From positions 1,298 to 55,862 of the forward strand of contig CAYHLH010000003.1 of NCBI GenBank assembly GCA_964357525.1: a stretch of DNA of 54,565 nucleotides. The letters are read 5' to 3'. Position numbers and translations under genes: made by a program. The notes below the pieces were generated by a model, which was not told where the DNA came from, ran no database searches, and was given only the letters and a program-made list of their open reading frames with translations. This document shows, piece by piece, positions 1 through 54,565 of the stretch (the first letter of the stretch is position 1; the number at the start of each line of letters is the position of its first letter). This DNA comes from an uncultured Candidatus Saccharibacteria bacterium (GTDB lineage: Bacteria > Patescibacteriota > Minisyncoccia > UBA6257 > GWB1-50-10).

Positions 1-615
1 GATATTGACGAGCCCGTATTCGGGGTTCGACACCTTGCCGATGGACACAAAGCACGCGGAGAGCACCTTTCTTACCTCGCTGGAGGAAAGCTTCAAATTG
101 GTGTAATTCCCCTCCTGCGCCATCACTTGCACCGTGGTCCCAGCGCTTCTCGCGAGCTGTCCGCCCTTCCCCGGCTGGAGCTCGATGTTGTGAACGAACG
201 ATCCAACGAGGATCCTCGCGAGGCGCGTGCGGTTGCCGGGCTTCAAAGGCGCGTCCTCCGCCGCGATGACGATGTCCCCCTTCTTCATCCCGCTCTCGGC
301 GAGTATGTAGCGGTAGTCGCCGTCCCGGTAGGAAACGAGCGCGATGAATGCCGAACGGTACGGGTCGTACTCGACAGTCATTATCTTCCCCGGCACGCCG
401 AGTTTCATCTGCTTGAAATCCACGACGCGGAAGCGCTTCTTGTTCCCGCCCCCCTGGTGGCGCACCGTGATCCTGCCCTGGCTGTTCCTGCCGGCGTGGG
501 ACTTGAGGCGCAGGAGGAGCTTCCGCTTCGGCCTGTCGCCGGTCGTCGTCTTTCGGTACTCTACCGACGTGTAATGCCTCCGCGAAGGCGTTGTTGGCTT
601 GTGGATCTTTACCAT
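1..615 (-). CDS. rplB: 50S ribosomal protein L2 (N-terminal part, truncated by window edge)
   Basis: Manual translation from ATG at 615 gives MVKIHKPTTPSRRHYT...GRNSQGRITVRHQGGGNKKRFRVVDF...YDPYRSAFIALV...GRGQLARSAGT; lies downstream of rplW. Confidence 0.97.
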   Translation of the reverse strand, partial: MVKIHKPTTPSRRHYTSVEYRKTTTGDRPKRKLLLRLKSHAGRNSQGRITVRHQGGGNKKRFRVVDFKQMKLGVPGKIMTVEYDPYRSAFIALVSYRDGDYRYILAESGMKKGDIVIAAEDAPLKPGNRTRLARILVGSFVHNIELQPGKGGQLARSAGTTVQVMAQEGNYTNLKLSSSEVRKVLSACFVSIGKVSNPEYGLVNI

Positions 616-616
616 A

Positions 617-976
617 TTACGCGATGTCTATCTTCTCGCCGGCCCTGAGCCGCACCGTCGCCTTCTTCTTCGGCTTGAATGTGCTTGCGTGCCCGCGGTA
701 ATGCTTCGTCCGCACGCGCACCTTCGTCATCGTGACCGAGGAGACGTGCACGCCGTATGTGCGCTCTATCTCCTCCCTCACGAGGACCTTGTTCGCGCTG
801 TTTGTCACGAGGAAGGAATATTGGTTGTGTCTGATGACGCGCTGCGATTTCTCGCTCACGTAGGGGTGGAGCACCACGTGCTTTCCGCGGAACTCGCCTT
901 TCTTCACCTGCCTGCCGCCTGCCTGCCGGTAGGCAGGGGTAGGCATGGTTTCCTTTTTTGTCTGTTCCTTTGCCAT
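617..976 (-). CDS. rplW: 50S ribosomal protein L23 with N-terminal extension encoded by a palindromic insertion
   Basis: HPYVSEKS...NQYSFLV...ANK...IERTYGVHVSSV...KKKATVRL motifs; position in S10 operon. Confidence 0.95.
   Translation of the reverse strand: MAKEQTKKETMPTPAYRQAGGRQVKKGEFRGKHVVLHPYVSEKSQRVIRHNQYSFLVTNSANKVLVREEIERTYGVHVSSVTMTKVRVRTKHYRGHASTFKPKKKATVRLRAGEKIDIA
907..947. repeat. Nested palindromic element (CCTGCCTGCCGGTAGGCAGG inside a second copy), in-frame in rplW
   Basis: 907-916 CCTGCCTGCC + G + 918-937 CCTGCCTGCCGGTAGGCAGG + 938-947 GGTAGGCATG. Confidence 0.8.
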
Positions 977-1146
977 GATTGCCTAAATTTCCAAGCTCAC
1001 TTGCAGCGACGGAAATTTAGCTGCAATCATGAGCACCCGCCCAAGTTTTTGGGTATTTGCCGACATTTTTATTGTTGAATTTTTCATCTTGTTATTTACT
1101 ATATTTATCATATTGTCTGAAAATTTGGGCGGGTAAGGTTTGATTC

Positions 1147-1168
1147 ACTCCGACGGTACCGTCGGAGT
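1147..1168. repeat. 22-bp perfect palindrome ACTCCGACGGTACCGTCGGAGT
   Basis: Read directly; shares ACTCCGAC/GTCGGAGT arms with the 44-bp palindrome at 22143. Confidence 0.85.
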
Positions 1169-1177
1169 ATCAAGCCC

Positions 1178-1837
1178 TTACTTTTTCCCCTTCTTGTCCT
1201 CCTTCAGGCGGGCGACGAGCGCCTCGAGCGCCGGCGCCTCGAAAATGATGTTCGCCTTCCCGATGCACGCGGAGACGTCGAGTGAAGAAGGCGTCGCGAC
1301 CTCCACGCGCGGGATGTTGCGCGATGCCGATAAAAGCGAGCGATTCGCGGAATCCCTCACGAAAAGCACCGAGGGGCGCTCCCCGACGCGGCGCTTGAGG
1401 AAATCTGCGACGGTGTGTGTCTTCGCGGGCTCGAATGCGAGCGAATCATAAACGAAAAATCTCTTCTCTTTATGGCGCTTCGAGAGTATGGACGCGAGCG
1501 CGAAGCGCTTCATTTTCTTGTTCACCTTTTTCAGGAATACGCGCTCGTTCCGCGGCCCGAACGCGACGCCGCCGCCCTTCCAGATCGGGCTCCTGATGGA
1601 GCCGTGCCGCGCGCGTCCCGTGCCTTTCTGCCTCCACGGCTTCTTGCCTCCTCCTGAGACCTCCCCGCGGCTCTTCGTGTGCGCGGTGGAGACGCGGGCG
1701 TTCGCAGCCGTCGCGAGAAGGGATTGGTGCACCGCTTCGGGGCTCCAGCGGACGTCGAAAACCTCCTTGGGGAGCGCCATCGTCCCCGTCTTCTTCCCTT
1801 CCTTGTTCAAAATGTCGATGGTCATGGCATTAGTCAT
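1178..1837 (-). CDS. rplD: 50S ribosomal protein L4 (start may be 1825)
   Basis: [42 protein letters not shown] signature. Confidence 0.98.
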
Positions 1838-2258
1838 GCTTCCTGATGATGACCCCGCTCCCGCGGTTCCCGGGCACCGCGCCTTCCACCATCACGGTCT
1901 TCTTCTCCAAATCGACCGCGATGACCTTCAGGTTCTTCACGGTGACTCGTTCCGCGCCCATGTGGCCCGCCATCCTCTTTCCCGGCATGACCCGCTGGGG
2001 CGCCGTAGCGCCGATGGAGCCGGGCGCCCTGAGGCGGTCCTTCTGCCCGTGCGTCTTCGGGCCCCCGTGGAACCCGTGGCGCTTGACCACACCCTGGAAC
2101 CCGCGCCCCTTGGAAGTTCCCGTCACATCCACTTTCTCGCCTTTCTCGAGCGGGATTTCCGCGGTTTCCGGCGCGCACAAAAGCACCGTCACGGGAATGA
2201 CGTTCTCTTCTTCCCATATCTGGGTCATATTCGATTTTTTCGCTTTGATGTTGGTCAT
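1830..2258 (-). CDS. rplC: 50S ribosomal protein L3, internally shortened (about 142 aa)
   Basis: KKSNMTQIW...IPVTVL and [22 protein letters not shown]...RAPGSIG...[13 protein letters not shown]...GAVPG motifs; start chosen at MTNIKAKK. Confidence 0.95.
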
Positions 2259-2298
2259 ATGCATGTGCACATCGGGTTTTCCCGAGAGGTGCCTCATA

Positions 2299-2329
2299 GA
2301 AAAACAACAGGGAAGCCCTGTTGTTTTTC
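2299..2329. other. Perfect 14-bp-stem hairpin in the rpsJ-rplC spacer
   Basis: GAAAAACAACAGGG-AAG-CCCTGTTGTTTTTC. Confidence 0.6.
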
Positions 2330-2423
2330 AATTTTGCCCGTTTTTACTGGTCAAAATTCACATTGGCTTCCATGCTATCTTATCCCCCGAAGGGGTTTTC
2401 GGTCAACCCCGCCTTTGGCGGGG

Positions 2424-2756
2424 TCAACTCATTTTGATCTCCACGTCAACTCCTGCGGGAAGATTTAGGTCCGAAAGGGACTCTATTATCTTGGCCGAGG
2501 GGTTCAGGATATCAATAAGACGTTTATGGACTCGGAGCTCGAAATGCTCCCCTGATTTTTTATGTACGAAGGTCGAGCGGTTCACGGCATACTTCTTGAA
2601 TTCCGTGGGAAGCGGGATGGGCCCGTGCATCTCCCCGCCCTGGTACTTGATGGCCTCCACGATCTGCTTCACGGAGGTATCCAGGAGCTTAGCGTCGTAC
2701 GCCTTGATCCGCAGCCGCAATCGTTCCTTCTGTACCGGTTCTTTTTTCGTCGCCAT
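2424..2756 (-). CDS. rpsJ: 30S ribosomal protein S10
   Basis: RLRIKAYDAKLLD...GPIPLPT...RSTFVHKKSGEHFE..HKRLIDI...LPAGVDVEIK. Confidence 0.98.
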   Translation of the reverse strand: MATKKEPVQKERLRLRIKAYDAKLLDTSVKQIVEAIKYQGGEMHGPIPLPTEFKKYAVNRSTFVHKKSGEHFELRVHKRLIDILNPSAKIIESLSDLNLPAGVDVEIKMS

Positions 2757-2782
2757 GGGAAAGAGCTAAGCGGTGCCGAAGG

Positions 2783-3982
2783 TTACTTCGTGATCTTCGT
2801 GACTGCTCCCGCGCCGACCGTTTTCCCGCCTTCCCTGATGGCGAAGCGCTGCTTCTCCTCCAAGGCGACCGGAGCGATGAGCTTCACGTTGATCTTCACG
2901 GTGTCGCCGGGCATGACCATCTCGGTCCCCTCGGGAAGGATGGTCTCTCCGGTCACGTCCGTCGTCCTGATGTAGAACTGCGGCTTGTATCCCTTGAAGA
3001 ACGGCGTGTGTCGTCCGCCCTCCTCCTTGGAGAGCACATACACCTCCGCCTCGAACTCGGTGTGAGGGGTGACGCTGCCGGGCTTCGCGATGACCTGCCC
3101 GCGCTCCACATCCTCCTTCTTGATGCCGCGGATGAGAACGCCTACGTTGTCGCCGGCGCGGCCCTCGTCGAGCGTCTTCTGGAACATCTCGATGCCGGTC
3201 ACGACGGTCTTTACGGTGGGCTTGAGTCCCACGATCTCCACTTCCTCGTTCACCTTCACGACGCCGCGCTCCACCTTGCCGGTGCAAACGGTGCCCCTGC
3301 CTTCGATGGAGAAAATGTCCTCGACGGGCATAAGGAACGGCTTGTCTATCTCGCGGACGGGCTCCGGAATGAAGGTGTCCAGCGCCTCGATGAGCGCCAA
3401 AACGGGTTTCGCCGCCTCGTCATCCACCGTTTTCGCTTCGAGCGCTTTCAAGGCCGACCCGCGGATTACGGGGGTCGCGTCGCCGTCGAAGTGGTATTTC
3501 TTGAGGAGCTCGCGGACCTCGCTCTCTACGAGATCGATGAGCTCGGGGTCGTCAACCGCGTCGCACTTGTTGAGGAACACGACTATCTTCGGCACGCCGA
3601 CCTGGTATGCCAAAAGGATGTGCTCACGGGTCTGGGGCATCGGACCGTCCGTCGCGGCGACCACAAGCACGGCTCCGTCCATCTGGGCGGCTCCGGTAAT
3701 CATGTTCTTGATATAGTCGGCGTGTCCGGGGGCGTCGATGTGCGCGTAGTGGCGCTTCTCGCTCTCGTATTCCGAATGATGCAGCGCGATTGTGATGCCG
3801 CGCGCCTTCTCTTCCGGTGCGTTGTCGATCTGCGCGACCGACTCCACTTTCTTCACGAGACCTTTCATCGAGAGGATGTGCATGATTGCCGCGGTAAGGG
3901 TTGTCTTGCCGTGGTCAACGTGGCCGATCGTCCCGACGTTCACGTGGGGCTTCGAACGGTTGAATTTTTCCTTTTCTGCCAT
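2783..3982 (-). CDS. tuf: Elongation factor Tu
   Basis: [46 protein letters not shown]. Confidence 0.99.
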
Positions 3983-4111
3983 TGTGTTTTTTGCGTTGAT
4001 TGCGGTTTTTCGACTTTTTGCAATGCGGGACTAATTTTTGCTGAATTCATGCGGATTGTCAACCGTTTTCCCGCAACTTGTGGAAAACTCCCATTTTAAT
4101 GGAAAATACTC

Positions 4112-4147
4112 GTCCCTCACCCTTAAAAAAGGGGTTAGGGATTGACT
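4112..4147. repeat. Imperfect palindrome family E (GTCCCTCACCCTT...AAGGGTKAGGGATT), copy 1
   Basis: Similar copies at 5131-5166 and, in reverse, at 30493-30529. Confidence 0.65.
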
Positions 4148-4170
4148 TTTTTAATTTAATATGTTACGAT
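4142..4170 (+). promoter_or_regulatory. Sigma70-type promoter for the 4219 ORF
   Basis: TTGACT-N17-TACGAT with TGn extension; GAAAGGGG purine tract about 16 nt before the ATG. Confidence 0.55.
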
Positions 4171-4218
4171 TAAAACCAGAAAATTAACCTGCCTGAAAGG
4201 GGCTTTATCTATAGCGAA

Positions 4219-4413
4219 ATGAACACAACAGCAATTTTAATTTTCAGTTTCACTATACTTGGCTTACTTTTTCTTACTTTCTTTGGCATAATGGGTGTTG
4301 ATGGGGAATCATCAAAGAAAACCGTGCTATTGTTAATTGTTGCTTTCCTAGTAATAGTAGTAATCAGTGCAAATGTTGGAATGATATACAAAGACAGAAA
4401 AAGATTAAAATAA
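4219..4413 (+). CDS. Small AT-rich two-TM membrane protein
   Basis: 64 aa with two hydrophobic helices and a basic tail; promoter upstream, hairpin plus U-tract at 4445-4471. Confidence 0.6.
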   Translation: MNTTAILIFSFTILGLLFLTFFGIMGVDGESSKKTVLLLIVAFLVIVVISANVGMIYKDRKRLK

Positions 4414-4517
4414 CCCAAAATCAGTTAAACAAAATTTTTTTGTAAATCCCGTGCCTTGCCGCGGGTTTTTTATTCATCTTTCCTCACGATTATCCAAAAT
4501 CATCGCCATTTCTCATC

Positions 4518-4537
4518 TGCTATAGTTAACTATAGCA
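4518..4537. promoter_or_regulatory. Palindrome GCTATAGTTAACTATAGC, copy 1 (trp-operator-like)
   Basis: Identical 18-bp core at 4643-4668 and 5077-5098. Confidence 0.75.
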
Positions 4538-4582
4538 CTGACTTCAACATCTATTTTAATTAATGTGTGTCCGACGCCTTTT

Positions 4583-4626
4583 AATTACTCCTTTTTCAGT
4601 AGTCAATTACTACTTTTTCAGTAGTC
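4583..4626. repeat. 22-bp tandem duplication (1 mismatch)
   Basis: AATTACTCCTTTTTCAGTAGTC / AATTACTACTTTTTCAGTAGTC. Confidence 0.8.
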
Positions 4627-4642
4627 GTCAGCATCATCATTT

Positions 4643-4678
4643 ACGCGCTATAGTTAACTATAGCGCGTGTGGTATAAT
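4643..4678 (+). promoter_or_regulatory. Palindrome copy 2 next to the extended -10 box (TGgTATAAT) of the TrpR-like gene
   Basis: ACGCGCTATAGTTAACTATAGCGCGT, then TATAAT at 4673-4678, then ATG at 4688. Confidence 0.75.
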
Positions 4679-4687
4679 GGAAACATC

Positions 4688-5062
4688 ATGGTATACGTCC
4701 ATAGAAGGAAAAAGGTGCCGATGGAAATCCGCGAGGAGGCGTGGAAGAAATTTCGGGTGATGATCAACAGCTCCGCTTTGGCGGAAACCCTTCGGGGAAG
4801 AATAGAAGCCCTCCTCTCTCCTTCCGAGATCGTCATGCTCGAAAAGCGCCTCTCAATCCTCGTGCTCCTCGAAAGGAAAACGACCTATCGAGAGATCGAA
4901 ACGCTCGTTGATGTGACGTCCGCCACCATCAGCTTCGTCAAACGCCATTTCGTCAAAAAACCGACTGAGCACCGGCGTTATTCGCCGTATCAGAAGGAAG
5001 CATACCCAACACCTATCAGGTCATCGAAACGGGTTGCGGCGAGATTGCTGCAAGGAAAGTAG
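4688..5062 (+). CDS. Trp repressor-like (YerC/YecD family) HTH protein
   Basis: LLSPSEIVMLEKRLSILVLL...TYREIETLVDVTSATISFV matches the TrpR/YerC pattern LLTxxE...R..I..LL...YR.I....G.S.ATI.RV. Confidence 0.8.
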   Translation: MVYVHRRKKVPMEIREEAWKKFRVMINSSALAETLRGRIEALLSPSEIVMLEKRLSILVLLERKTTYREIETLVDVTSATISFVKRHFVKKPTEHRRYSPYQKEAYPTPIRSSKRVAARLLQGK

Positions 5063-5076
5063 TAATTAATGGTGCA

Positions 5077-5098
5077 CTGCTATAGTTAACTATAGCAG
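5077..5098. repeat. Palindrome GCTATAGTTAACTATAGC, copy 3 (downstream of the TrpR-like gene)
   Basis: CTGCTATAGTTAACTATAGCAG. Confidence 0.8.
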
Positions 5099-5130
5099 CG
5101 CATTTTTATTCCTTTTTGAGGAGTTCCCTT

Positions 5131-5166
5131 GTCCCTCACCTTTCAAAAAGAAGGGTGAGTGATTAA
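5131..5166. repeat. Palindrome family E, copy 2
   Basis: GTCCCTCACCTTTCAAAAAGAAGGGTGAGTGATTAA. Confidence 0.65.
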
Positions 5167-5203
5167 ACTTCTTACAAAGAGTGCTGCATTTAAATGCAGC
5201 ACT

Positions 5204-7000
5204 CTATTCTTTCTTGAGAAGTTCCTTGAATACCGAGGGCGGGATAGTGGCCTCGCTTCGCTCCTTCAATCGTTCCTTTCCGCGCTTTTGCTTCTTCCAC
5301 AATTTCATCTTCCGCGTCCTGTCGCCTCCGTATAGATACCCGGTAACGTCCTTGCTCATCGCCTTAATGTCCGCCCGTGCGACTATGCGCCCGGCGGCGG
5401 ATGCCTGCACCGGCTGCACATACTGCTGCCTGGGCAGGAGGTCTTTCAGTTTTTCCACCATCTTCCTGGCCTCGCGCTCCATCGTCTCCTTAGGAAAGAA
5501 GCGCGAAAGCCCGGCGACGGGCTCGCCTGACACGAGAAGGTCCACCCGTACCACTTCCGCCCGTTCGTATCCTTTTATCTCGTAGCTGAACGACGCGTAC
5601 CCTTCGGTTGCGGACTTAAGCTGATCGTCGAAGTCGGAGACGAGCTCCACGAGGGGCATTTCCGCTTTCATCAATATTCTCTCACCCATCGTCTCGGTGT
5701 GAAGCACGTTCATCCTGAATTTCCTCTGCACCGAAAGCACGGAGGAAAGGTGCTTCGTCGGCACGATGAGCTCGAGGGAAATGATGGGCTCCTGTATCTC
5801 GAGGTATTCCGCTGGAAGGTCCTCCGGCTTCACGATCTCCATCCAGCTCCCATCCTTATTCTTCACGCGGTACAGCACCGAGGGGAAGGTATTCACAACG
5901 CCTATGCCGAACTCCCTCCGGAGGCGCTCCGCCGTTATCTCGAAGTGGAGTTTGCCGAGGCACCCTATTTTGAACCCGCGGCCCAGCACCTCGTTCTGGT
6001 CGGGCTCTATAGTCAAGGCGCTGTCATTCAGCTTCAGCTTCTCCAATCCCCGCGTCAGGTGCTCGTAATCGTCGCTTTCCTCCGGATAGAAAGAGACAAA
6101 GATGACGGGATTCGGCTCCTTGTATCCGGGAAGCGCCGCGCCCTTCGGGAGCGTCGCGTTGGGCTCCAAGGCCAGGAGCGTGTCTCCTATCTTTATTTTT
6201 CCGGGGTCCTTGATGCCCGTCGCGATGTATCCTGTTTCACCCTCTCCGAGCGAGTCCGTTGCCGTCAGTTTCGGCGCGAAATATCCGAGCTCCTTCATTT
6301 TGACCTTGGTGTCCGTCTCGAGGAGCTGCACGGTGTCGGTGTCGGTAAATATGCCGTCGAACACCCTTACGGAGGCAACCACCCCCTTGTGGTTGTCGTA
6401 GAATGAATCGAAGACGAGCGCCCTCCCCTTCACACCTTTCATGTGCCCGACGCCTTTCGGCGCGGGAATCTTCAAAACAACGGCTTCCAAAAGTTCCGGA
6501 ACCCCCTTGCCGGTCTTTCCCGACACGCGGTATATCCCCTCCGGCTCGCACCCTATGAGGTGCGCCAATTCCAAAGCGAGATGGTCCACTTCGTGCGTTG
6601 AAACGAGGTCCACCTTGTTCACCGCGCCGATGATTGTGAGACCCGCCTTCTCCGCCGAATGGAAATTCGCCAGTGTCTGCGCCTGTATGCCCTGAGCGGC
6701 GTCCACAAGCAGTATCGCCCCCTCAACGGCCTCAAGCGCCCGCGACACCTCGTACCCGAAATCCGAATGCCCTGGAGTGTCTATGAGGTTCAGCTCATAC
6801 TCCTTATATTTCATCCGCACCGGCGCCATCTTGATGGTGATGCCCCGCTCGCGCTCCAATTCCAGCGAGTCCAGTATCTGCGCCTGCATTTTCCTCTTCT
6901 CTATGGTCCCCGTAACCTCAAGAAGCCGGTCCGCCAGAGTGCTTTTTCCGTGGTCAATGTGGGCAATTATGCAAAAGTTTCGAATATTTGATTCATTCAT
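5204..7000 (-). CDS. lepA: Translation elongation factor 4 (LepA)
   Basis: IRNFCIIAHIDHGKSTLADRLLE, ERERGITIK, DTPGH, C-terminal YGGDRTRKMKLWKKQKRGK. Confidence 0.98.
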   Translation of the reverse strand: MNESNIRNFCIIAHIDHGKSTLADRLLEVTGTIEKRKMQAQILDSLELERERGITIKMAPVRMKYKEYELNLIDTPGHSDFGYEVSRALEAVEGAILLVDAAQGIQAQTLANFHSAEKAGLTIIGAVNKVDLVSTHEVDHLALELAHLIGCEPEGIYRVSGKTGKGVPELLEAVVLKIPAPKGVGHMKGVKGRALVFDSFYDNHKGVVASVRVFDGIFTDTDTVQLLETDTKVKMKELGYFAPKLTATDSLGEGETGYIATGIKDPGKIKIGDTLLALEPNATLPKGAALPGYKEPNPVIFVSFYPEESDDYEHLTRGLEKLKLNDSALTIEPDQNEVLGRGFKIGCLGKLHFEITAERLRREFGIGVVNTFPSVLYRVKNKDGSWMEIVKPEDLPAEYLEIQEPIISLELIVPTKHLSSVLSVQRKFRMNVLHTETMGERILMKAEMPLVELVSDFDDQLKSATEGYASFSYEIKGYERAEVVRVDLLVSGEPVAGLSRFFPKETMEREARKMVEKLKDLLPRQQYVQPVQASAAGRIVARADIKAMSKDVTGYLYGGDRTRKMKLWKKQKRGKERLKERSEATIPPSVFKELLKKE

Positions 7001-7044
7001 ATTTCAGTATCGCTTTCAAAAATACCACGCCGCGAGGCAAAAGA

Positions 7045-7073
7045 AAAAGCCCCGCTAAAAAGCGGGGGCTTTT
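7045..7073 (-). terminator. Intrinsic terminator (possibly bidirectional)
   Basis: AAAAGCCCCGCT-AAAA-AGCGGGGGCTTTT. Confidence 0.7.
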
Positions 7074-7098
7074 AATAATGTTCCACATCACGTACAAA

Positions 7099-7980
7099 TT
7101 AGAATTTGAAATCTTTTATAAACACCCATAACCGGAAATCCATCGTTCCCTGAAAGCTCGAAGAGATGCTTCCTGCAACGTTCAATCCTTTCACTTTCCT
7201 GATGGGAATTATCTTTATGAGACCGAATTCCCCGTAAGAACCTCCCGTCTCCCGGTTGAAGACCCTGGATACTATGATATCAAGTATCGGCGTCTTGCCC
7301 CGAGCCCACAGGGTTACGAGCGAATCCTTGTCCATATATGCCGTCGCATCGAGGAACGGGGATTGCGCTCCCAAGACCCCGTTGACGCGTCCGTTCAGGT
7401 AGGAAACTCCGAGATTAATCTCGATTTTCTTGTGCTTATATCCCACAACGAAATGCGTTTCCGCCTTCCCGTTGTTGACATATGCCCCCATCCCGAACAA
7501 AAAGCGTCCGAACCCGAATCTCAGATTTCCGCCCGGTTCCTCCCCCTTGATTTTTTCTATGGTAGGCGTTCCGTAATGCCTCCATATATCCGTGAGGGAA
7601 CCCTCGCCTATGGAAGAGAAAAGCGTGGAAACAAATCCCAGCTCAAGTTCCGCTTTTTTTTGTAGCGGAAAGACCAGTGCCACTGTTCCCGTGGGACGTT
7701 CCGTTGACCTGTATAAACCGGCCACATCGAGGGAAAACGGGAATTTCTTTGGACCTATCTTCAGGCTCACCTCGAGTGCCGCCTGAATCCATCCGTCCTG
7801 CTTGTAGTCGCTCGTATGGGTTTTGATGTTAAGTTCGCCCAACCCGCCAAAGTAATTCCCGACCATCTTGACCGGAAATTCGTCACTTTTCGATTTCTTC
7901 TTTTTCTGGCCATCTATCCCCTGCCCATACAGGGCACATACAAAAAACAAACAAACAAAGGCAAAAATGATTTTTTTCAT
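7099..7980 (-). CDS. Secreted hypothetical protein, beta-strand-rich (beta-barrel-like)
   Basis: Signal peptide MKKIIFAFVCLFFVCALYG; alternating hydrophobic strands; C-terminal Phe; SD AAAGGAGG. Confidence 0.7.
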   Translation of the reverse strand: MKKIIFAFVCLFFVCALYGQGIDGQKKKKSKSDEFPVKMVGNYFGGLGELNIKTHTSDYKQDGWIQAALEVSLKIGPKKFPFSLDVAGLYRSTERPTGTVALVFPLQKKAELELGFVSTLFSSIGEGSLTDIWRHYGTPTIEKIKGEEPGGNLRFGFGRFLFGMGAYVNNGKAETHFVVGYKHKKIEINLGVSYLNGRVNGVLGAQSPFLDATAYMDKDSLVTLWARGKTPILDIIVSRVFNRETGGSYGEFGLIKIIPIRKVKGLNVAGSISSSFQGTMDFRLWVFIKDFKF

Positions 7981-8091
7981 TATCTGCCCCTCCTTTCTTG
8001 CTTATAAAAATTATTTATTTTCTGCCAGAACGATACCCCTTTTCAGGGGTTTATGTCAAATGAAAGCTCTGTCTCTCGACGGGGCGAAATC

Positions 8092-8484
8092 TCACAGGGA
8101 TCCGTTGGTCAAAAACGTGTATCTCGCGTCGGCGAGCGTCCTGATAACGGCATCGTCGTGCTTCTTCCTCTTCACCCATTTCCTTTTCACTGCCGGATTC
8201 GGAACCTCTTCGGGTTCCTTTTCCATTGGGCCGAACCTGCCATTGTAGTCATGGTCCACGAATATCCTTTCCACCGCGTGCGGCGCGATGCCGTGCTTGC
8301 CGAGCGTTCTCTTGAAATAGTCCGCAAGAGTGAAAGCCAGCGGGCCTTTTTTGGCGTAAAAGAGCGGGAATGAGACCTGGAGGGCTATCCGATGCTCCAG
8401 CAGGTTTTTGTAGAGAATATCGCTGAAATTCATCTTCTCCGAAAAACCCACGAAGAGGCATATCTTTGGTTTTATGTTCTGCAT
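8092..8484 (-). CDS. Hypothetical protein
   Basis: ORF with SD GAAGGAGGG before the ATG at 8484. Confidence 0.6.
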   Translation of the reverse strand: MQNIKPKICLFVGFSEKMNFSDILYKNLLEHRIALQVSFPLFYAKKGPLAFTLADYFKRTLGKHGIAPHAVERIFVDHDYNGRFGPMEKEPEEVPNPAVKRKWVKRKKHDDAVIRTLADARYTFLTNGSL

Positions 8485-8615
8485 GGCACCCTCCTTCTGG
8501 GCGTTAATGTTGATAAATGTCTGCCCCGAATGATGCGATTTCCGGGGCGGGGTGTCAAATATAAATCCCCGCACTGAATATTCAGGGCGGGGACAAAATA
8601 AAAATCTTTGCGGCT

Positions 8616-8816
8616 CTATGACGACCTCGGGAAAACGATGACCTCATCCTCATCGAATTGGCCGGGGTCGGCAAAAGAGAAAGACACTCTTTTCTTTGTC
8701 TTGCCCAACGTCTTCGCTTCTTCATCAGCAACCGTTTCGCCGTATATTTTCACCTGTTTGATGGTTTCGTCGTCGCTTACCTTGATCCATTTATGGAACG
8801 GGGCCGCCTTCCTCAA
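8616..8816 (-). CDS. Small hypothetical protein
   Basis: 66-aa ORF with plausible composition; start uncertain. Confidence 0.4.
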   Translation of the reverse strand: MRKAAPFHKWIKVSDDETIKQVKIYGETVADEEAKTLGKTKKRVSFSFADPGQFDEDEVIVFPRSS

Positions 8817-8952
8817 AGCGGATGAACAGTTCTATGATTGAAAACATTGATTTCTCCTTTTCTAAATTTAACTGTTTCCCATAAAACCACAATTCCGTAT
8901 AAAACGCAACCCCCGCCGAAAGCGGGTGGTGAAAACCCGGGCGAATGGCGCG

Positions 8953-9159
8953 TTACCCGAGGGACGGCCTGCGGCGGAAAAGTCTGTACGCCAGATAGAG
9001 CGCGACCGCGGCGAGGGTGATGTGCAGGAGGAACGGTCGCATGGTGTCGCTCGTGGAGGGAGAGAACCTGTCGAGACGGCGGAAATCCCACAGGGCATAC
9101 CCCGCGAATGCCGCGGCGAGGAGCTGTCCACGCCAGGTCGAGAAGAACGGCGTCTTCAT
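8953..9159 (-). CDS. Small two-TM membrane protein
   Basis: MKTPFFSTWRGQLLAAAFAGYALWDF...; ATGA overlap with the upstream stop. Confidence 0.6.
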   Translation of the reverse strand: MKTPFFSTWRGQLLAAAFAGYALWDFRRLDRFSPSTSDTMRPFLLHITLAAVALYLAYRLFRRRPSLG

Positions 9160-9593
9160 TTCACCCGCTCGAACTCCGTCGTCTCGCCCGTTTTGAGGTC
9201 CGTGAGGATAAGTTTTTTCTGCGTCAGCTCGCGGATGCGGATGTACGAGAGATCGTTCGTGGAAATGCCCGCGCCATACATAAGCACCAGGTCGGTCGCG
9301 CCTTCCTCTATGGGAACGCTGAAGGGTATACCCTGCGCGGGGAGAACGGCCGCCCACGTTCCGGTGGCGACGTACGGATTGCTCCCCATGCGCTCGTCCT
9401 TGAGGTCGCCGAAGGCGCCGAACTCGCGCGTGAACGCGATGTCCGAGGCGCTCCTCCAAACCCCCACGACGAGTATCTCCGGCGGCTTCTTGCTCCACCC
9501 GAGCGTGCCTATCTTGTCGCGCCATGCGTATCCGAGCGCGCCGAGGATGACGAGCACGACGGCGGAAAGGATGACGAGGTTCTTCTTTTCCAT
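9156..9593 (-). CDS. Membrane-anchored hypothetical protein (lipocalin-like)
   Basis: N-terminal TM; VGVW...GTW...I.EL....L.L pattern of lipocalin-like domains; TAAAAT just upstream. Confidence 0.6.
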   Translation of the reverse strand: MEKKNLVILSAVVLVILGALGYAWRDKIGTLGWSKKPPEILVVGVWRSASDIAFTREFGAFGDLKDERMGSNPYVATGTWAAVLPAQGIPFSVPIEEGATDLVLMYGAGISTNDLSYIRIRELTQKKLILTDLKTGETTEFERVK

Positions 9594-9613
9594 CGATACC
9601 ATTTTAGCAAAAA

Positions 9614-9877
9614 TCAGGCGGAAAAACCCGTGAAGCGCTTTTCCCCTCCCGGAAAGGACTCTATTTTCTCCACTTTTGCGCCCGCCGGCCCTTTCCCGCA
9701 CCACGCGAGGAATTCCTCGAGCGCCTTCTCCCCGCCCTCCGCTTCCATATATACGCTCCCGTCCGGGTCGTTGCGGGCGAAACCGGTAACGCCGAGTTCT
9801 TCGGCCTTTTCTTTTGCCGACGAGCGGAAGAACACCCCCTGCACCTCGCCGAAAATTGTTATGTTCCGATGCGCCAT
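9614..9877 (-). CDS. acyP: Acylphosphatase
   Basis: GEVQGVFFR...GVTGFARNDPDGSV..EAEG...GP..AKV. Confidence 0.95.
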   Translation of the reverse strand: MAHRNITIFGEVQGVFFRSSAKEKAEELGVTGFARNDPDGSVYMEAEGGEKALEEFLAWCGKGPAGAKVEKIESFPGGEKRFTGFSA

Positions 9878-9888
9878 TGTATTAATAC

Positions 9889-9924
9889 AACATTCCGACC
9901 CCGCCATGGCGGGGTCGGAATGTT
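9889..9924. repeat. Palindrome family A/B, copy 1 (centre type A)
   Basis: AACATTCCGACCCCGCCATGGCGGGGTCGGAATGTT. Confidence 0.9.
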
Positions 9925-9929
9925 ACGTT

Positions 9930-10226
9930 TTATTGTCCACCCATGCGCTCGGACTCCTTGATGAATTTTGCGAAAATCTTCCCGTACGGAGACAACGTGT
10001 GGGCTACCGTTCTGCCAAGATATTTTTTATTGAGGAGGCCGGCCTGAACCAGTCTTCTTGTGTGTTCGGACGTTGTCTTGATATTGCAGTTCAATTCTTC
10101 GGCTATCCCCTCCAAATCGATTCCTTCGCGCGCGGAAACCACCTTTATGATCTCAATGCGACGGTGATTCGCTACTCCCTTGAAGTGTCGTTCTAGTTGT
10201 TTCGCCGTTTTCAATTTCCGTTCCAT
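9930..10226 (-). CDS. ArsR-like winged-helix protein
   Basis: HFKGVANHRRIEII...LEGIAEELNCNIKTTSEHTRRLVQAGLL.KK..G. Confidence 0.85.
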   Translation of the reverse strand: MERKLKTAKQLERHFKGVANHRRIEIIKVVSAREGIDLEGIAEELNCNIKTTSEHTRRLVQAGLLNKKYLGRTVAHTLSPYGKIFAKFIKESERMGGQ

Positions 10227-10273
10227 TGATTGTTTTGTTCTTTATTCTACTTAACTCTCTCAACTCATTATAT

Positions 10274-10307
10274 AACATTCCAACATTCTTGAGAATATCG
10301 GAATGTT
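10274..10307. repeat. Palindrome family A/B, copy 2 (centre type B); abuts the -10 box of the HTH gene
   Basis: AACATTCCAACATTCTTGAGAATATCGGAATGTT; on the minus strand it is followed by ATATAAT. Confidence 0.9.
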
Positions 10308-10310
10308 GTG

Positions 10311-11087
10311 TTAAGTGAGGCCGCCGAGGGCGGAAATACCGAGCCGGACGCGCGCGAGGCACTCATCGAGCGCGAATGTGATATTGTGCTCCGTGAGGCG
10401 GATTACGAGCCAGCCGCGGCGGCGGAAAAACATGTCTTTTTCCCGGTCGTGTTTCTTGGCTACAGGCGATGTGTGCGCTTTCCGGTTGTCGCACTCGATG
10501 GCGATCTTCCCCTTATGACAGAAGATCGCGAAGTCAGTCCGATAACGTTTACCCCGACCGAAGCGTCGGGGCTTCCCTCCTCCCGTGACGAACTGCTGCG
10601 GCACGGCGGGAATGCCCGCCTCGCGGAACGCGCGCTTCACGATATCCTCCGTCGGCGGCACGTCGTAGAGCTCGAGTATGTTCCTGGCGATCAAGAGCCG
10701 GCCTATGGTGGTGAATCCGAACGACACCCTGCGCGGGGTCGTGTTCCGAATGGGGCGCGTGAGGAGACGCGGCGCGCTCACGGTAATCTTGAGATACGGC
10801 TCCCCCGCACGCGGGTGATCTCGCTCGTCGAGAAGCAACTTCTTCCGCGGCATGGTTTCGCGTTTGAGCACGCGGGCGTAGTAGCGGATGCGCTTGCCTT
10901 CAGCGCCGAAGAATGCCGGTTGGTAGAAGGCAAGATAGCCGAACGGCTTCACGGGCGCGTGGGAAACGGGCATCCTGTACCACCGTTCCGAAAGGAGAAT
11001 GTCGAGGTCCCGCTTGCGCTTTAGTACCCCGACGAGCACCGTTTTGTCCGCGGGAACCGAAAAACGGACGGACCTCCTGCGAAACAT
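10311..11087 (-). CDS. DUF559 (Vsr-like) endonuclease-domain protein with an extra N-terminal domain
   Basis: C-terminal YRTDFAI...IAIECD...H....KHDREKD.F....GWLVIRL; N-terminal VLVGV...WYRMP...YLAFYQP; TATACT 6 nt before the ATG. Confidence 0.8.
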   Translation of the reverse strand: MFRRRSVRFSVPADKTVLVGVLKRKRDLDILLSERWYRMPVSHAPVKPFGYLAFYQPAFFGAEGKRIRYYARVLKRETMPRKKLLLDERDHPRAGEPYLKITVSAPRLLTRPIRNTTPRRVSFGFTTIGRLLIARNILELYDVPPTEDIVKRAFREAGIPAVPQQFVTGGGKPRRFGRGKRYRTDFAIFCHKGKIAIECDNRKAHTSPVAKKHDREKDMFFRRRGWLVIRLTEHNITFALDECLARVRLGISALGGLT

Positions 11088-11115
11088 GCGTTCAGTATAC
11101 TCCTCCGCCAAAAAC

Positions 11116-11151
11116 AACATTCCAACCCCGCCATGGCGGGGTTGGAATGTT
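11116..11151. repeat. Palindrome family A/B, copy 3 (type A)
   Basis: AACATTCCAACCCCGCCATGGCGGGGTTGGAATGTT. Confidence 0.9.
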
Positions 11152-11177
11152 GTCTTGGTGAAAACCGCCGAGGAGAA

Positions 11178-12488
11178 TTACGGCAACACCGCGGTGTGCC
11201 TGATCGGCCGGCGGACGGCCGACGGATGAACGCCCGCTTTCAAAGAGGTCATTATCCCTACGGCTTCCAGATAATTGTCAACGATAAAGAGCTTGTTTTT
11301 CTGAAATGGAAAGCCAGTAAAGTCATTCTCCATATTATTCTTATTTTCCCTGACGGCGATGACGGGTATCCCGTTCTCGAGGCACGCGAGCGTGGGGACG
11401 CCGACGCACCCATCGGGAATGATGAGGCACGATATATCCTCCAACGTCATCCCCTTGTCCGGAGCGACTATCCGAGGGGTCTTGTGCAATCCCTTCAAAA
11501 TGCAGTGCAGATAGGTGACGGATGCCGATTCCGGCGCCTTCCGCGGATCGACGATGCCGAGCTCTATGTTCATTATCCCGGTCGAGGGCATCATCGGCGA
11601 ATGGGCGCAGGGAATACCGAACAGTTCGGCGATGCTGTGCGTGATCATCGCCTCCATCCCGCCCCACGGATTCACCATCTCGTCGTCATGAAAATACTTT
11701 TTGTGAACATGCTCGGGCACCTTGAGAAACGTCGAAAGGGCAATGGCGTCGTACTTGTCCTTATACTTCTCTATTACGGTAAAGAGTTTTTCCATCGATT
11801 GTATCTCACCGACCGCTCTCCCGGATTTTGAATAGCGGGATGTACTGGCGATCAAATCCTCCATTTCATGCACGTCGCAGTCTATTCCCAAAGTGATCCG
11901 CGCCGATGACACCGCATTGATTATTTCATCGTTGAACAATTTTTCCGGATGCCTATCCATCAGCATCAGTATCCGGTTCGACCTCGCGGGTTGGAGACCC
12001 ACCCTCCCCGTAAAAAGGCGCGTGAGAATGCTCCCCTCCACGTACAGCGTATTTTCCGTCATCTCGTTTATGTCCGAGGCGTTCACGACATTCGGATGGG
12101 TGATGAGCGTATCGCACGCGGACGCGATCAATCTCGCGGTTGCGTTCCCATCGCCGCAATGCCCGCCGATCTCGGCGCCGACTCCGGTCGGTATGAGGAG
12201 CACAGCGGTGAATTTTTCCGTATTCTCGAAAGACCTCTTCCGTAGATCGAGAATATCGCTCCCGGATTCCAAAAGCCTCCCGAATTCCTCCTTTCCTTCC
12301 GAAACAATGAGATCGAATTCGCAATGGTATCCCTCACCGTCCGTCTTGGTGATAACGAATCTGAGCGCCCTGTGCGGGGACGGAAATTCCGAAAGAAGGC
12401 GTTCTTTGTAATAACGCCGGAAACCCGAGAGATCCGCCGAATCAAGGTCTTTCTTGGGTACGAAAACCTCCTTGGTGAAAACTCTCAC
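11178..12488 (-). CDS. DUF3326 family protein
   Basis: LIPTGVGAEIGGHCGDG, LITHPNVVNA, LYVEG, PWGGMEA.ITH, PCAHSP, VDPRKAPE; GTG start overlaps the upstream TGA. Confidence 0.8.
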   Translation of the reverse strand: MRVFTKEVFVPKKDLDSADLSGFRRYYKERLLSEFPSPHRALRFVITKTDGEGYHCEFDLIVSEGKEEFGRLLESGSDILDLRKRSFENTEKFTAVLLIPTGVGAEIGGHCGDGNATARLIASACDTLITHPNVVNASDINEMTENTLYVEGSILTRLFTGRVGLQPARSNRILMLMDRHPEKLFNDEIINAVSSARITLGIDCDVHEMEDLIASTSRYSKSGRAVGEIQSMEKLFTVIEKYKDKYDAIALSTFLKVPEHVHKKYFHDDEMVNPWGGMEAMITHSIAELFGIPCAHSPMMPSTGIMNIELGIVDPRKAPESASVTYLHCILKGLHKTPRIVAPDKGMTLEDISCLIIPDGCVGVPTLACLENGIPVIAVRENKNNMENDFTGFPFQKNKLFIVDNYLEAVGIMTSLKAGVHPSAVRRPIRHTAVLP

Positions 12489-12865
12489 TTTCGTTCGATG
12501 ACCTTCACGCTGACCGCCCTGCCACGGAAGAATTTCTTCGAGAATTCCATCGCCTTGCGGGCGTCGAAATCCTTGCAGAAAAAGATGTTCAAATAAACCC
12601 TTTTCAGTATGTCCAGAGTATGAATGGTAATGTTGCTGGTCATGATGAACTGCACCGCGGAAGTGCCTTTCAAATGCGGTTCCGTCTGGCGGTCCTTTGC
12701 CGGCAGGCCGTAATCGTCCCACCAAAAAAGCTCGCATCTGGTCATGTCTATCAGATCGCACAGCTCGATGAAGTACTTTTTGATGGTTTTTCTGTTGAAT
12801 TTCTTCGGATCGCATCCGTGCAGGTCCAATATAAGTTCTTTCCCGTAGCCCTTCAATTTTTTCAT
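12485..12865 (-). CDS. S-adenosylmethionine decarboxylase proenzyme-like protein (SpeD/SpeH class)
   Basis: GKELILDLHGCD, G.SAVQFIMTSNITIHT (TS at the usual E-S autocleavage site), FxCKDFD. Confidence 0.8.
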   Translation of the reverse strand: MKKLKGYGKELILDLHGCDPKKFNRKTIKKYFIELCDLIDMTRCELFWWDDYGLPAKDRQTEPHLKGTSAVQFIMTSNITIHTLDILKRVYLNIFFCKDFDARKAMEFSKKFFRGRAVSVKVIERK

Positions 12866-12988
12866 GCTTTCATTTTAGCAAACGGGTGTGACGAAAAACG
12901 GTGGATAAAATCTCCAACAACTTTCAACTTTCGTCTTTTAACTAAGTTCTTTCAACTTTTTTCCCCGCCGAGTGGCAGTTAATATCAT

Positions 12989-13022
12989 AACATTCCGACA
13001 TTCTTGAGAATGTCGGAATGTT
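12989..13022. repeat. Palindrome family A/B, copy 4 (type B)
   Basis: AACATTCCGACATTCTTGAGAATGTCGGAATGTT. Confidence 0.9.
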
Positions 13023-13048
13023 GTCTTGGGGAAAACCGCGGGGGTGGA

Positions 13049-13462
13049 TTACTGCCGAGGTCCTCCTTCGGCGCGGTGTTTTCTCCTTTCTGCCTCGGCT
13101 CGGCGCACGCGGGATTCGTCCATCCCAAAGTGGTGGGCGATTTCATGCCAGACAGTATTTTTTACTATCTCTTTGACATCCTCTCCATCGCGCGTCTCTT
13201 CCCTTATCGGCTTTTGAAAGATGGTTATCTTATCAGGCAGTACCCAGGTGTAATTTACCCCCCTCGCCGCCTGCGGCACCCCTTCGTACAGGCCAAACAG
13301 CACCCAGCCCCGATGGATGTTCAGTTTCTTTTTCTGGGCCGGCGTCGGCTCGTCTTCAATGACGATCGCCACATTCTCCAATTTCCGCAGGAACTTTTCC
13401 GGAATTGCCTTTATTCCCTCCACTACCATTTTCTCGAATTCATCCCGCTCCTGTTTTCGCAT
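13049..13462 (-). CDS. Zincin-like metallopeptidase (Zincin_1/DUF1025)
   Basis: LFGLYEGVP, PDKITIFQKPI, TVWHEIAHHFG. Confidence 0.9.
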   Translation of the reverse strand: MRKQERDEFEKMVVEGIKAIPEKFLRKLENVAIVIEDEPTPAQKKKLNIHRGWVLFGLYEGVPQAARGVNYTWVLPDKITIFQKPIREETRDGEDVKEIVKNTVWHEIAHHFGMDESRVRRAEAERRKHRAEGGPRQ

Positions 13463-13491
13463 GAATTCATTTTACCGGGCGAGGAGAAAAT

Positions 13492-13519
13492 AAAAAAGTC
13501 CCGCGTTACGCGGGGCTTT
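13492..13519 (-). terminator. Intrinsic terminator of the P-loop kinase gene
   Basis: AAAAAAGTCCCGCG-TTA-CGCGGGGCTTT. Confidence 0.6.
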
Positions 13520-14057
13520 CAAATTTTGCCAACTCAAGGAAATCGGCATGCTGTTTGTTCGTAACATCAATTCTGTATATTGCGTCAAATCCGACCTCGC
13601 CGATATCTTTCGCATATTTGTAATAATTGTCGTAATCTTTTTTAAACATATTCTTGGCTTCATTGCCCTCACGTCCGTTATACTTGCCGTTGCACCATCT
13701 CCAGCATTTTTCAAATGGGGTGAAAAACTGCAGGCAAGCAACCTCTTCCACTCCAAGCTGTTTGAGTTCTCCCATGATTATCCTGCGCTCGTGCAAGTCT
13801 CCGTTCCAGCTATCAAGAATGATGATGTCGTTTTCGCCCGAAAGCGCTTCCCCCATTCTCTCAAACATCTTTTCAATTGCGTAATAATGCCCTCCGGCAT
13901 AAGCCGTTTCGGAGTCGATCATCGCCGAACCGAAAAGCTCAACGAGAATCTTATCTCTGCTGATAAGCGGTATTTCCGGATGAAGTTTTACGAATCTTTC
14001 ACAATACGCCGATTTTCCGGAACCGCGGGGTCCTGATGTCAAATAAACCGTCTTCAC
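13506..14057 (-). CDS. P-loop kinase (AAA_33 / polynucleotide-kinase-like)
   Basis: GPRGSGKS Walker A, ISRD, IILDSWN...R; SD AAAGGAG. Confidence 0.8.
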   Translation of the reverse strand: MKTVYLTSGPRGSGKSAYCERFVKLHPEIPLISRDKILVELFGSAMIDSETAYAGGHYYAIEKMFERMGEALSGENDIIILDSWNGDLHERRIIMGELKQLGVEEVACLQFFTPFEKCWRWCNGKYNGREGNEAKNMFKKDYDNYYKYAKDIGEVGFDAIYRIDVTNKQHADFLELAKFESPA

Positions 14058-14195
14058 TGTAATCTCCTTTCAAAAGTTTAAAAATTCTATCGGGAACGAT
14101 ACTCTAAACCACGCGCGGAAGCAAACAGAAACCCGTCTCGCCCAGTAGAATTCCTCGGAAATTCTGCGGGGCATTCCGGCGGATACTCACAAAAC

Positions 14196-14231
14196 AACAT
14201 TCCAACCCCGCCAAGGCGGGGTTGGAATGTT
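14196..14231. repeat. Palindrome family A/B, copy 5 (type A)
   Basis: AACATTCCAACCCCGCCAAGGCGGGGTTGGAATGTT. Confidence 0.9.
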
Positions 14232-14236
14232 GTTGG

Positions 14237-14554
14237 CTATTTCTTTTCCTTCCTCACATCCTCCATCTTTTTGAGATCGAGGAGTTCCGTCCAGAGCATG
14301 GTGGCACTCGCCGTGGGCTCGCCGTTCCTTATGCCCGCGAGATTCACCCCGTCATCGTCGGTCTCGAGTATGACGAGGTCGGGAATGGTCTGAATTTTGC
14401 CCTTGAATTTCCGGGTCGCCTCCACGGCGATCTCTTCCAGGGATTTCTCGGCGTGGTTGTCGTACTGGTCGATCGCCCACTCGATGACGGGCCTCAGGCG
14501 CTCTTTCTTCGCTTCTATCGTCTCCTCGGGCTTGTTCGGCGTTTCGAAGTTCAT
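14237..14554 (-). CDS. Hypothetical acidic protein
   Basis: 105-aa ORF; TAGAAT 6 nt before the ATG; bracketed by direct repeats. Confidence 0.7.
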   Translation of the reverse strand: MNFETPNKPEETIEAKKERLRPVIEWAIDQYDNHAEKSLEEIAVEATRKFKGKIQTIPDLVILETDDDGVNLAGIRNGEPTASATMLWTELLDLKKMEDVRKEKK

Positions 14555-14600
14555 ATCCTCATTCTACCAAAACCCGCCTTCCGGCGGATACTCACAAAAT

Positions 14601-14634
14601 AACATTCCAACATTCTTGAAAATGTTGGAATGTT
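14601..14634. repeat. Palindrome family A/B, copy 6 (type B)
   Basis: AACATTCCAACATTCTTGAAAATGTTGGAATGTT. Confidence 0.9.
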
Positions 14635-14735
14635 GTATACGACGAAAATTTTTTCGGGGCCTCGCCGGAAAACCGGTACGCGATAAAGGTTTTCATAATT
14701 CTTTTATCTCACTTCTTTTGTCTTTTTACTTATTT

Positions 14736-15332
14736 CTAGGGCTGGAAAAGTTCCTCGGGCAGGAAACGGACCTCTTTGACCTCCTGAAGCTGTTTTGCCG
14801 TGGCCTCTATCTGGAACCAGAGAATGCCGACCCTGCAGGAACCGCCGACGGTTCTGTTCCCAAAATCGTTGAATTCAAGAGTCAAAACGCCGTCCTTGAG
14901 CACCGCACCTTTGAGGGAAAATCCTTCCAGCGGGTACTCGGTGGTAAGCCCCTGCGCAAGCTCTTCTTGTGTCAGGTTTTCCTTCCCTTTCAATAAAAGC
15001 GTGATGATGTCCTGAACCGGCGTGTTTGTGAGTGGAATTTCCCTCTCAACCGCAACCAATCCGTCTCTCGAGCATTTGATATTCCCCGTCTCGTCCTTGT
15101 CCTTCTCCGGACTGTAGTAAAAAAGCTTTATTGCCCTTGTCCTTGCTTCTTCGGAGGGGCACGGCGCGAATTCGCAGTTCGGCCCGGTTCTTCCAACGGC
15201 GGAGCCGTCCGGGCAGATTTTCGCTTCTTCAGTGCAAGCGATTGGTTTCGGAACCGAAAATTTAACCCACGCGCCGACTCCGGCAAATACCGCAATGACT
15301 ATAACGATACCGATTAGGATGTTTTTATTCAT
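14736..15332 (-). CDS. Membrane-anchored GerMN-domain protein with a Cys-rich motif
   Basis: TM anchor; CTEEAKICPDGSAVGRTGPNCEFAPCP; GGSCRV....QIEATAKQ...VKEV. Confidence 0.8.
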   Translation of the reverse strand: MNKNILIGIVIVIAVFAGVGAWVKFSVPKPIACTEEAKICPDGSAVGRTGPNCEFAPCPSEEARTRAIKLFYYSPEKDKDETGNIKCSRDGLVAVEREIPLTNTPVQDIITLLLKGKENLTQEELAQGLTTEYPLEGFSLKGAVLKDGVLTLEFNDFGNRTVGGSCRVGILWFQIEATAKQLQEVKEVRFLPEELFQP

Positions 15333-15373
15333 ATTTAAATATTACTCCTTTCCGCTGAAAACTTTTTCGGAGA

Positions 15374-15589
15374 TTAAATGCTCAAAACGGTCGGGTAGAA
15401 AAGGAATTCGCGGTAATACGGGAACGCGAAGGAAAGAAAATAAAGAATGACTAACGTAAATGGAATGGATATAACCGCCAAAATAATCGTTGAGATTATT
15501 TGTCCTTTGTTTTTTGTCATTTGTTTTCTGTCTTTTGCCGGCTCCGGGTCCTTTTCCGGAATAGCGGGGAAAAAGCTTTTTTCTGGCAT
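15374..15589 (-). CDS. Small membrane protein
   Basis: Hydrophobic C-terminal helix; follows the nuclease gene. Confidence 0.4.
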   Translation of the reverse strand: MPEKSFFPAIPEKDPEPAKDRKQMTKNKGQIISTIILAVISIPFTLVILYFLSFAFPYYREFLFYPTVLSI

Positions 15590-15593
15590 GGGG

Positions 15594-16064
15594 TTACTTC
15601 GGCTCGAATTCATTTAATAATTTCAAATATTCTGGCTGACGGTTCTTTGCTACCCAATTTTCGGACAAATCGTTTATACGATTCTCGTCAATAATTGCCT
15701 TGCACAACCCACAATAAAAACCTTTTGGCGTGGCTACAAAAAGCCATGGGTATTCCCATCGATCTAGTAATTTCTTTGCATGTTCTTTTAGGCTTTCTAA
15801 ATCAAATTTGCTTTGATATTTAACCTCAACAAGATAAACTTTTGTTCTGTCTTTTGAAATAAGACAGAAATCAGGTGCATCCGCTATGTTATCAATAATG
15901 CTCGGAATTTCGGCTACATCTCTGTACTGTGCAAGCGTAGGCATTGTGTGCTCGTAACCAAATGGAATAACTGTATATTTATCTTTTTCACGAATCATCT
16001 GTTCAAACACAACCTCGGCAATTCTGCCCTTAATAAGCAATCGTGAAAATTCAATTTTGTTCAC
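15594..16064 (-). CDS. PD-(D/E)XK nuclease-fold protein
   Basis: KGRIAE...PDFCL...YLVEVKY motif spacing. Confidence 0.7.
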   Translation of the reverse strand: MNKIEFSRLLIKGRIAEVVFEQMIREKDKYTVIPFGYEHTMPTLAQYRDVAEIPSIIDNIADAPDFCLISKDRTKVYLVEVKYQSKFDLESLKEHAKKLLDRWEYPWLFVATPKGFYCGLCKAIIDENRINDLSENWVAKNRQPEYLKLLNEFEPK

Positions 16065-16068
16065 AATT

Positions 16069-16734
16069 TTATTTTTTCCTTTTAGAAAATCTTAGTTGAA
16101 TTGCATATATTTTTTTATAGGTATCATGCATACTTTTTCCAATTAACTCTTTAAGAAACTCAAAATCTTGAGAGTCATCAATTGCTACAAGAGCACTCAA
16201 ATACTTTTCTTTACTCACTCCTTCATAATGAATATTACTAGGTTGCAAATCAAATCTACAAAGGACCACATTAGTCATTATTCGGGCCATCCTCCCATTT
16301 CCATCACAAAAAGGATGTATTACGGTTATTTGATGTTGTATCCACGCGGCTAAAAAAAGTATTTCATTAAACCATCTCTCTTGTTGTTTCCTATTAAAAG
16401 ATTTTGGATGCTTAGGAATATTAGAAAATCTTCTATCAAAATCAAACCAAAAGTCATACATCCTGCCTTTTACCAATCTACCTGGAGGAGGTTCAATATG
16501 ATTAAGTTTTTTTATATCTTCGCCTTCTTTTCTAAACCTCCCAGCAATCTCGTGGTTCGCATCTTCAAAAAAAATTTTATGAATACCTAAAATAGCATCA
16601 AGAGAAATTTTTTGATGTGGATCTTCTGCAATTCCCCGAGCGTGAGCTTGAGCTTTCCACAAACCACGCACTTCTAAATCTTCGAGGTTTTCTTTGTTCT
16701 TTGGGCGTCGAAATTTACGCGCCATCATAGCCAA
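16069..16734 (-). CDS. Fic family protein (canonical AMPylase motif)
   Basis: HPFCDGNGRMAR matches HPFxDGNGRxxR. Confidence 0.93.
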   Translation of the reverse strand: MAMMARKFRRPKNKENLEDLEVRGLWKAQAHARGIAEDPHQKISLDAILGIHKIFFEDANHEIAGRFRKEGEDIKKLNHIEPPPGRLVKGRMYDFWFDFDRRFSNIPKHPKSFNRKQQERWFNEILFLAAWIQHQITVIHPFCDGNGRMARIMTNVVLCRFDLQPSNIHYEGVSKEKYLSALVAIDDSQDFEFLKELIGKSMHDTYKKIYAIQLRFSKRKK

Positions 16735-16936
16735 AAATGGCCCTTTCTATCTTCTTTTCAGTTAAACGGGTTCCTTCTAGCCTGCTAGAGTTATAAAGCT
16801 GTTCGATAGCTAAATTGTTCTCAATTTTTGCTTTTTCTATATCTGGTAATTTAGACATTTTTTTAACCTTTGAGTGTATTTCAACCAAGCCCGAAACAAC
16901 TGATGAGATGCCATTCTTTATTTTATTATTCTTCAT
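16715..16936 (-). CDS. Putative Fic antitoxin (separate inhibitory-helix protein)
   Basis: YNSSRLEG matches the (S/T)xxxE(G/N) inhibitory motif; overlaps the fic start; TTGACG-N17-TATTAT promoter upstream. Confidence 0.75.
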   Translation of the reverse strand: MKNNKIKNGISSVVSGLVEIHSKVKKMSKLPDIEKAKIENNLAIEQLYNSSRLEGTRLTEKKIERAIFGYDGA

Positions 16937-17147
16937 AGGGTGTATAATAATACAAAAACACGTCCGCGTCAACACTCTTCCTCAAAACTAGCGGAAACTA
17001 TATATATTAGAATTATAGCATATTAAGACTCAAAATATGTGCTCCCTATATAAATACGTAATAAGGGTGCAATTTATTACAAAAGTAATGGAAACCACAT
17101 TACCACCCCCACCTTCAAGGGGTTTTGGTTTCCTTTAAAAAGTTGTT

Positions 17148-17414
17148 TTACCAATATAGAAAATTCATTAAAGCTATCAAAATCCCTATTGAAGCAACAA
17201 TCACGCCAGCGAAAGTTATACGATTAAGAGCTCTGGTTAGCCTATCAGATGATTCACTGGCCTTGCGGATTGTTTCTTCTAAACTTTCGGTTAAACGCTT
17301 AATCGCAGTTGCGGTCCAATCACCGGCCGGTTTTGTGTTATGAAACCAAGCTAAATTATCAAGAAATTTATCAATTTTTTTTTCCCTATCTTTTCCAAAT
17401 TCAAAACCGGTCAT
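17148..17414 (-). CDS. Small protein with C-terminal TM helix
   Basis: 88 aa; coiled-coil followed by hydrophobic tail. Confidence 0.55.
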   Translation of the reverse strand: MTGFEFGKDREKKIDKFLDNLAWFHNTKPAGDWTATAIKRLTESLEETIRKASESSDRLTRALNRITFAGVIVASIGILIALMNFLYW

Positions 17415-17438
17415 GTTTTTATTTTACACTTTCAGTAT

Positions 17439-19838
17439 TTAATTTTTCAAAAAACCAAGCTCATATACTTGGGGAAGCAGTTTCTCTGTTAGATTAGCAT
17501 ACGCTTCTTCAAAAGGGCTGAAATTTACAGGCGCAAAATCGCCGCTAGCATTTCGTGCTTGTATCGCCTTCCTGATTTGATACCAGCCAACATCAGGACG
17601 ATTGAGCTTTAATTTATCCCTTATTGTTCTTGCATCGTCGTGCGCAAAATAGGTCTGCCATAAAATTTTTCCCGCTTCAAAAACTAGTTTTGCCTCTTCA
17701 GACTGTCTTTTATCTGTTAAATACTTCACCATAAAATCTGATTCAAAATGCCCAGGTGAGCCGACTTCTTCTTCTTTAAAAGGTATAAAATGATTTGTTA
17801 TACTCCATTTTTTTCCATTCCATTCAAGGTCATTTGCGCTAGCTGTTAAGTTGCTACCGTTAAAAAGCATCCAAATTAAACAGTCGTTCTTAAACTCATC
17901 GGTTAATGGCTCTGTGGGTTGCAAAAATTGATCACGGTCGTTTATCCACGTAGGCTTGATGAGGCGGCGCACGGAAAAAATAACCGCTGCTTGCCAGAGA
18001 TTTTCCGTGTTAACAAATATACTCCCAGCACTGCCGAAGCCTGATGATAGTATTGCGGTTGTTTTTGAATGTTGAATATCGCTGCCTTGAAAAATCATGC
18101 AAGCAATTGCATTGTCAGACCACTTTGTTCCACGCAAATCCTTATTAACGGATGCTGGTGTAACGGCATTTTTTAAAGGTATGACATCAACCTTATTCGT
18201 TTTTGGTCTTTTTATCCAATCACCGAGCAATTTATTATTTGCTAAGTTATAAAAGTATTTTTCGCCAATTGGGGTAGCATTTTTATCTAAAACCTCTGTC
18301 ATCACTTCAGTAATTGGCGTTTTTGCTTTTGCGGTTTGATCTGTCTGCCATACCAAAAAACCGATAGGAAATTCTCCCTTTAGCCCGTCAAATGCCCTGC
18401 TGTGAACAATAAAACCACCTAAATATGCAGCGTTCCAATCACCGCGAAATTTTTCAAAATTGGGGGCGTTTACATATTTCAGCTTGCTGAACATTGCTAA
18501 TGTAGCAGTGGGAATTTCTTTCGCAATACGTACTAGAAATTGAACAAAAAGCTCTCTTGCGGCATAGCCCTGAGCATCCATTAATGCTGAGACTTTTGTT
18601 TTTGAAACACCCAATTTGCTCTCCGCGTTTTCATTATTTGAGATGTTATCGGCATTCATCGCCTCCGCATACGGTGGGTTGATAAGCACCAAAATCTTTT
18701 TACCTCCGGCAATCGCCTTACGGAGATTCTCTGGAACCTTGTTGGTTAGCGAATAATCTATCTTGCCATCATCAGTAATATCGTCATTCAAATAGTCATA
18801 CTGGAAACGTTGTGCGGCAACACAGGTTTTAGTCGCTTTCATTACATCTACATCCTCGGTGTCGAGTGTGGACATATAGACGTTGCGCGGATTGCTGTGC
18901 TTTACCTCTAAATTCCCTACCCCACAACACATATCCCATACGATGTACTCTTTTTGCCAATTATCCCCCAGGGTTTCTGTAAGTTTATCGTAGGCTTTGT
19001 CAACCACATTTAACGGGGTATAGAAAGCGCCTTTAAAACTCCTTTCATCTAATGGGATCAGGCTGTCCCGTCTTTCTAATAAATAATTGCGATATTCTGC
19101 TTTTGGAGGTTTATGGTATATTGCCCAAAATTGGCGATACCCCTCTTTACTTCCGAGTTCATAGATTTTTCCACCCAAACTAAAGACTGGCGAGTTATTT
19201 TTGTGAAGTAATTCAGCCGGCAAATCCTTGTGTGTAGAGATGGTGCCATCGTGCATGACGTCCGCAAAAAATAAGAGTGCATATTCCTCTTCCGCAACAT
19301 CTTTTATTTCTCGTCCAATCATCTGTACCCACTTATCAAAAATCTGTTTCAGATTGTCTGGAGTAATTTGAGTTCTAATAATGTCTCCATTCTTGATAGC
19401 GTTTTTGATGGCTTGAATAAATTCTTCTTCGTGCGTTTCAATTTTAAAAGAAACAAAGTGCGTACCAATATACGCTGAAACAGCATCTAGAGCTTCCTGT
19501 GTATAACCGCTGGCCGACTTACCCCATTTGATTGTTTTCTTTTCTAGAAAAGGAATAACATCAGCACTTTTCATAAGAGCTGCCTTTTTAGTATCTATGA
19601 CGCCTAGAAATGGCGGAACGTACTCACCTCGATTGAGTGCCTCTTGCACATAGTGCAAGAGCTGAGTAAACATGGCATAACTCGACAATTTAGAGTTTAG
19701 CTTAGCTTCAAACCAAACTTCTTTCGTTTGAATATCTATGAGGTTTTTTTGATACTCTTTTAGTCCGAGTGCCTTTATGTAGGCATCTTTTACATCCTCT
19801 TCAGAAGTAGCTTCCTGCAATCTTTTATAGAGATTCAT
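17439..19838 (-). CDS. Type IIG-like fused restriction endonuclease / N6-adenine methyltransferase
   Basis: N-terminal ID...WFEAK nuclease motif; GAFYTP, WDMCCGVGNL (motif I), NPPY (motif IV); long C-terminal putative TRD; low GC. Confidence 0.8.
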   Translation of the reverse strand: MNLYKRLQEATSEEDVKDAYIKALGLKEYQKNLIDIQTKEVWFEAKLNSKLSSYAMFTQLLHYVQEALNRGEYVPPFLGVIDTKKAALMKSADVIPFLEKKTIKWGKSASGYTQEALDAVSAYIGTHFVSFKIETHEEEFIQAIKNAIKNGDIIRTQITPDNLKQIFDKWVQMIGREIKDVAEEEYALLFFADVMHDGTISTHKDLPAELLHKNNSPVFSLGGKIYELGSKEGYRQFWAIYHKPPKAEYRNYLLERRDSLIPLDERSFKGAFYTPLNVVDKAYDKLTETLGDNWQKEYIVWDMCCGVGNLEVKHSNPRNVYMSTLDTEDVDVMKATKTCVAAQRFQYDYLNDDITDDGKIDYSLTNKVPENLRKAIAGGKKILVLINPPYAEAMNADNISNNENAESKLGVSKTKVSALMDAQGYAARELFVQFLVRIAKEIPTATLAMFSKLKYVNAPNFEKFRGDWNAAYLGGFIVHSRAFDGLKGEFPIGFLVWQTDQTAKAKTPITEVMTEVLDKNATPIGEKYFYNLANNKLLGDWIKRPKTNKVDVIPLKNAVTPASVNKDLRGTKWSDNAIACMIFQGSDIQHSKTTAILSSGFGSAGSIFVNTENLWQAAVIFSVRRLIKPTWINDRDQFLQPTEPLTDEFKNDCLIWMLFNGSNLTASANDLEWNGKKWSITNHFIPFKEEEVGSPGHFESDFMVKYLTDKRQSEEAKLVFEAGKILWQTYFAHDDARTIRDKLKLNRPDVGWYQIRKAIQARNASGDFAPVNFSPFEEAYANLTEKLLPQVYELGFLKN

Positions 19839-19850
19839 AAATCTACTTCA

Positions 19851-19959
19851 CCCCTTCGATTTCACTCAGGGTAAACAAACTCATTTTACGAGGGTAAGCG
19901 GGACTATGGTTCGACTTTGTACTTCGATCATAGTCTCAGTATCTAAGAGCTCACCACAA
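19851..19959. repeat. Cluster of degenerate, nested TTCGA...CTCA hairpin elements at the island edge
   Basis: CCCTTCGATTTCACTCAGGG; TGGTTCGAC[..GTACTTCGATCATAGTCTCAGTATC..]GCTCACCA. Confidence 0.5.
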
Positions 19960-19993
19960 TATAATTCCATCATTTTATAGTTCGATAAACTCA

Positions 19994-22081
19994 TTATTTA
20001 ACCAGCGTTAATGGCATTATAATCCTCCCAATATTCGTCTCATCCTCCAAAATGAAGAGCGGACCCTGGGACTCTTTGAAACTATACCCCAAAGGCGCGG
20101 AAATGGTTACTTTTAATTTGCTTCTAACGCCTGACTGCCTTTCAAAGATAAAAGTATACACATCCCCTTCTTTTACGCTCCTCTCCTGCGTTGCCGGAAG
20201 CTGAAAACGCGTTTCCAGCACTTTCGTCTCCCCCGGATTCGTATTGAACCACGTGCCGAACACGGTCTTCCCGAACGCGCTATACGTCCAAGTGTTGTAT
20301 GAATTCAGGAAAACTTTTGAATTTTCTATTTCCTGCAATGCAGTAAGGCGTATGTATTTATTCGCGTCATAATCAAATCTTGAAACCGCTGTCTTTATAC
20401 TGTTGCCCTTCAGGGACACCAGGGACGTCCCGGGATTTACAAAAACCTGTATGAAATTCTGGTTAGGCACGCTCCACCATGTCTCGGAAGTTTTGCTGCC
20501 CGTGTGCTTGCGGGTAACCGTCAGGTCCGTAAAAAGCCCGGCGTTCGTGTCCAGGTCTATGCGCGCATCAACAGACTGCTCCATAACAACGTCCGTTTTC
20601 CCTCCCGCCACGTTCGCGTCAACTACGGCGAGATAGCTCCCGAAAAATTGGCTCGGCAACCGGTACACCGCCCCGTCCACTCCCTGCGCTGTCAAAAAAC
20701 TCGCTATGTCCGGATTTTTGGCATACACCAGGATATCCTTCTTCTCCAAATGCTCCAAAAGCTTTTCCGTCAATTTATCCATGTCCTCCTTGGTCAACGA
20801 TTTTATGCGCTCCAGCATCAAGGGAGCCATAACCTTCAGAATCTTTTTCGGATCGCCCAATTCCTTATCCCTTCCTTCCTCAACCTCCGTCCTTATGATT
20901 TTGAAAAAATTTTCCTTCGTGATAACCGCGCTATACTCTTCAACCGCAATCGGCCCCGTCACGTCCAGAATGCTTTCGAATACGTACGTATTCATGCCGA
21001 TTACGCCTTCAAACTTGATGTCCCTCTCGGAATATATTTTGGAATTCTCGAGGAACCAGAGTGTTGTTGATGCCGAGGTCGGTGTGTCAAAGAACCAGTT
21101 CGCGTCCCGCGCGCCCCATTTGCGCGTCATCGTCTTTATCTCAGTCGGAGGCACGACGTTAATCGGCAGCTGCCCGTCCGGATCGTAAATATCCCGCACT
21201 TCTATGTTTTTCATCTGGCCGTTCTCCACAGTCACGTCCGCGTAGCTTCCGGCAAACGCCCCTCCCGGCCTCGCCTCCCCGGCATTCTGGAAAAGCACTA
21301 TCAAATGCCTCTCTCCGGGTTCCTTCAATATTCCCAAAAGCGAGGAAATAAATTTATCCATTCTTATCAGCTCCGTTGAATACGAAAGGTACTCGCTCGA
21401 GAACGGCGAATTGGACGAACCGAACGCGTCTTTCAGGGACGATGCCGAGTTCTGCGTTTTCTCGATCTGACTCATCAGCTCGCGCGTCTGCGCCTGCACC
21501 CGCTCCAGGGAAGCGATGAGAGCCGGTCCGTCCGACTGGAAGTTCTTTATCGCGTTCCGTTCCATCGCATCAATCTCCTCCGTAAGCATCAGGAATTTCC
21601 GGTTCAATTCCGATATGTCGCCGAAAAGCCCTATGCCCTGCCTGACGTACGGCACGACTCCCCCGATGACGTTGAGGAATCCCTTTCCTCCGAGCTCGCG
21701 CATGAATGCATCAATGGAGTTCAATTCCTTCTCGTTGGCCCTCAAGGAAGTTATCGCTTCGTCGGTTTTCAATTCCTTGATGCTTCCTGCGGACAGCGTG
21801 AAATTCTGTATCAAAAGCTGAGCCGTCTCCGTGAGCATCTTTTTCGCTTCTCCGAGCTTCGTAAACGAGAAAATAACGAGAAGCACGACGAGTACCGCAA
21901 CGACAAGTCCCCCGCGCTTCATAAGCTTTTTTAGGAACGAAAAATCCCGCCTCCCGCGCGGGATGTGCGTCAGATTCACGGCCTGGAGGCGCGCCTCCGT
22001 CTTGTCCTTCGGCGGCCGCTTCACGTCCGCGAGCGTTCTCACGATATTCCGCCTCGGCACCTTTTCCGGCACATTCGCCAT
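19994..22081 (-). CDS. DUF4012 domain membrane protein
   Basis: LIVLFQNAGEARPGGAFAGSY, RDANWFFD.P.SA, DANVAGGKTD, ERQSG; single TM. Confidence 0.85.
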   Translation of the reverse strand: MANVPEKVPRRNIVRTLADVKRPPKDKTEARLQAVNLTHIPRGRRDFSFLKKLMKRGGLVVAVLVVLLVIFSFTKLGEAKKMLTETAQLLIQNFTLSAGSIKELKTDEAITSLRANEKELNSIDAFMRELGGKGFLNVIGGVVPYVRQGIGLFGDISELNRKFLMLTEEIDAMERNAIKNFQSDGPALIASLERVQAQTRELMSQIEKTQNSASSLKDAFGSSNSPFSSEYLSYSTELIRMDKFISSLLGILKEPGERHLIVLFQNAGEARPGGAFAGSYADVTVENGQMKNIEVRDIYDPDGQLPINVVPPTEIKTMTRKWGARDANWFFDTPTSASTTLWFLENSKIYSERDIKFEGVIGMNTYVFESILDVTGPIAVEEYSAVITKENFFKIIRTEVEEGRDKELGDPKKILKVMAPLMLERIKSLTKEDMDKLTEKLLEHLEKKDILVYAKNPDIASFLTAQGVDGAVYRLPSQFFGSYLAVVDANVAGGKTDVVMEQSVDARIDLDTNAGLFTDLTVTRKHTGSKTSETWWSVPNQNFIQVFVNPGTSLVSLKGNSIKTAVSRFDYDANKYIRLTALQEIENSKVFLNSYNTWTYSAFGKTVFGTWFNTNPGETKVLETRFQLPATQERSVKEGDVYTFIFERQSGVRSKLKVTISAPLGYSFKESQGPLFILEDETNIGRIIMPLTLVK

Positions 22082-22142
22082 AACACCATCATTGTACCCG
22101 ATTTTCCCGCCTTTTTCCCCGCCTCCACGCTCCTCAAACAAT

Positions 22143-22186
22143 ATATCGTACTCCGACTACAATATATTGTAGTCGGAGTACGATAT
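22143..22186. repeat. 44-bp perfect palindrome
   Basis: ATATCGTACTCCGACTACAATA|TATTGTAGTCGGAGTACGATAT. Confidence 0.9.
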
Positions 22187-22210
22187 GTCCGTTAATGCGT
22201 AATTATTTGA

Positions 22211-23359
22211 TTACTTTCGGGAAGAGACACTCGAAAAAACGGCGAGGGTTTCCTCGGCGCACTTGTCCCACGAGAAGCGCTTCGAATTCTTCTTTCCCCT
22301 CTTCATGAGCACACCCCTCGCCTCGCCGTCTGAGAGCACGCGCTCCTGTCCTTCCGCGTTGTATTCGGGCCGCTTCGGATCAATTAAGAACGCGGTGTCG
22401 CCGTGCGCCTCCGCAAGTCCACCCTCGCGCGAGGCGACGACGGGGCATCCGCAGGCCTGCGCCTCCAAGGGCGGGAACCCGAACCCTTCAAAGAAAGATG
22501 GATAGCAGAATGCGTTCGCCCGCCTGTAAAGGCACGCAAGGCCGTCATTCGAAAGCCCCCGCATGAAAAGTATCCTCCTCCGGAAAGGCGACACTTCCGC
22601 CTCCCGCTCGATATCCTTCCAGAGCCACCCGCGATTGCCCGCGATGACGAGCTTGAGATCCAAAAATTCCGGCTTTCCCGCAATGAGGTTGAATGCCTTG
22701 ATCAGCCCCAGGTGGTTCTTCCGCGGCTCCAAGGTCCCTGTCATGAGGACGAAGGGAAAATCTATATCGTCTATCCATGAAGATTTTCGCCCCTCAATAA
22801 GCTCGGGATGAAGATATTCTTCATGTATCCCGGAATAGACGACGGAGATCTTCTCCTCCGGGATGCCAAGGAATTCCACGAGGTCGCGCTTCGTCGACTC
22901 GGAGACCGCGATGATGCGGGAGGCCCGGCGGAGCTGGCGGCGCGGCCACGGGAGCGCGTGCCACAACCTCTCCTTCGCGGAGAAATATTCTGGGAATCTC
23001 TCGAACGCGATGTCGTGCACCGTGACGACGTGCGGCATATCCCCTTTCGTCCTCAGTGGGACGACGTGGTGCGGGCTCCACGCGACGTCAGCGCCCCGCG
23101 CGAAGCGCGGAAAGCCCAACCACTCCACAAAGAAATTCGCCGGCCGGTTCGGGATGCGGTGGTTCACTTCGGAGAACTTGGCGCGGGGAAAACCGAAGCG
23201 GCCCATGAGTGGTTCCTTCTTCCTGAACGAATTCGAAAAAAGAACGAACTTGTCCTTTCCGTCGAGGCGCGCGAAGGCCTTCAAGAGCTCCAGCGCGTAA
23301 TACGGAACCCCGGAAAGGAACGGGGAATTCAGTACCCTTGCATCAACGAAAACTTTCAT
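22211..23359 (-). CDS. Glycosyltransferase family 4
   Basis: VVTVHD, AVSESTKRD, GTLEPRKN, YPSFFEGFGFPPLEAQACGCPV. Confidence 0.93.
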   Translation of the reverse strand: MKVFVDARVLNSPFLSGVPYYALELLKAFARLDGKDKFVLFSNSFRKKEPLMGRFGFPRAKFSEVNHRIPNRPANFFVEWLGFPRFARGADVAWSPHHVVPLRTKGDMPHVVTVHDIAFERFPEYFSAKERLWHALPWPRRQLRRASRIIAVSESTKRDLVEFLGIPEEKISVVYSGIHEEYLHPELIEGRKSSWIDDIDFPFVLMTGTLEPRKNHLGLIKAFNLIAGKPEFLDLKLVIAGNRGWLWKDIEREAEVSPFRRRILFMRGLSNDGLACLYRRANAFCYPSFFEGFGFPPLEAQACGCPVVASREGGLAEAHGDTAFLIDPKRPEYNAEGQERVLSDGEARGVLMKRGKKNSKRFSWDKCAEETLAVFSSVSSRK

Positions 23360-23370
23360 TATCGAATATG

Positions 23371-23406
23371 AGGAAGTCCCACCTCCTTACGGAGGAACGA
23401 CTTCCT
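23371..23406. repeat. Hairpin family D (AGGAAGTCCCAC-core-GAACGACTTCCT), copy 1
   Basis: Other copies at 23450-23483, 24633-24670 and 36754-36792. Confidence 0.8.
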
Positions 23407-23410
23407 TTTG

Positions 23411-24583
23411 TCATCGGGACGGGACTTTTTTCTTCAGGAGAAAACGCGCGGAAGTCCCACTTCCTGACGGAAGAACGACCTCTTCGCCGACCATGAATCC
23501 CGCGTGGCGCAATACATTCAGGAATTCGCGCCGGAAGCGCTCCCTCGAGAACCTCTCGGCGGTGCGCGAGATGTACCCACGGTCGAAATTCCTGAACTCG
23601 CACTCGCGCACCGCATCCATCAAGGCCTCTTTCGTCTGCTCGGTGAAGAGGAATCCCGTATCCTGATGCTTCACTATCTCCGAGGCGCCCCCCTTCGAGT
23701 ATGCGATGACGGGCGCCCCGCAGGACTGGGCCTCCGCCGCCACCATGCCGAAATCCTCCTCCTGCGGGAAGATGAGCGCCCTGCAGGATGCATAGAGGCG
23801 CCGGAGCTCCGCATCCGAAACATTCTCCAAAAATTCCACATATTGCCTGCTCGCGAGCTTCCTGATCTTCTTCCCCTCGGGGCCTGAACCCACGATCTTT
23901 ATGGGCCTTTTCAAGGCCTGGAGCGCCTTGATGCCCAGATCGAAACGCTTGTAGTAGAGGAATCTGCCGGCCATGAGGTAGAAATCTTTCGTCTCATCGG
24001 AGGCGCGGCGCGTGAAGATCTCGGTGTCTATGGGCGGATAGACGACATAGGCATCCCTGCCGTAATACGCATGCACCTTCCCGGCGATGAAATGCGAGTT
24101 CGTGATGAACACATTCACCTTACCAGAGGCGCGCTTGTCCCACCTGCGGAGAGCATTCGCGATGGGGCGCGTGAGGAATTTCGGCACGAGGGACACGCCG
24201 TGCGGGAGGTCCTTCAGATATTCGAACTGCCACGCGTACCGCAGCGGGCTGTGGCAGTAGCAGATGTGGTATTTCCCCTTCACGTTTATGCCCTTCGCGT
24301 AGCCCGCGGTGGAGGAAATGACGAGGTCATAGACCGTGTCGCTCCGCATTAGCCACGCCGCGAGCGGCATGAGCGGAATGAAGAGCCGGTGCCACCGGCG
24401 CGCGAACTTGCCGTTCAAGATGCTCGTCTTCCGGAGATGCTTACCGAACATCCCGCCCATGATCTCCGCGTCGTACATCAGCGTGTAGAGATCGGCCTGG
24501 GGAAAGATCTCAAGTATCTCCTTTAAGACGCGCTCGGCGCCCCCGAACTGGTTTAGATAGTCATGTAAAACCGCAACCCTCAT
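23411..24583 (-). CDS. Glycosyltransferase family 4
   Basis: HDYLNQFGGAERVL, CYCHSPLRYAW, YKRFD, EEDFGMVAAEAQSCGAPVIAY. Confidence 0.93.
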   Translation of the reverse strand: MRVAVLHDYLNQFGGAERVLKEILEIFPQADLYTLMYDAEIMGGMFGKHLRKTSILNGKFARRWHRLFIPLMPLAAWLMRSDTVYDLVISSTAGYAKGINVKGKYHICYCHSPLRYAWQFEYLKDLPHGVSLVPKFLTRPIANALRRWDKRASGKVNVFITNSHFIAGKVHAYYGRDAYVVYPPIDTEIFTRRASDETKDFYLMAGRFLYYKRFDLGIKALQALKRPIKIVGSGPEGKKIRKLASRQYVEFLENVSDAELRRLYASCRALIFPQEEDFGMVAAEAQSCGAPVIAYSKGGASEIVKHQDTGFLFTEQTKEALMDAVRECEFRNFDRGYISRTAERFSRERFRREFLNVLRHAGFMVGEEVVLPSGSGTSARFLLKKKVPSR

Positions 24584-24632
24584 TGATTAGAATATAAGCC
24601 CCTTGCGGGGCATTGTCTATTCGGCAATATAT

Positions 24633-24670
24633 GGAAGTCCCACCCCGCCAACGGCGGGGAACGACTTCCT
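24633..24670. repeat. Hairpin family D, copy 3 (core CCCCGCCAACGGCGGGG)
   Basis: GGAAGTCCCACCCCGCCAACGGCGGGGAACGACTTCCT. Confidence 0.8.
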
Positions 24671-24675
24671 TTTCC

Positions 24676-25287
24676 TTACACTCCCGTCGGGTCAAAGATA
24701 AAGATGAAGAAGGTCATGAAAAGTATGCGGACGTCCTCCAAAAACGAATAGCGCTTCAAATATTCCATGTCGAGCTCGAGTTCCTTCAGAAACGGAAGGG
24801 ACGCGGCGCCAGAGATCTGGGAAAGCCCCGTGACGCCCGCGCGTGCTCCGGTGAGCACCCTGAATTCCTCCGGGTAATGCGCGACCTCTTCCGGCTCGTG
24901 CGGCCTCGGGCCAACGAGCGCAAGGGTGCCGGCGAGTACGTTCAAAAGCTGCGGCAGTTCGTCCACCCTAAACCGGCGTATGATCTTCCCCATCTGGAGC
25001 AGGCGCGGGTCGTTCCTCATCTTGAAGAACGGGCCGTCCTTGCGCTCGTTCAGGTGCATCAGTTTTTTCTTCATCCCGTGCGCGCCCTTGACCATTGTCC
25101 TGAATTTGATGACCCTCATTTCCCTGCCTTCGGAGACGCGCGGGATGCGCACGAACACGGGAAACCCGTCCTCCACGAGTATCATCAAAGCGATGACGGG
25201 CCAGAGCGGAAGCGAGCAAAGAAGCAGAAAAGAGCCCGCTACGAGGTCGAATATCCTCTTTCCGAGCGGGTAGGGCTTACCAAGCAT
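24676..25287 (-). CDS. Bacterial sugar transferase (priming undecaprenyl-phosphate glycosyl-1-phosphate transferase)
   Basis: KRIFD, KFRTM, DPR....G..IRRFRVDELPQLLNVL.G...LVGPRP, GVTGLSQI. Confidence 0.92.
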   Translation of the reverse strand: MLGKPYPLGKRIFDLVAGSFLLLCSLPLWPVIALMILVEDGFPVFVRIPRVSEGREMRVIKFRTMVKGAHGMKKKLMHLNERKDGPFFKMRNDPRLLQMGKIIRRFRVDELPQLLNVLAGTLALVGPRPHEPEEVAHYPEEFRVLTGARAGVTGLSQISGAASLPFLKELELDMEYLKRYSFLEDVRILFMTFFIFIFDPTGV

Positions 25288-26275
25288 TCTCCTTCCGCTC
25301 AACGGCCTTCTTCACCGCCGTGGCGATGTCCGCGCGGGCAAGGCCATACTTTTTCCAGAGTTCCTTCGGCTTCCCGGACTCGCCGAAAACATCCTTCACG
25401 CCCACGAATTCCATCGGCACCGGAAGCTTCCGAGCCAGAACTTCCGCGATCGCGCTTCCAAGTCCTCCAGCAATTTGATGGTCTTCCACCGAAACGACGC
25501 TTCCGGCTTTTTTCGCCGCCGAGACGACTGCGCGCTCGTCCAACGGCTTTATGCAATGCACATTCAGAACTTCCACCTGAATACCTTCTTCCTCGAGCAT
25601 GTCCGCGGCGACAAGGGCCTCCGCGAGGATCGGCCCCGTCGCGAACACGGCGCATGCTGGCTTCTTCGAGACCCGGAACGCCTGCATCTTCCCGAATTCA
25701 AAGGGAGTTTCCTCCGTCGTCATTACCGGCGTCGCGTCGCGGGAAAGGCGCATATAGGCGGGCCCCTCCGTCTTCGCCATCGCTTCCGTTATTCTCTTTG
25801 CCTCCAGCGCGTCGCAGGGCGAGTACACCTTCATGTTCGGCAGCGCGCGCATCAGGGCGATGTCCTCCGTCATCTGGTGCGTCGCGCCATCGGGGCCGGT
25901 CGCGAGCCCCGCGTGGCTTCCCACGAGCTTCACGTTCGCGCCGTTGTAAGCGATTGTCGTCCGTATCTGCTCCCAGTTGCGGCCCGGAGAAAACACGGCG
26001 TAGGATGCCGCGAACGGGATCTTTCCCGCGACGGCGAGTCCCGCGGCGACCGTCACGAGGTTCTGCTCCGCGACGCCGACGTCGAAAAACCGCTCGGGAA
26101 ACGCGCGGGCGAAGGCATCGAGCTTCACGGAATCCCTGAGATCCGCCGTGAGCGCGACGACATTCTTGTCAGCGCGGCCGGCCTCAAGTAGCCCTTCGCC
26201 GAAGCCGTCGCGCGCCTCGCGCTCGTGGAGCCCCGTAAGGAAGTGTTCGTTGAGTTTGAGGTCCGGATTTAACAT
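25277..26275 (-). CDS. Transketolase, C-terminal subunit
   Basis: PERFFDVGVAEQN, GPDGATHQ, EDHQIAGGLGS, FGESG. Confidence 0.95.
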   Translation of the reverse strand: MLNPDLKLNEHFLTGLHEREARDGFGEGLLEAGRADKNVVALTADLRDSVKLDAFARAFPERFFDVGVAEQNLVTVAAGLAVAGKIPFAASYAVFSPGRNWEQIRTTIAYNGANVKLVGSHAGLATGPDGATHQMTEDIALMRALPNMKVYSPCDALEAKRITEAMAKTEGPAYMRLSRDATPVMTTEETPFEFGKMQAFRVSKKPACAVFATGPILAEALVAADMLEEEGIQVEVLNVHCIKPLDERAVVSAAKKAGSVVSVEDHQIAGGLGSAIAEVLARKLPVPMEFVGVKDVFGESGKPKELWKKYGLARADIATAVKKAVERKENAW

Positions 26276-26308
26276 AGTAGCGAGTAATGAATAACGAGTA
26301 ATGAGTTT

Positions 26309-27163
26309 CTAGTCGGACTCGAGGCGGTCGCGGATGGCCTTGAGCTCGTGGAGCGCGCGCTCGGCCTCCTCCCTATTCGGCGCCTTGCCGTGCCAGCGGT
26401 AATCACCCTCCATGAAACTCACTCCCTTCCCAGGAACGGTCTTCGCGATGATGACTGTCGGCCCCTCGCGCACCGTCCCAGCTTCCACAACGGCGCTCAC
26501 AAAGGCCTCGATGTCGTTCCCATCTATCTCGAGCGCGTGCCAGCGGTGCGCCTCGTATTTTTCCCTCAACGGCTCGAGGGGAAGCACTTTCTCAGTCCGC
26601 CCGTCTATCTGTATTCCGTTGCGGTCCACGATCAAGGTGAGGTTGTCGAGCTTCATCTTTGCCGCGAAGAGCACCGCTTCCCAATGATTCCCCTCGTCGT
26701 GCTCCCCGTCCGAGGCGATGCAGAAGATGCGGTGCTTCTTGTGGTCGAGGCGCGCCGCGAGCGCCATGCCTATTGCCTGCGAAAGGCCGCACCCCAGAGG
26801 CCCCGAGGTCGTCTCCACACCCGGCACGGAGGCGCGGTGCGGATGCCCCTGCAATCTTGAATCAATCTTCCGTAGGGTCTTGAGTTCGCTCTCGGGAAAA
26901 TAGCCGGCGAGCGAGAGCGTCGCGTACTGCACGGGGCAGATATGCCCGTTCGAGAGCACCACGCGGTCGCGCTCGTCCCAGTTCGGTTTCTTCGGGTCGT
27001 GCTTCAGAATATGAAAATAGAGCGCGGCGAAGATGTCCGCCATGCCCAACGGGCCGGCGGAGTGTCCGCTTCCGGCCTCCAAGAGCATTTCAATGACGCG
27101 CTCGCGTATGACTTCCGCCATGCGCTCGATGTGCCGCAGACGCATTTCGGTAAGGGCTTCCAT
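26309..27163 (-). CDS. Transketolase, N-terminal (ThDP-binding) subunit
   Basis: GSGH, RDRVVLSNGH, LQGHP, SGPLG.G, SDGEHDEG..WEA, WHGKAP. Confidence 0.95.
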   Translation of the reverse strand: MEALTEMRLRHIERMAEVIRERVIEMLLEAGSGHSAGPLGMADIFAALYFHILKHDPKKPNWDERDRVVLSNGHICPVQYATLSLAGYFPESELKTLRKIDSRLQGHPHRASVPGVETTSGPLGCGLSQAIGMALAARLDHKKHRIFCIASDGEHDEGNHWEAVLFAAKMKLDNLTLIVDRNGIQIDGRTEKVLPLEPLREKYEAHRWHALEIDGNDIEAFVSAVVEAGTVREGPTVIIAKTVPGKGVSFMEGDYRWHGKAPNREEAERALHELKAIRDRLESD

Positions 27164-27180
27164 AAATTTATTCTACCAGT

Positions 27181-28902
27181 TTAACGTTTCTTTTTCTTCG
27201 GCTTCCGTTTCGGCTTGCCCCTTTTTGCACTTTCTTTTTTCTTTTTCCCGCCTGCAACGCTTCGCGTAGCAATTCGGGCAGGCCTTTTCTCCTTCGACTT
27301 AGGGCGCATGGCCGCCTTGATGAACCCCGAAAAGAGCGGATGCGGGTGCAGGAACCTGGAGAGGAACTCCGGGTGCGCCTGCGTGGCGACGAAGAACGGG
27401 TGGTCGGTGATCTCTATCATGTCCACGAGGTGCGCCGCTTTCTCCGCGACGCCGGAAACGACGAGACCCTTTGACTCCAGGGTTTCGCGGTAATCGGGAT
27501 TCACCTCGTAGCGGTGGCGGTGCCGCTCCTCCGCTTTCCGAGCGCCGTAGAGCGCCTCGGCTCTCGTCCCCTTTTTCAAAACCATGCCCGCCGCGCCGAG
27601 GCGCATCGTCCCGCCGAGCTCCTTCACCTGCAATTGCTCTGGAAGTATGTCTATCACCGGATGTGGCGTGCGAGAGTCGAATTCGGTGGAGTTCGCACGC
27701 TTGAGACCGCACACGTGCCGCGCGAACTCTATGACGGCGATCTGGAGGCCGAGGCAGAGCCCCAAGAACGGGACTTTGTGCGTCCGCGCGTATTCAACCG
27801 CCTTCACCTTACCCTCGCCCCCGCGCTTCCCGAACCCGCCGGGGATCACGATGCCCTGCACTCCCTTGAACTCCTTAAGGAAATCCGGCCTCTCGGAATC
27901 TATGCGGACGAGTTCGAGATTCGTCCCCGCGTGGAGCGCCGCATGCTTCAAGGCCTCCTCCACGGAAATGTAGGCGTCCACGTGCGCGACGTACTTTCCA
28001 ATTAGCGCTATTTTCACCGTCCTCCTGAACTTGCCCAACTTGCGCGCGAGGGCCGTCCACTTCCGCATGTCGTTCTTCCTGGGCGCGATGCCGAAACGCC
28101 TCATGATGAGCGTGTCCAGTTTCGCCTCCTTCAGGTGGATGGGCACGTCATAGATGGACAAGACATCCACCGCGGGGATGATGTGGTCCGGGCGCACGTT
28201 CGTGAACAGCGCTATCTTGTCCTTGTTCTCCTTCGCGATGGGGCGCTTGCTCCGCACGATGAGGAAATCCGGCTGTATGCCGCGCCCCTGGAAGAGCGTC
28301 ACCGACTGCTGAATGGGCTTCGTCTTCTCCTCGCCCGAGGGGAAGATGTAATCAATCTTCACCACGTGTATGAAGAGCAGGTTGTTCCTTCCGAAGTCCC
28401 AGAACATCTGCCGCGCCGCCTCGACGTAGGGCTCCGCCTCGATGTCGCCGACCGTGCCGCCGATCTCCACAATGACGACGTCCGCCTTGCGCTTGCGCCC
28501 CGCCTCGACGATGCGCCGCTTTATCTCGTCCGTGACGTGCGGGATTATCTGGATGGTCTTCCCGAGGAAATCGCCCCTACGCTCCATTTTCATCACCGAC
28601 TCGTACACCGCGCCAGTCGTGAAATTGCTGAGCCTGTCGAGAGAGACGCCGGAGAAGCGCTCGTAGTGCCCGAGGTCGAGGTCCGTCTCCGTGCCGTCGT
28701 CGAGGACGAACACCTCGCCGTGCTGGTACGGGTTCATCGTCCCCGCGTCGCGGTTGAGGTACGGGTCCACCTTCACATTGAGGCAATCGATGCCCTTCGA
28801 TTTCAAAAGCGTGGCTATAGAGGCCGCCGCGAGGCCCTTCCCGATGCCGGACACAATGCCTCCCGTAATGATGATGTATTTCGTCTGCTTTTTCCTAGGC
28901 AT
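27181..28902 (-). CDS. pyrG: CTP synthase
   Basis: GGIVSGIGKG, DPYLNRDAGTMNPYQHGEVFV, GLCLG, RHRHRYE, QAHPEF. Confidence 0.98.
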   Translation of the reverse strand: MPRKKQTKYIIITGGIVSGIGKGLAAASIATLLKSKGIDCLNVKVDPYLNRDAGTMNPYQHGEVFVLDDGTETDLDLGHYERFSGVSLDRLSNFTTGAVYESVMKMERRGDFLGKTIQIIPHVTDEIKRRIVEAGRKRKADVVIVEIGGTVGDIEAEPYVEAARQMFWDFGRNNLLFIHVVKIDYIFPSGEEKTKPIQQSVTLFQGRGIQPDFLIVRSKRPIAKENKDKIALFTNVRPDHIIPAVDVLSIYDVPIHLKEAKLDTLIMRRFGIAPRKNDMRKWTALARKLGKFRRTVKIALIGKYVAHVDAYISVEEALKHAALHAGTNLELVRIDSERPDFLKEFKGVQGIVIPGGFGKRGGEGKVKAVEYARTHKVPFLGLCLGLQIAVIEFARHVCGLKRANSTEFDSRTPHPVIDILPEQLQVKELGGTMRLGAAGMVLKKGTRAEALYGARKAEERHRHRYEVNPDYRETLESKGLVVSGVAEKAAHLVDMIEITDHPFFVATQAHPEFLSRFLHPHPLFSGFIKAAMRPKSKEKRPARIATRSVAGGKKKKESAKRGKPKRKPKKKKR

Positions 28903-29602
28903 GTCTCAACTCGGCATACGCTTTCATGAAATCCGGGGCGTCCCAGAGGTACGCGCCGGAAACGACGATGTCGGCGCCCGCCTCCCTTGCGCGGGTCGCG
29001 AGCTCCGGCGTGATGCCTCCGTCAATCTCAATGACGCATGCGGGGAGGTCCCTCCGGAGGTATTCCACCTTCTCTATGGCGCCCGTAATGAAGGTCTGTC
29101 CCGAATACCCCGGATGCACCGCGAGGCATTGCGCGAAGCCGCACACGGCGACGTAGGGAACCGCCTCCTCGGCGTCGGTCTCGGGAAGGATCGAGACGCC
29201 GATCTCAAGGCGCGGATGTTTCTTTTTCAGGGCGAAGAAATTGTCCGTGAACTCGCGGATGCCGAGTGTCTCGACGTGTATCAGCACGCGCCGCACCCCG
29301 GCCGCGACCCACCGGTCGATCTCGAGAAGCGGCTTCGTAACCATCAGGTGCACTTCGATGAACATTCCCTTCGCATGCTCCTTCACCGCGTCGGGCGCGC
29401 CGGACTCCATGAGGAGCGACGCGGGCGCGAAGGCGCCGTCCGCGACGTCCAGATGCACGTACTTGAACCCGAGCGGACGGAGCGTTGAGAGGCGCTCGAC
29501 GACGCACGGCGTATCCTTGCAGTTAACGGCGGGGATGACCGCGATCCGCCTTCGGCGGAGGCGGAAGAAACGGAGGAGTGACTTCAGGTCAAACCGTCGC
29601 AT
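28895..29602 (-). CDS. rpe: Ribulose-phosphate 3-epimerase
   Basis: HLDVADG.F, EVHLMV, VHPGYSGQ.F, IEIDGGI, GADIVVSG. Confidence 0.93.
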   Translation of the reverse strand: MRRFDLKSLLRFFRLRRRRIAVIPAVNCKDTPCVVERLSTLRPLGFKYVHLDVADGAFAPASLLMESGAPDAVKEHAKGMFIEVHLMVTKPLLEIDRWVAAGVRRVLIHVETLGIREFTDNFFALKKKHPRLEIGVSILPETDAEEAVPYVAVCGFAQCLAVHPGYSGQTFITGAIEKVEYLRRDLPACVIEIDGGITPELATRAREAGADIVVSGAYLWDAPDFMKAYAELRHA

Positions 29603-30059
29603 CTTTCATCGTTTGCTCCTCTATTCCCTCGATGCGCCTCAAACGCTCGGCATGCGCGGCTTCGTGCGAGAACGGCGTGGTGAGCCACGTAAGGGCGATC
29701 TTCTTCGCCGTATCGGGCGTCGTGTAGTCGGCGGCAAGCACAAGCACGTTCGTATCGTCGTCGTTTCTGGCGTCGTACGCGTGGTTCGGGTTCAAGGCAA
29801 GCCCCGCCCTGACGTGCTTGAACTTGTTCGCGGCGATGTCCATCCCGACGCCGCTCCCGCAGACGAGGATGCCCCTCCCGTTCTCGTAATTCGAGGTCAC
29901 CTTCTCGGCGACCGCCTTCGCGAAGTCGGGATAATTGTCGTTCGGGTCGCGTGTCAGATTCCCCATATCCTCGATCTGATACCCCTTGTCCTTGAGGAAT
30001 CCTTTGAGGGTTTCCTTCAGATCAAATCCTTTGTGGTCGGCGCCAATGTAGAGAATCAT
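29589..30059 (-). CDS. rpiB: Ribose-5-phosphate isomerase B
   Basis: GADHKGF.LK, YPDFA, GILVCGSGVGM.IAANK, NVLVL. Confidence 0.95.
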   Translation of the reverse strand: MILYIGADHKGFDLKETLKGFLKDKGYQIEDMGNLTRDPNDNYPDFAKAVAEKVTSNYENGRGILVCGSGVGMDIAANKFKHVRAGLALNPNHAYDARNDDDTNVLVLAADYTTPDTAKKIALTWLTTPFSHEAAHAERLRRIEGIEEQTMKDATV

Positions 30060-30161
30060 ACTGAGTAGTATACCCTACACGCACCGAAAATTGGAGAATT
30101 TGATTTTTTAACGGATATATGGTATAGTAAAAAACAGTAGGGATAGAAAGGACAATTAAAA

Positions 30162-30446
30162 ATGTATCTCATTCTTATGAAAAACCCTGAGATGATAAAA
30201 ACGCTCTCAGATACTCTCAGGGAGAAGAGGTTCAGCGGTTTCGACGTCTCGGAAATCCGACACGCGAGGCATGTCATGGAACACGGGCCAAAGATAAGGT
30301 TCGTGGTTGCCGAAACATCCGAATTTCCTAAAACGGAGATGGAGGAGCTTATTGCGACTCTGAGATTGCGCGGGACACGCACCTTTGCCCTGAGAAGGGA
30401 GCGTGATTTCGAACGGTTGTTAGAAATAATTAGAAGCTGCCCTTAG
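30162..30446 (+). CDS. Hypothetical protein
   Basis: ORF with AAAGGA upstream and terminator hairpin at 30434-30457. Confidence 0.55.
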   Translation: MYLILMKNPEMIKTLSDTLREKRFSGFDVSEIRHARHVMEHGPKIRFVVAETSEFPKTEMEELIATLRLRGTRTFALRRERDFERLLEIIRSCP

Positions 30447-30484
30447 GCAGCTTTTTTATTTCCTCAAAAAGCGGCATCGTTCCT

Positions 30485-31240
<756 letters not shown>

Positions 31241-31251
31241 AGCATAAGAAA

Positions 31252-31337
31252 TTGACCTAATTGATCTAATTTCTAATTGACCTAATCAAACTCCAAGTTC
31301 CAAATCAAAAGTTTAGGTTAATTAGGAATTAGAAATT
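31252..31337. repeat. Low-complexity short tandem/inverted repeats (CTAAT / ATTAG units)
   Basis: TTGACCTAA TTGATCTAA TTTCTAA TTGACCTAA ... TTAGGTTAA TTAGGAA TTAGAAA. Confidence 0.6.
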
Positions 31338-31342
31338 TTCCG

Positions 31343-32539
31343 CTATTCCTCGTAGACGCGGATGAGTTCGTTAAACTTCACCATGCGCTCGTGCGCCGGC
31401 GCGCCGATCTTCACCCCATCCGCAGACGAGGCGCGCGCGAGGGAAATTATGAACGCGTCCTCAGTCTCCCCGGAACGGTGCGAAACGATGGTGTGGAGCT
31501 TCAGGTTCTTCGCCTCAGTAAGCGCGTCGCACGCTTCGGAGACCGTGCCTATCTGATTCGGCTTTATGATAACGGCATTTATCGCGCGTTTTGCAGCCAT
31601 TTCGCGTATCCGCTTCGCGTCCGTAGTCGTAAGGTCGTCTCCCACAGCCCATTTCTCTCCCAACTTCGGCAGGAGCATCCTGAACCCGTCCACATCGTCT
31701 TCTGCGAACGGATCCTCTATTGAGCACAGGTATTTGGATCTTTTGAAATAGTCCTCGTAGCGTTTGCATAATTCCTTCGCATTAAGCGTTTCTCCTCCGA
31801 ATTTGTACGCTTTCCCCGTGAAAAACGAAGACGCGGCGACATCCAGCGCAATCGAGCACTTTTTTCCCAGTTTCCTCGCGGAAATTTCGTTCTCCAGCAA
31901 TTTTATAGGCTCGAAGTTGTCTTTCAAAGGCAGCGCATACCCGCTCTCGTCCCCCAGCGGTAGAACCTTTGATTTGAACTTCTTCCTCAACGTATTGCCG
32001 AGCGAGCGGTACACATCGACCGCTAGCGCAACATCGTCCGCATAATTCTTTCCGGGACGGACGACAAGCATGTATTCCTGAATGTCCAGACCGCTATCGG
32101 CGTGCGCGCCACCATTCATGAGGTTCGCAAAAATGGAGGGCCTGCGCGAATCGTCCGCATTGGGGAAAAATTCCCGACGAAGCAGGAGCCAGAGCGAAAC
32201 GTCGCGCTCCGACGCGCGGGCGCGCGAGAACGCAATGGAATACCCGAGAAGCACATTCCCTCCGAGGCGCGATTTGTCATCCGTACCGTCCGCGTCCAAA
32301 AGCGCCTTATCGAACTCCCTGACCGAAGAGAATTCTCTCCCGACGAGAAGTTTCTTCAGCTCCGCAGCCGATTTCTTCGCGCGGGCAAAGTCCACGGAGA
32401 CAGCCTCTCTCTTTCCTTTGCTTTTCCCTGAAGGAACGCTGGCGCGAAAAACCCCTTTTTCCGTCAGAATTTCGCACTCAACGGTTTCCTCGCCGCGGGA
32501 GTCGAATATCTTCCATATGCTGAGATCCTTAATAATCAT
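31343..32539 (-). CDS. eno: Enolase
   Basis: IFDSRG, VPSG, NGGAHA, DIQE, SIEDPF, VGDDL, KPNQIG, SHRSGETED. Confidence 0.96.
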   Translation of the reverse strand: MIIKDLSIWKIFDSRGEETVECEILTEKGVFRASVPSGKSKGKREAVSVDFARAKKSAAELKKLLVGREFSSVREFDKALLDADGTDDKSRLGGNVLLGYSIAFSRARASERDVSLWLLLRREFFPNADDSRRPSIFANLMNGGAHADSGLDIQEYMLVVRPGKNYADDVALAVDVYRSLGNTLRKKFKSKVLPLGDESGYALPLKDNFEPIKLLENEISARKLGKKCSIALDVAASSFFTGKAYKFGGETLNAKELCKRYEDYFKRSKYLCSIEDPFAEDDVDGFRMLLPKLGEKWAVGDDLTTTDAKRIREMAAKRAINAVIIKPNQIGTVSEACDALTEAKNLKLHTIVSHRSGETEDAFIISLARASSADGVKIGAPAHERMVKFNELIRVYEE

Positions 32540-32547
32540 TTTGTTTC

Positions 32548-33549
32548 TCAATGAAGCGTATGCACTGGATTTCCCGACAAAAATCCCTCGATGTTCTGCA
32601 TTGTGGTTTCAAGAATCCGCTCCATAGCCTCCTGCGAGTTGAAAGCGTTATGAGGAGTGATGAGTACGTTTTGCATCCTCATTAGTATATGGTTCTCCAA
32701 AACCGTTTTCATCTCGTTTTCCGAGTGCTTAGCAGACTTCAGGAATTTCATCTCGTCTTTCACTTCGCCTTCCTCTTCCAAGACGTCGAGGCCCGCGCCG
32801 GCCAGGATGCCGTTCTGGAGCGCGTAGACCAGGGCGTCGGTCTCGACGAGCGGCCCCCTCGCCGTGTTCACGAGATACGCACCTTTCTTAATGAGGCCGA
32901 TGTTGCTCATATTCACGATGTGCTTCGTGCCCTCGTTCAAGGGCGCGTGGAGCGTGATTACGTCGGAATTCTTCAGAAGCTCCTCCAGAGGCACGTAGGA
33001 AAACCCCAATTCGTCCGCGAACTCCCTGTTCGGCATCGGGTCGTAGCCGAGCACTTTCATTCCGAAGCCTTTGGCGATCTTTACGGCCTCCTTTCCTATG
33101 CGTCCCGTGCCGATAACGCCTATTGTCTTCCCTTTGAGATCTGTGCCGCGGAGATTCTTGAAATCAAAACTTCCTGTTTCCTTCACCTGGTCTATTGCGA
33201 GATAGATCTTCCGCGTAAGCGCGAGAATAAGGCTGAAAGCGAACTCCGCAACCGTGTTGTCTCCGTATCCTGGAACGTAGGACACGACGATCTTCCTCTC
33301 CCCGCACGCCTTGAGGTCGATGTGGTCGTATCCCGTGCATCGCGCGGTCAAAAACTTGAGGTTCGGGAAGCGCGCAAGAGCATCCTTGTCCACTTTGGAA
33401 TTCACAAACACCGACACGATGTCGAAATCCCGCGCGGACTCGAAGTAGTTGTCCATCGGGAGCGGGGAAAACGTGAGTTCGTGGGTCGGGAAGCGCTTTT
33501 TCAGGGTCTCCGGCTCCCACCCCTCCAGTTCGAAGAACGCGAGTTTCAT
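32548..33549 (-). CDS. D-isomer-specific 2-hydroxyacid dehydrogenase (D-lactate dehydrogenase-like)
   Basis: TGYDHID, VAEF, GVIGTGRIG, NTARG, LDVLEEE, ITPHNAF. Confidence 0.93.
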   Translation of the reverse strand: MKLAFFELEGWEPETLKKRFPTHELTFSPLPMDNYFESARDFDIVSVFVNSKVDKDALARFPNLKFLTARCTGYDHIDLKACGERKIVVSYVPGYGDNTVAEFAFSLILALTRKIYLAIDQVKETGSFDFKNLRGTDLKGKTIGVIGTGRIGKEAVKIAKGFGMKVLGYDPMPNREFADELGFSYVPLEELLKNSDVITLHAPLNEGTKHIVNMSNIGLIKKGAYLVNTARGPLVETDALVYALQNGILAGAGLDVLEEEGEVKDEMKFLKSAKHSENEMKTVLENHILMRMQNVLITPHNAFNSQEAMERILETTMQNIEGFLSGNPVHTLH

Positions 33550-33565
33550 TGCACTATTCAGTATA

Positions 33566-34144
33566 TCAAAGTTCCATACTGAAAATCTCCTCGTACCTGG
33601 AACCGTGCGCCTCCAAATGCGATTCCATCAGGACGAGTTCCTCGAGCGGGAAGGAAACCGGCTTCAGTTTTGGAAGCCTCACGCCTGGGCACACCCCTTC
33701 CCTCAGGCGGGCGTAGGTGATGTGCGCGGTAAATTGCGCGTGGTCGTCCGCGAACCGGATGCCGCGGCTCTTGAGCTCGCGCTTTAGGTCGTCTGCAATT
33801 GCGCCCAATATCCGCGACGTTTCCGCGCTCCCCAGAAACCAAATCATCCGGGGATTCCTCTCGGAGGGCACGCACGCAATCTGCACAATTTCTAAATCTG
33901 CACCATTCCACAATTCCATAGAATTGTGGAATGGTGCGGCAACTGTGGCACAGAGCGCTTCTTCCACCTTCGGAACATCTCTCTCACCTGTATCATCCAA
34001 AAAAACCAGCGTGAAGTGCCAATTCTCCGGCGCGACGATCTTTGCGCTTCCGCGCAGCGGCTCCTCGAGCGTCCTCGTCGCGCTTTCCAGCTCGAAACGG
34101 GCATAGTCGGGCAACGGAACCGCGATGAAAAGTCGCTTATTCAT
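33566..34144 (-). CDS. thpR: RNA 2',3'-cyclic phosphodiesterase (2H family)
   Basis: RLFIAV, HFT and HIT 2H motifs, L.ES.L...GSRY. Confidence 0.9.
   Translation of the reverse strand: MNKRLFIAVPLPDYARFELESATRTLEEPLRGSAKIVAPENWHFTLVFLDDTGERDVPKVEEALCATVAAPFHNSMELWNGADLEIVQIACVPSERNPRMIWFLGSAETSRILGAIADDLKRELKSRGIRFADDHAQFTAHITYARLREGVCPGVRLPKLKPVSFPLEELVLMESHLEAHGSRYEEIFSMEL
33900..33937. repeat. Palindrome family C, in-frame inside thpR
   Basis: GCACCATTCCACAATTCCATAGAATTGTGGAATGGTGC encodes APFHNSMELWNGA. Confidence 0.85.
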
Positions 34145-34183
34145 TCGTTTGTATTTTACCCCCTTGTCGGTAGAATGAGAAAA

Positions 34184-34459
34184 ATGCTCAAAAAGGAGGA
34201 ATACATGAAGGGGCTCGCGGAGCGGGGTGAGAAGAACAAAAACCGGGTTTCTTCCCGCTTCCAATCCACGGGACTCGCAATCGCCGATATACTCGAGGAC
34301 GTGGGGCACAAGGCACTCTACATCAAGCTTTCAAAAGAGAACAACGAGGAAAAATTGATGACTCTCGCGAAAGACATCGCCGGCAACCCCAAGATAAAGA
34401 ACCGCGGCGCGTATTTCATGAAACGGGTACAGCAACTTAAGCAGGAAAAGAAACTGTGA
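34184..34459 (+). CDS. Hypothetical protein upstream of def
   Basis: 91-aa ORF (HKALYIKL...NRGAYFM); TAGAAT 7 nt before the ATG; ends 4 nt before def. Confidence 0.7.
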   Translation: MLKKEEYMKGLAERGEKNKNRVSSRFQSTGLAIADILEDVGHKALYIKLSKENNEEKLMTLAKDIAGNPKIKNRGAYFMKRVQQLKQEKKL

Positions 34460-34463
34460 ATCA

Positions 34464-34997
34464 ATGATAGACATCAAGCCGAAAAACCGCATACTTTCCG
34501 TGAATGTGAAATCAGAACGCGAATTCCTCCGAAAAAAGACTGAAGAGGTGCCTCATGAGCTCCTCAAGGACAAAAAATTCCAGAAGGAACTCCGCGCGAC
34601 CCTGGAGACGATGCGGAAGATGATGGTCGCGGTGGACGGCATCGGCCTTTCCGCGAACCAGGTCGGCATTCCATACCGCTTTTTTGTCGCGCGCGCGGCG
34701 GACAAGGACGGCAAGATGAGATTCTATTCCGCGGTGAACCCGAAGATATTGAAGATAGGGAAAGCGAAAGAAGCCGTGGACGAAGGATGTTTGAGCGTCC
34801 CTTTGAAATTCGGGCCGGTGGAGCGCTCGGCTTCCCTCACGCTCGAGTGCCGCAACCTCCAGGGGAAAAAGGCGAAGATAGAGGCAAAAGGCCTCCTAGC
34901 GCGAATATTCCAGCACGAGACGGACCACCTGGACGGGAAGCTCTTCATCGACAAGGCAAAATATGTGGAAGAGATCGGAAAGGAAAATAGGAGTTAG
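34464..34997 (+). CDS. def: Peptide deformylase
   Basis: GIGLSANQVG, EGCLSVP, QHETDHLDG. Confidence 0.97.
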   Translation: MIDIKPKNRILSVNVKSEREFLRKKTEEVPHELLKDKKFQKELRATLETMRKMMVAVDGIGLSANQVGIPYRFFVARAADKDGKMRFYSAVNPKILKIGKAKEAVDEGCLSVPLKFGPVERSASLTLECRNLQGKKAKIEAKGLLARIFQHETDHLDGKLFIDKAKYVEEIGKENRS

Positions 34998-35009
34998 GAA
35001 TCAGAACTC

Positions 35010-35831
35010 ATGGACAAATTCGTCTTTTTCGGTACGCCCCGCTTCGCGGAGATCTTCCTAATGGGAATCATGGAAAAAGGATTCTCCCCTTCGCTCGTAG
35101 TGACGAATCCCGACCGCCCGGCGGGGAGGAAAAAGGAACTTACCCCTCCTCCAGTGAAAATTCTCGCGGAAAAGCGCGGCATTCCCATACTACAGCCGGA
35201 TAAGCTTTCGGTCGGTTTTGACTCCAAAGGAGCGGAATTCGGCATCGTCTCTGCCTATGGCGGCATCATTCCGAAAGTGGCCATAGAGGCGTTCCCGAAA
35301 GGCATCATCGGCGTGCATCCCTCGCTCCTGCCTCTCCTCCGCGGCGCAACGCCAATCCAAACGGCGCTTTTGGAAGGGAAAACGGAAACGGGAGTATCGC
35401 TTTTCCTTCTCGACGAAAAAGTGGACCACGGACCGATAATCAACGAAAAACAGGCAATAATAGACGAAAACGACGACTATCTCTCGCTCGAGGAAAAGCT
35501 CGCCGAGTTCGGCGCGGAGCTTTTCGTGGAAACAATAGAAAAATACCTATCGGGCGAAATCGCACCCGAGACACAGGATGAATCGAAAGCGACCTTCACC
35601 AAGAAATTCTCCCGCGAGGACGCGTTCGTTCATCCCGAAACGCTTGCGGCGGCGGAACGCGGCGAGGATGCATTCCTCGTGTCGCGGAAGATTAAGGCGT
35701 TCGTGGCGGAACCCGGCGCGTGGACGATAAAAAACGGGAAGCAGATGAAGCTCCTCGAGTGCGCGGTGCTCGAGGGAAAACTGATTCTCAAAAAGATCCA
35801 AACCGAAGGCAAAAACCCCCAAACCCTCTAA
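35010..35831 (+). CDS. fmt: Methionyl-tRNA formyltransferase
   Basis: FFGTP.FA, VVTNPDRPAGR, HPSLLP.LRGATPIQ, D.GPI. Confidence 0.96.
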   Translation: MDKFVFFGTPRFAEIFLMGIMEKGFSPSLVVTNPDRPAGRKKELTPPPVKILAEKRGIPILQPDKLSVGFDSKGAEFGIVSAYGGIIPKVAIEAFPKGIIGVHPSLLPLLRGATPIQTALLEGKTETGVSLFLLDEKVDHGPIINEKQAIIDENDDYLSLEEKLAEFGAELFVETIEKYLSGEIAPETQDESKATFTKKFSREDAFVHPETLAAAERGEDAFLVSRKIKAFVAEPGAWTIKNGKQMKLLECAVLEGKLILKKIQTEGKNPQTL

Positions 35832-35832
35832 T

Positions 35833-35866
35833 ATCATTCTACAATTCTATGGAATTGTAGAATGAT
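35833..35866. repeat. Palindrome family C, downstream of the ArsR-like gene
   Basis: ATCATTCTACAATTCTATGGAATTGTAGAATGAT. Confidence 0.85.
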
Positions 35867-36144
35867 TATTTTAGCACGATATCGATCGCTTTTCGGAAAT
35901 CTTTCGGCAATTCACGATTCAACCAATAGAATACGTGCCCCTCGGCGCCCCGTGACTCCACCACATCCAAATTCTTGAGCAGCGCCAAGTGATTTGAGAG
36001 AGCTTTAAAAGAAATCTCCAGCTTTTCCGAAATGTCGGTAACCGACAATTTTTCGCCATTCATCAGAAGTTTGATGATCCGGAGACGGTTCGGATTCGCC
36101 ATCGTTCTGAACACGACGCCCCACCTTTTCGTGTTTACACTCAC
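35866..36144 (-). CDS. ArsR-family HTH protein
   Basis: FRTMANPNRLRII, LSVTDISEKLEISFKALSNHL..LKNLDVV; GTG start 6 nt after TATAAT. Confidence 0.88.
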   Translation of the reverse strand: MSVNTKRWGVVFRTMANPNRLRIIKLLMNGEKLSVTDISEKLEISFKALSNHLALLKNLDVVESRGAEGHVFYWLNRELPKDFRKAIDIVLK

Positions 36145-36150
36145 GTCGTT

Positions 36151-36188
36151 ATTATACCATTCCACAATTCCATAGAATTGGGGAGTAG
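36151..36188 (-). promoter_or_regulatory. Palindrome family C abutting the -10 box of the ArsR-like gene
   Basis: Minus strand: CTACTCCCCAATTCTATGGAATTGTGGAATGG-TATAAT-AACGAC-GTG. Confidence 0.75.
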
Positions 36189-36197
36189 AAAAATGAC

Positions 36198-36527
36198 CTA
36201 TTGCCGCAATTCGAGTGTGTCCCCCACCACAAGGCGCACGCCATCAATGGTGCCGGCGGGGAGCTCGAAGACATCCTGAAAGCGCGGGTCCCAGAAGAAG
36301 AACCTACCCGGCTGTAGATTTTTTTTTACAGTTCGGACGCGCAGCGCTTCGTCCGCGATGACGATGTCTATGGGGAACTTCACCCCGAACGTGTGTATGC
36401 CCCAGCGCGTCCTGAAATACGCTCCGGAAGGAACCGAGGCGCCGATGAGTCCCTTCGATTTTTCCGCGAGCGTTTTCAGTTCCTCCACTTTGCAGACCTC
36501 CTCGCCGGTTTTTTTGAAAAGAGTCAC
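36198..36527 (-). CDS. DUF192 family protein
   Basis: KGLIG, IHTFGVKFPIDIV, VFELPAG. Confidence 0.85.
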   Translation of the reverse strand: MTLFKKTGEEVCKVEELKTLAEKSKGLIGASVPSGAYFRTRWGIHTFGVKFPIDIVIADEALRVRTVKKNLQPGRFFFWDPRFQDVFELPAGTIDGVRLVVGDTLELRQ

Positions 36528-36742
36528 TGGATCTCCACGAGCTTTTTCCTTCCGCGCCCGCCCTTGATTATTGAAACTGCGGATCTCGGAACGCCGAAAT
36601 GCTTCGCGAGGAGCGCCGACACCTCCGCATTTGCCTTCCCCTCTTTGGCAGGCGACTTCACAAACACCCTGAGGTCGCCCCCGGCGAGCTTCACAACTTC
36701 GCTCTTTCTCGAACTGGGCTTTACCTCAATCGCAAATTTCAT
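36524..36742 (-). CDS. DUF167 (YggU) family protein
   Basis: VKPSSRK, PAKEGKAN..V..LLAKHFGV..S.VSIIKG..GRKK. Confidence 0.9.
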   Translation of the reverse strand: MKFAIEVKPSSRKSEVVKLAGGDLRVFVKSPAKEGKANAEVSALLAKHFGVPRSAVSIIKGGRGRKKLVEIQ

Positions 36743-36753
36743 CGGTTAATACA

Positions 36754-36792
36754 AGGAGGTCCCACCCCGCCAACGGCGGGGAACGACCTCCT
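36754..36792. repeat. Hairpin family D, copy 4
   Basis: AGGAGGTCCCACCCCGCCAACGGCGGGGAACGACCTCCT. Confidence 0.8.
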
Positions 36793-39221
36793 CACCGCCG
36801 GTTCTTTTCCGCTTTGAATATACGTTCCGTCGTCTTCACGACGGTGTCGGGATTCAGGGACATGCTCTCGATGCCTTCCTTCACGAGGAACTCGGCGAAA
36901 TCCGGCATGTCGGATGGCCCCTGCCCGCATATGCCGATGTACTTCTTACGTTTCTTCGCGATCTTTATGACCTGCGAAATGAGACGCTTCACCGCCTCAT
37001 CGCGCTCGTTGGAGATCCCGCGTATGCGCTCGTTTCCGTCGCGGTCGATGCCGAGCGTGAGCTGGGTCAGGTCGTTGGAGCCTATGGACATTCCGTCGAA
37101 CACCTCCAGGAACTCATCTGCAAGCAAGATGTTCGAGGGTATCTCGCACATCACGTACACGTGAAAATCCTTGGTCTTCTTGAGGCCGTACCGGGCCATG
37201 ACCGCAAGCACCTTTTTCCCCTCCTCCACCGTCCTGCAGAACGGTATCATCACGACTACGTTCGTGAGGCCCATTTCCTCGCGCACCTTCTTTATCGCCG
37301 CGCACTCCAGCGCGAACGCGGGCTCGAACTCCGGGTGGTAGTAGCGCGAGGCGCCGCGCCACCCTATCATCGGATTTTCCTCCCTCAGCTCGTAGAGGTC
37401 TCCGCCGAGTAGCGTCCTGTACTCGTTCGTCTTGAAGTCGGAGAAGCGCACGATGACCTTCTTCGGGTGGAATGCAAGGCCTATCTTCGCGATGCCGTAC
37501 GCGAGCTTGTCCGTATAGAACTCCTTCTTGTCCTTATACCCCAGGGACCGCTTCTCTATCGCCCTCGCAAGCGCGGGGATGCGCTCCTTCACCTTCTGAA
37601 ACTCGATGAGCGCCATCGGATGCACACCTATCTCCGAGGCGATGATGAACTCCTCCCGCGCGAGGCCCACGCCGTCGTTCGGAAGGAACGATTTTTCGAA
37701 CGCGGTGTCGGGCGTCGCGATGTTCATCATTATCTTCGTCTTCGGGCGCTTGAGCTTCTTCACGTCGTGCGTCACCACCTTGAACGGCACCGCCCCCTCA
37801 TAGACGATTCCCTCCGCGCCGGAGACGTCAACGGTGACGAGGTCTCCCGTCTTGATCTTCCTGGTCGCATTCTCCGTTCCGACGACGCAGGGAATTCCGA
37901 GCTCGCGGCTGACGATCGCGGCGTGGCTTGTCCTCCCGCCCTTGTTCGTCACGATAGCCGAGGCGATCTTCATGATCGGCTCCCAATCGGGGTCCGTCAT
38001 GTCGGTCACCAGGACCTCGCCCTTCTGGAAAGAGTTGATGCCCGACGCCGACAGGATGACCCGCGCACGCCCCGATGCTATGCTCACGCCGACGGACGCG
38101 CCCTTCGTGATGACGGGGCCCGCCTTCTCGAGCAAATATTCCTTCACCTTCGTGTAATCGCGCTCCGCGTGGATGGTCTCGGGGCGCGCCTGGACGATGA
38201 AGAGCTCGCCCGAGGCGCCGTCCTTCGCCCACTCCATGTCCATCGGCGTCCATTTGCGGTTCTTCTTCGTATAGTGCTCCTCGATCATGGCCCCCCATTT
38301 CGCGAGGAGGAGGATCTCCGCGTCATCGAGCGCGAAGGATGCCTTTTCCTTATCGGTCGTCTGCGCGAGGCGGATGTTCCTGATGGTCGTCCCGTGCTCC
38401 GCGCGGTACACGAACTTCCTGTTCTTCACGCCGAGCTTCTTGGAGATGACCGGGTTCCTGCTTTTTCCTATTGCGGATTTCCACACGAGGAATTCGTCGG
38501 GCGTCACCTCTCCCTGCACGATGAGCTCCCCTAGGCCCCACGCGCCGTTTATCAAGACCACGTCCTTGAATCCGGACTCGGTATCGAGCGTGAACATCAC
38601 GCCGGAGCATCCCTTGTCGCTCCTAACCATCTTCTGCACGCCCACGGAGAGCGCCACCTTGAAATGGTCAAATCCCTTGTCCACGCGGTAGGAGATCGCC
38701 CTATCGGTGAAGAGAGAGGCCATCGCTGCCTGCACAGCCTTCACGACCTCAGTATCGCCCCTAATATTCAAAAAAGTTTCGTGTTCGCCGGCGAAGGAAG
38801 CGCCCGGAAGGTCCTCGGCGGTCGCGGAGGACCTGACCGCGACGTCCACCGCGTCCGTCTTCCCCTTAGAAAATTTCCTGCTGAACTTCCTGTATTCCGA
38901 CGCGATCTCGCGCACCAGAACTCCGGGTATCTCCGCGCCCTTCACCGCGTCGCGTATGATGCGCCCGCGCGATGCGAGGTCGCGGAGGTTCTTGGTGTCC
39001 AGTCCCTTCAAGGTATCCCGTATCTGCTTTTTCAGGCCCGTCTCCGCGAGGAAGTGGCGGTAGGCCGAGGCCGTCACGACGAACCCGGTGGGGACGCGGA
39101 TGCCCTTCTTCCCGAGCTCGCGGATCATCTCCCCGAGGGACGCGTTCTTGCCTCCCACAAGAGGGACGTCTTTTATGCCAACCTCCTCGAACCGAAGCGT
39201 GAATTTTTTGCCTTTAGTCAT
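36792..39221 (-). CDS. ppsA: Phosphoenolpyruvate synthase
   Basis: VGGKNASLGEM, VRSSATAEDLP.ASFAG, GGRTSHAAIVSRELG, EENPMIGWRGASRY, SIGSNDLTQ. Confidence 0.98.
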   Translation of the reverse strand: MTKGKKFTLRFEEVGIKDVPLVGGKNASLGEMIRELGKKGIRVPTGFVVTASAYRHFLAETGLKKQIRDTLKGLDTKNLRDLASRGRIIRDAVKGAEIPGVLVREIASEYRKFSRKFSKGKTDAVDVAVRSSATAEDLPGASFAGEHETFLNIRGDTEVVKAVQAAMASLFTDRAISYRVDKGFDHFKVALSVGVQKMVRSDKGCSGVMFTLDTESGFKDVVLINGAWGLGELIVQGEVTPDEFLVWKSAIGKSRNPVISKKLGVKNRKFVYRAEHGTTIRNIRLAQTTDKEKASFALDDAEILLLAKWGAMIEEHYTKKNRKWTPMDMEWAKDGASGELFIVQARPETIHAERDYTKVKEYLLEKAGPVITKGASVGVSIASGRARVILSASGINSFQKGEVLVTDMTDPDWEPIMKIASAIVTNKGGRTSHAAIVSRELGIPCVVGTENATRKIKTGDLVTVDVSGAEGIVYEGAVPFKVVTHDVKKLKRPKTKIMMNIATPDTAFEKSFLPNDGVGLAREEFIIASEIGVHPMALIEFQKVKERIPALARAIEKRSLGYKDKKEFYTDKLAYGIAKIGLAFHPKKVIVRFSDFKTNEYRTLLGGDLYELREENPMIGWRGASRYYHPEFEPAFALECAAIKKVREEMGLTNVVVMIPFCRTVEEGKKVLAVMARYGLKKTKDFHVYVMCEIPSNILLADEFLEVFDGMSIGSNDLTQLTLGIDRDGNERIRGISNERDEAVKRLISQVIKIAKKRKKYIGICGQGPSDMPDFAEFLVKEGIESMSLNPDTVVKTTERIFKAEKNRR

Positions 39222-39418
39222 ACCCAGTATATCAACTTCGATTGGTTGCACCGCGACAAGGTGCATGATTTTTTGATTGCATTGTTTCTTTTTCCCAGCT
39301 GTTATTCTTCTCTTTGTCTCTTTTCACAGAGCGTATCGAAGTTGTACTACTGGGCATACGGGTTAATTATATACCGAAAACAAAAAATCCCGAGGGCGGC
39401 GGGGAAGACCTCTATGCA

Positions 39419-39787
39419 TCAAGGCAGCGGACATCCGGATTCGGCGGCGAGTTTCGCGAGTGGCTGTTCGCCGACGAGCGTCACGCCGTTCGGGAATATC
39501 CACGTGGGGAATCCCTGAATGCCCTTATCGGTGCAGAGCGGGATGTTGTCGGGGCACTCAACGTACTTCACGTACTTGAACGCCTCTCCGAATGCCGCCT
39601 TCTGGTTCTGGCAGTGGGAGCACCACGCGGCGCCGTACATAACGACATCTTTCCCCGCCAAACACTGCGCAAAAGCCGAGTAATCCGTTTCCGGCTCCTT
39701 CCGCGAAAGGGAAAACGCCAAGGCGCCCGCGAGGAGGAACATCACGAGTATGGCGCCCACGGCAAAATACATCTTTGAGTCCTTCAT
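39419..39787 (-). CDS. Membrane-anchored thioredoxin-like protein
   Basis: TM anchor; MYGAAWCSHC.NQK..FG, YVEC, GFPTW. Confidence 0.85.
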   Translation of the reverse strand: MKDSKMYFAVGAILVMFLLAGALAFSLSRKEPETDYSAFAQCLAGKDVVMYGAAWCSHCQNQKAAFGEAFKYVKYVECPDNIPLCTDKGIQGFPTWIFPNGVTLVGEQPLAKLAAESGCPLP

Positions 39788-39797
39788 CCGTTTTTCA

Positions 39798-40343
39798 TCA
39801 TTCGTCGCAACAATCGACCAATTTGCTCACTATATCCTCGAACGACATCCTTCCGTTCGGGTTTTTGTCCTTGCGGTTCAGCGCCCCGTCGGGGATCTTC
39901 TTCACGTTCGAAAGGTCAATGAGCTTCAGGCGCAATCCCCAGAAAAGCGAATAGACCTTGTATGCGTTCCGGAACATTTGTTTCGCCTCATCAGGTTTCC
40001 CCGTCGTCTGGAGCTTCGTGCCGACCTCCATAAGGCGCATCGTCGCGGCCAAGAGGTGTTTGCTGATGCACCACGTTTCCCCTTCGTGCGCGGGTATCAT
40101 CTTCGCCAAGAGTCCCTTCCGGAGCGTGCGCGTTTCGTCCAGGAGTTTCAGGTAATCGTCTTCCTTTTTCGTTTTCTCCGCCGTGAAGAAAAAGTGTTCC
40201 TCCAAACTGATGAGGTTCATGACCGCGATCGAGAGGTCCTCGTCGAGCGAGAGGTCGAACGAGCCGCTTTTCTTCAGCTCTTCAACTTTTTTTATGAATT
40301 TGCCTATATCCTTTTCTTCCATAAGACGCGGGGTTTCAGTCAT
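39798..40343 (-). CDS. Hypothetical helical protein (C-terminal DCCDE)
   Basis: NLISLEEH, WCISKHLL; adjoins or overlaps both neighbours. Confidence 0.75.
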   Translation of the reverse strand: MTETPRLMEEKDIGKFIKKVEELKKSGSFDLSLDEDLSIAVMNLISLEEHFFFTAEKTKKEDDYLKLLDETRTLRKGLLAKMIPAHEGETWCISKHLLAATMRLMEVGTKLQTTGKPDEAKQMFRNAYKVYSLFWGLRLKLIDLSNVKKIPDGALNRKDKNPNGRMSFEDIVSKLVDCCDE

Positions 40344-40349
40344 TGTACC

Positions 40350-41138
40350 TCAAAAGAGGAGGATGAGCACTCCGACGAGCACGAGCCCGATGCCGGAAAA
40401 GAGTTTCATCCCGCCGGCGTTTTTCTTGCGCCATGCCTCCGCGCGGCCGATGAGCGCGGGACTCGAAGCGACTATGAGAGCGGCAAGGAGCGGCAAAACG
40501 AAGACGATGTTGTACCAGAGTAGATACCCGAACCCGCGGAGATACGCGGCGCTGTCGTGCAGAAGCCCCAGAATCGTGAGATACGGCCCGCCGGTGCACG
40601 GAAACTCGAAGAGCGCCACGAATCCTCCGAGGAGGAACGCGCTCGGAAGGGACCCTTTCTCGATGAAGCGGGCGATCTTGGGGTGAGCCGACTTCGGGAG
40701 CTTGAAGCGGATGGGGAATCCGGGGAAGAAATGCCCGATGAGCTCCGCAACGCCGAAGAAGATGACGAGCCATGCGGCGAGTTTTGAAACGAAATTCGGT
40801 ATGCCGAGGAACGTGAGCGCCTGGAGTATCCCCAATCCTATCAGAAGATAGGTGACGAAAATGCCGAATATGTACGCGCCTCCGGTAATGAGAATGAATT
40901 TTCTGGACCTCTGGAGCGATAACAGGAACGCGACCGTGAGAAGCAGGACCGAGAACGCGCAGGGATTGATGCTGTCCACGAGCGACGCAATGGTGACAAA
41001 AGGAAAGAAAAGGCCGCTTTCCGGCGTGATGCGCGTTCCAGAAAAATAATTTGAGAACGCCAGCTTCGCGCCAAAAAGAAGCAGGGCAAAAACCACGAAG
41101 ACAATTACAAGTTTAACGAGATCTTTCTTATTGCGCAT
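40350..41138 (-). CDS. CcdA/DsbD-like transmembrane electron transporter (cytochrome c biogenesis family)
   Basis: DSINPCAF and EFPCTGGPY Cys pair, YNxxFVLPL, multiple TMs. Confidence 0.85.
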   Translation of the reverse strand: MRNKKDLVKLVIVFVVFALLLFGAKLAFSNYFSGTRITPESGLFFPFVTIASLVDSINPCAFSVLLLTVAFLLSLQRSRKFILITGGAYIFGIFVTYLLIGLGILQALTFLGIPNFVSKLAAWLVIFFGVAELIGHFFPGFPIRFKLPKSAHPKIARFIEKGSLPSAFLLGGFVALFEFPCTGGPYLTILGLLHDSAAYLRGFGYLLWYNIVFVLPLLAALIVASSPALIGRAEAWRKKNAGGMKLFSGIGLVLVGVLILLF

Positions 41139-41226
41139 CCGTTTAGAATAGCAAAAATTTCCAATATGCGAAAACTTTCCCGCGCTGGCACGTTCGTAAA
41201 ACTCCAACGGTTTAACATAATTAAAC

Positions 41227-41255
41227 TTGACAAACCTTTTATTTTTCTGTAAAAA
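41227..41255 (+). promoter_or_regulatory. Near-consensus sigma70 promoter of the tas-array locus
   Basis: TTGACA (41227-41232) - 17 nt - TAAAAT (41250-41255). Confidence 0.75.
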
Positions 41256-41301
41256 TAAACCAGAATTTCAAATAAAATTAACATAAAAATATGGGGCGAA
41301 T

Positions 41302-42090
41302 ATGAAAAAAGAAGAAGTCCAGAGCGGACTGGAATCAAAATTAGGCACACTAGGCGCGCTCGTCGATTTTCAGCTACAACTTGAGAAAGCGATTACCGCG
41401 CTGAAAATCCGTAATACGCATTTAACCAAAAACGGTTCAGTCGACCCGCACACGAAGGAATTGTTACTCGAGTCAATAAAATTCAAGAGAGAGTTTCTCT
41501 TGAAACCAGTGAAGCGGCTTCTTGTAACGCACCCCGCATACCCGTGGTTCTCAAGGGTGAAGGGAATTGGAAATGAAAACATTTCTAAAGTCATCACGCT
41601 CATTGATATTGCGAAAGCTCCGACTATAAGTTCGTTGTGGAAATATGCAGGCTTCAGCGTGATTGAAGGAAAAGCTAATCGTCCTCAAAAAGGCAAAAAG
41701 CTCGACTTCAACAAGGAACTGAAGGTGATGTGCTGGCGGGTTGGCGTGGCGCTGATTAAGGCCAACCACCTGTCAAAAAACGGCACGAAATTCGGGCGCT
41801 TTTTCAAAAAGTATTTAGAAGAAGAAAAGGCAAAATTCGAAAGAGACGGCAAGAAGGTAATCCCGACGAAGGACTGGAAGAAAATCGCGAAAAACCCGGA
41901 ATCTTCCGAAGATTTCCGGAGTGAATATTACGTGCAGAACAGGGCTTTCAGGAGAATGATCAAACTTTTCCTCGGTTGTCTGTGGTTATTTTGGAGAAAA
42001 GCCGAGGGACTGGCGATACGCGATCCCTACCCCATCGAAAAAATGGGCCATACAACTTTGATTAAACCGGAAGAAATGATTGATAGATAA
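41302..42090 (+). CDS. Nop-domain / IS110-RNA-binding-domain protein without a nuclease domain (TasA-like TIGR-associated protein)
   Basis: Coiled-coil N-terminus, then HPAYPWFSRVKGIG...IDIAKAPTISSLWKYAG...R.KGKKLDFN..LK...WR.G..L...RAFRRMIKLFL..LW..WR..EGL....PY; no RuvC DEDD or HNH motif seen; directly followed by a 36-nt array. Confidence 0.85.
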   Translation: MKKEEVQSGLESKLGTLGALVDFQLQLEKAITALKIRNTHLTKNGSVDPHTKELLLESIKFKREFLLKPVKRLLVTHPAYPWFSRVKGIGNENISKVITLIDIAKAPTISSLWKYAGFSVIEGKANRPQKGKKLDFNKELKVMCWRVGVALIKANHLSKNGTKFGRFFKKYLEEEKAKFERDGKKVIPTKDWKKIAKNPESSEDFRSEYYVQNRAFRRMIKLFLGCLWLFWRKAEGLAIRDPYPIEKMGHTTLIKPEEMIDR

Positions 42091-42270
42091 AGCCATTTCA
42101 TACGAGAAAACCAAAAACGATAAGCGAGCCATCAATTTATAGAAAACCAGAGAATAAAAGCGAGCCATTCTTTCCAAGAAAACCAAGAAGTATAAGCGAG
42201 CCAATATATTCAAGAAAACCAATTGTCATAAGCGAGCCATGGTTGGCAAGAAAATCAGAATCAACAAGCG
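42091..42270 (+). ncRNA. TIGR-like tandem interspaced guide-RNA array: 5 x 36 nt (AGCCA-N9-AGAAAACCA-N9-AGCG)
   Basis: Units start at 42091, 42127, 42163, 42199 and 42235. Spacer pairs: TTTCATACG/AAAACGATA, TCAATTTAT/GAGAATAAA, TTCTTTCCA/AGAAGTATA, ATATATTCA/ATTGTCATA, TGGTTGGCA/GAATCAACA. Unit 5 loop is AGAAAATCA. Confidence 0.9.
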
Positions 42271-42271
42271 G

Positions 42272-42302
42272 GCCGCCACTTTAAAAAAGTGGCGGTTTTT
42301 TT
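42272..42302 (+). terminator. Intrinsic terminator closing the tas-array transcript
   Basis: GCCGCCACTTT-AAA-AAAGTGGCGGT-TTTTTT. Confidence 0.8.
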
Positions 42303-43530
42303 ATTTATTCTCCAATTTGGGCGTTTTCTCCGAAATCAAAAAATTACCGTCATTATTTCTTGAAAAGCTTTTTCCTTTCTGGATTTCCGTCCACGAAACT
42401 TCTTGAATGACCTCCCCCTTCGGATTCACGAAAAGCACGGCATTGTTGGAGTACGCGAGCGTGTTGGATTTCGCCCACGCGGCGTCGGGGGCGGGACCTC
42501 CGCGGTATCCTCCTTCGTTCGCGAGGAGAAGGAACCCTTTCGCGGGAACCGTTTTTCCCTCGAGACGCGATGCGGAAACGAGAGAGCTTACGGCACCGGT
42601 ACCGCTCCTCTTCTTCAGGGACCAGCCCGTGAGCGAAGCAGGCGCATCGCTCGGATTCCAAATCTCTATATACTCGTTATCCGAGGCGCCCTCCTCGCCC
42701 ACAAAGACCTCGTTGATGGCCACCGGCGAATACACCGAAACGGTCCCTTGAGAAACTGCCTCCACTTTGGGCCGTGAACTGTGAGCGTTGAATGGCAAAG
42801 GTTGAGGGGCGGGTGTTTTTTGATTTTTGGTTTCAAGTGAAATTCCCGATGAATTTTCCCCGCCCGGCGTTCCTCCGGAAATCGAGGAAGTTTGCCACTT
42901 GAGCGCGCCCGTGCGTTCCATCGTCCGTTTCGTTTCGTTGTCGCCAGCAGGCCACATACCCCTCGGAACCTCGTCAGCAAGTCCGCAATCTGCGGTGAAA
43001 AGCCGGAGGCCGGTGCCGGTATTCACGAGCGCGCCGTCGTAAGTGAGGTTGCCTGAAATTTTGCCCGACGCCTTCCGCACAAGAAGATTAAACCCGCCCG
43101 CGGGGAGCACCGTACCTTTTGGAATCGTTATTTTGATGCGTTCGTCTGCATTTATGATCTGCCAAAGGGAAATGTTCGCCTCGCGCCCCGAAACGTTCTT
43201 CAATTCCATCCATTCGGCGTTGTAATCCTCCTTCATTCCCATCCACGCGATCTCATTGAATATAACGGGACCGCCCGCCGGCGCCGAAGCCGACCCATAC
43301 ACACACGGATGGAAAGCCGGCCCCCCGCTTCGGGAGGCGAGGTCGACCTCCGCAATCGGTTCCTCGCGGGACAGAAACCCGCCCACAGCGGAAGAAAGGG
43401 AGGCGAGAAAACTATCCCCGCCGGAAAAACCTTTCCCAAAAATGAGAAACATCCCGAGAAAGAGCGCGAGAAAGGCGCCGAGCGCCGCGCCCGCAATTTT
43501 GAGCCCCTTCAAGATCGGGTTTGGGGGCAT
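42301..43530 (-). CDS. Membrane-anchored protein with two lamin-tail domains
   Basis: VIFNEIAWMG....EWMELKN and VAINEVF....NEYIEIWNP....SLTGWSL; N-terminal TM. Confidence 0.85.
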   Translation of the reverse strand: MPPNPILKGLKIAGAALGAFLALFLGMFLIFGKGFSGGDSFLASLSSAVGGFLSREEPIAEVDLASRSGGPAFHPCVYGSASAPAGGPVIFNEIAWMGMKEDYNAEWMELKNVSGREANISLWQIINADERIKITIPKGTVLPAGGFNLLVRKASGKISGNLTYDGALVNTGTGLRLFTADCGLADEVPRGMWPAGDNETKRTMERTGALKWQTSSISGGTPGGENSSGISLETKNQKTPAPQPLPFNAHSSRPKVEAVSQGTVSVYSPVAINEVFVGEEGASDNEYIEIWNPSDAPASLTGWSLKKRSGTGAVSSLVSASRLEGKTVPAKGFLLLANEGGYRGGPAPDAAWAKSNTLAYSNNAVLFVNPKGEVIQEVSWTEIQKGKSFSRNNDGNFLISEKTPKLENK

Positions 43531-43572
43531 AGTTCCTCCATTATACGCTTTTTTGATGGTATACTTATACAT

Positions 43573-44526
43573 ATGCTTCGCGGCACAAGGATATTTCTCG
43601 CCATCGGCGCGTTCCTCGTCGGAGCGCTGTTTTTCCTCGCGGCGAATTACCTCGTCGCGCTCGCCGCGACGAACATCAGCGCGACCACGGCGGAGCACTT
43701 CGCGTGGGACGACGTCACGGGCTGGTGGAATTTCTACGCGACCGACAACATCGAGGTCGAGAACACCAGGGTCACCGGATACGCCTCGAGCTCGTTCGGC
43801 TACATCTCGCTTGACTGCGCGACGAGCCCGAACAACAACATCTGCGGCACCTCGAACTACGGCGTGTGCAACGGGCCCGGACCGCATGGCGCGGACGGGA
43901 CGTGCCCCAACGGCGACGCGTCGGGAATCCTTTCCGGATGGGGATGGAGCGACGAGATAGGGTGGATAAGCTTCAACTGTTCCGACCCCGGAGTCTGCGG
44001 CACCTCGAATTACAAGGTGCAGATAGACGGCTCTGGCAACTTCAGCGGATGGGCGTGGAATGACGTCGTCGGGTGGATAAGCTTCAATTGCGGGAATTAC
44101 TCCGGTTGCGGCGCGTCCGAATACAAGGTGAAGACGAGCTGGGTCGCGACGAGCACCGTCGGATACCTGGAATCATCCATCTTCGACACCGAGCGCATCG
44201 CCGGAGGACTCTTGAACGGCATCGTGTGGCAAGGCACCAGCCCCGGCGCGGAGTCGTGCGTTTCCTTCCAGAACGCGGTTTCCAACAATTCCGGAGGCCC
44301 GTGGAACTACAAGGGGCCATCCGGCACCGCCATCGACTATTACGGGGCGGCGTGCGCGAGCGCTCCGAACGGGGGCATCGGGTGCGCATCCCCGAACGTC
44401 CCGACCTGCGTAGACAAGAGCCAATTCACGAATTACCGCTATCTCCGATACAAGGTGAAGCTGCAGAGCACGCTCACGCAGGTCTCGCCAGAGATAAGCG
44501 ACATCATCCTTAACTGGAGCCCGTAG
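43573..44526 (+). CDS. Secreted Cys/Trp-rich CPR surface protein (GWxWxDxxGWISFNC repeats)
   Basis: Signal/TM; repeated SGW.W.D..GWISFNC; C-terminal YRYLRYKVKL. Confidence 0.8.
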   Translation: MLRGTRIFLAIGAFLVGALFFLAANYLVALAATNISATTAEHFAWDDVTGWWNFYATDNIEVENTRVTGYASSSFGYISLDCATSPNNNICGTSNYGVCNGPGPHGADGTCPNGDASGILSGWGWSDEIGWISFNCSDPGVCGTSNYKVQIDGSGNFSGWAWNDVVGWISFNCGNYSGCGASEYKVKTSWVATSTVGYLESSIFDTERIAGGLLNGIVWQGTSPGAESCVSFQNAVSNNSGGPWNYKGPSGTAIDYYGAACASAPNGGIGCASPNVPTCVDKSQFTNYRYLRYKVKLQSTLTQVSPEISDIILNWSP

Positions 44527-44558
44527 CGGAATTTAGAAGTTGGAATTTCGAATTTAGA

Positions 44559-45995
44559 ATGTTGGTCTATAACTCGCTTTCGGGGAAGAAGGAAAAACTC
44601 GTCATCCCGAAGGGCCGCCCCTTGAAATTCTTCGTCTGCGGGCCCACGGTGTACGACGCCTCCCACATCGGGCACGCGCGGACCTACCTCGTGTTCGACG
44701 CGCTCGTCCGGTTCCTCCGGAGCCGGGGCGCGAAAGTGAGCTACTTAGAGAACATCACGGACGTGGACGACCGCATCATCGCGCGTGCGCGCGCGGCGGA
44801 CGAGAGCCCTTTCACGGTCGCGAAGGCGTTCGAAAAGGAGTTCATGTCGGCGATGAAGGCCATAGGCGCGACCTCGGTCGACCGCTACGCGCGGGCCTCC
44901 GACCATATTCCTGAGATAGCGGCGCAAATTGACGCGCTCATCCGCAAGGGGTACGCGTACGAGATACCCGGCGACGGGTGGTACTTCGACGTTAAGAAAT
45001 TTCCCCGTTACGGCGCGCTTTCCCGCCGGACGGTCGAACAGGCCGACGATTCGGTGTCGCGCATAGACGCGAGCGTCAAGAAAAGGCATCGCGCGGATTT
45101 TTGCCTTTGGAAATCCGTCAAAACAAAAAAGAAGACGAAGCTCTTCGCGCGCGGCATAGAGAACGGCGAGCCGTTCTGGAACACGCCAATCGGATGCGGC
45201 AGGCCGGGGTGGCACATCGAGGACACCGCGATATCCGAAAGGTACTTCGGTCCGCAGTACGACATGCACGGCGGTGGCGTGGACCTGAAATTCCCACACC
45301 ACGAGGCGGAGATCGCCCAGGCGGAGGCGGTTTCCGGAAAGCGCCCGTTCGTCCGATATTGGCTCCACGCCGGCTCCTTGCTCGTCGAAGGCAGGAAAAT
45401 GTCGAAAAGCCTGAAGAACTTCGTGACCATAAGCGAATTCCTCGGGAACGAACCCGAAAAGCGTTCCGCCCTCCTCCGGCTTATCGTCCTCGGAAGCCAC
45501 TACCGCTCGCCCGTGCACTTTTCCGGCGCCTCGGCAGAGCAGGCCGAACGGGCGTACGAGAACATGTCCTTTTCGCTTGACGCACTCAGGTTCGCGACAA
45601 AAAAGGGCAAAAAAGGCGGGGTTCCAAATGCAACGCGCGCCGACATCTCAAAAATGGAAAGTGCGTTCGCGAGGGAAATGGAGGACGACTTCAACACCCC
45701 GAACGCGCTCGCGGCGCTCTTTTCGGCGTTCCAAAAGGTGCGGTTCGGCGCTTTTTCCTTCTCCCGCGCGGAAGCAAGGGCGTTCCTGCGCTCCGCCGAA
45801 GGGCTCCTTACGACCCTAGGCATCACCGTAAAAACGAACGCCGTTCCCCGCTCCATTGCGGAGATGGCGGTGAAGCGCGAGTTATACCGGCGAAATAAAC
45901 AGTTTACGCAGTCCGACGCATTGAGAAAAAAAGCGCATGGGTTAGGATATGAGATAAACGACACGCCACTGGGGCCGTTTGTCAGAAAACCCTGA
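44559..45995 (+). CDS. cysS: Cysteine--tRNA ligase
   Basis: CGPTVYD, HIGH, GRPGWHIED, HGGGVDLKFPHHE, KMSKS, DDFNTP. Confidence 0.98.
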   Translation: MLVYNSLSGKKEKLVIPKGRPLKFFVCGPTVYDASHIGHARTYLVFDALVRFLRSRGAKVSYLENITDVDDRIIARARAADESPFTVAKAFEKEFMSAMKAIGATSVDRYARASDHIPEIAAQIDALIRKGYAYEIPGDGWYFDVKKFPRYGALSRRTVEQADDSVSRIDASVKKRHRADFCLWKSVKTKKKTKLFARGIENGEPFWNTPIGCGRPGWHIEDTAISERYFGPQYDMHGGGVDLKFPHHEAEIAQAEAVSGKRPFVRYWLHAGSLLVEGRKMSKSLKNFVTISEFLGNEPEKRSALLRLIVLGSHYRSPVHFSGASAEQAERAYENMSFSLDALRFATKKGKKGGVPNATRADISKMESAFAREMEDDFNTPNALAALFSAFQKVRFGAFSFSRAEARAFLRSAEGLLTTLGITVKTNAVPRSIAEMAVKRELYRRNKQFTQSDALRKKAHGLGYEINDTPLGPFVRKP

Positions 45996-46004
45996 TCATT
46001 TCCC

Positions 46005-47348
46005 ATGCCCGACCTCAAGATACCTCCGCAGAGCATCGAGGCGGAAATTTCCCTCCTCGGTTCGTGCATGCTCGACAACTACGCGATCGTGAAAATCCTC
46101 GACATCGTCTCGCCCGAGGATTTCTACCATCCCCAGCACCGCGCCATCTATGAGGCGTTCCTCTCGCTTTTCGAGAAGAGCGAACCCATAGACATCGTGA
46201 CGGTGTCAGCATTCCTCAAGAAGGAGAAGAAGCTGAAGCTCGCGGGCGGAACCGAATACCTCGCCGACCTCATCAACAAGGTGCCGACGGCGGCGCACGT
46301 GGAGCACTACGCGAACATCGTAAAGGAGAAAAGCATACGGCGTAACCTAATACAGGCGTCCGGGGAGATCAACGAGACCGCGTTCGAGGAAGCGGATTTC
46401 GAGGACCTCCTCGACTCCGTCGAAAGGCGCATCTTCAGCATCTCGGAAAGAAGCCGCCCCCAGCGCTTCGTGCACATCAAGACCGAACTCGCGAAGGCGC
46501 ACGAGCGCATCGAGCAGCTCCACCAGGGCGGCGTCCTGCGGGGCACGCCGACGCACTTCGAGGGGCTCGACAACCTGCTTTCGGGGTTCCAGCGCTCCGA
46601 CCTCATCCTCCTCGGCGCCAGGCCCTCGTACGGAAAGACGGCATTGGCCCTCGACATCGCGCGAAACGTCGCGACGCACGGCGGTTCCGTCGGCATATTC
46701 TCCCTGGAGATGAGCCGCGAACAGGTGGTGGACCGCTTCATCGCGAGCCAGGCGAAGATCCCGCTTTGGCGACTCAGGACCGGAAAGCTCTCCGAAAGCG
46801 AGCGGAGCCTCATCAGCGACGGGTACGACGAGCTTTCGGAAACGGACATCTTCATAGACGACAGCCCGAGCCCCACCATACTCCAGATGCGCTCGGCCGC
46901 GCGCCGGCTCCAACTCGAGCACGGCATAGACCTCCTCGTCGTCGACTACCTCCAGCTCGCCCAACCGCGGTCGGCGATGAACAGCATGGTGCACCAGATT
47001 ACCGAGATCTCGCGTGGACTGAAGGCCCTCGCAAGGGAGCTCAACATTCCCGTTTTGGCGCTCTCCCAGCTCTCCAGGGACGTAGACAAGCGCGACGTGA
47101 AGATCCCCCGCCTCTCCGACCTCAGGGAATCGGGGTCCTTGGAACAGGACGCGGACGTGGTGCTCTTCATCTACCGCAAGGACCGCGAGCGCATCGACCT
47201 CCCTCCCGAGGAATCGAACGTCGCGGAGATCATCATCGCGAAACACCGGAACGGTCCCCTGGGGAAGGTGCGTCTCAGATTCGACCCCGAACTCGTGAGC
47301 TTCCACAACATAGACAAGAAGCACGAATACGCGAGGGAGGAATTCTGA
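46005..47348 (+). CDS. dnaB: Replicative DNA helicase
   Basis: PPQSIEAE, ARPSYGKT, FSLEMS, VDYLQL, LSQLSR, DLRESGSLEQDAD, KHRNGP. Confidence 0.98.
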   Translation: MPDLKIPPQSIEAEISLLGSCMLDNYAIVKILDIVSPEDFYHPQHRAIYEAFLSLFEKSEPIDIVTVSAFLKKEKKLKLAGGTEYLADLINKVPTAAHVEHYANIVKEKSIRRNLIQASGEINETAFEEADFEDLLDSVERRIFSISERSRPQRFVHIKTELAKAHERIEQLHQGGVLRGTPTHFEGLDNLLSGFQRSDLILLGARPSYGKTALALDIARNVATHGGSVGIFSLEMSREQVVDRFIASQAKIPLWRLRTGKLSESERSLISDGYDELSETDIFIDDSPSPTILQMRSAARRLQLEHGIDLLVVDYLQLAQPRSAMNSMVHQITEISRGLKALARELNIPVLALSQLSRDVDKRDVKIPRLSDLRESGSLEQDADVVLFIYRKDRERIDLPPEESNVAEIIIAKHRNGPLGKVRLRFDPELVSFHNIDKKHEYAREEF

Positions 47349-47944
47349 TGTTTCCGGACGCCATACACAGCTTCATAGAGAAATTCTCACGCATCCCCTC
47401 CATAGGGCCGCGGCTCGCGACGCGGCTCGCGCTTCACCTCGCCTCACTCGACAAGAATTCGTTCGCGGAGATAAGTAAAGCACTTAATGGACTCGGCGAG
47501 CTGGATCAATGCCCCGATTGCTTTTCCTTGAAACCGCGCGAGCGCTCTCTTTGCGACATCTGCTCCTCGAAAGACCGCGACCGCACTCTTCTCGCGGTCG
47601 TAGAGAAAGAGACCGATATTGAGGCAATGGAGAGGTCGGGGGCCTATAAAGGGCTTTATCTCGCCATAGGAGAAGCTCCTCACAACGGAGTCCTCTCCGA
47701 TGTACAAAGGGAGCGTCTCCGGACCGTGAAGAACAAAATCACAAAAAAAGAGCGGAACATTATGGAAATCATCATAGCGCTTCCGCACAACTCGTTCGGA
47801 GATTCCCTCGCCGGAACCATAGAGCAGGGATTCAACGGTTCGGGCCCAAAGATTACACGTCTAGGCCGTGGAATACCGACGGGAGGAACGGTTGAATTCG
47901 CAGACGAAGATACTTTAAAAGAAGCCCTTAGAAAAAGAGGATAA
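47348..47944 (+). CDS. recR: Recombination mediator RecR
   Basis: PSIGPR.A.RLA, CPDC..CDIC zinc finger, VVE, ITRLGRGIPTGG.VEFAD..TL..AL..R. Confidence 0.93.
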   Translation: MFPDAIHSFIEKFSRIPSIGPRLATRLALHLASLDKNSFAEISKALNGLGELDQCPDCFSLKPRERSLCDICSSKDRDRTLLAVVEKETDIEAMERSGAYKGLYLAIGEAPHNGVLSDVQRERLRTVKNKITKKERNIMEIIIALPHNSFGDSLAGTIEQGFNGSGPKITRLGRGIPTGGTVEFADEDTLKEALRKRG

Positions 47945-48005
47945 GCCGATTTGATTCTCTGACATCCAGGGAACCTTATCAATAAATAAAAAAATCGCCA
48001 CATTT

Positions 48006-49439
48006 TCATGTAGCGATTTTGTTTTGACCCGACAGATAATTGATTGCTTGAGCTGTGGAGTAGGAACTATCGGAATCAGTCATCAAAAATGGAAGGAAGT
48101 GAACGTCATCACCCAAAGTGACAATTGGAGCTTCTTCCGTGTTACCGAAACCCGCCGTTGAAAGGAGTCCATTGCATATACAACCACGACCAATCGTATC
48201 CGCCGGATTACCGCCCTTGGCAACAAATTTATCCACTGGTTCACTGGCACACCTATACCCAATTTTGCCATCCGGTCTTTCATAAACAGAAACCAGTGCA
48301 CATTGGTCACAAATACGCTTACGAGCCAAATAAATTTCCTGCTCGGATATCGTTCCTTCAAAATTCACAACCTTGAACGGAAAACCCGTAGGAGAAATTC
48401 GCATATCGGTTTTAACGACAAGCTTCCCTTCAAAACCAAGTTTACGAATTTTTCTGCGAATAACGGGGTCCATACCCGATTCCTCGGAAAGCGCGAAAAT
48501 AGAACCGGCTTGGATGCCCGCCGCACCAACCGAGAGAGCCCATTTGAGCTTTTCCGGAGAGGCATAAGAACCGCCAATCCAAAAAGGCACACCAAGGGAT
48601 TTCATTGCCGAATAATCCACTTTGTCTTTTTCGCCATAAATCGGTTCGGCTGATCCATATTCATCCAGAATGAGCTTTCGCGGAGGCGCATTATGTCCAC
48701 CGGCACTTGGTTCTTCCACAACAAAGCCGTAAACGCTTTCTGCCGGCAATTTCTTCATAAAGATGTTTGCAAGTAAGTTTGAAGCAACGATGGGAATAAA
48801 ACCGGGTTTTTTCATTGGCGGCAAAACACCACCAAAAAATTTTCCTGGATTAAACAACATCGTGTGACTTGTAATGTTTTCACCAATGACGGGTACACGA
48901 TAGCTCGCTTCCCGATGTTCGATTATATCCTCAAGTACTTTCGGAATCTGAAGCGGAATGCCCGCACCCATAGTAATGAAATCTACGCCCGCAAACATTG
49001 CTCCCGTAATAGCGTAAACGTGTGGCATTGCTATCTTTTCCAAATAGTTAATGCTTATCGGATTTGGATTGTTTTCCTTCGCTAACCACACAAAAGCGAA
49101 GTTGGCACAGACAGTCAGTGAGATAAGTAGGCGAGAGGGATTAATAATGAAGACGGGTGTCGTTTTAAACTTAGCTCCTTTCGAAATTCCGTCTTTCATG
49201 TAAAACGTGTCCACAATTTTTTGAACCACGGACGGAAATGGGAAGTAAGAAAGTGCGCGCCGGATATGGCCACCCGGATCGCCAATTTGCAAAATCCGCG
49301 TGATAAGTCGTTCTAGAGCAACACCGGAAACGGTTCCTTGTTCACCAAGTAGCGAAACAGTACGTGCCAAGGGCCAGCTGGAGATACTAACTCCCATGCC
49401 ACCCTGAATAATTTTTGGTAGCACAGGAATATTTTTCAT
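48006..49439 (-). CDS. Nitronate monooxygenase / 2-nitropropane dioxygenase family flavoprotein
   Basis: IIQGGMGV, MGAGIP, VEEPSAGGHNA, GIQAGS.FA, SPTGFPFK; lower GC than flanks. Confidence 0.85.
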   Translation of the reverse strand: MKNIPVLPKIIQGGMGVSISSWPLARTVSLLGEQGTVSGVALERLITRILQIGDPGGHIRRALSYFPFPSVVQKIVDTFYMKDGISKGAKFKTTPVFIINPSRLLISLTVCANFAFVWLAKENNPNPISINYLEKIAMPHVYAITGAMFAGVDFITMGAGIPLQIPKVLEDIIEHREASYRVPVIGENITSHTMLFNPGKFFGGVLPPMKKPGFIPIVASNLLANIFMKKLPAESVYGFVVEEPSAGGHNAPPRKLILDEYGSAEPIYGEKDKVDYSAMKSLGVPFWIGGSYASPEKLKWALSVGAAGIQAGSIFALSEESGMDPVIRRKIRKLGFEGKLVVKTDMRISPTGFPFKVVNFEGTISEQEIYLARKRICDQCALVSVYERPDGKIGYRCASEPVDKFVAKGGNPADTIGRGCICNGLLSTAGFGNTEEAPIVTLGDDVHFLPFLMTDSDSSYSTAQAINYLSGQNKIAT

Positions 49440-49661
49440 GATTATTTTCCTTTCGGTTTATTTATTAAAATTATTTAACTTATTTAAACTTGTCAGAAAT
49501 TCATTGACCAGTCAACTAATGAAAACAAAAAACGGACGCCTCACACGTCCGTTCTCTGTTTTTTACAAGTTTTAGTATAGCATATTCGGCCTACCTGGCA
49601 ATCCCTAACGCGTTACCCGCGCACCAGAAAGCCCCGCGGAAATCGCAAAGCTTATGAGCGC

Positions 49662-50264
49662 TCACTTCACAATCATCTTCCCCTGGAATTCGGGAAGCCC
49701 AGATTGACTCGGCATATTCGAGTAAAAGGCATATTCCCCTTTCGTCATCGGCGCGTTGAAAGAGATAATTCGAGTCGGGTCGCCCGGACCGATGCCGACG
49801 GCGACTCCCTGAAGCGACGGATCGCGGAACGCGAACACATATGTTCGGTTGTCGCCTGACGTCACGGAAATCGAAACGGGCTCTCCCGCGCGAACGTCGA
49901 ACGTCTTCGGCGTGAATCCGCTCCCCGCTGAAGCGGTGATTTTTATGACAGTCGGAGGAAGTTCTTTTGGCGAGACCGGATTCGATTGCTGCGGTGCTGC
50001 GGGAGTTCCCGGCTCGGCCGAATTCTCCGCTTTCTTGCCGGTACTCAGCACTACGGCACCTTCTTCCGTAACCAAGCTTGTACCAGGAGCGACTTCAATC
50101 CCCTTCAGTTCGCCTTCCGGCGTCTGGATGATTTTCTCCGCGCCCTGCTGGCCCTTGTATTTCATGAACTGATTGAAGCCGCCACCCCAAATTCCATACC
50201 CTACGACTCCGAGCACGACAACAGCAACAACTACAGAAATGATTATTTTTTGTTTGGTGTCCAT
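49662..50264 (-). CDS. Membrane-anchored cupredoxin-like domain protein
   Basis: TM; GFTPKTFDVRAGEPV...GEYAFY; canonical Cu ligands absent. Confidence 0.7.
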   Translation of the reverse strand: MDTKQKIIISVVVAVVVLGVVGYGIWGGGFNQFMKYKGQQGAEKIIQTPEGELKGIEVAPGTSLVTEEGAVVLSTGKKAENSAEPGTPAAPQQSNPVSPKELPPTVIKITASAGSGFTPKTFDVRAGEPVSISVTSGDNRTYVFAFRDPSLQGVAVGIGPGDPTRIISFNAPMTKGEYAFYSNMPSQSGLPEFQGKMIVK

Positions 50265-50298
50265 TTTTTAGAATTATATCACACAAACGGGACTATTA

Positions 50299-50832
50299 TT
50301 ACGGCAACACAATTAGCGTTCCCTGAGTCTTTACTCCGGCGGGGCACTGTTTATCACACTCAAAGATGAAAGTTCCAGTGGTGTTCGTCTGAAATGAAAG
50401 GTTTTTCTTTTCCCCCTTTTTGATGTTCACCCACATTTCCATATACGGGATTCTGACGTCGTAATCGGCGTCAACCGCCGTAATGATGATTGTCGCAAGG
50501 TTTCCCTTCTTTACCGTAACCGAAGCTGGACTGAATCCGCTCCGAGACATATCTATGTTGTACGTCCCGAGTTTTGCAGTAACGTTCGGAGCCGCCGGAG
50601 CCTCCGTTGCCGGCTTAGTTTCCACGGCATTCTTCGGCACTTCCGCGGTGTACTTTTTCGCCGCTAGCTCCTTCGCGCTTTCCGAGGGCAGCGTCATCGC
50701 CTCTTCCGGGGGCGACGGGATGCGCCTTTCGCTCCACGAGCGGTAGTAGAGGCCTGTACCTATTAACGCAAGTAGAAGCCCTAGCGATACAGCAATAATG
50801 GTTATTTCCCTGCGCGTGATTCCTTCAAACAT
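50299..50832 (-). CDS. Membrane-anchored cupredoxin-like domain protein
   Basis: TM; GFSPASVTVKKG...GTFIFECDKQC....GTLIV. Confidence 0.75.
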   Translation of the reverse strand: MFEGITRREITIIAVSLGLLLALIGTGLYYRSWSERRIPSPPEEAMTLPSESAKELAAKKYTAEVPKNAVETKPATEAPAAPNVTAKLGTYNIDMSRSGFSPASVTVKKGNLATIIITAVDADYDVRIPYMEMWVNIKKGEKKNLSFQTNTTGTFIFECDKQCPAGVKTQGTLIVLP

Positions 50833-50839
50833 GGTGATA

Positions 50840-53800
50840 CTAATTGCCTACCAGTGACTTTACATCCACTTCTCCGTTGCTGAATATCAATTTGTCCAGG
50901 TTGAATCCTTCATGCGGAGCGTCCGACATATTCGTCCAGACCTGCCAATCGAAGCGCGGCGCGGTCAAGCGGTAGCTCACCTCGCCCGCGCTGCTCCCGC
51001 GTATAGTGAGGCGAAGATTCCTGGCATCCTTTTCATACCACACACGCCCGTCAAATGATGGTGTGAGGAGCACTATCATCGCGTCGAAGTTTTTCTTGAG
51101 ATTTGTGGTTTTCGCAAAAAGCCACAGGTCGGAACCTTCCTTGAGGTTTTTGAAATCGATGACATAATGTTTCTCCGTGTCGAGCACAACCTGCCCCGTG
51201 GTTTCTTCTTTCACGCCTATCATGCCTGCCATATATGTCGCATAACGCTTGCCGCCTATGGTATAGATCGGATCCACCGTACCAACATCCACTTTTCCGC
51301 TACCGCTTCCCACCACGACGTCGGTTGTTCCTCCTCCGTCGCCAACAAAGACATCTCCCTTCACATAGAGTTTGTAGGTAGAGGAGGAAAAAGTGCTTGT
51401 TCCAATTCCTACGCTCCAGCCGGCCGTGGACGGATATATAATGCCGTTAGATACTGTCCAGTTTCCGCCTCCTGATGCGTCAACATATGCCTTCGTCGCC
51501 GCGTGGCCGTCTGCGGTAGGCGTTCCAACGTACACCGGATTGTTGAAATATCCAGCACTTCCGCCGCTCGATAAAACGGTAAGGGCATACCCGGGACTCG
51601 ACGATGCGATGCCGATTTTCCCGTCATTTTGAATATAGAAAAGCGAAGCGTTTGAGGAGTCAAGCACGTGCATCGCGGAATCGGTGCTTAATGCATTGGG
51701 TGCCTGCACCACAAATTTGGAAACCGGCGTGGAAGTGCCTATACCTACCCTGCTCGATGTTGTCACAAAAAGTCCCGGAGGATTGTTTGCAAAATACTTC
51801 AACTGACCTATTCCCACATATGACGCGTGACCTTCATTTACCGTGATGTTGATGCGATAGTATCGGTACGCGGTGGTGTTTGTAAAAGAATATCTTCTTA
51901 TCTCATAGGTCGTCCACGTCGGGGCATTTGTCTGCGTATCAAGCGTCGTTTGTTCTCCAGCGAACGCCCCCGTATTTGAACCGAGTATTGTCCATGTCTT
52001 CGGGGCGGTCGTCACCGTCGTCCACGGGCGGAGCATATAGCCAATGATCGTCTGCGCGTTCCCCGAACCGAAATCAATCGTGAGATTTCCCGTCGTCCCT
52101 GAAGCAATCCACGCGTTGTCAGTGGTAAACGAGCCGTTAAATGCCTTCCACGCGGCATACGAGGCGGAGACTTCGGTTGACGCGGAAGCGACATACGGCG
52201 ACGGAGTGGAATTTGAGGTCATCGTCGGAGGATAGGTTGACGAGGCGTAAGAAATCACATCAAGCAACCCTCTCGGATTTTGCGTGCCAACTCCTACATT
52301 CCCATTGTTTTGAATGGAAAATAAATCCTCGTTCGCACTATTTACCATCATCGTATTAAGCGTGGTCGTCGTTCCCTCACCTACGGAATAAAACTTTGCA
52401 TACGGAAACACGCTCCCCAGAAGAAGTTTTCCATCATTCGCTACGCGAGCGAGCACCGTTGAACCGTTGTAGAAAGTGAATGCGGGTTTAGCGGTGGCGT
52501 GGGTAACAGTAAAATCTATGCCTCCCTGTGCGGATTCATACAGTGTGATTTTGGCGAAATTCCCCGTCGTCAAAGGAGCGGTAATCGTCGCTCCGCCGCC
52601 AGTCACGTCGGTAAGGTTGATTTTCCCCATATTGAGCGAACCGCCATCGAGCGCGGCAATCGAGCCATCGCCTTTGATAATCACTCCTTTTGTAATACCA
52701 GTACCGTACGCACCCGAAGTACCCAAGTAAATACGACCCCCGCCCGAATCTCCATACGCATAGATGGCTGCTTTCGGTTTCGTGGGATTGTTCGTGAGGT
52801 CGTACCATACAAGCCCAGGCCAGTATGTATCAGACCCGCCGCCTCCCGTGAATCCCGAAGAAATGAACGAAATGCCCGTGGTGCTTGAAACTGCCGTATT
52901 AAGACCCGTACTCGTGGCGCTTCCTACATTGTAAAAATTGAGATAAGAATTTGACGTAGTTGACGCAAACGTGAGCTTGTAGGTCGTCGAGGTCGGGTAG
53001 AGGGAGGTGCCTGAAAGCGTCCAATAGTTGGAGCTTGTTGAACCGATGGCTGTGTCGACATAGCTCTTCGTCGCCGCATGGTCGTTCTGCGTCGGCGTTC
53101 CGACAATTACGGGCTGGGAAAAATAGCCAGTGCCTACAACGGTAAGGTTATATGCGGGCGTCGTCGTGCCGATGCCCACCTCGTACGTCGTTGAGGTCGG
53201 GTAAAGATCCACGCCTGAAAGTGCCCAATAGCTTGCCCCGCCGCCGACGGAATCCGCATATGCCTTCGTTGCGGCGTCGGAATTTGCGGAAGGAGCGCCG
53301 AGATTCACAATTCTTCCCAATGTCGCATCAATGCTTACCCCGCTCGAGGACGCGACAGTCAATCTCTGCCCCGGATTCGTCGTCCCGATGCCAACGAGGC
53401 CGTCCTTCAGCGTCAAAGTGTCCGTGTTCGCGTTACTCACAATAAGAACTCCGTCCGTTCCCTGTTTAAAAATAGTCGGGTATGTCGCGCCCGTGCGGTG
53501 GAGGGAGAAAAGCGAATCGGTGGAAGTGGATACGAACAAAGGATATGTTCCCACTGTCGTCGTTCCGACAGAAGCGTTGCCGGTGTAGTAGATTCCCCCT
53601 GCGGCTGTCGTCCATTGACCCATGTCGCTCCACGACGTCTGGCAGGTGCTACCGAGGCAGAACGCGGATGCGGTCGAGGAACCCGTTGAATAGACCTGTC
53701 CGCTTACTGTCAGAGTGTAAGAAGGCGTCGTCGTTCCAACACCGACTTTCCAGCTCGTCGTGGAGGCATAAAGGTCCGAGCCATTCAAAACCCAATAATC

Positions 53801-54418
53801 AGCCCATGAAGTTTTACAATTGCCTGAGAGGCAGAATCCTGACGCGGAAGAGGTTCCCGTGAAAAGCCCGGTGCCGTACACAGAGAGCGTAGCAGGCAGA
53901 CCGGTCTGGCTCGTGGTCGCGACGCCCAAAGAGGCCGGAAAGGCGAACGCGCCGTTTCCCTGCAAAGAGCCGAACACACCTGAGGAAACGTTTGAGGCAT
54001 TCAATGCGCCTGAAAGCGCACCGACGAACGCGTTCGCATAGATGTTTCCTGTGGCATAGATGTCGCCGGACGTAGTGATGTAAAGGCGCGTGGCCGCTGG
54101 CGACGCGGCATCATCGTAGAAAGTAAGGTAGCCTGTTGTGCTCGAGACGAACACCACATAGCGCCACCCGTCGTTGTCGCGGAGGAAAAGCCCGGGATTC
54201 GAGGAAGTGCCTATGGCGAAGAACCGCCCCGTCGTCAGGTTCGTAGGCGTTGGGTTCGTGGTGCCTATCCCGAGGTTCGCGTTCGAGTCCAAATACAGCG
54301 AACCGCTCCCGCCCGAAGGATTCTGGGAGGGCCCTATCCATGCGAATGCAACCGCGCCGAAGAAAAGGACGGCGCCGAACGCAAGGGCGGAAACAAGGAG
54401 GAATTTGTGCCTCTCCAT
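50840..54418 (-). CDS. Large secreted fibre/adhesin-like protein (Thr/Ser/Gly-rich repeats, discoidin-like domain)
   Basis: Signal peptide; repeated VGIGTTTP, W.LSG..LYPTSTT, AATK.YVD; F5/8-like segment (AWKAFNG...APKTWTILGSN...YRYYRINIT). Confidence 0.8.
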   Translation of the reverse strand: MERHKFLLVSALAFGAVLFFGAVAFAWIGPSQNPSGGSGSLYLDSNANLGIGTTNPTPTNLTTGRFFAIGTSSNPGLFLRDNDGWRYVVFVSSTTGYLTFYDDAASPAATRLYITTSGDIYATGNIYANAFVGALSGALNASNVSSGVFGSLQGNGAFAFPASLGVATTSQTGLPATLSVYGTGLFTGTSSASGFCLSGNCKTSWADYWVLNGSDLYASTTSWKVGVGTTTPSYTLTVSGQVYSTGSSTASAFCLGSTCQTSWSDMGQWTTAAGGIYYTGNASVGTTTVGTYPLFVSTSTDSLFSLHRTGATYPTIFKQGTDGVLIVSNANTDTLTLKDGLVGIGTTNPGQRLTVASSSGVSIDATLGRIVNLGAPSANSDAATKAYADSVGGGASYWALSGVDLYPTSTTYEVGIGTTTPAYNLTVVGTGYFSQPVIVGTPTQNDHAATKSYVDTAIGSTSSNYWTLSGTSLYPTSTTYKLTFASTTSNSYLNFYNVGSATSTGLNTAVSSTTGISFISSGFTGGGGSDTYWPGLVWYDLTNNPTKPKAAIYAYGDSGGGRIYLGTSGAYGTGITKGVIIKGDGSIAALDGGSLNMGKINLTDVTGGGATITAPLTTGNFAKITLYESAQGGIDFTVTHATAKPAFTFYNGSTVLARVANDGKLLLGSVFPYAKFYSVGEGTTTTLNTMMVNSANEDLFSIQNNGNVGVGTQNPRGLLDVISYASSTYPPTMTSNSTPSPYVASASTEVSASYAAWKAFNGSFTTDNAWIASGTTGNLTIDFGSGNAQTIIGYMLRPWTTVTTAPKTWTILGSNTGAFAGEQTTLDTQTNAPTWTTYEIRRYSFTNTTAYRYYRINITVNEGHASYVGIGQLKYFANNPPGLFVTTSSRVGIGTSTPVSKFVVQAPNALSTDSAMHVLDSSNASLFYIQNDGKIGIASSSPGYALTVLSSGGSAGYFNNPVYVGTPTADGHAATKAYVDASGGGNWTVSNGIIYPSTAGWSVGIGTSTFSSSTYKLYVKGDVFVGDGGGTTDVVVGSGSGKVDVGTVDPIYTIGGKRYATYMAGMIGVKEETTGQVVLDTEKHYVIDFKNLKEGSDLWLFAKTTNLKKNFDAMIVLLTPSFDGRVWYEKDARNLRLTIRGSSAGEVSYRLTAPRFDWQVWTNMSDAPHEGFNLDKLIFSNGEVDVKSLVGN

Positions 54419-54565
54419 TGCGTTAATTATAACACAAAAGAACACCGCCATGGCGGGGTTTTTGCGGAAAAACGCAAGGAAGTGGGCGGGCCCCTACGGA
54501 GTGTGGCGTGCAAAAAATATAATTAATTGGTAACACACAATGATGTTAAAAAAACACGGAACCCC

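Follow-up and report, generated by a model that had tools for sequence, protein, structure and literature searches.

The TIGR-Tas family was described by Faure et al. in 2025 (PMC12045711), where TasA is the commonest Tas type and arrays most often have 5 to 15 units. [quoted passage not shown] Faure et al. showed that FpTasA binds RNAs of 36 nt, and they state that minimised arrays were processed only with full edge repeats (PMC12045711). Most TIGR loci lie on short metagenomic contigs.

Two nuclease-bearing proteins are closely related to the protein reported here. SpTasH from Salicola phage CGphi29 (PDB IDs: 9w03, 9w04 and 21kl) has a coiled coil and a Nop fold, uses a dual-repeat 36-nt tigRNA, and cuts DNA with an N-terminal HNH nuclease; its report (PMC13421893) gives Y289 and H296 as the catalytic residues of tigRNA processing. 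TaTasR (PDB ID: 9mty) is a coiled-coil dimer with an N-terminal RuvC domain of ~140 residues and repeats that end in CCA. For the nuclease-free stem-loop TasA, a September 2026 preprint (bioRxiv 10.64898/2026.09.09.750476) reports RNA-guided transcriptional repression and EMSA binding, including the silencing of a chromosomal E. coli gene by a reprogrammed protein. MbTasA and PlTasA bind target DNA through both spacers and repress transcription, and PlTasA cryo-EM shows heteroduplexes on both strands (bioRxiv 10.64898/2026.09.09.750476 and 10.64898/2026.08.11.744272). In the TIGR-Tas literature searched, DNA binding or repression is reported for stem-loop TasA only, with no report for dual-repeat TasA. 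A CRISPR-repeat system that interferes by binding is alike in not cutting, but its proteins are unrelated and it uses CRISPR repeats with one long spacer.

We examined a window of 54,565 nucleotides (the whole stretch of DNA analysed) from a groundwater bacterium. The locus at 41227–42305 is very probably a dual-repeat TIGR-TasA system, consisting of a nuclease-free Tas protein and five dual-spacer guide units. Including a promoter-like site and a terminator, the whole system is very compact (~1.1 kb), and its features are as follows.

41227..41256, + strand: sigma-70-like promoter candidate, a consensus match only (TTGACA, N18, AAAAAT with TG before, or N17 and TAAAAA)
41302..42090, + strand: tasA, 262 aa, ATG start, TAA stop at 42088–42090
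42091..42126, + strand: tigRNA unit 1, half-edge AGCCA abutting TAA, spacer A TTTCATACG, loop AGAAAACCA, spacer B AAAACGATA, AGCG
42127..42162, + strand: tigRNA unit 2, AGCCA, spacer A TCAATTTAT, loop AGAAAACCA, spacer B GAGAATAAA, AGCG
42163..42198, + strand: tigRNA unit 3, AGCCA, spacer A TTCTTTCCA, loop AGAAAACCA, spacer B AGAAGTATA, AGCG
42199..42234, + strand: tigRNA unit 4, AGCCA, spacer A ATATATTCA, loop AGAAAACCA, spacer B ATTGTCATA, AGCG
42235..42270, + strand: tigRNA unit 5, AGCCA, spacer A TGGTTGGCA, variant loop AGAAAATCA, spacer B GAATCAACA, partial edge AGCG
42270..42305, + strand: intrinsic terminator, 13-pair stem at 42270–42298 (6 G-C pairs), 3-nt loop, T-run

The sequence-only reading had placed the 262-aa ORF at these coordinates and a terminator after the array, and both are present. 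The terminator is strong and shares bases of its 5′ arm with the last, partial edge repeat; it was the sole stable element in an RNA fold of 42060–42310. The promoter candidate, with TTGACA at 41227–41232, matches 10 of the 12 consensus positions; its −10 hexamer had been read as TAAAAT, but the letters are TAAAAAT, giving the two alternative spacings listed. Because three promoter-like sites occur in the region against a shuffle mean of 1.8, we regard this site as a consensus match only. On the + strand no other promoter-like site lies nearer the array than 41381, and tasA and the array meet with zero spacing and no promoter-like site in between.

The array comprises five exact 36-nt units (starts at 42091, 42127, 42163, 42199 and 42235) filling 42091–42270 from the base after the stop codon, as had been proposed, and TRF gave a period of 36 with 4.2 copies. 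Each unit reads AGCCA, 9 nt, AGAAAACCA (in unit 5, its variant), 9 nt and AGCG; the full edge repeat is AGCGAGCCA and the A-rich loop repeat is AGAAAACCA, both starting with AG and ending with CCA. The order of edge, spacer A, A-rich loop and spacer B agrees with the description of Faure et al., and the array has the two alternating repeats of 8–12 nt, the spacers of ~9 nt and the 36-nt units beside tas that define dual-repeat systems. When up to two mismatches were allowed, the pattern AGCGAGCCA-N9-AGAAAACCA was found four times in the array and in none of 100 shuffles of the window; the rest of the 631-kb genome has no copy, and the reversed pattern, scanned as a control, gave no match. Neither an Rfam scan (E ≤ 1) nor PADLOC returned a match.

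Constant AG...CCA 9-mers, as described in the sequence-only reading, are accurate for AGCGAGCCA and AGAAAACCA, which occur as exact copies in all four full edge repeats and in four of the five loop repeats. The description fails at the fifth loop repeat, AGAAAATCA, which is one mismatch from the other four, and at the first and last edges, which are partial. Run X3 has a variant contig with two changes in this unit, C>T at 42247 and, restoring AGAAAACCA, T>C at 42255. The first edge is a 5′-truncated half (AGCCA) abutting the TAA stop, and not a repeat overlapping the stop codon. The last edge, AGCG followed by GGCCG, matches 7 of 9 edge positions, with its 3′ part forming the 5′ arm of the terminator stem. 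A 5′-truncated first edge, a 3′-truncated last edge and a rho-independent terminator fit the published pattern, although the origin of the 5′ end of tigRNA 1 from a tasA co-transcript is puzzling, since the first edge is truncated and full edges are needed for processing. Compared with the FpTasA type, as described, there are only five units here and the first half-edge abuts the stop codon; compared with TasR arrays, the box D-like start of the repeat is AG and not the reported UG. An extra C3-G6 pair in the edge repeat is possible by sequence, where both positions are invariant and covariation support is nil.

Two variable 9-mers had also been described, and each unit does hold 9-nt spacers, but their ninth base is near-constant, being A in spacer B of all five units and a purine in spacer A of four. 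In relatives, too, the ninth base is mostly G or A, which leaves closer to 8 + 8 nt that vary freely.

The protein is recognised by the curated NCBIfam model NF052498 (TIGR_Tas_endo, ‘TIGR-Tas’) with 134.7 bits and an E-value of 4.5e-39 (cut-off 100), and a phmmer search of PDB sequences matched TasR (9mty_A, E 5.5e-18) and TasH (21kl_A, E 2.5e-11). An AlphaFold2 model was obtained with a pLDDT of 93.9 and a pTM of 0.89. With this model, Foldseek ranks 1–10 are exclusively TasH and TasR chains (E 3.9e-10 to 8.7e-8). In VIA-align, across 48,161 chains, the model matched TasR 9mty with Z 21.4 (rmsd 2.9, 209 aligned) and TasH 21kl with Z 20.1 (rmsd 3.0, 225 aligned, 21% identity). IS621 and ISCro4 are the next structural matches after the Tas proteins, the IS110-family ISCro4 having Z 14.2. 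These matches bear out the Tas/Nop-type fold proposed earlier, with archaeal Nop5 (1nt2_B) ranked 43rd, amid many coiled-coil matches, at only Z 7.8 (rmsd 3.8, 154 aligned), a score in the range that the tool gives as common for helical models; Nop5 is absent from the Foldseek matches at E ≤ 0.001.

In the model, residues 1–74 form two long helices, with the coiled-coil helices spanning 9–74, followed by the Nop-type RNA-binding domain and then the C-terminal processing loop. The phmmer alignments begin at chain residue 148 of TasR and 143 of TasH, and only 56 residues, all helical, lie upstream of the part aligned to TasR 148 onwards. A Pfam scan found no family at E ≤ 10, and thus no RuvC, DEDD, HNH, PF02371 or PF01548, in agreement with the earlier claim that TasA lacks RuvC and HNH; the N-terminus is coiled coil only. 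TasA begins at the coiled coil, where SpTasH has its HNH nuclease and TaTasR its RuvC domain.

We predicted the TasA homodimer in three runs, each giving an ipSAE of 0.65, whereas the best of three controls gave 0.00. At least 95% of contacts were common to the runs, the partner pLDDT was 81–82, and the interface comprises residues 16–73. For comparison, 20 of 30 solved homo-pairs attained the ipSAE mark, as did 1 of 23 single chains; the pass of the predicted TasA dimer may come from likeness to the solved Tas dimers.

Y243 (42028–42030) and H250 (42049–42051) align to Y289 and H296 of SpTasH in the phmmer alignment, and each is at least 90% conserved in alignment A1. This alignment holds 73 of 83 homologues, with P0037, P0056, P0058, P0066, P0068, P0069, P0070, P0073, P0075 and P0077 omitted for partial coverage or odd length. 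The Y/H dyad on the C-terminal loop marks dual-repeat systems and is missing in stem-loop ones; it is present here. The locus shares its nuclease-free character with MbTasA and PlTasA, which provide the functional model adopted for it, but is dual-repeat and retains the loop.

Homologous loci were expected to carry conserved repeats with differing spacers, and they do. Arrays of 36 nt were found on the tas strand in 19 of the 23 loci of genomic relatives and in 12/12 metagenome loci examined (13 fetched). Three of the four genomic loci with no array end at a contig edge within 30 nt of the match, and the fourth is L022. The arrays of L001, L012, L013 and L025 are short or divergent; TRF with its minimum score set to 30 overlooked them, and a motif scan recovered them. 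The closest relatives, L001 (63% identity) and L123 (64%), use the repeats of the present array, AGCGAG(C/T)CA and AGAAAACCA, and their spacers differ. Edge and loop covary in their first repeat base, with AG/AG or GAG/GAG in bacteria and TG/TG in L014, L015, L018 and L021, which are loci of Aenigmatarchaeota and Nanoarchaeota (DPANN). In several relatives the stop codon itself supplies one or two of the half-edge's bases (TAG|CCA, TGA|GCCA).

The genome assembly has 630,906 bases in 19 contigs and is 96.7% complete, with a single tasA gene and no second copy of the array's repeat pair. The region at 41000–42400 has a GC content of 39–46%, against 55–64% in the flanks, and a tasA homologue was found in only one of 60 relatives. 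This low-GC island of ~1.2 kb and the patchy distribution suggest that the tasA locus was acquired horizontally. The neighbours of tasA encode a DsbD-like membrane protein and a lamin-tail-domain protein. Genes for the DsbD-like, 181-aa and thioredoxin proteins are conserved in three relatives (L026–L028), in whose fetched loci (~3.7 kb each) tasA and the lamin-tail gene are absent; no clean insertion site was seen there.

What the guides are directed at was assessed by scanning the five units against the 19 contigs in two target geometries, with five control arrangements and 60 within-spacer shuffles. The main geometry, spacer B and then spacer A in reverse complement, was inferred from the 8-nt 3′ overhangs reported in the source paper, which leaves the half-site order unstated and places the cut in one sentence ‘3′ to’ and in another, contradicting it, ‘5′ to’. 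In this geometry the five guides had no site with two or fewer mismatches in the 630,906 bases. Sites with three mismatches numbered 4 (shuffle mean 3.9) and those with four numbered 40 (35.5). The other geometry gave one 2-mismatch site, for unit 2 on contig C1, which is within chance because 32% of shuffles yield at least one such site. Guide matches in the bacterium's own genome are thus at chance level. These counts weigh against a self-regulator whose five guides repress genes of the bacterium's own chromosome, which we consider improbable. Such a role would suit a chromosomal locus between housekeeping-type genes and the silencing of a chromosomal gene by stem-loop TasA, and imperfect sites might count, since TasR reportedly nicks a site with 6 of 9 pairs on one spacer.

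Because the assembled genome has no match above chance, the targets are most likely foreign DNA, from phage, other mobile elements or a host organism. We also looked for exact 18-mers of units 1 and 5 in IMG/VR, which occurred in one and seven viral contigs, respectively. The seven unit-5 matches lie in unrelated contexts, save that L112 and L116 have similar flanks and L113 and L118 are near-identical contigs; we judged the viral matches of both units to be at chance level. The sequence-only reading had called the activity of TasA unknown, a statement partly overtaken by the repression reported for stem-loop TasA and the RNA binding of FpTasA.

The absence of identified targets would also be expected of a decaying or frozen relic, in which tasA and a short array persist but are inactive. 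The array has only five units, at the low end of the published 5 to 15, and one mutated loop repeat. Contigs from the runs of two studies (2021 and 2025) carry it unchanged, giving no sign of spacer turnover in the population. Nevertheless, the tasA ORF is intact and keeps all conserved alignment positions, the Y/H dyad included; the promoter-like site and terminator are intact; the full edges and four of five loops are exact; and conservation to relatives is full-length at 61–65%. We therefore give this explanation little credence.

A further alternative is that TasA is an RNA-guided adaptor for an effector encoded elsewhere, such as an integrase, a ParB-like protein or a nuclease, and not a simple roadblock. 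Faure et al. (PMC12045711) discuss TasA aiding integrases, and tasParB operons occur in some loci. Across the 65 loci that we compared, however, no gene family other than tas recurs beside tas (the clusters that follow are artefacts, produced by translating the array and the antisense strand of tas), and the neighbours here are unrelated to DNA transactions. These results fit the stand-alone tasA with no adjacent effector that was originally proposed, and leave the adaptor a small chance.

The Nop-type domain and coiled coil are shared with archaeal Nop5 box C/D sRNPs and with the IS110/IS621 bridge-RNA recombinases, but here there is no DEDD domain and no fibrillarin or L7Ae, the guides are arrayed, and the shown targets of the family are DNA. 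That the Nop-type protein and guides form a bacterial box C/D-like RNP directing RNA modification is hardly credible: the motif layout resembles archaeal sRNAs and Nop5 aligns over 154 residues, but fibrillarin (PF01269) and L7Ae (PF01248) were not found in the 96.7%-complete genome, with positive control searches in archaea, TasR was reported inactive on RNA substrates, and a Z of 7.8 is common for helical models. An IS110-type mobile element or remnant, with the repeats as bridge-RNA-like or end sequences, is equally far-fetched, for although PHROG 4285 (‘transposase’) matches TasA (E 1.6e-32), four distant homologues carry PF02371, and IS621 and ISCro4 follow the Tas proteins in fold, TasA itself has no DEDD/RuvC, PF02371 or PF01548, Tas structures are nearer by ~6 Z units, the gene is single-copy, and a 36-nt dual-repeat array is foreign to IS110.

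For the dual-repeat TIGR-TasA system that we favour, we propose a single transcript that would start at a promoter near 41227, span both tasA and the array, and stop at the terminator. Two TasA molecules, paired through their N-terminal coiled coils, would bind one edge and one loop repeat at the box C (CCA) and box D-like (AG) motifs. The Y243/H250 dyad would then cut the precursor in the middle of the edge repeat (~AGCG|AGCCA), independently of metal ions, to give five 36-nt tigRNAs. [quoted passage not shown] DNA-binding repression by the present TasA is modelled by analogy on stem-loop TasA.

More speculatively, and on balance we think it unlikely, the half-edge at the tasA stop could be a built-in feedback by which the Y/H RNase activity, or binding to unit 1, sets the 3′ end of the tasA mRNA. 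If so, the cut would fall directly after TAA here, and guide maturation and Tas synthesis would be negatively coupled. Relatives with TAG|CCA or TGA|GCCA would lose their stop codon on processing, leaving a non-stop message. Taken together with five guides whose genomic matches stay at chance level, the locus would then represent autoregulated, nuclease-free interference against foreign DNA in a genome-reduced groundwater bacterium.

The system is not new in kind, as TIGR-TasA has been known since 2025 and a curated NCBI model already recognises the protein; the supplementary tables of Faure et al. or the TIGRSafari catalogue could already list the locus. Its value is mainly practical, lying in a compact system of 262 aa and five guides in ~1.1 kb. 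Because it lies in a 96.7%-complete genome of 0.63 Mb, a whole-genome self-target test was possible, and the negative result points to foreign targets for a chromosomal TasA. With its Y/H processing loop retained, this TasA could serve to test DNA binding and repression by the dual-repeat type, and the junction of stop codon and half-edge, which recurs in relatives, is a possible link between guide processing and tas expression.

The window contains a genuine, complete TIGR-TasA locus of a kind already described, with its parts arranged as follows:

41227-41232, + strand: TTGACA of a promoter-like site, followed after 17-18 nt by TAAAAAT (consensus match)
41302-42090, + strand: tasA ORF, ATG start, 262 aa
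42091-42270, + strand: five exact 36-nt units, starting at the base right after the ORF
42270-42305, + strand: terminator, a 13-pair stem followed by a T-run

The ORF, units and terminator are all where the sequence-only reading had placed them. Of the promoter it had proposed (TTGACA-N17-TAAAAT), the TTGACA is present but the -10 hexamer reads TAAAAA or AAAAAT, leaving a consensus match only; there are three promoter-like sites, where shuffled sequence averaged 1.8.

Each unit comprises AGCCA, 9 variable nt, AGAAAACCA, 9 variable nt and AGCG, and the constant 9-mers across unit borders are AGCGAGCCA (edge repeat) and AGAAAACCA (loop repeat). These are the two AG...CCA 9-mers, alternating with variable ones, of the sequence-only reading, except that the unit 5 loop repeat is AGAAAATCA; the last edge repeat is partial and runs into the terminator stem. 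Tandem Repeats Finder (TRF) reported a period of 36 and 4.2 copies, and the pattern AGCGAGCCA-N9-AGAAAACCA occurs four times in the window and never in 100 shuffles, with no occurrence outside the array across the 630,906-base genome. The spacer register proposed earlier holds, but not variability over all 9 nt: spacer position nine is usually a purine, in the window as in its relatives, so the freely variable part is nearer 8 + 8 nt. When the RNA of 42060-42310 was folded, the terminator was the sole stable structure (z -1.13), which fits a dual-repeat rather than a stem-loop array. The array is unchanged in contigs of four groundwater sequencing runs from two studies, except for one variant contig from run X3. 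In unit 5 this contig carries C>T at 42247 (spacer A) and T>C at 42255 (loop repeat), the latter bringing back the consensus AGAAAACCA, and a second X3 contig matches the window.

Published TIGR arrays have two alternating repeats of 8-12 nt with 9-nt spacers. Both repeats end in CCA (box C), their start motif covaries between edge and loop (UG in TasR arrays), the loop repeat is A-rich and the edge repeat has an extra base pair (PMC12045711). All of these features are present in the window array: each repeat begins with AG and ends in CCA, with AAAA inside the loop repeat and, inside the edge repeat, CGAG, which permits a C-G pair. The covariation rule is also obeyed in the fetched relatives: bacterial repeats pair (G)AGCGAGCCA with (G)AGAAA(A/C)CCA, and four Aenigmatarchaeota and Nanoarchaeota loci pair TGCGAGCCA with TGAAA(A/C)CCA.

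A Pfam search of the 262-aa protein gave no family. A PDB sequence search returned TasR (9mty_A, E 5.5e-18) and TasH (21kl_A, E 2.5e-11), the alignments starting at chain residues 148 and 143, respectively. The AlphaFold2 model, built from 73 homologues (pLDDT 93.9), shows two long N-terminal helices (residues 9-74) and then a helical Nop-type domain. Foldseek ranks 1-10 were TasH or TasR chains only (E 3.9e-10 to 8.7e-8), with IS621 recombinase next. A second, independent structural alignment against 48,161 chains gave TasR (9mty_B, Z 21.4), TasH (21kl_A, Z 20.1), the IS110-family protein ISCro4 (9t56_A, Z 14.2) and Nop5 (1nt2_B, Z 7.8, inside the noise range for helical models). Nothing in the model matches the RuvC of TasR or the HNH of TasH. 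The protein is therefore a TasA by the published definition, ‘a solo Nop domain’ (PMC12045711), and the earlier proposal of a TasA-like Nop protein lacking RuvC and HNH is borne out. It also matches NCBIfam NF052498, ‘TIGR-Tas system RNA-guided endonuclease’ (134.7 bits, cut-off 100). This is an ‘equivalog’ family matched over residues 25-232 (coiled coil and Nop), and automatic annotation would consequently label this nuclease-free TasA an endonuclease. A homodimer prediction passes (0.65 against 0.00 for the best control; interface residues 16-73). The predicted dimer agrees with those of solved Tas proteins, which dimerise via the coiled coil, and the pass may be partly owed to this likeness.

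SpTasH Y289 and H296 are reported to catalyse metal-independent pre-tigRNA cleavage (PMC13421893). In the PDB sequence search alignment, Y243 and H250 of the window protein align with these residues, with a spacing of seven in both, and conservation of each across the 73 aligned sequences is 90% or higher. Such a Y/H dyad marks dual-repeat systems and is absent from stem-loop ones (10.64898/2026.09.09.750476).

We found 83 homologues in a large protein database, most of 240-300 aa without Pfam domains, the closest being 61-65% identical; IMG/VR held 277 relatives, the best ~43-44% identical. In a set of contigs with one genome per species, a relative is encoded at 23 loci, from taxa including Nomurabacteria, Saccharibacteria, other Patescibacteria, Dehalococcoidales and Aenigmatarchaeota. 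A 36-nt array lies on the tas strand in 19 of the 23; the others are L009, L019 and L020, whose contigs stop within 30 nt of the match, and L022, which has none. Thirteen metagenome loci were fetched and 12 examined (L132 stops at the match), all 12 with arrays. The closest relatives, L001 (63%, genome contig) and L123 (64%, metagenome), share the window's two repeats and have wholly different spacers. When all ORFs within ~3-4 kb were clustered across 65 loci, no gene family recurred beside tas; the recurring clusters were translation artefacts only, from the array and the tas antisense strand. This agrees with a stand-alone locus with no adjacent effector, and the sequence-only interpretation of the locus is supported.

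Arrays beside near-identical tas genes differ by whole units: metagenome locus L124 has about two more than L125, and L133 has some units in common with L134 and L135 and others different. These cases show that units have been gained or lost among closely related loci. The L124 and L125 arrays have an apparent period of 37 nt, not 36, with an 11-nt edge (GAGCGTAGCCA), and so were missed by the 36-nt motif scan. Identical or nearly identical spacers also stand in adjacent units: spacer A GAGTAGTTG is present twice at L003:4870-4950 (genome contig), and at L124:3724-3990 spacers TTGCCATA and CCCTCA-- repeat with small changes, which suggests array growth via unit duplication and divergence.

The genome has a single tasA and no second copy of the array's repeat pair, and searches for fibrillarin and L7Ae found neither. 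Upstream lies a divergent DsbD-like membrane protein and behind it a conserved 181-aa protein and thioredoxin, an order (39419-41207, - strand; the 181-aa protein has no Pfam family) kept in three related genomes (L026-L028). Downstream are a convergent lamin-tail-domain protein and CysS. Here, long ORFs at 42301-43887 (-) and 43309-44526 (+) overlap by ~580 nt on opposite strands; the lamin-tail-domain matches fall at residues 384-500 of the former, so its true start is probably far downstream of the longest-ORF start. GC is 39-46% at 41000-42400 against 55-64% on both sides, the dip coinciding with the tasA-array module. Of 60 related genomes, 59 are without the module and one (71% complete) has a homologue of 46% identity; the genome of the same genus has none. 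From the low GC and sparse occurrence in relatives, we infer that a self-contained module of 1.2 kb was acquired horizontally.

Given the reported 8-nt 3′ overhangs, the target order was inferred as spacer B first and then spacer A in reverse complement. With this geometry, the own genome has no site at up to two mismatches, and the 4 and 40 sites at three and four mismatches are level with the shuffle means (3.9 and 35.5). Exact viral scans with two units gave 1 and 7 matches in unrelated contexts, in agreement with the remark that short spacers yield many false positives (10.64898/2026.09.09.750476). Taken together, these results place the guide targets probably outside the chromosome. The unit 5 predicted-target 18-mer occurs with similar flanks in two viral contigs (L112:2342 and L116:7057), which we read as chance coincidence with conserved sequence.

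In the mechanism we propose, tasA and the array would share one transcript, a TasA dimer would bind the edge and loop repeats, and Y243/H250 would cut within edge repeats to release five 36-nt tigRNAs, whose tandem spacers would recognise DNA. Repression would then act through occupancy, a step proposed by analogy because of repression experiments on stem-loop TasA (10.64898/2026.09.09.750476) and PlTasA structures (10.64898/2026.08.11.744272). For dual-repeat TasA, 36-nt RNA binding is the sole activity reported in the literature surveyed (PMC12045711).

The first edge repeat had been said to overlap the tas stop codon; it is adjacent but abuts, the window reading TAA directly followed by AGCCA (junction 42088-42095). 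The half-edge that opens the array lies directly against the stop codon or overlaps it in 9 of 21 loci of one set (the window, L003, L005, L006, L010, L016, L017, L023 and L025) and in 5 of 12 metagenome loci (L126-L129 and L131), the half-edge at the junction reading (A)GCCA or CCA. Cleavage at the start of AGCCA, if it occurs, would cut at or inside the tas stop codon. Guide maturation could in that way be linked to the fate of the tas mRNA, an idea complicated by the report that processing required full edge repeats (PMC12045711). In general terms, arrays can sit within the tas 3′ end and may couple maturation and translation (10.64898/2026.09.09.750476).

Follow-up and report, generated by a model that had tools for sequence, protein, structure and literature searches.

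A dual-repeat TIGR-TasA locus whose rebuilt targets have no close match in its own nearly complete genome

Dual-repeat TIGR-TasA systems, exemplified by FpTIGR of Flavonifractor plautii (Faure et al. 2025, PMC12045711), are described as a solo Nop-domain Tas protein followed downstream by an array of edge and loop repeats with a 36-nt period. In that account the spacers are preceded by CCA, the array begins with a truncated first edge repeat at the tas stop codon and finishes with a truncated terminal edge repeat and a terminator, and systems of this kind occur in Candidate Phyla Radiation genomes. The published interval scheme allots 3 nt to box C, 9 nt to the spacer, 2 nt to box D and 4 nt to the gap (bioRxiv 10.64898/2026.09.09.750476), and both papers describe boxes that diverge, with edge and loop repeats changing in concert. 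Tas proteins with a missing or dead nuclease (MbTasA, CsTasR and PateTasR; Xu et al. 2026, the same preprint) bind DNA under the guidance of a tigRNA, and repression by stem-loop TasA and dead TasR in E. coli is reported there to be sequence-specific and reversible. The idea that TasA acts as a natural CRISPRi-like repressor was thus raised in 2025 (PMC12045711) and shown in principle in 2026 (bioRxiv 10.64898/2026.09.09.750476), and both papers acknowledge the natural targets and role of nuclease-less TIGR-TasA as an open question.

The outcome proposed for TasA, an RNA-guided steric block without cleavage, is the same as that of dCas9 CRISPRi and of non-cutting CRISPR systems (type IV and type V-M), although the proteins are unrelated. 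CRISPR systems use one contiguous guide that reads one strand in a PAM-dependent manner, and their spacers are acquired by Cas1-Cas2; we know of no adaptation module in TIGR systems. A Nop-type RNA-binding domain is also common to box C/D sRNPs (Nop5) and the IS110/IS621 bridge-RNA recombinases. Unlike these, the system described below has no fibrillarin or L7Ae partner and no recombinase domain, would read double-stranded DNA, and carries its guides in an array.

The locus lies in a stretch of 54,565 nucleotides (the window) from an uncultured Candidatus Saccharibacteria bacterium (GCA_964357525.1 CAYHLH010000003.1:1298-55862), the host being a small groundwater Patescibacteria-like genome. 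It shares the features listed above for FpTIGR and consists of the following elements, with positions counted from the first letter of the window.

41227..41256, plus strand: candidate sigma-70-like promoter upstream of tasA (TTGACA, 18 nt, TG-AAAAAT), called purely by consensus match at 10 of 12 positions.
41302..42090, plus strand: tasA, a 262-aa ORF for a Nop-domain TIGR-associated protein without a nuclease domain, assigned by phmmer, a family profile, and AF2 with Foldseek.
42091..42126, plus strand: TIGR unit 1, with the truncated edge repeat AGCCA (42091-42095), spacer A (42096-42104), loop repeat (42105-42113) and spacer B (42114-42122), then the start of the next edge repeat, AGCG.
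42127..42162, plus strand: TIGR unit 2, with spacer A (42132-42140), loop repeat (42141-42149) and spacer B (42150-42158); the sole unit without ATG in the 18-mer formed by spacer B and the reverse complement of spacer A.
42163..42198, plus strand: TIGR unit 3, with spacer A (42168-42176), loop repeat (42177-42185) and spacer B (42186-42194); ATG at the junction of that 18-mer.
42199..42234, plus strand: TIGR unit 4, with spacer A (42204-42212), loop repeat (42213-42221) and spacer B (42222-42230); junction ATG.
42235..42270, plus strand: TIGR unit 5, with spacer A (42240-42248), a degenerate loop repeat (42249-42257, TCA in place of CCA), spacer B (42258-42266) and a 3'-truncated edge repeat, AGCG; junction ATG.
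42270..42308, plus strand: intrinsic terminator closing the array, an inverted repeat with a 13-pair stem (6 G-C pairs), a 3-nt loop and a T-rich tail.

The tasA product was compared with known proteins by sequence and by predicted structure. No Pfam family matched it at E <= 1. A phmmer search of the PDB returned TaTasR (9mty, E 5.5e-18) and SpTasH (21kl, E 2.5e-11), and a profile of 64 homologues recovered TasR at E 3.4e-34 and TasH at E 1.6e-23, aligning solely to TasR residues 137-320 and TasH residues 71-304, that is, downstream of their nuclease domains. About 56 residues of TasA precede the conserved region, and the AlphaFold (AF2) model, with a pLDDT of 92.4, folds them mostly into a first long helix (residues 10-43). 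When this model was submitted to Foldseek, the top ten matches were all TasH or TasR cryo-EM chains (TM 0.65-0.71), followed by the IS621 recombinase. TaTasR (9mty) and SpTasH (21kl, 9w04) thus have the same Nop/coiled-coil fold and likewise use tandem spacers that read both DNA strands, but they carry RuvC or HNH and cut DNA, and the identity of the window protein to solved Tas structures over the fold is just 18-23%. Because it has 262 residues, is homologous to TasR and TasH from a point after their nuclease domains, begins with a helix in the model and draws a blank in Pfam, the protein is on sequence grounds a nuclease-less Tas protein of the TasA type. The original prediction had called it nuclease-dead, and phmmer, the profile and the model agree that RuvC and HNH are missing. 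Its reading frame is intact, with every invariant family residue present. Among the 64 homologues H250 is invariant and Y243 is conserved in at least 90%, and alignment places both in the Y...H stretch at the C-terminal end of TasH and in its TasR counterpart. A C-terminal Tyr/His pair is presented, without residue numbers, as the tigRNA-processing dyad of dual-repeat systems (bioRxiv 10.64898/2026.09.09.750476), so Y243 and H250 are the probable counterparts of that dyad, their catalytic role being taken from the preprint. In this the window protein differs from MbTasA, CsTasR and PateTasR, which the preprint describes as stem-loop TIGR proteins without the Tyr/His loop and with engineered targets; the window system is of the dual-repeat kind and keeps the loop.

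Positions 42091-42270 hold five head-to-tail 36-nt units, and the period of 36 holds over all five. Within a unit the order is edge repeat AGCGAGCCA, 9-nt spacer A, loop repeat AGAAAACCA and 9-nt spacer B. The first edge repeat is truncated at its 5' end and adjoins the tasA stop codon, where the array begins, and the last is truncated at its 3' end and runs into the terminator hairpin with its T tail. Box C reads CCA before the spacer at nine of ten positions, the exception being the TCA of the unit 5 loop repeat, so that four of five units have canonical boxes. The arrangement fits the published intervals (box C 3, spacer 9, box D 2 and gap 4 nt), but box D is AG rather than UG and follows a conserved purine (R-A-G); the array is also short for a dual-repeat system, at five units. 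The edge gap is CGAG, whose end C and G are able to pair, and the loop gap is AAAA. An Rfam search gave nothing above threshold and one sub-threshold chance match, on the terminator. Upstream of tasA, a TG precedes the second hexamer of the candidate promoter, which sits in an intergenic stretch of 23% GC (41208-41301). The same array architecture stands next to tas in 21 of 23 related loci. The locus is, in short, a canonical dual-repeat TIGR-TasA system and an ordinary member of the known TIGR-Tas family.

Array contigs from sequencing runs of two studies, dated 2021 and 2025, were identical. One run, X2, additionally yielded a 69-nt contig with two changes, 42247 C>T (unit 5 spacer A position 8), by which the ATG is lost, and 42255 T>C, by which CCA is regained; this is a strain-level variant of the unit 5 guide at low depth (3.5 of 6.9). 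The same run held a 151-nt contig that matches the array at 42159-42204 with six differences and then continues into unlike sequence, probably a second, related TIGR array belonging to another organism in the same groundwater sample.

The original prediction had joined spacer B to the reverse complement of spacer A (B+rcA) and read the result as the target of each unit. The ten 9-nt spacers and five 18-mers were recovered exactly as written, and a recount agreed that ATG occurs in four of the five 18-mers and at the junction in three. The opposite-strand geometry also held up against the published 8-nt 3' overhang and 'C-5 rule'. The ends made by TasR are described as 3' overhangs of 8 nt, with the cut on the 5' side of the base that pairs with guide base five, counted from box C (PMC12045711); of the two possible joins, B+rcA (equivalent to A+rcB) alone gives a 3' overhang, and one of exactly 8 nt, which is why we take B+rcA to be right. 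This argument is a derivation of our own from the text of that paper. In every one of the five units the B+rcA strand is rich in A, and the variable spacer positions have a GC content of 29%, compared with 54% for the host genome.

Much of the junction motif can be traced to the ninth base of each spacer. From 23 related loci fetched from genome contigs, 21 of which have arrays, we kept 204 units other than those of the window, leaving out mis-registered, non-9-nt and duplicate units. In this set position 9 of spacer A is A in 35%, G in 60%, C in 1% and T in 4%, and position 9 of spacer B is A in 34%, G in 63%, C in 0% and T in 2%, so that it is a purine in 95% and 97% of units, respectively. 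The four arrays nearest to that of the window (63-64% protein identity) have 26 units between them, with A at this position in 85% and 88% and a pyrimidine in none. The A-side and B-side bases moreover covary by array (Spearman 0.88 across 18 arrays with at least four units, with an overstated P value because the arrays are kin), and such covariation between edge and loop sides is, in the published work, what marks the bases that the symmetric Tas dimer reads. Since the base is a near-invariant purine that covaries between the two sides, the ninth 'spacer' base in this clade is part of the repeat, a purine dictated by the protein, with a free guide of 8+8 nt. This free length differs from the dual-repeat description and equals that of SpTIGR, which is likewise reported to have 16 variable guide nucleotides (PMC12045711).

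The central A|T of the 18-mers follows because position 9 of both spacers is a conserved base, and the G that completes a junction ATG comes from a C at position 8 of spacer A. The caveat attached to the original prediction, that the terminal bases might be extended repeat conservation, was accordingly borne out for the terminal A, which is the conserved purine, but not for the preceding C, which is found at position 8 of spacer A in just 19% of related units. In the window it is present in three of three units with A at position 9 and in four of five overall. Two spacer A's of the array break the purine rule, among them that of unit 2, with a terminal T that is rare in the family (4%). In shuffles that keep position 9 in place the mean number of junction ATGs was 0.63, which makes the observed count unusual (P = 0.007), for a pattern that was picked out post hoc.

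We then asked how far the resemblance to translation starts extends. In a start-context weight matrix built from 2,169 unambiguous starts, four of five window 18-mers score at least 2 bits, compared with 0.93 in shuffles (P = 0.0015); at a threshold of 1 bit P = 0.026, and at 3 bits none of the five qualifies. The original prediction had suggested repeating the comparison across other TasA arrays, and there the pattern does not recur: a junction ATG is present in 6 of the 204 related units against 6.2 expected, and a Shine-Dalgarno-like motif together with ATG in 5 against 3.3 expected. ATG at any position was found in 59 units on the B+rcA strand (49.6 expected, P = 0.05) and in 56 on the opposite strand (48.7 expected, P = 0.13), and the 2-bit threshold of the matrix was reached by 4 units on the top strand and 6 on the bottom (2.2 and 2.7 expected). 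The junction ATG and the start-likeness are thus specific to the window array and are not properties of the family. Its outlier status counts against the explanation favored below, which treats it as small-sample chance combined with composition.

On the strength of this resemblance the original prediction had proposed that TasA represses the organism's own, possibly leaderless, genes at start codons or transcription starts. Besides the ATGs (in four 18-mers, at the junction in three) and the matrix scores in four of five, two observations favor such a role: the weakness of the Shine-Dalgarno signal in the host, and the reported repression of a reporter and of a chromosomal E. coli gene by programmed TasA (bioRxiv 10.64898/2026.09.09.750476). 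The first comes from the first starts of 641 long ORFs of the genome, a crude set with spurious frames, in which a Shine-Dalgarno-like signal rises only weakly between -12 and -7; the organism may make little use of ribosome-binding sites. Against leaderless starts, tasA itself has a leader of about 45 nt downstream of its candidate promoter.

The guides were compared with the host genome itself (630,906 bp in 19 contigs, 96.73% complete). It holds no match at 0-1 mismatch of 18 to B+rcA, rcA+B (= rcB+A), A+B, B+A or neighbor-unit joins, in a search that is blind to partial self-sites if TasA tolerates several mismatches. The best match is a single site with two mismatches, in a rival geometry. 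TasR tolerates gaps of 1-2 bp. With the center left free (8+N(0-4)+8 forms), the genome contains no exact match over 16, near-matches are equally common in control geometries, and the one-mismatch-of-16 matches are purine-rich, low-complexity sequences that fit unit 3. The near-matches with one to three mismatches fall inside genes or at gene ends, and none at a gene start. Looser pairing has been described for TasR, one cut site of which pairs with only six of nine bases of spacer A (PMC12045711).

The same holds for two relatives with many guides. No exact self-match in any geometry was found for the 40 units of one (G061, 466 kb rebuilt from fetched stretches) or the 41 units of the other (G062, 706 kb fetched, contigs to C43), which makes 81 guides without one. 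Furthermore, tasA is present in 2 of 61 related genomes with the host included, and absent from a genome of the same genus; it is missing from 59 of the 60 others and therefore is not a conserved regulator. With no own-genome site for the window guides and no self-match for those of its relatives, silencing of the organism's own genes at start codons is close to refuted, and we find it scarcely credible.

Matches outside the host were sought among public sequences. The exact 18-mers of units 1 to 5 occur 12, 1, 7, 1 and 5 times in viral contigs; in genome contigs unit 1 has 29 matches and unit 5 has 25, and in metagenome contigs unit 1 has 39. These numbers are at about chance level, and the matches are spread over unrelated taxa and habitats. 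Short TIGR spacers are noted to give many false matches (bioRxiv 10.64898/2026.09.09.750476), and the 16-base pattern of unit 3 with a free center matched at least 117 stretches of viral contigs. The original prediction had pointed to phages, plasmids and candidate host genomes, but none of the public loci fetched carries a second unit at 0-1 mismatch.

These chance copies do, however, allow the start-like character of the 18-mers to be measured. An ATG was called a gene start when no other in-frame start preceded it in an ORF of 90 codons or more. By this definition the ATG lies at a gene start in 6 of 19 distinct viral contexts (two being copies of one gene), in 8 of 29 genome-contig copies of unit 1 and 3 of 25 of unit 5, and in 9 of 30 distinct metagenome contexts of unit 1, several of them homologous; for unit 4 the count is 0 of 3, and unit 2 lacks an ATG. 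Among control ATGs the proportion is 2.6% for any ATG in the same viral loci and 3.7-7.5% for ATGs matched for offset, GC and A content, but the matching does not extend to features tied to a position, ATGAAA for example, and this inflates the excess. The translation-start look of the rebuilt targets is therefore measurable for units 1, 3 and 5, although it is no evidence of a target and owes most to a conserved repeat base combined with AT-rich guides.

The guides might nonetheless be directed at an AT-rich foreign element, at the translation-start regions or 5' ends of its genes, as a natural form of CRISPRi-like silencing. The rate at which chance copies of units 1, 3 and 5 fall at gene starts (12-32%, against the 3.7-7.5% of matched ATGs with their overstated contrast), the C at position 8 in all three units with A at position 9 and the A-rich B+rcA strand of all five units would be in keeping with such a use, and TasA repression, as published, works by a steric block at the 5' ends of genes. 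On the other hand, the pattern was spotted post hoc among five units, does not recur in the 204 related units (whether judged by junction ATG, by Shine-Dalgarno motif plus ATG or by matrix), is lost in the natural unit 5 variant, and no contig holds two of the targets. We regard this reading as quite improbable. A more particular version, in which the array is a specialized guide set against 5' regions of an AT-rich groundwater mobile element and the fixed central A|T would favor ATG-centered sites, strikes us as highly doubtful. As for the repressor idea as such, the mode has been demonstrated for TasA with an E. coli reporter (bioRxiv 10.64898/2026.09.09.750476), but start-codon targeting is unsupported by the window array.

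The genomic setting offers a different view of the guides. Across 41000-42350 the GC content is 0.36-0.46, as opposed to 0.54-0.63 in the flanks, which suggests that tasA and its array form a low-GC island of about 1.3 kb and a horizontally acquired accessory module. A comparison of gene order with the same-genus genome gave no clean insertion boundary: the corresponding interval has no tasA but differs beyond tasA as well. Taken together, the patchy occurrence of tasA, the low-GC island, the 29% GC of the variable spacer positions and the unchanged array argue that this is an accessory module with guides unlike host DNA.

Bins that contain TasA proteins of this clade (L001-L023) are labeled as Patescibacteria lineages, Dehalococcoidales, 'Gammaproteobacteria', Cloacimonadota, Clostridiales and Aenigmatarchaeota, a spread that points either to a widely mobile module or to errors in binning. 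Several of these loci have very large or multiple arrays (L022, at ~48.3-50.2 kb of contig C17 in G061; L012, on C2 of G062; L023; and L002), one of them with 40 units and another with 41, the latter spread over both strands in at least five blocks. Some units within related arrays are near-duplicates that differ at 0-2 of the 16 variable bases, and in L002 the same first unit is repeated upstream and downstream of tasA. TIGR arrays seem to grow by unit duplication, which bears on the origin of spacers. Between loci, 21 unit pairs differ at no more than 5 of 16 bases, compared with 10.6 +/- 3.1 in shuffles; window unit 2, for example, differs from a unit of L021 at 4 of 16 variable bases and has similar guides in L012 and L013. 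Position-specific composition or shared unit ancestry is the likely source of this similarity. Within units, the purine contents of spacers A and B covary weakly and negatively within arrays (209 units, P = 0.03, a marginal value), and their GC contents do not covary. Halves copied from opposite strands of a single site would be expected to show a negative covariance, and the purine result fits this.

Duplication also enters into the possibility that the guides are orphaned or decaying, inherited with the island after their targets had gone, so that their composition reflects drift and unit duplication rather than selection. The array has five units only, box C of its last loop repeat is degenerate, two of its spacer A's break the position-9 purine rule, related arrays show internal duplication in their near-duplicate units, the sequence was unchanged between the 2021 and 2025 samples, and the searches turned up no targets. 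Yet the tasA frame is intact with all invariant residues, the candidate promoter and the terminator are intact, four of five units are canonical, and the strain variant regains a canonical box C. Decay is in our judgment unlikely. A further proposal is that TasA and its tigRNA work by bending or positioning DNA, in integration, partition or replication control of the element, rather than by repression. The published speculation to this effect cites a ~180 degree bend of the target and occasional ParB-like neighbors of tasA (PMC12045711). Directly beside tasA in the window, however, no integrase, ParB or mobile-element ORF is evident; the neighboring ORFs look like housekeeping genes, one of them thioredoxin-like (names read from translations alone), and repression is the sole TasA activity shown so far. 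A role in DNA bending is to our minds a very long shot.

The explanation that we favor, and consider probable if far from assured, is that of an acquired TIGR-TasA locus in which position 9 belongs to the repeat and the targets are on foreign DNA. By analogy with the published family, tasA and the array would be co-transcribed from the upstream candidate promoter, and the conserved Tyr/His loop at the C terminus of TasA would process the precursor into 36-nt tigRNAs. Loaded with one tigRNA, a TasA dimer would then open about 16-18 bp of DNA, with spacer B pairing to one strand and spacer A to the other, and the target center would either be fixed as R|Y or be left unpaired. The bound complex would not cut, but would block transcription or replication at the site. 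The targets most likely lie outside the host's own chromosome, on AT-rich foreign DNA (a phage, plasmid or rival element) beyond the collections searched; we infer them from the absence of self-sites rather than from any observed match.

As a further example of its family the locus adds little to the catalog, but its nearly complete genome allows a clean negative. The five window guides and the 81 of its two relatives have no matching site on their own chromosomes, which argues against self-regulation and for foreign targets. Full-text literature, supplements aside, contains no report that we could find of natural start-codon targeting or of a target rule for TIGR; targeting of start regions, if true, would give TIGR systems their first natural target rule. 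In any case, anyone rebuilding targets in this clade must allow for position 9, as spurious central motifs such as ATG will otherwise appear.
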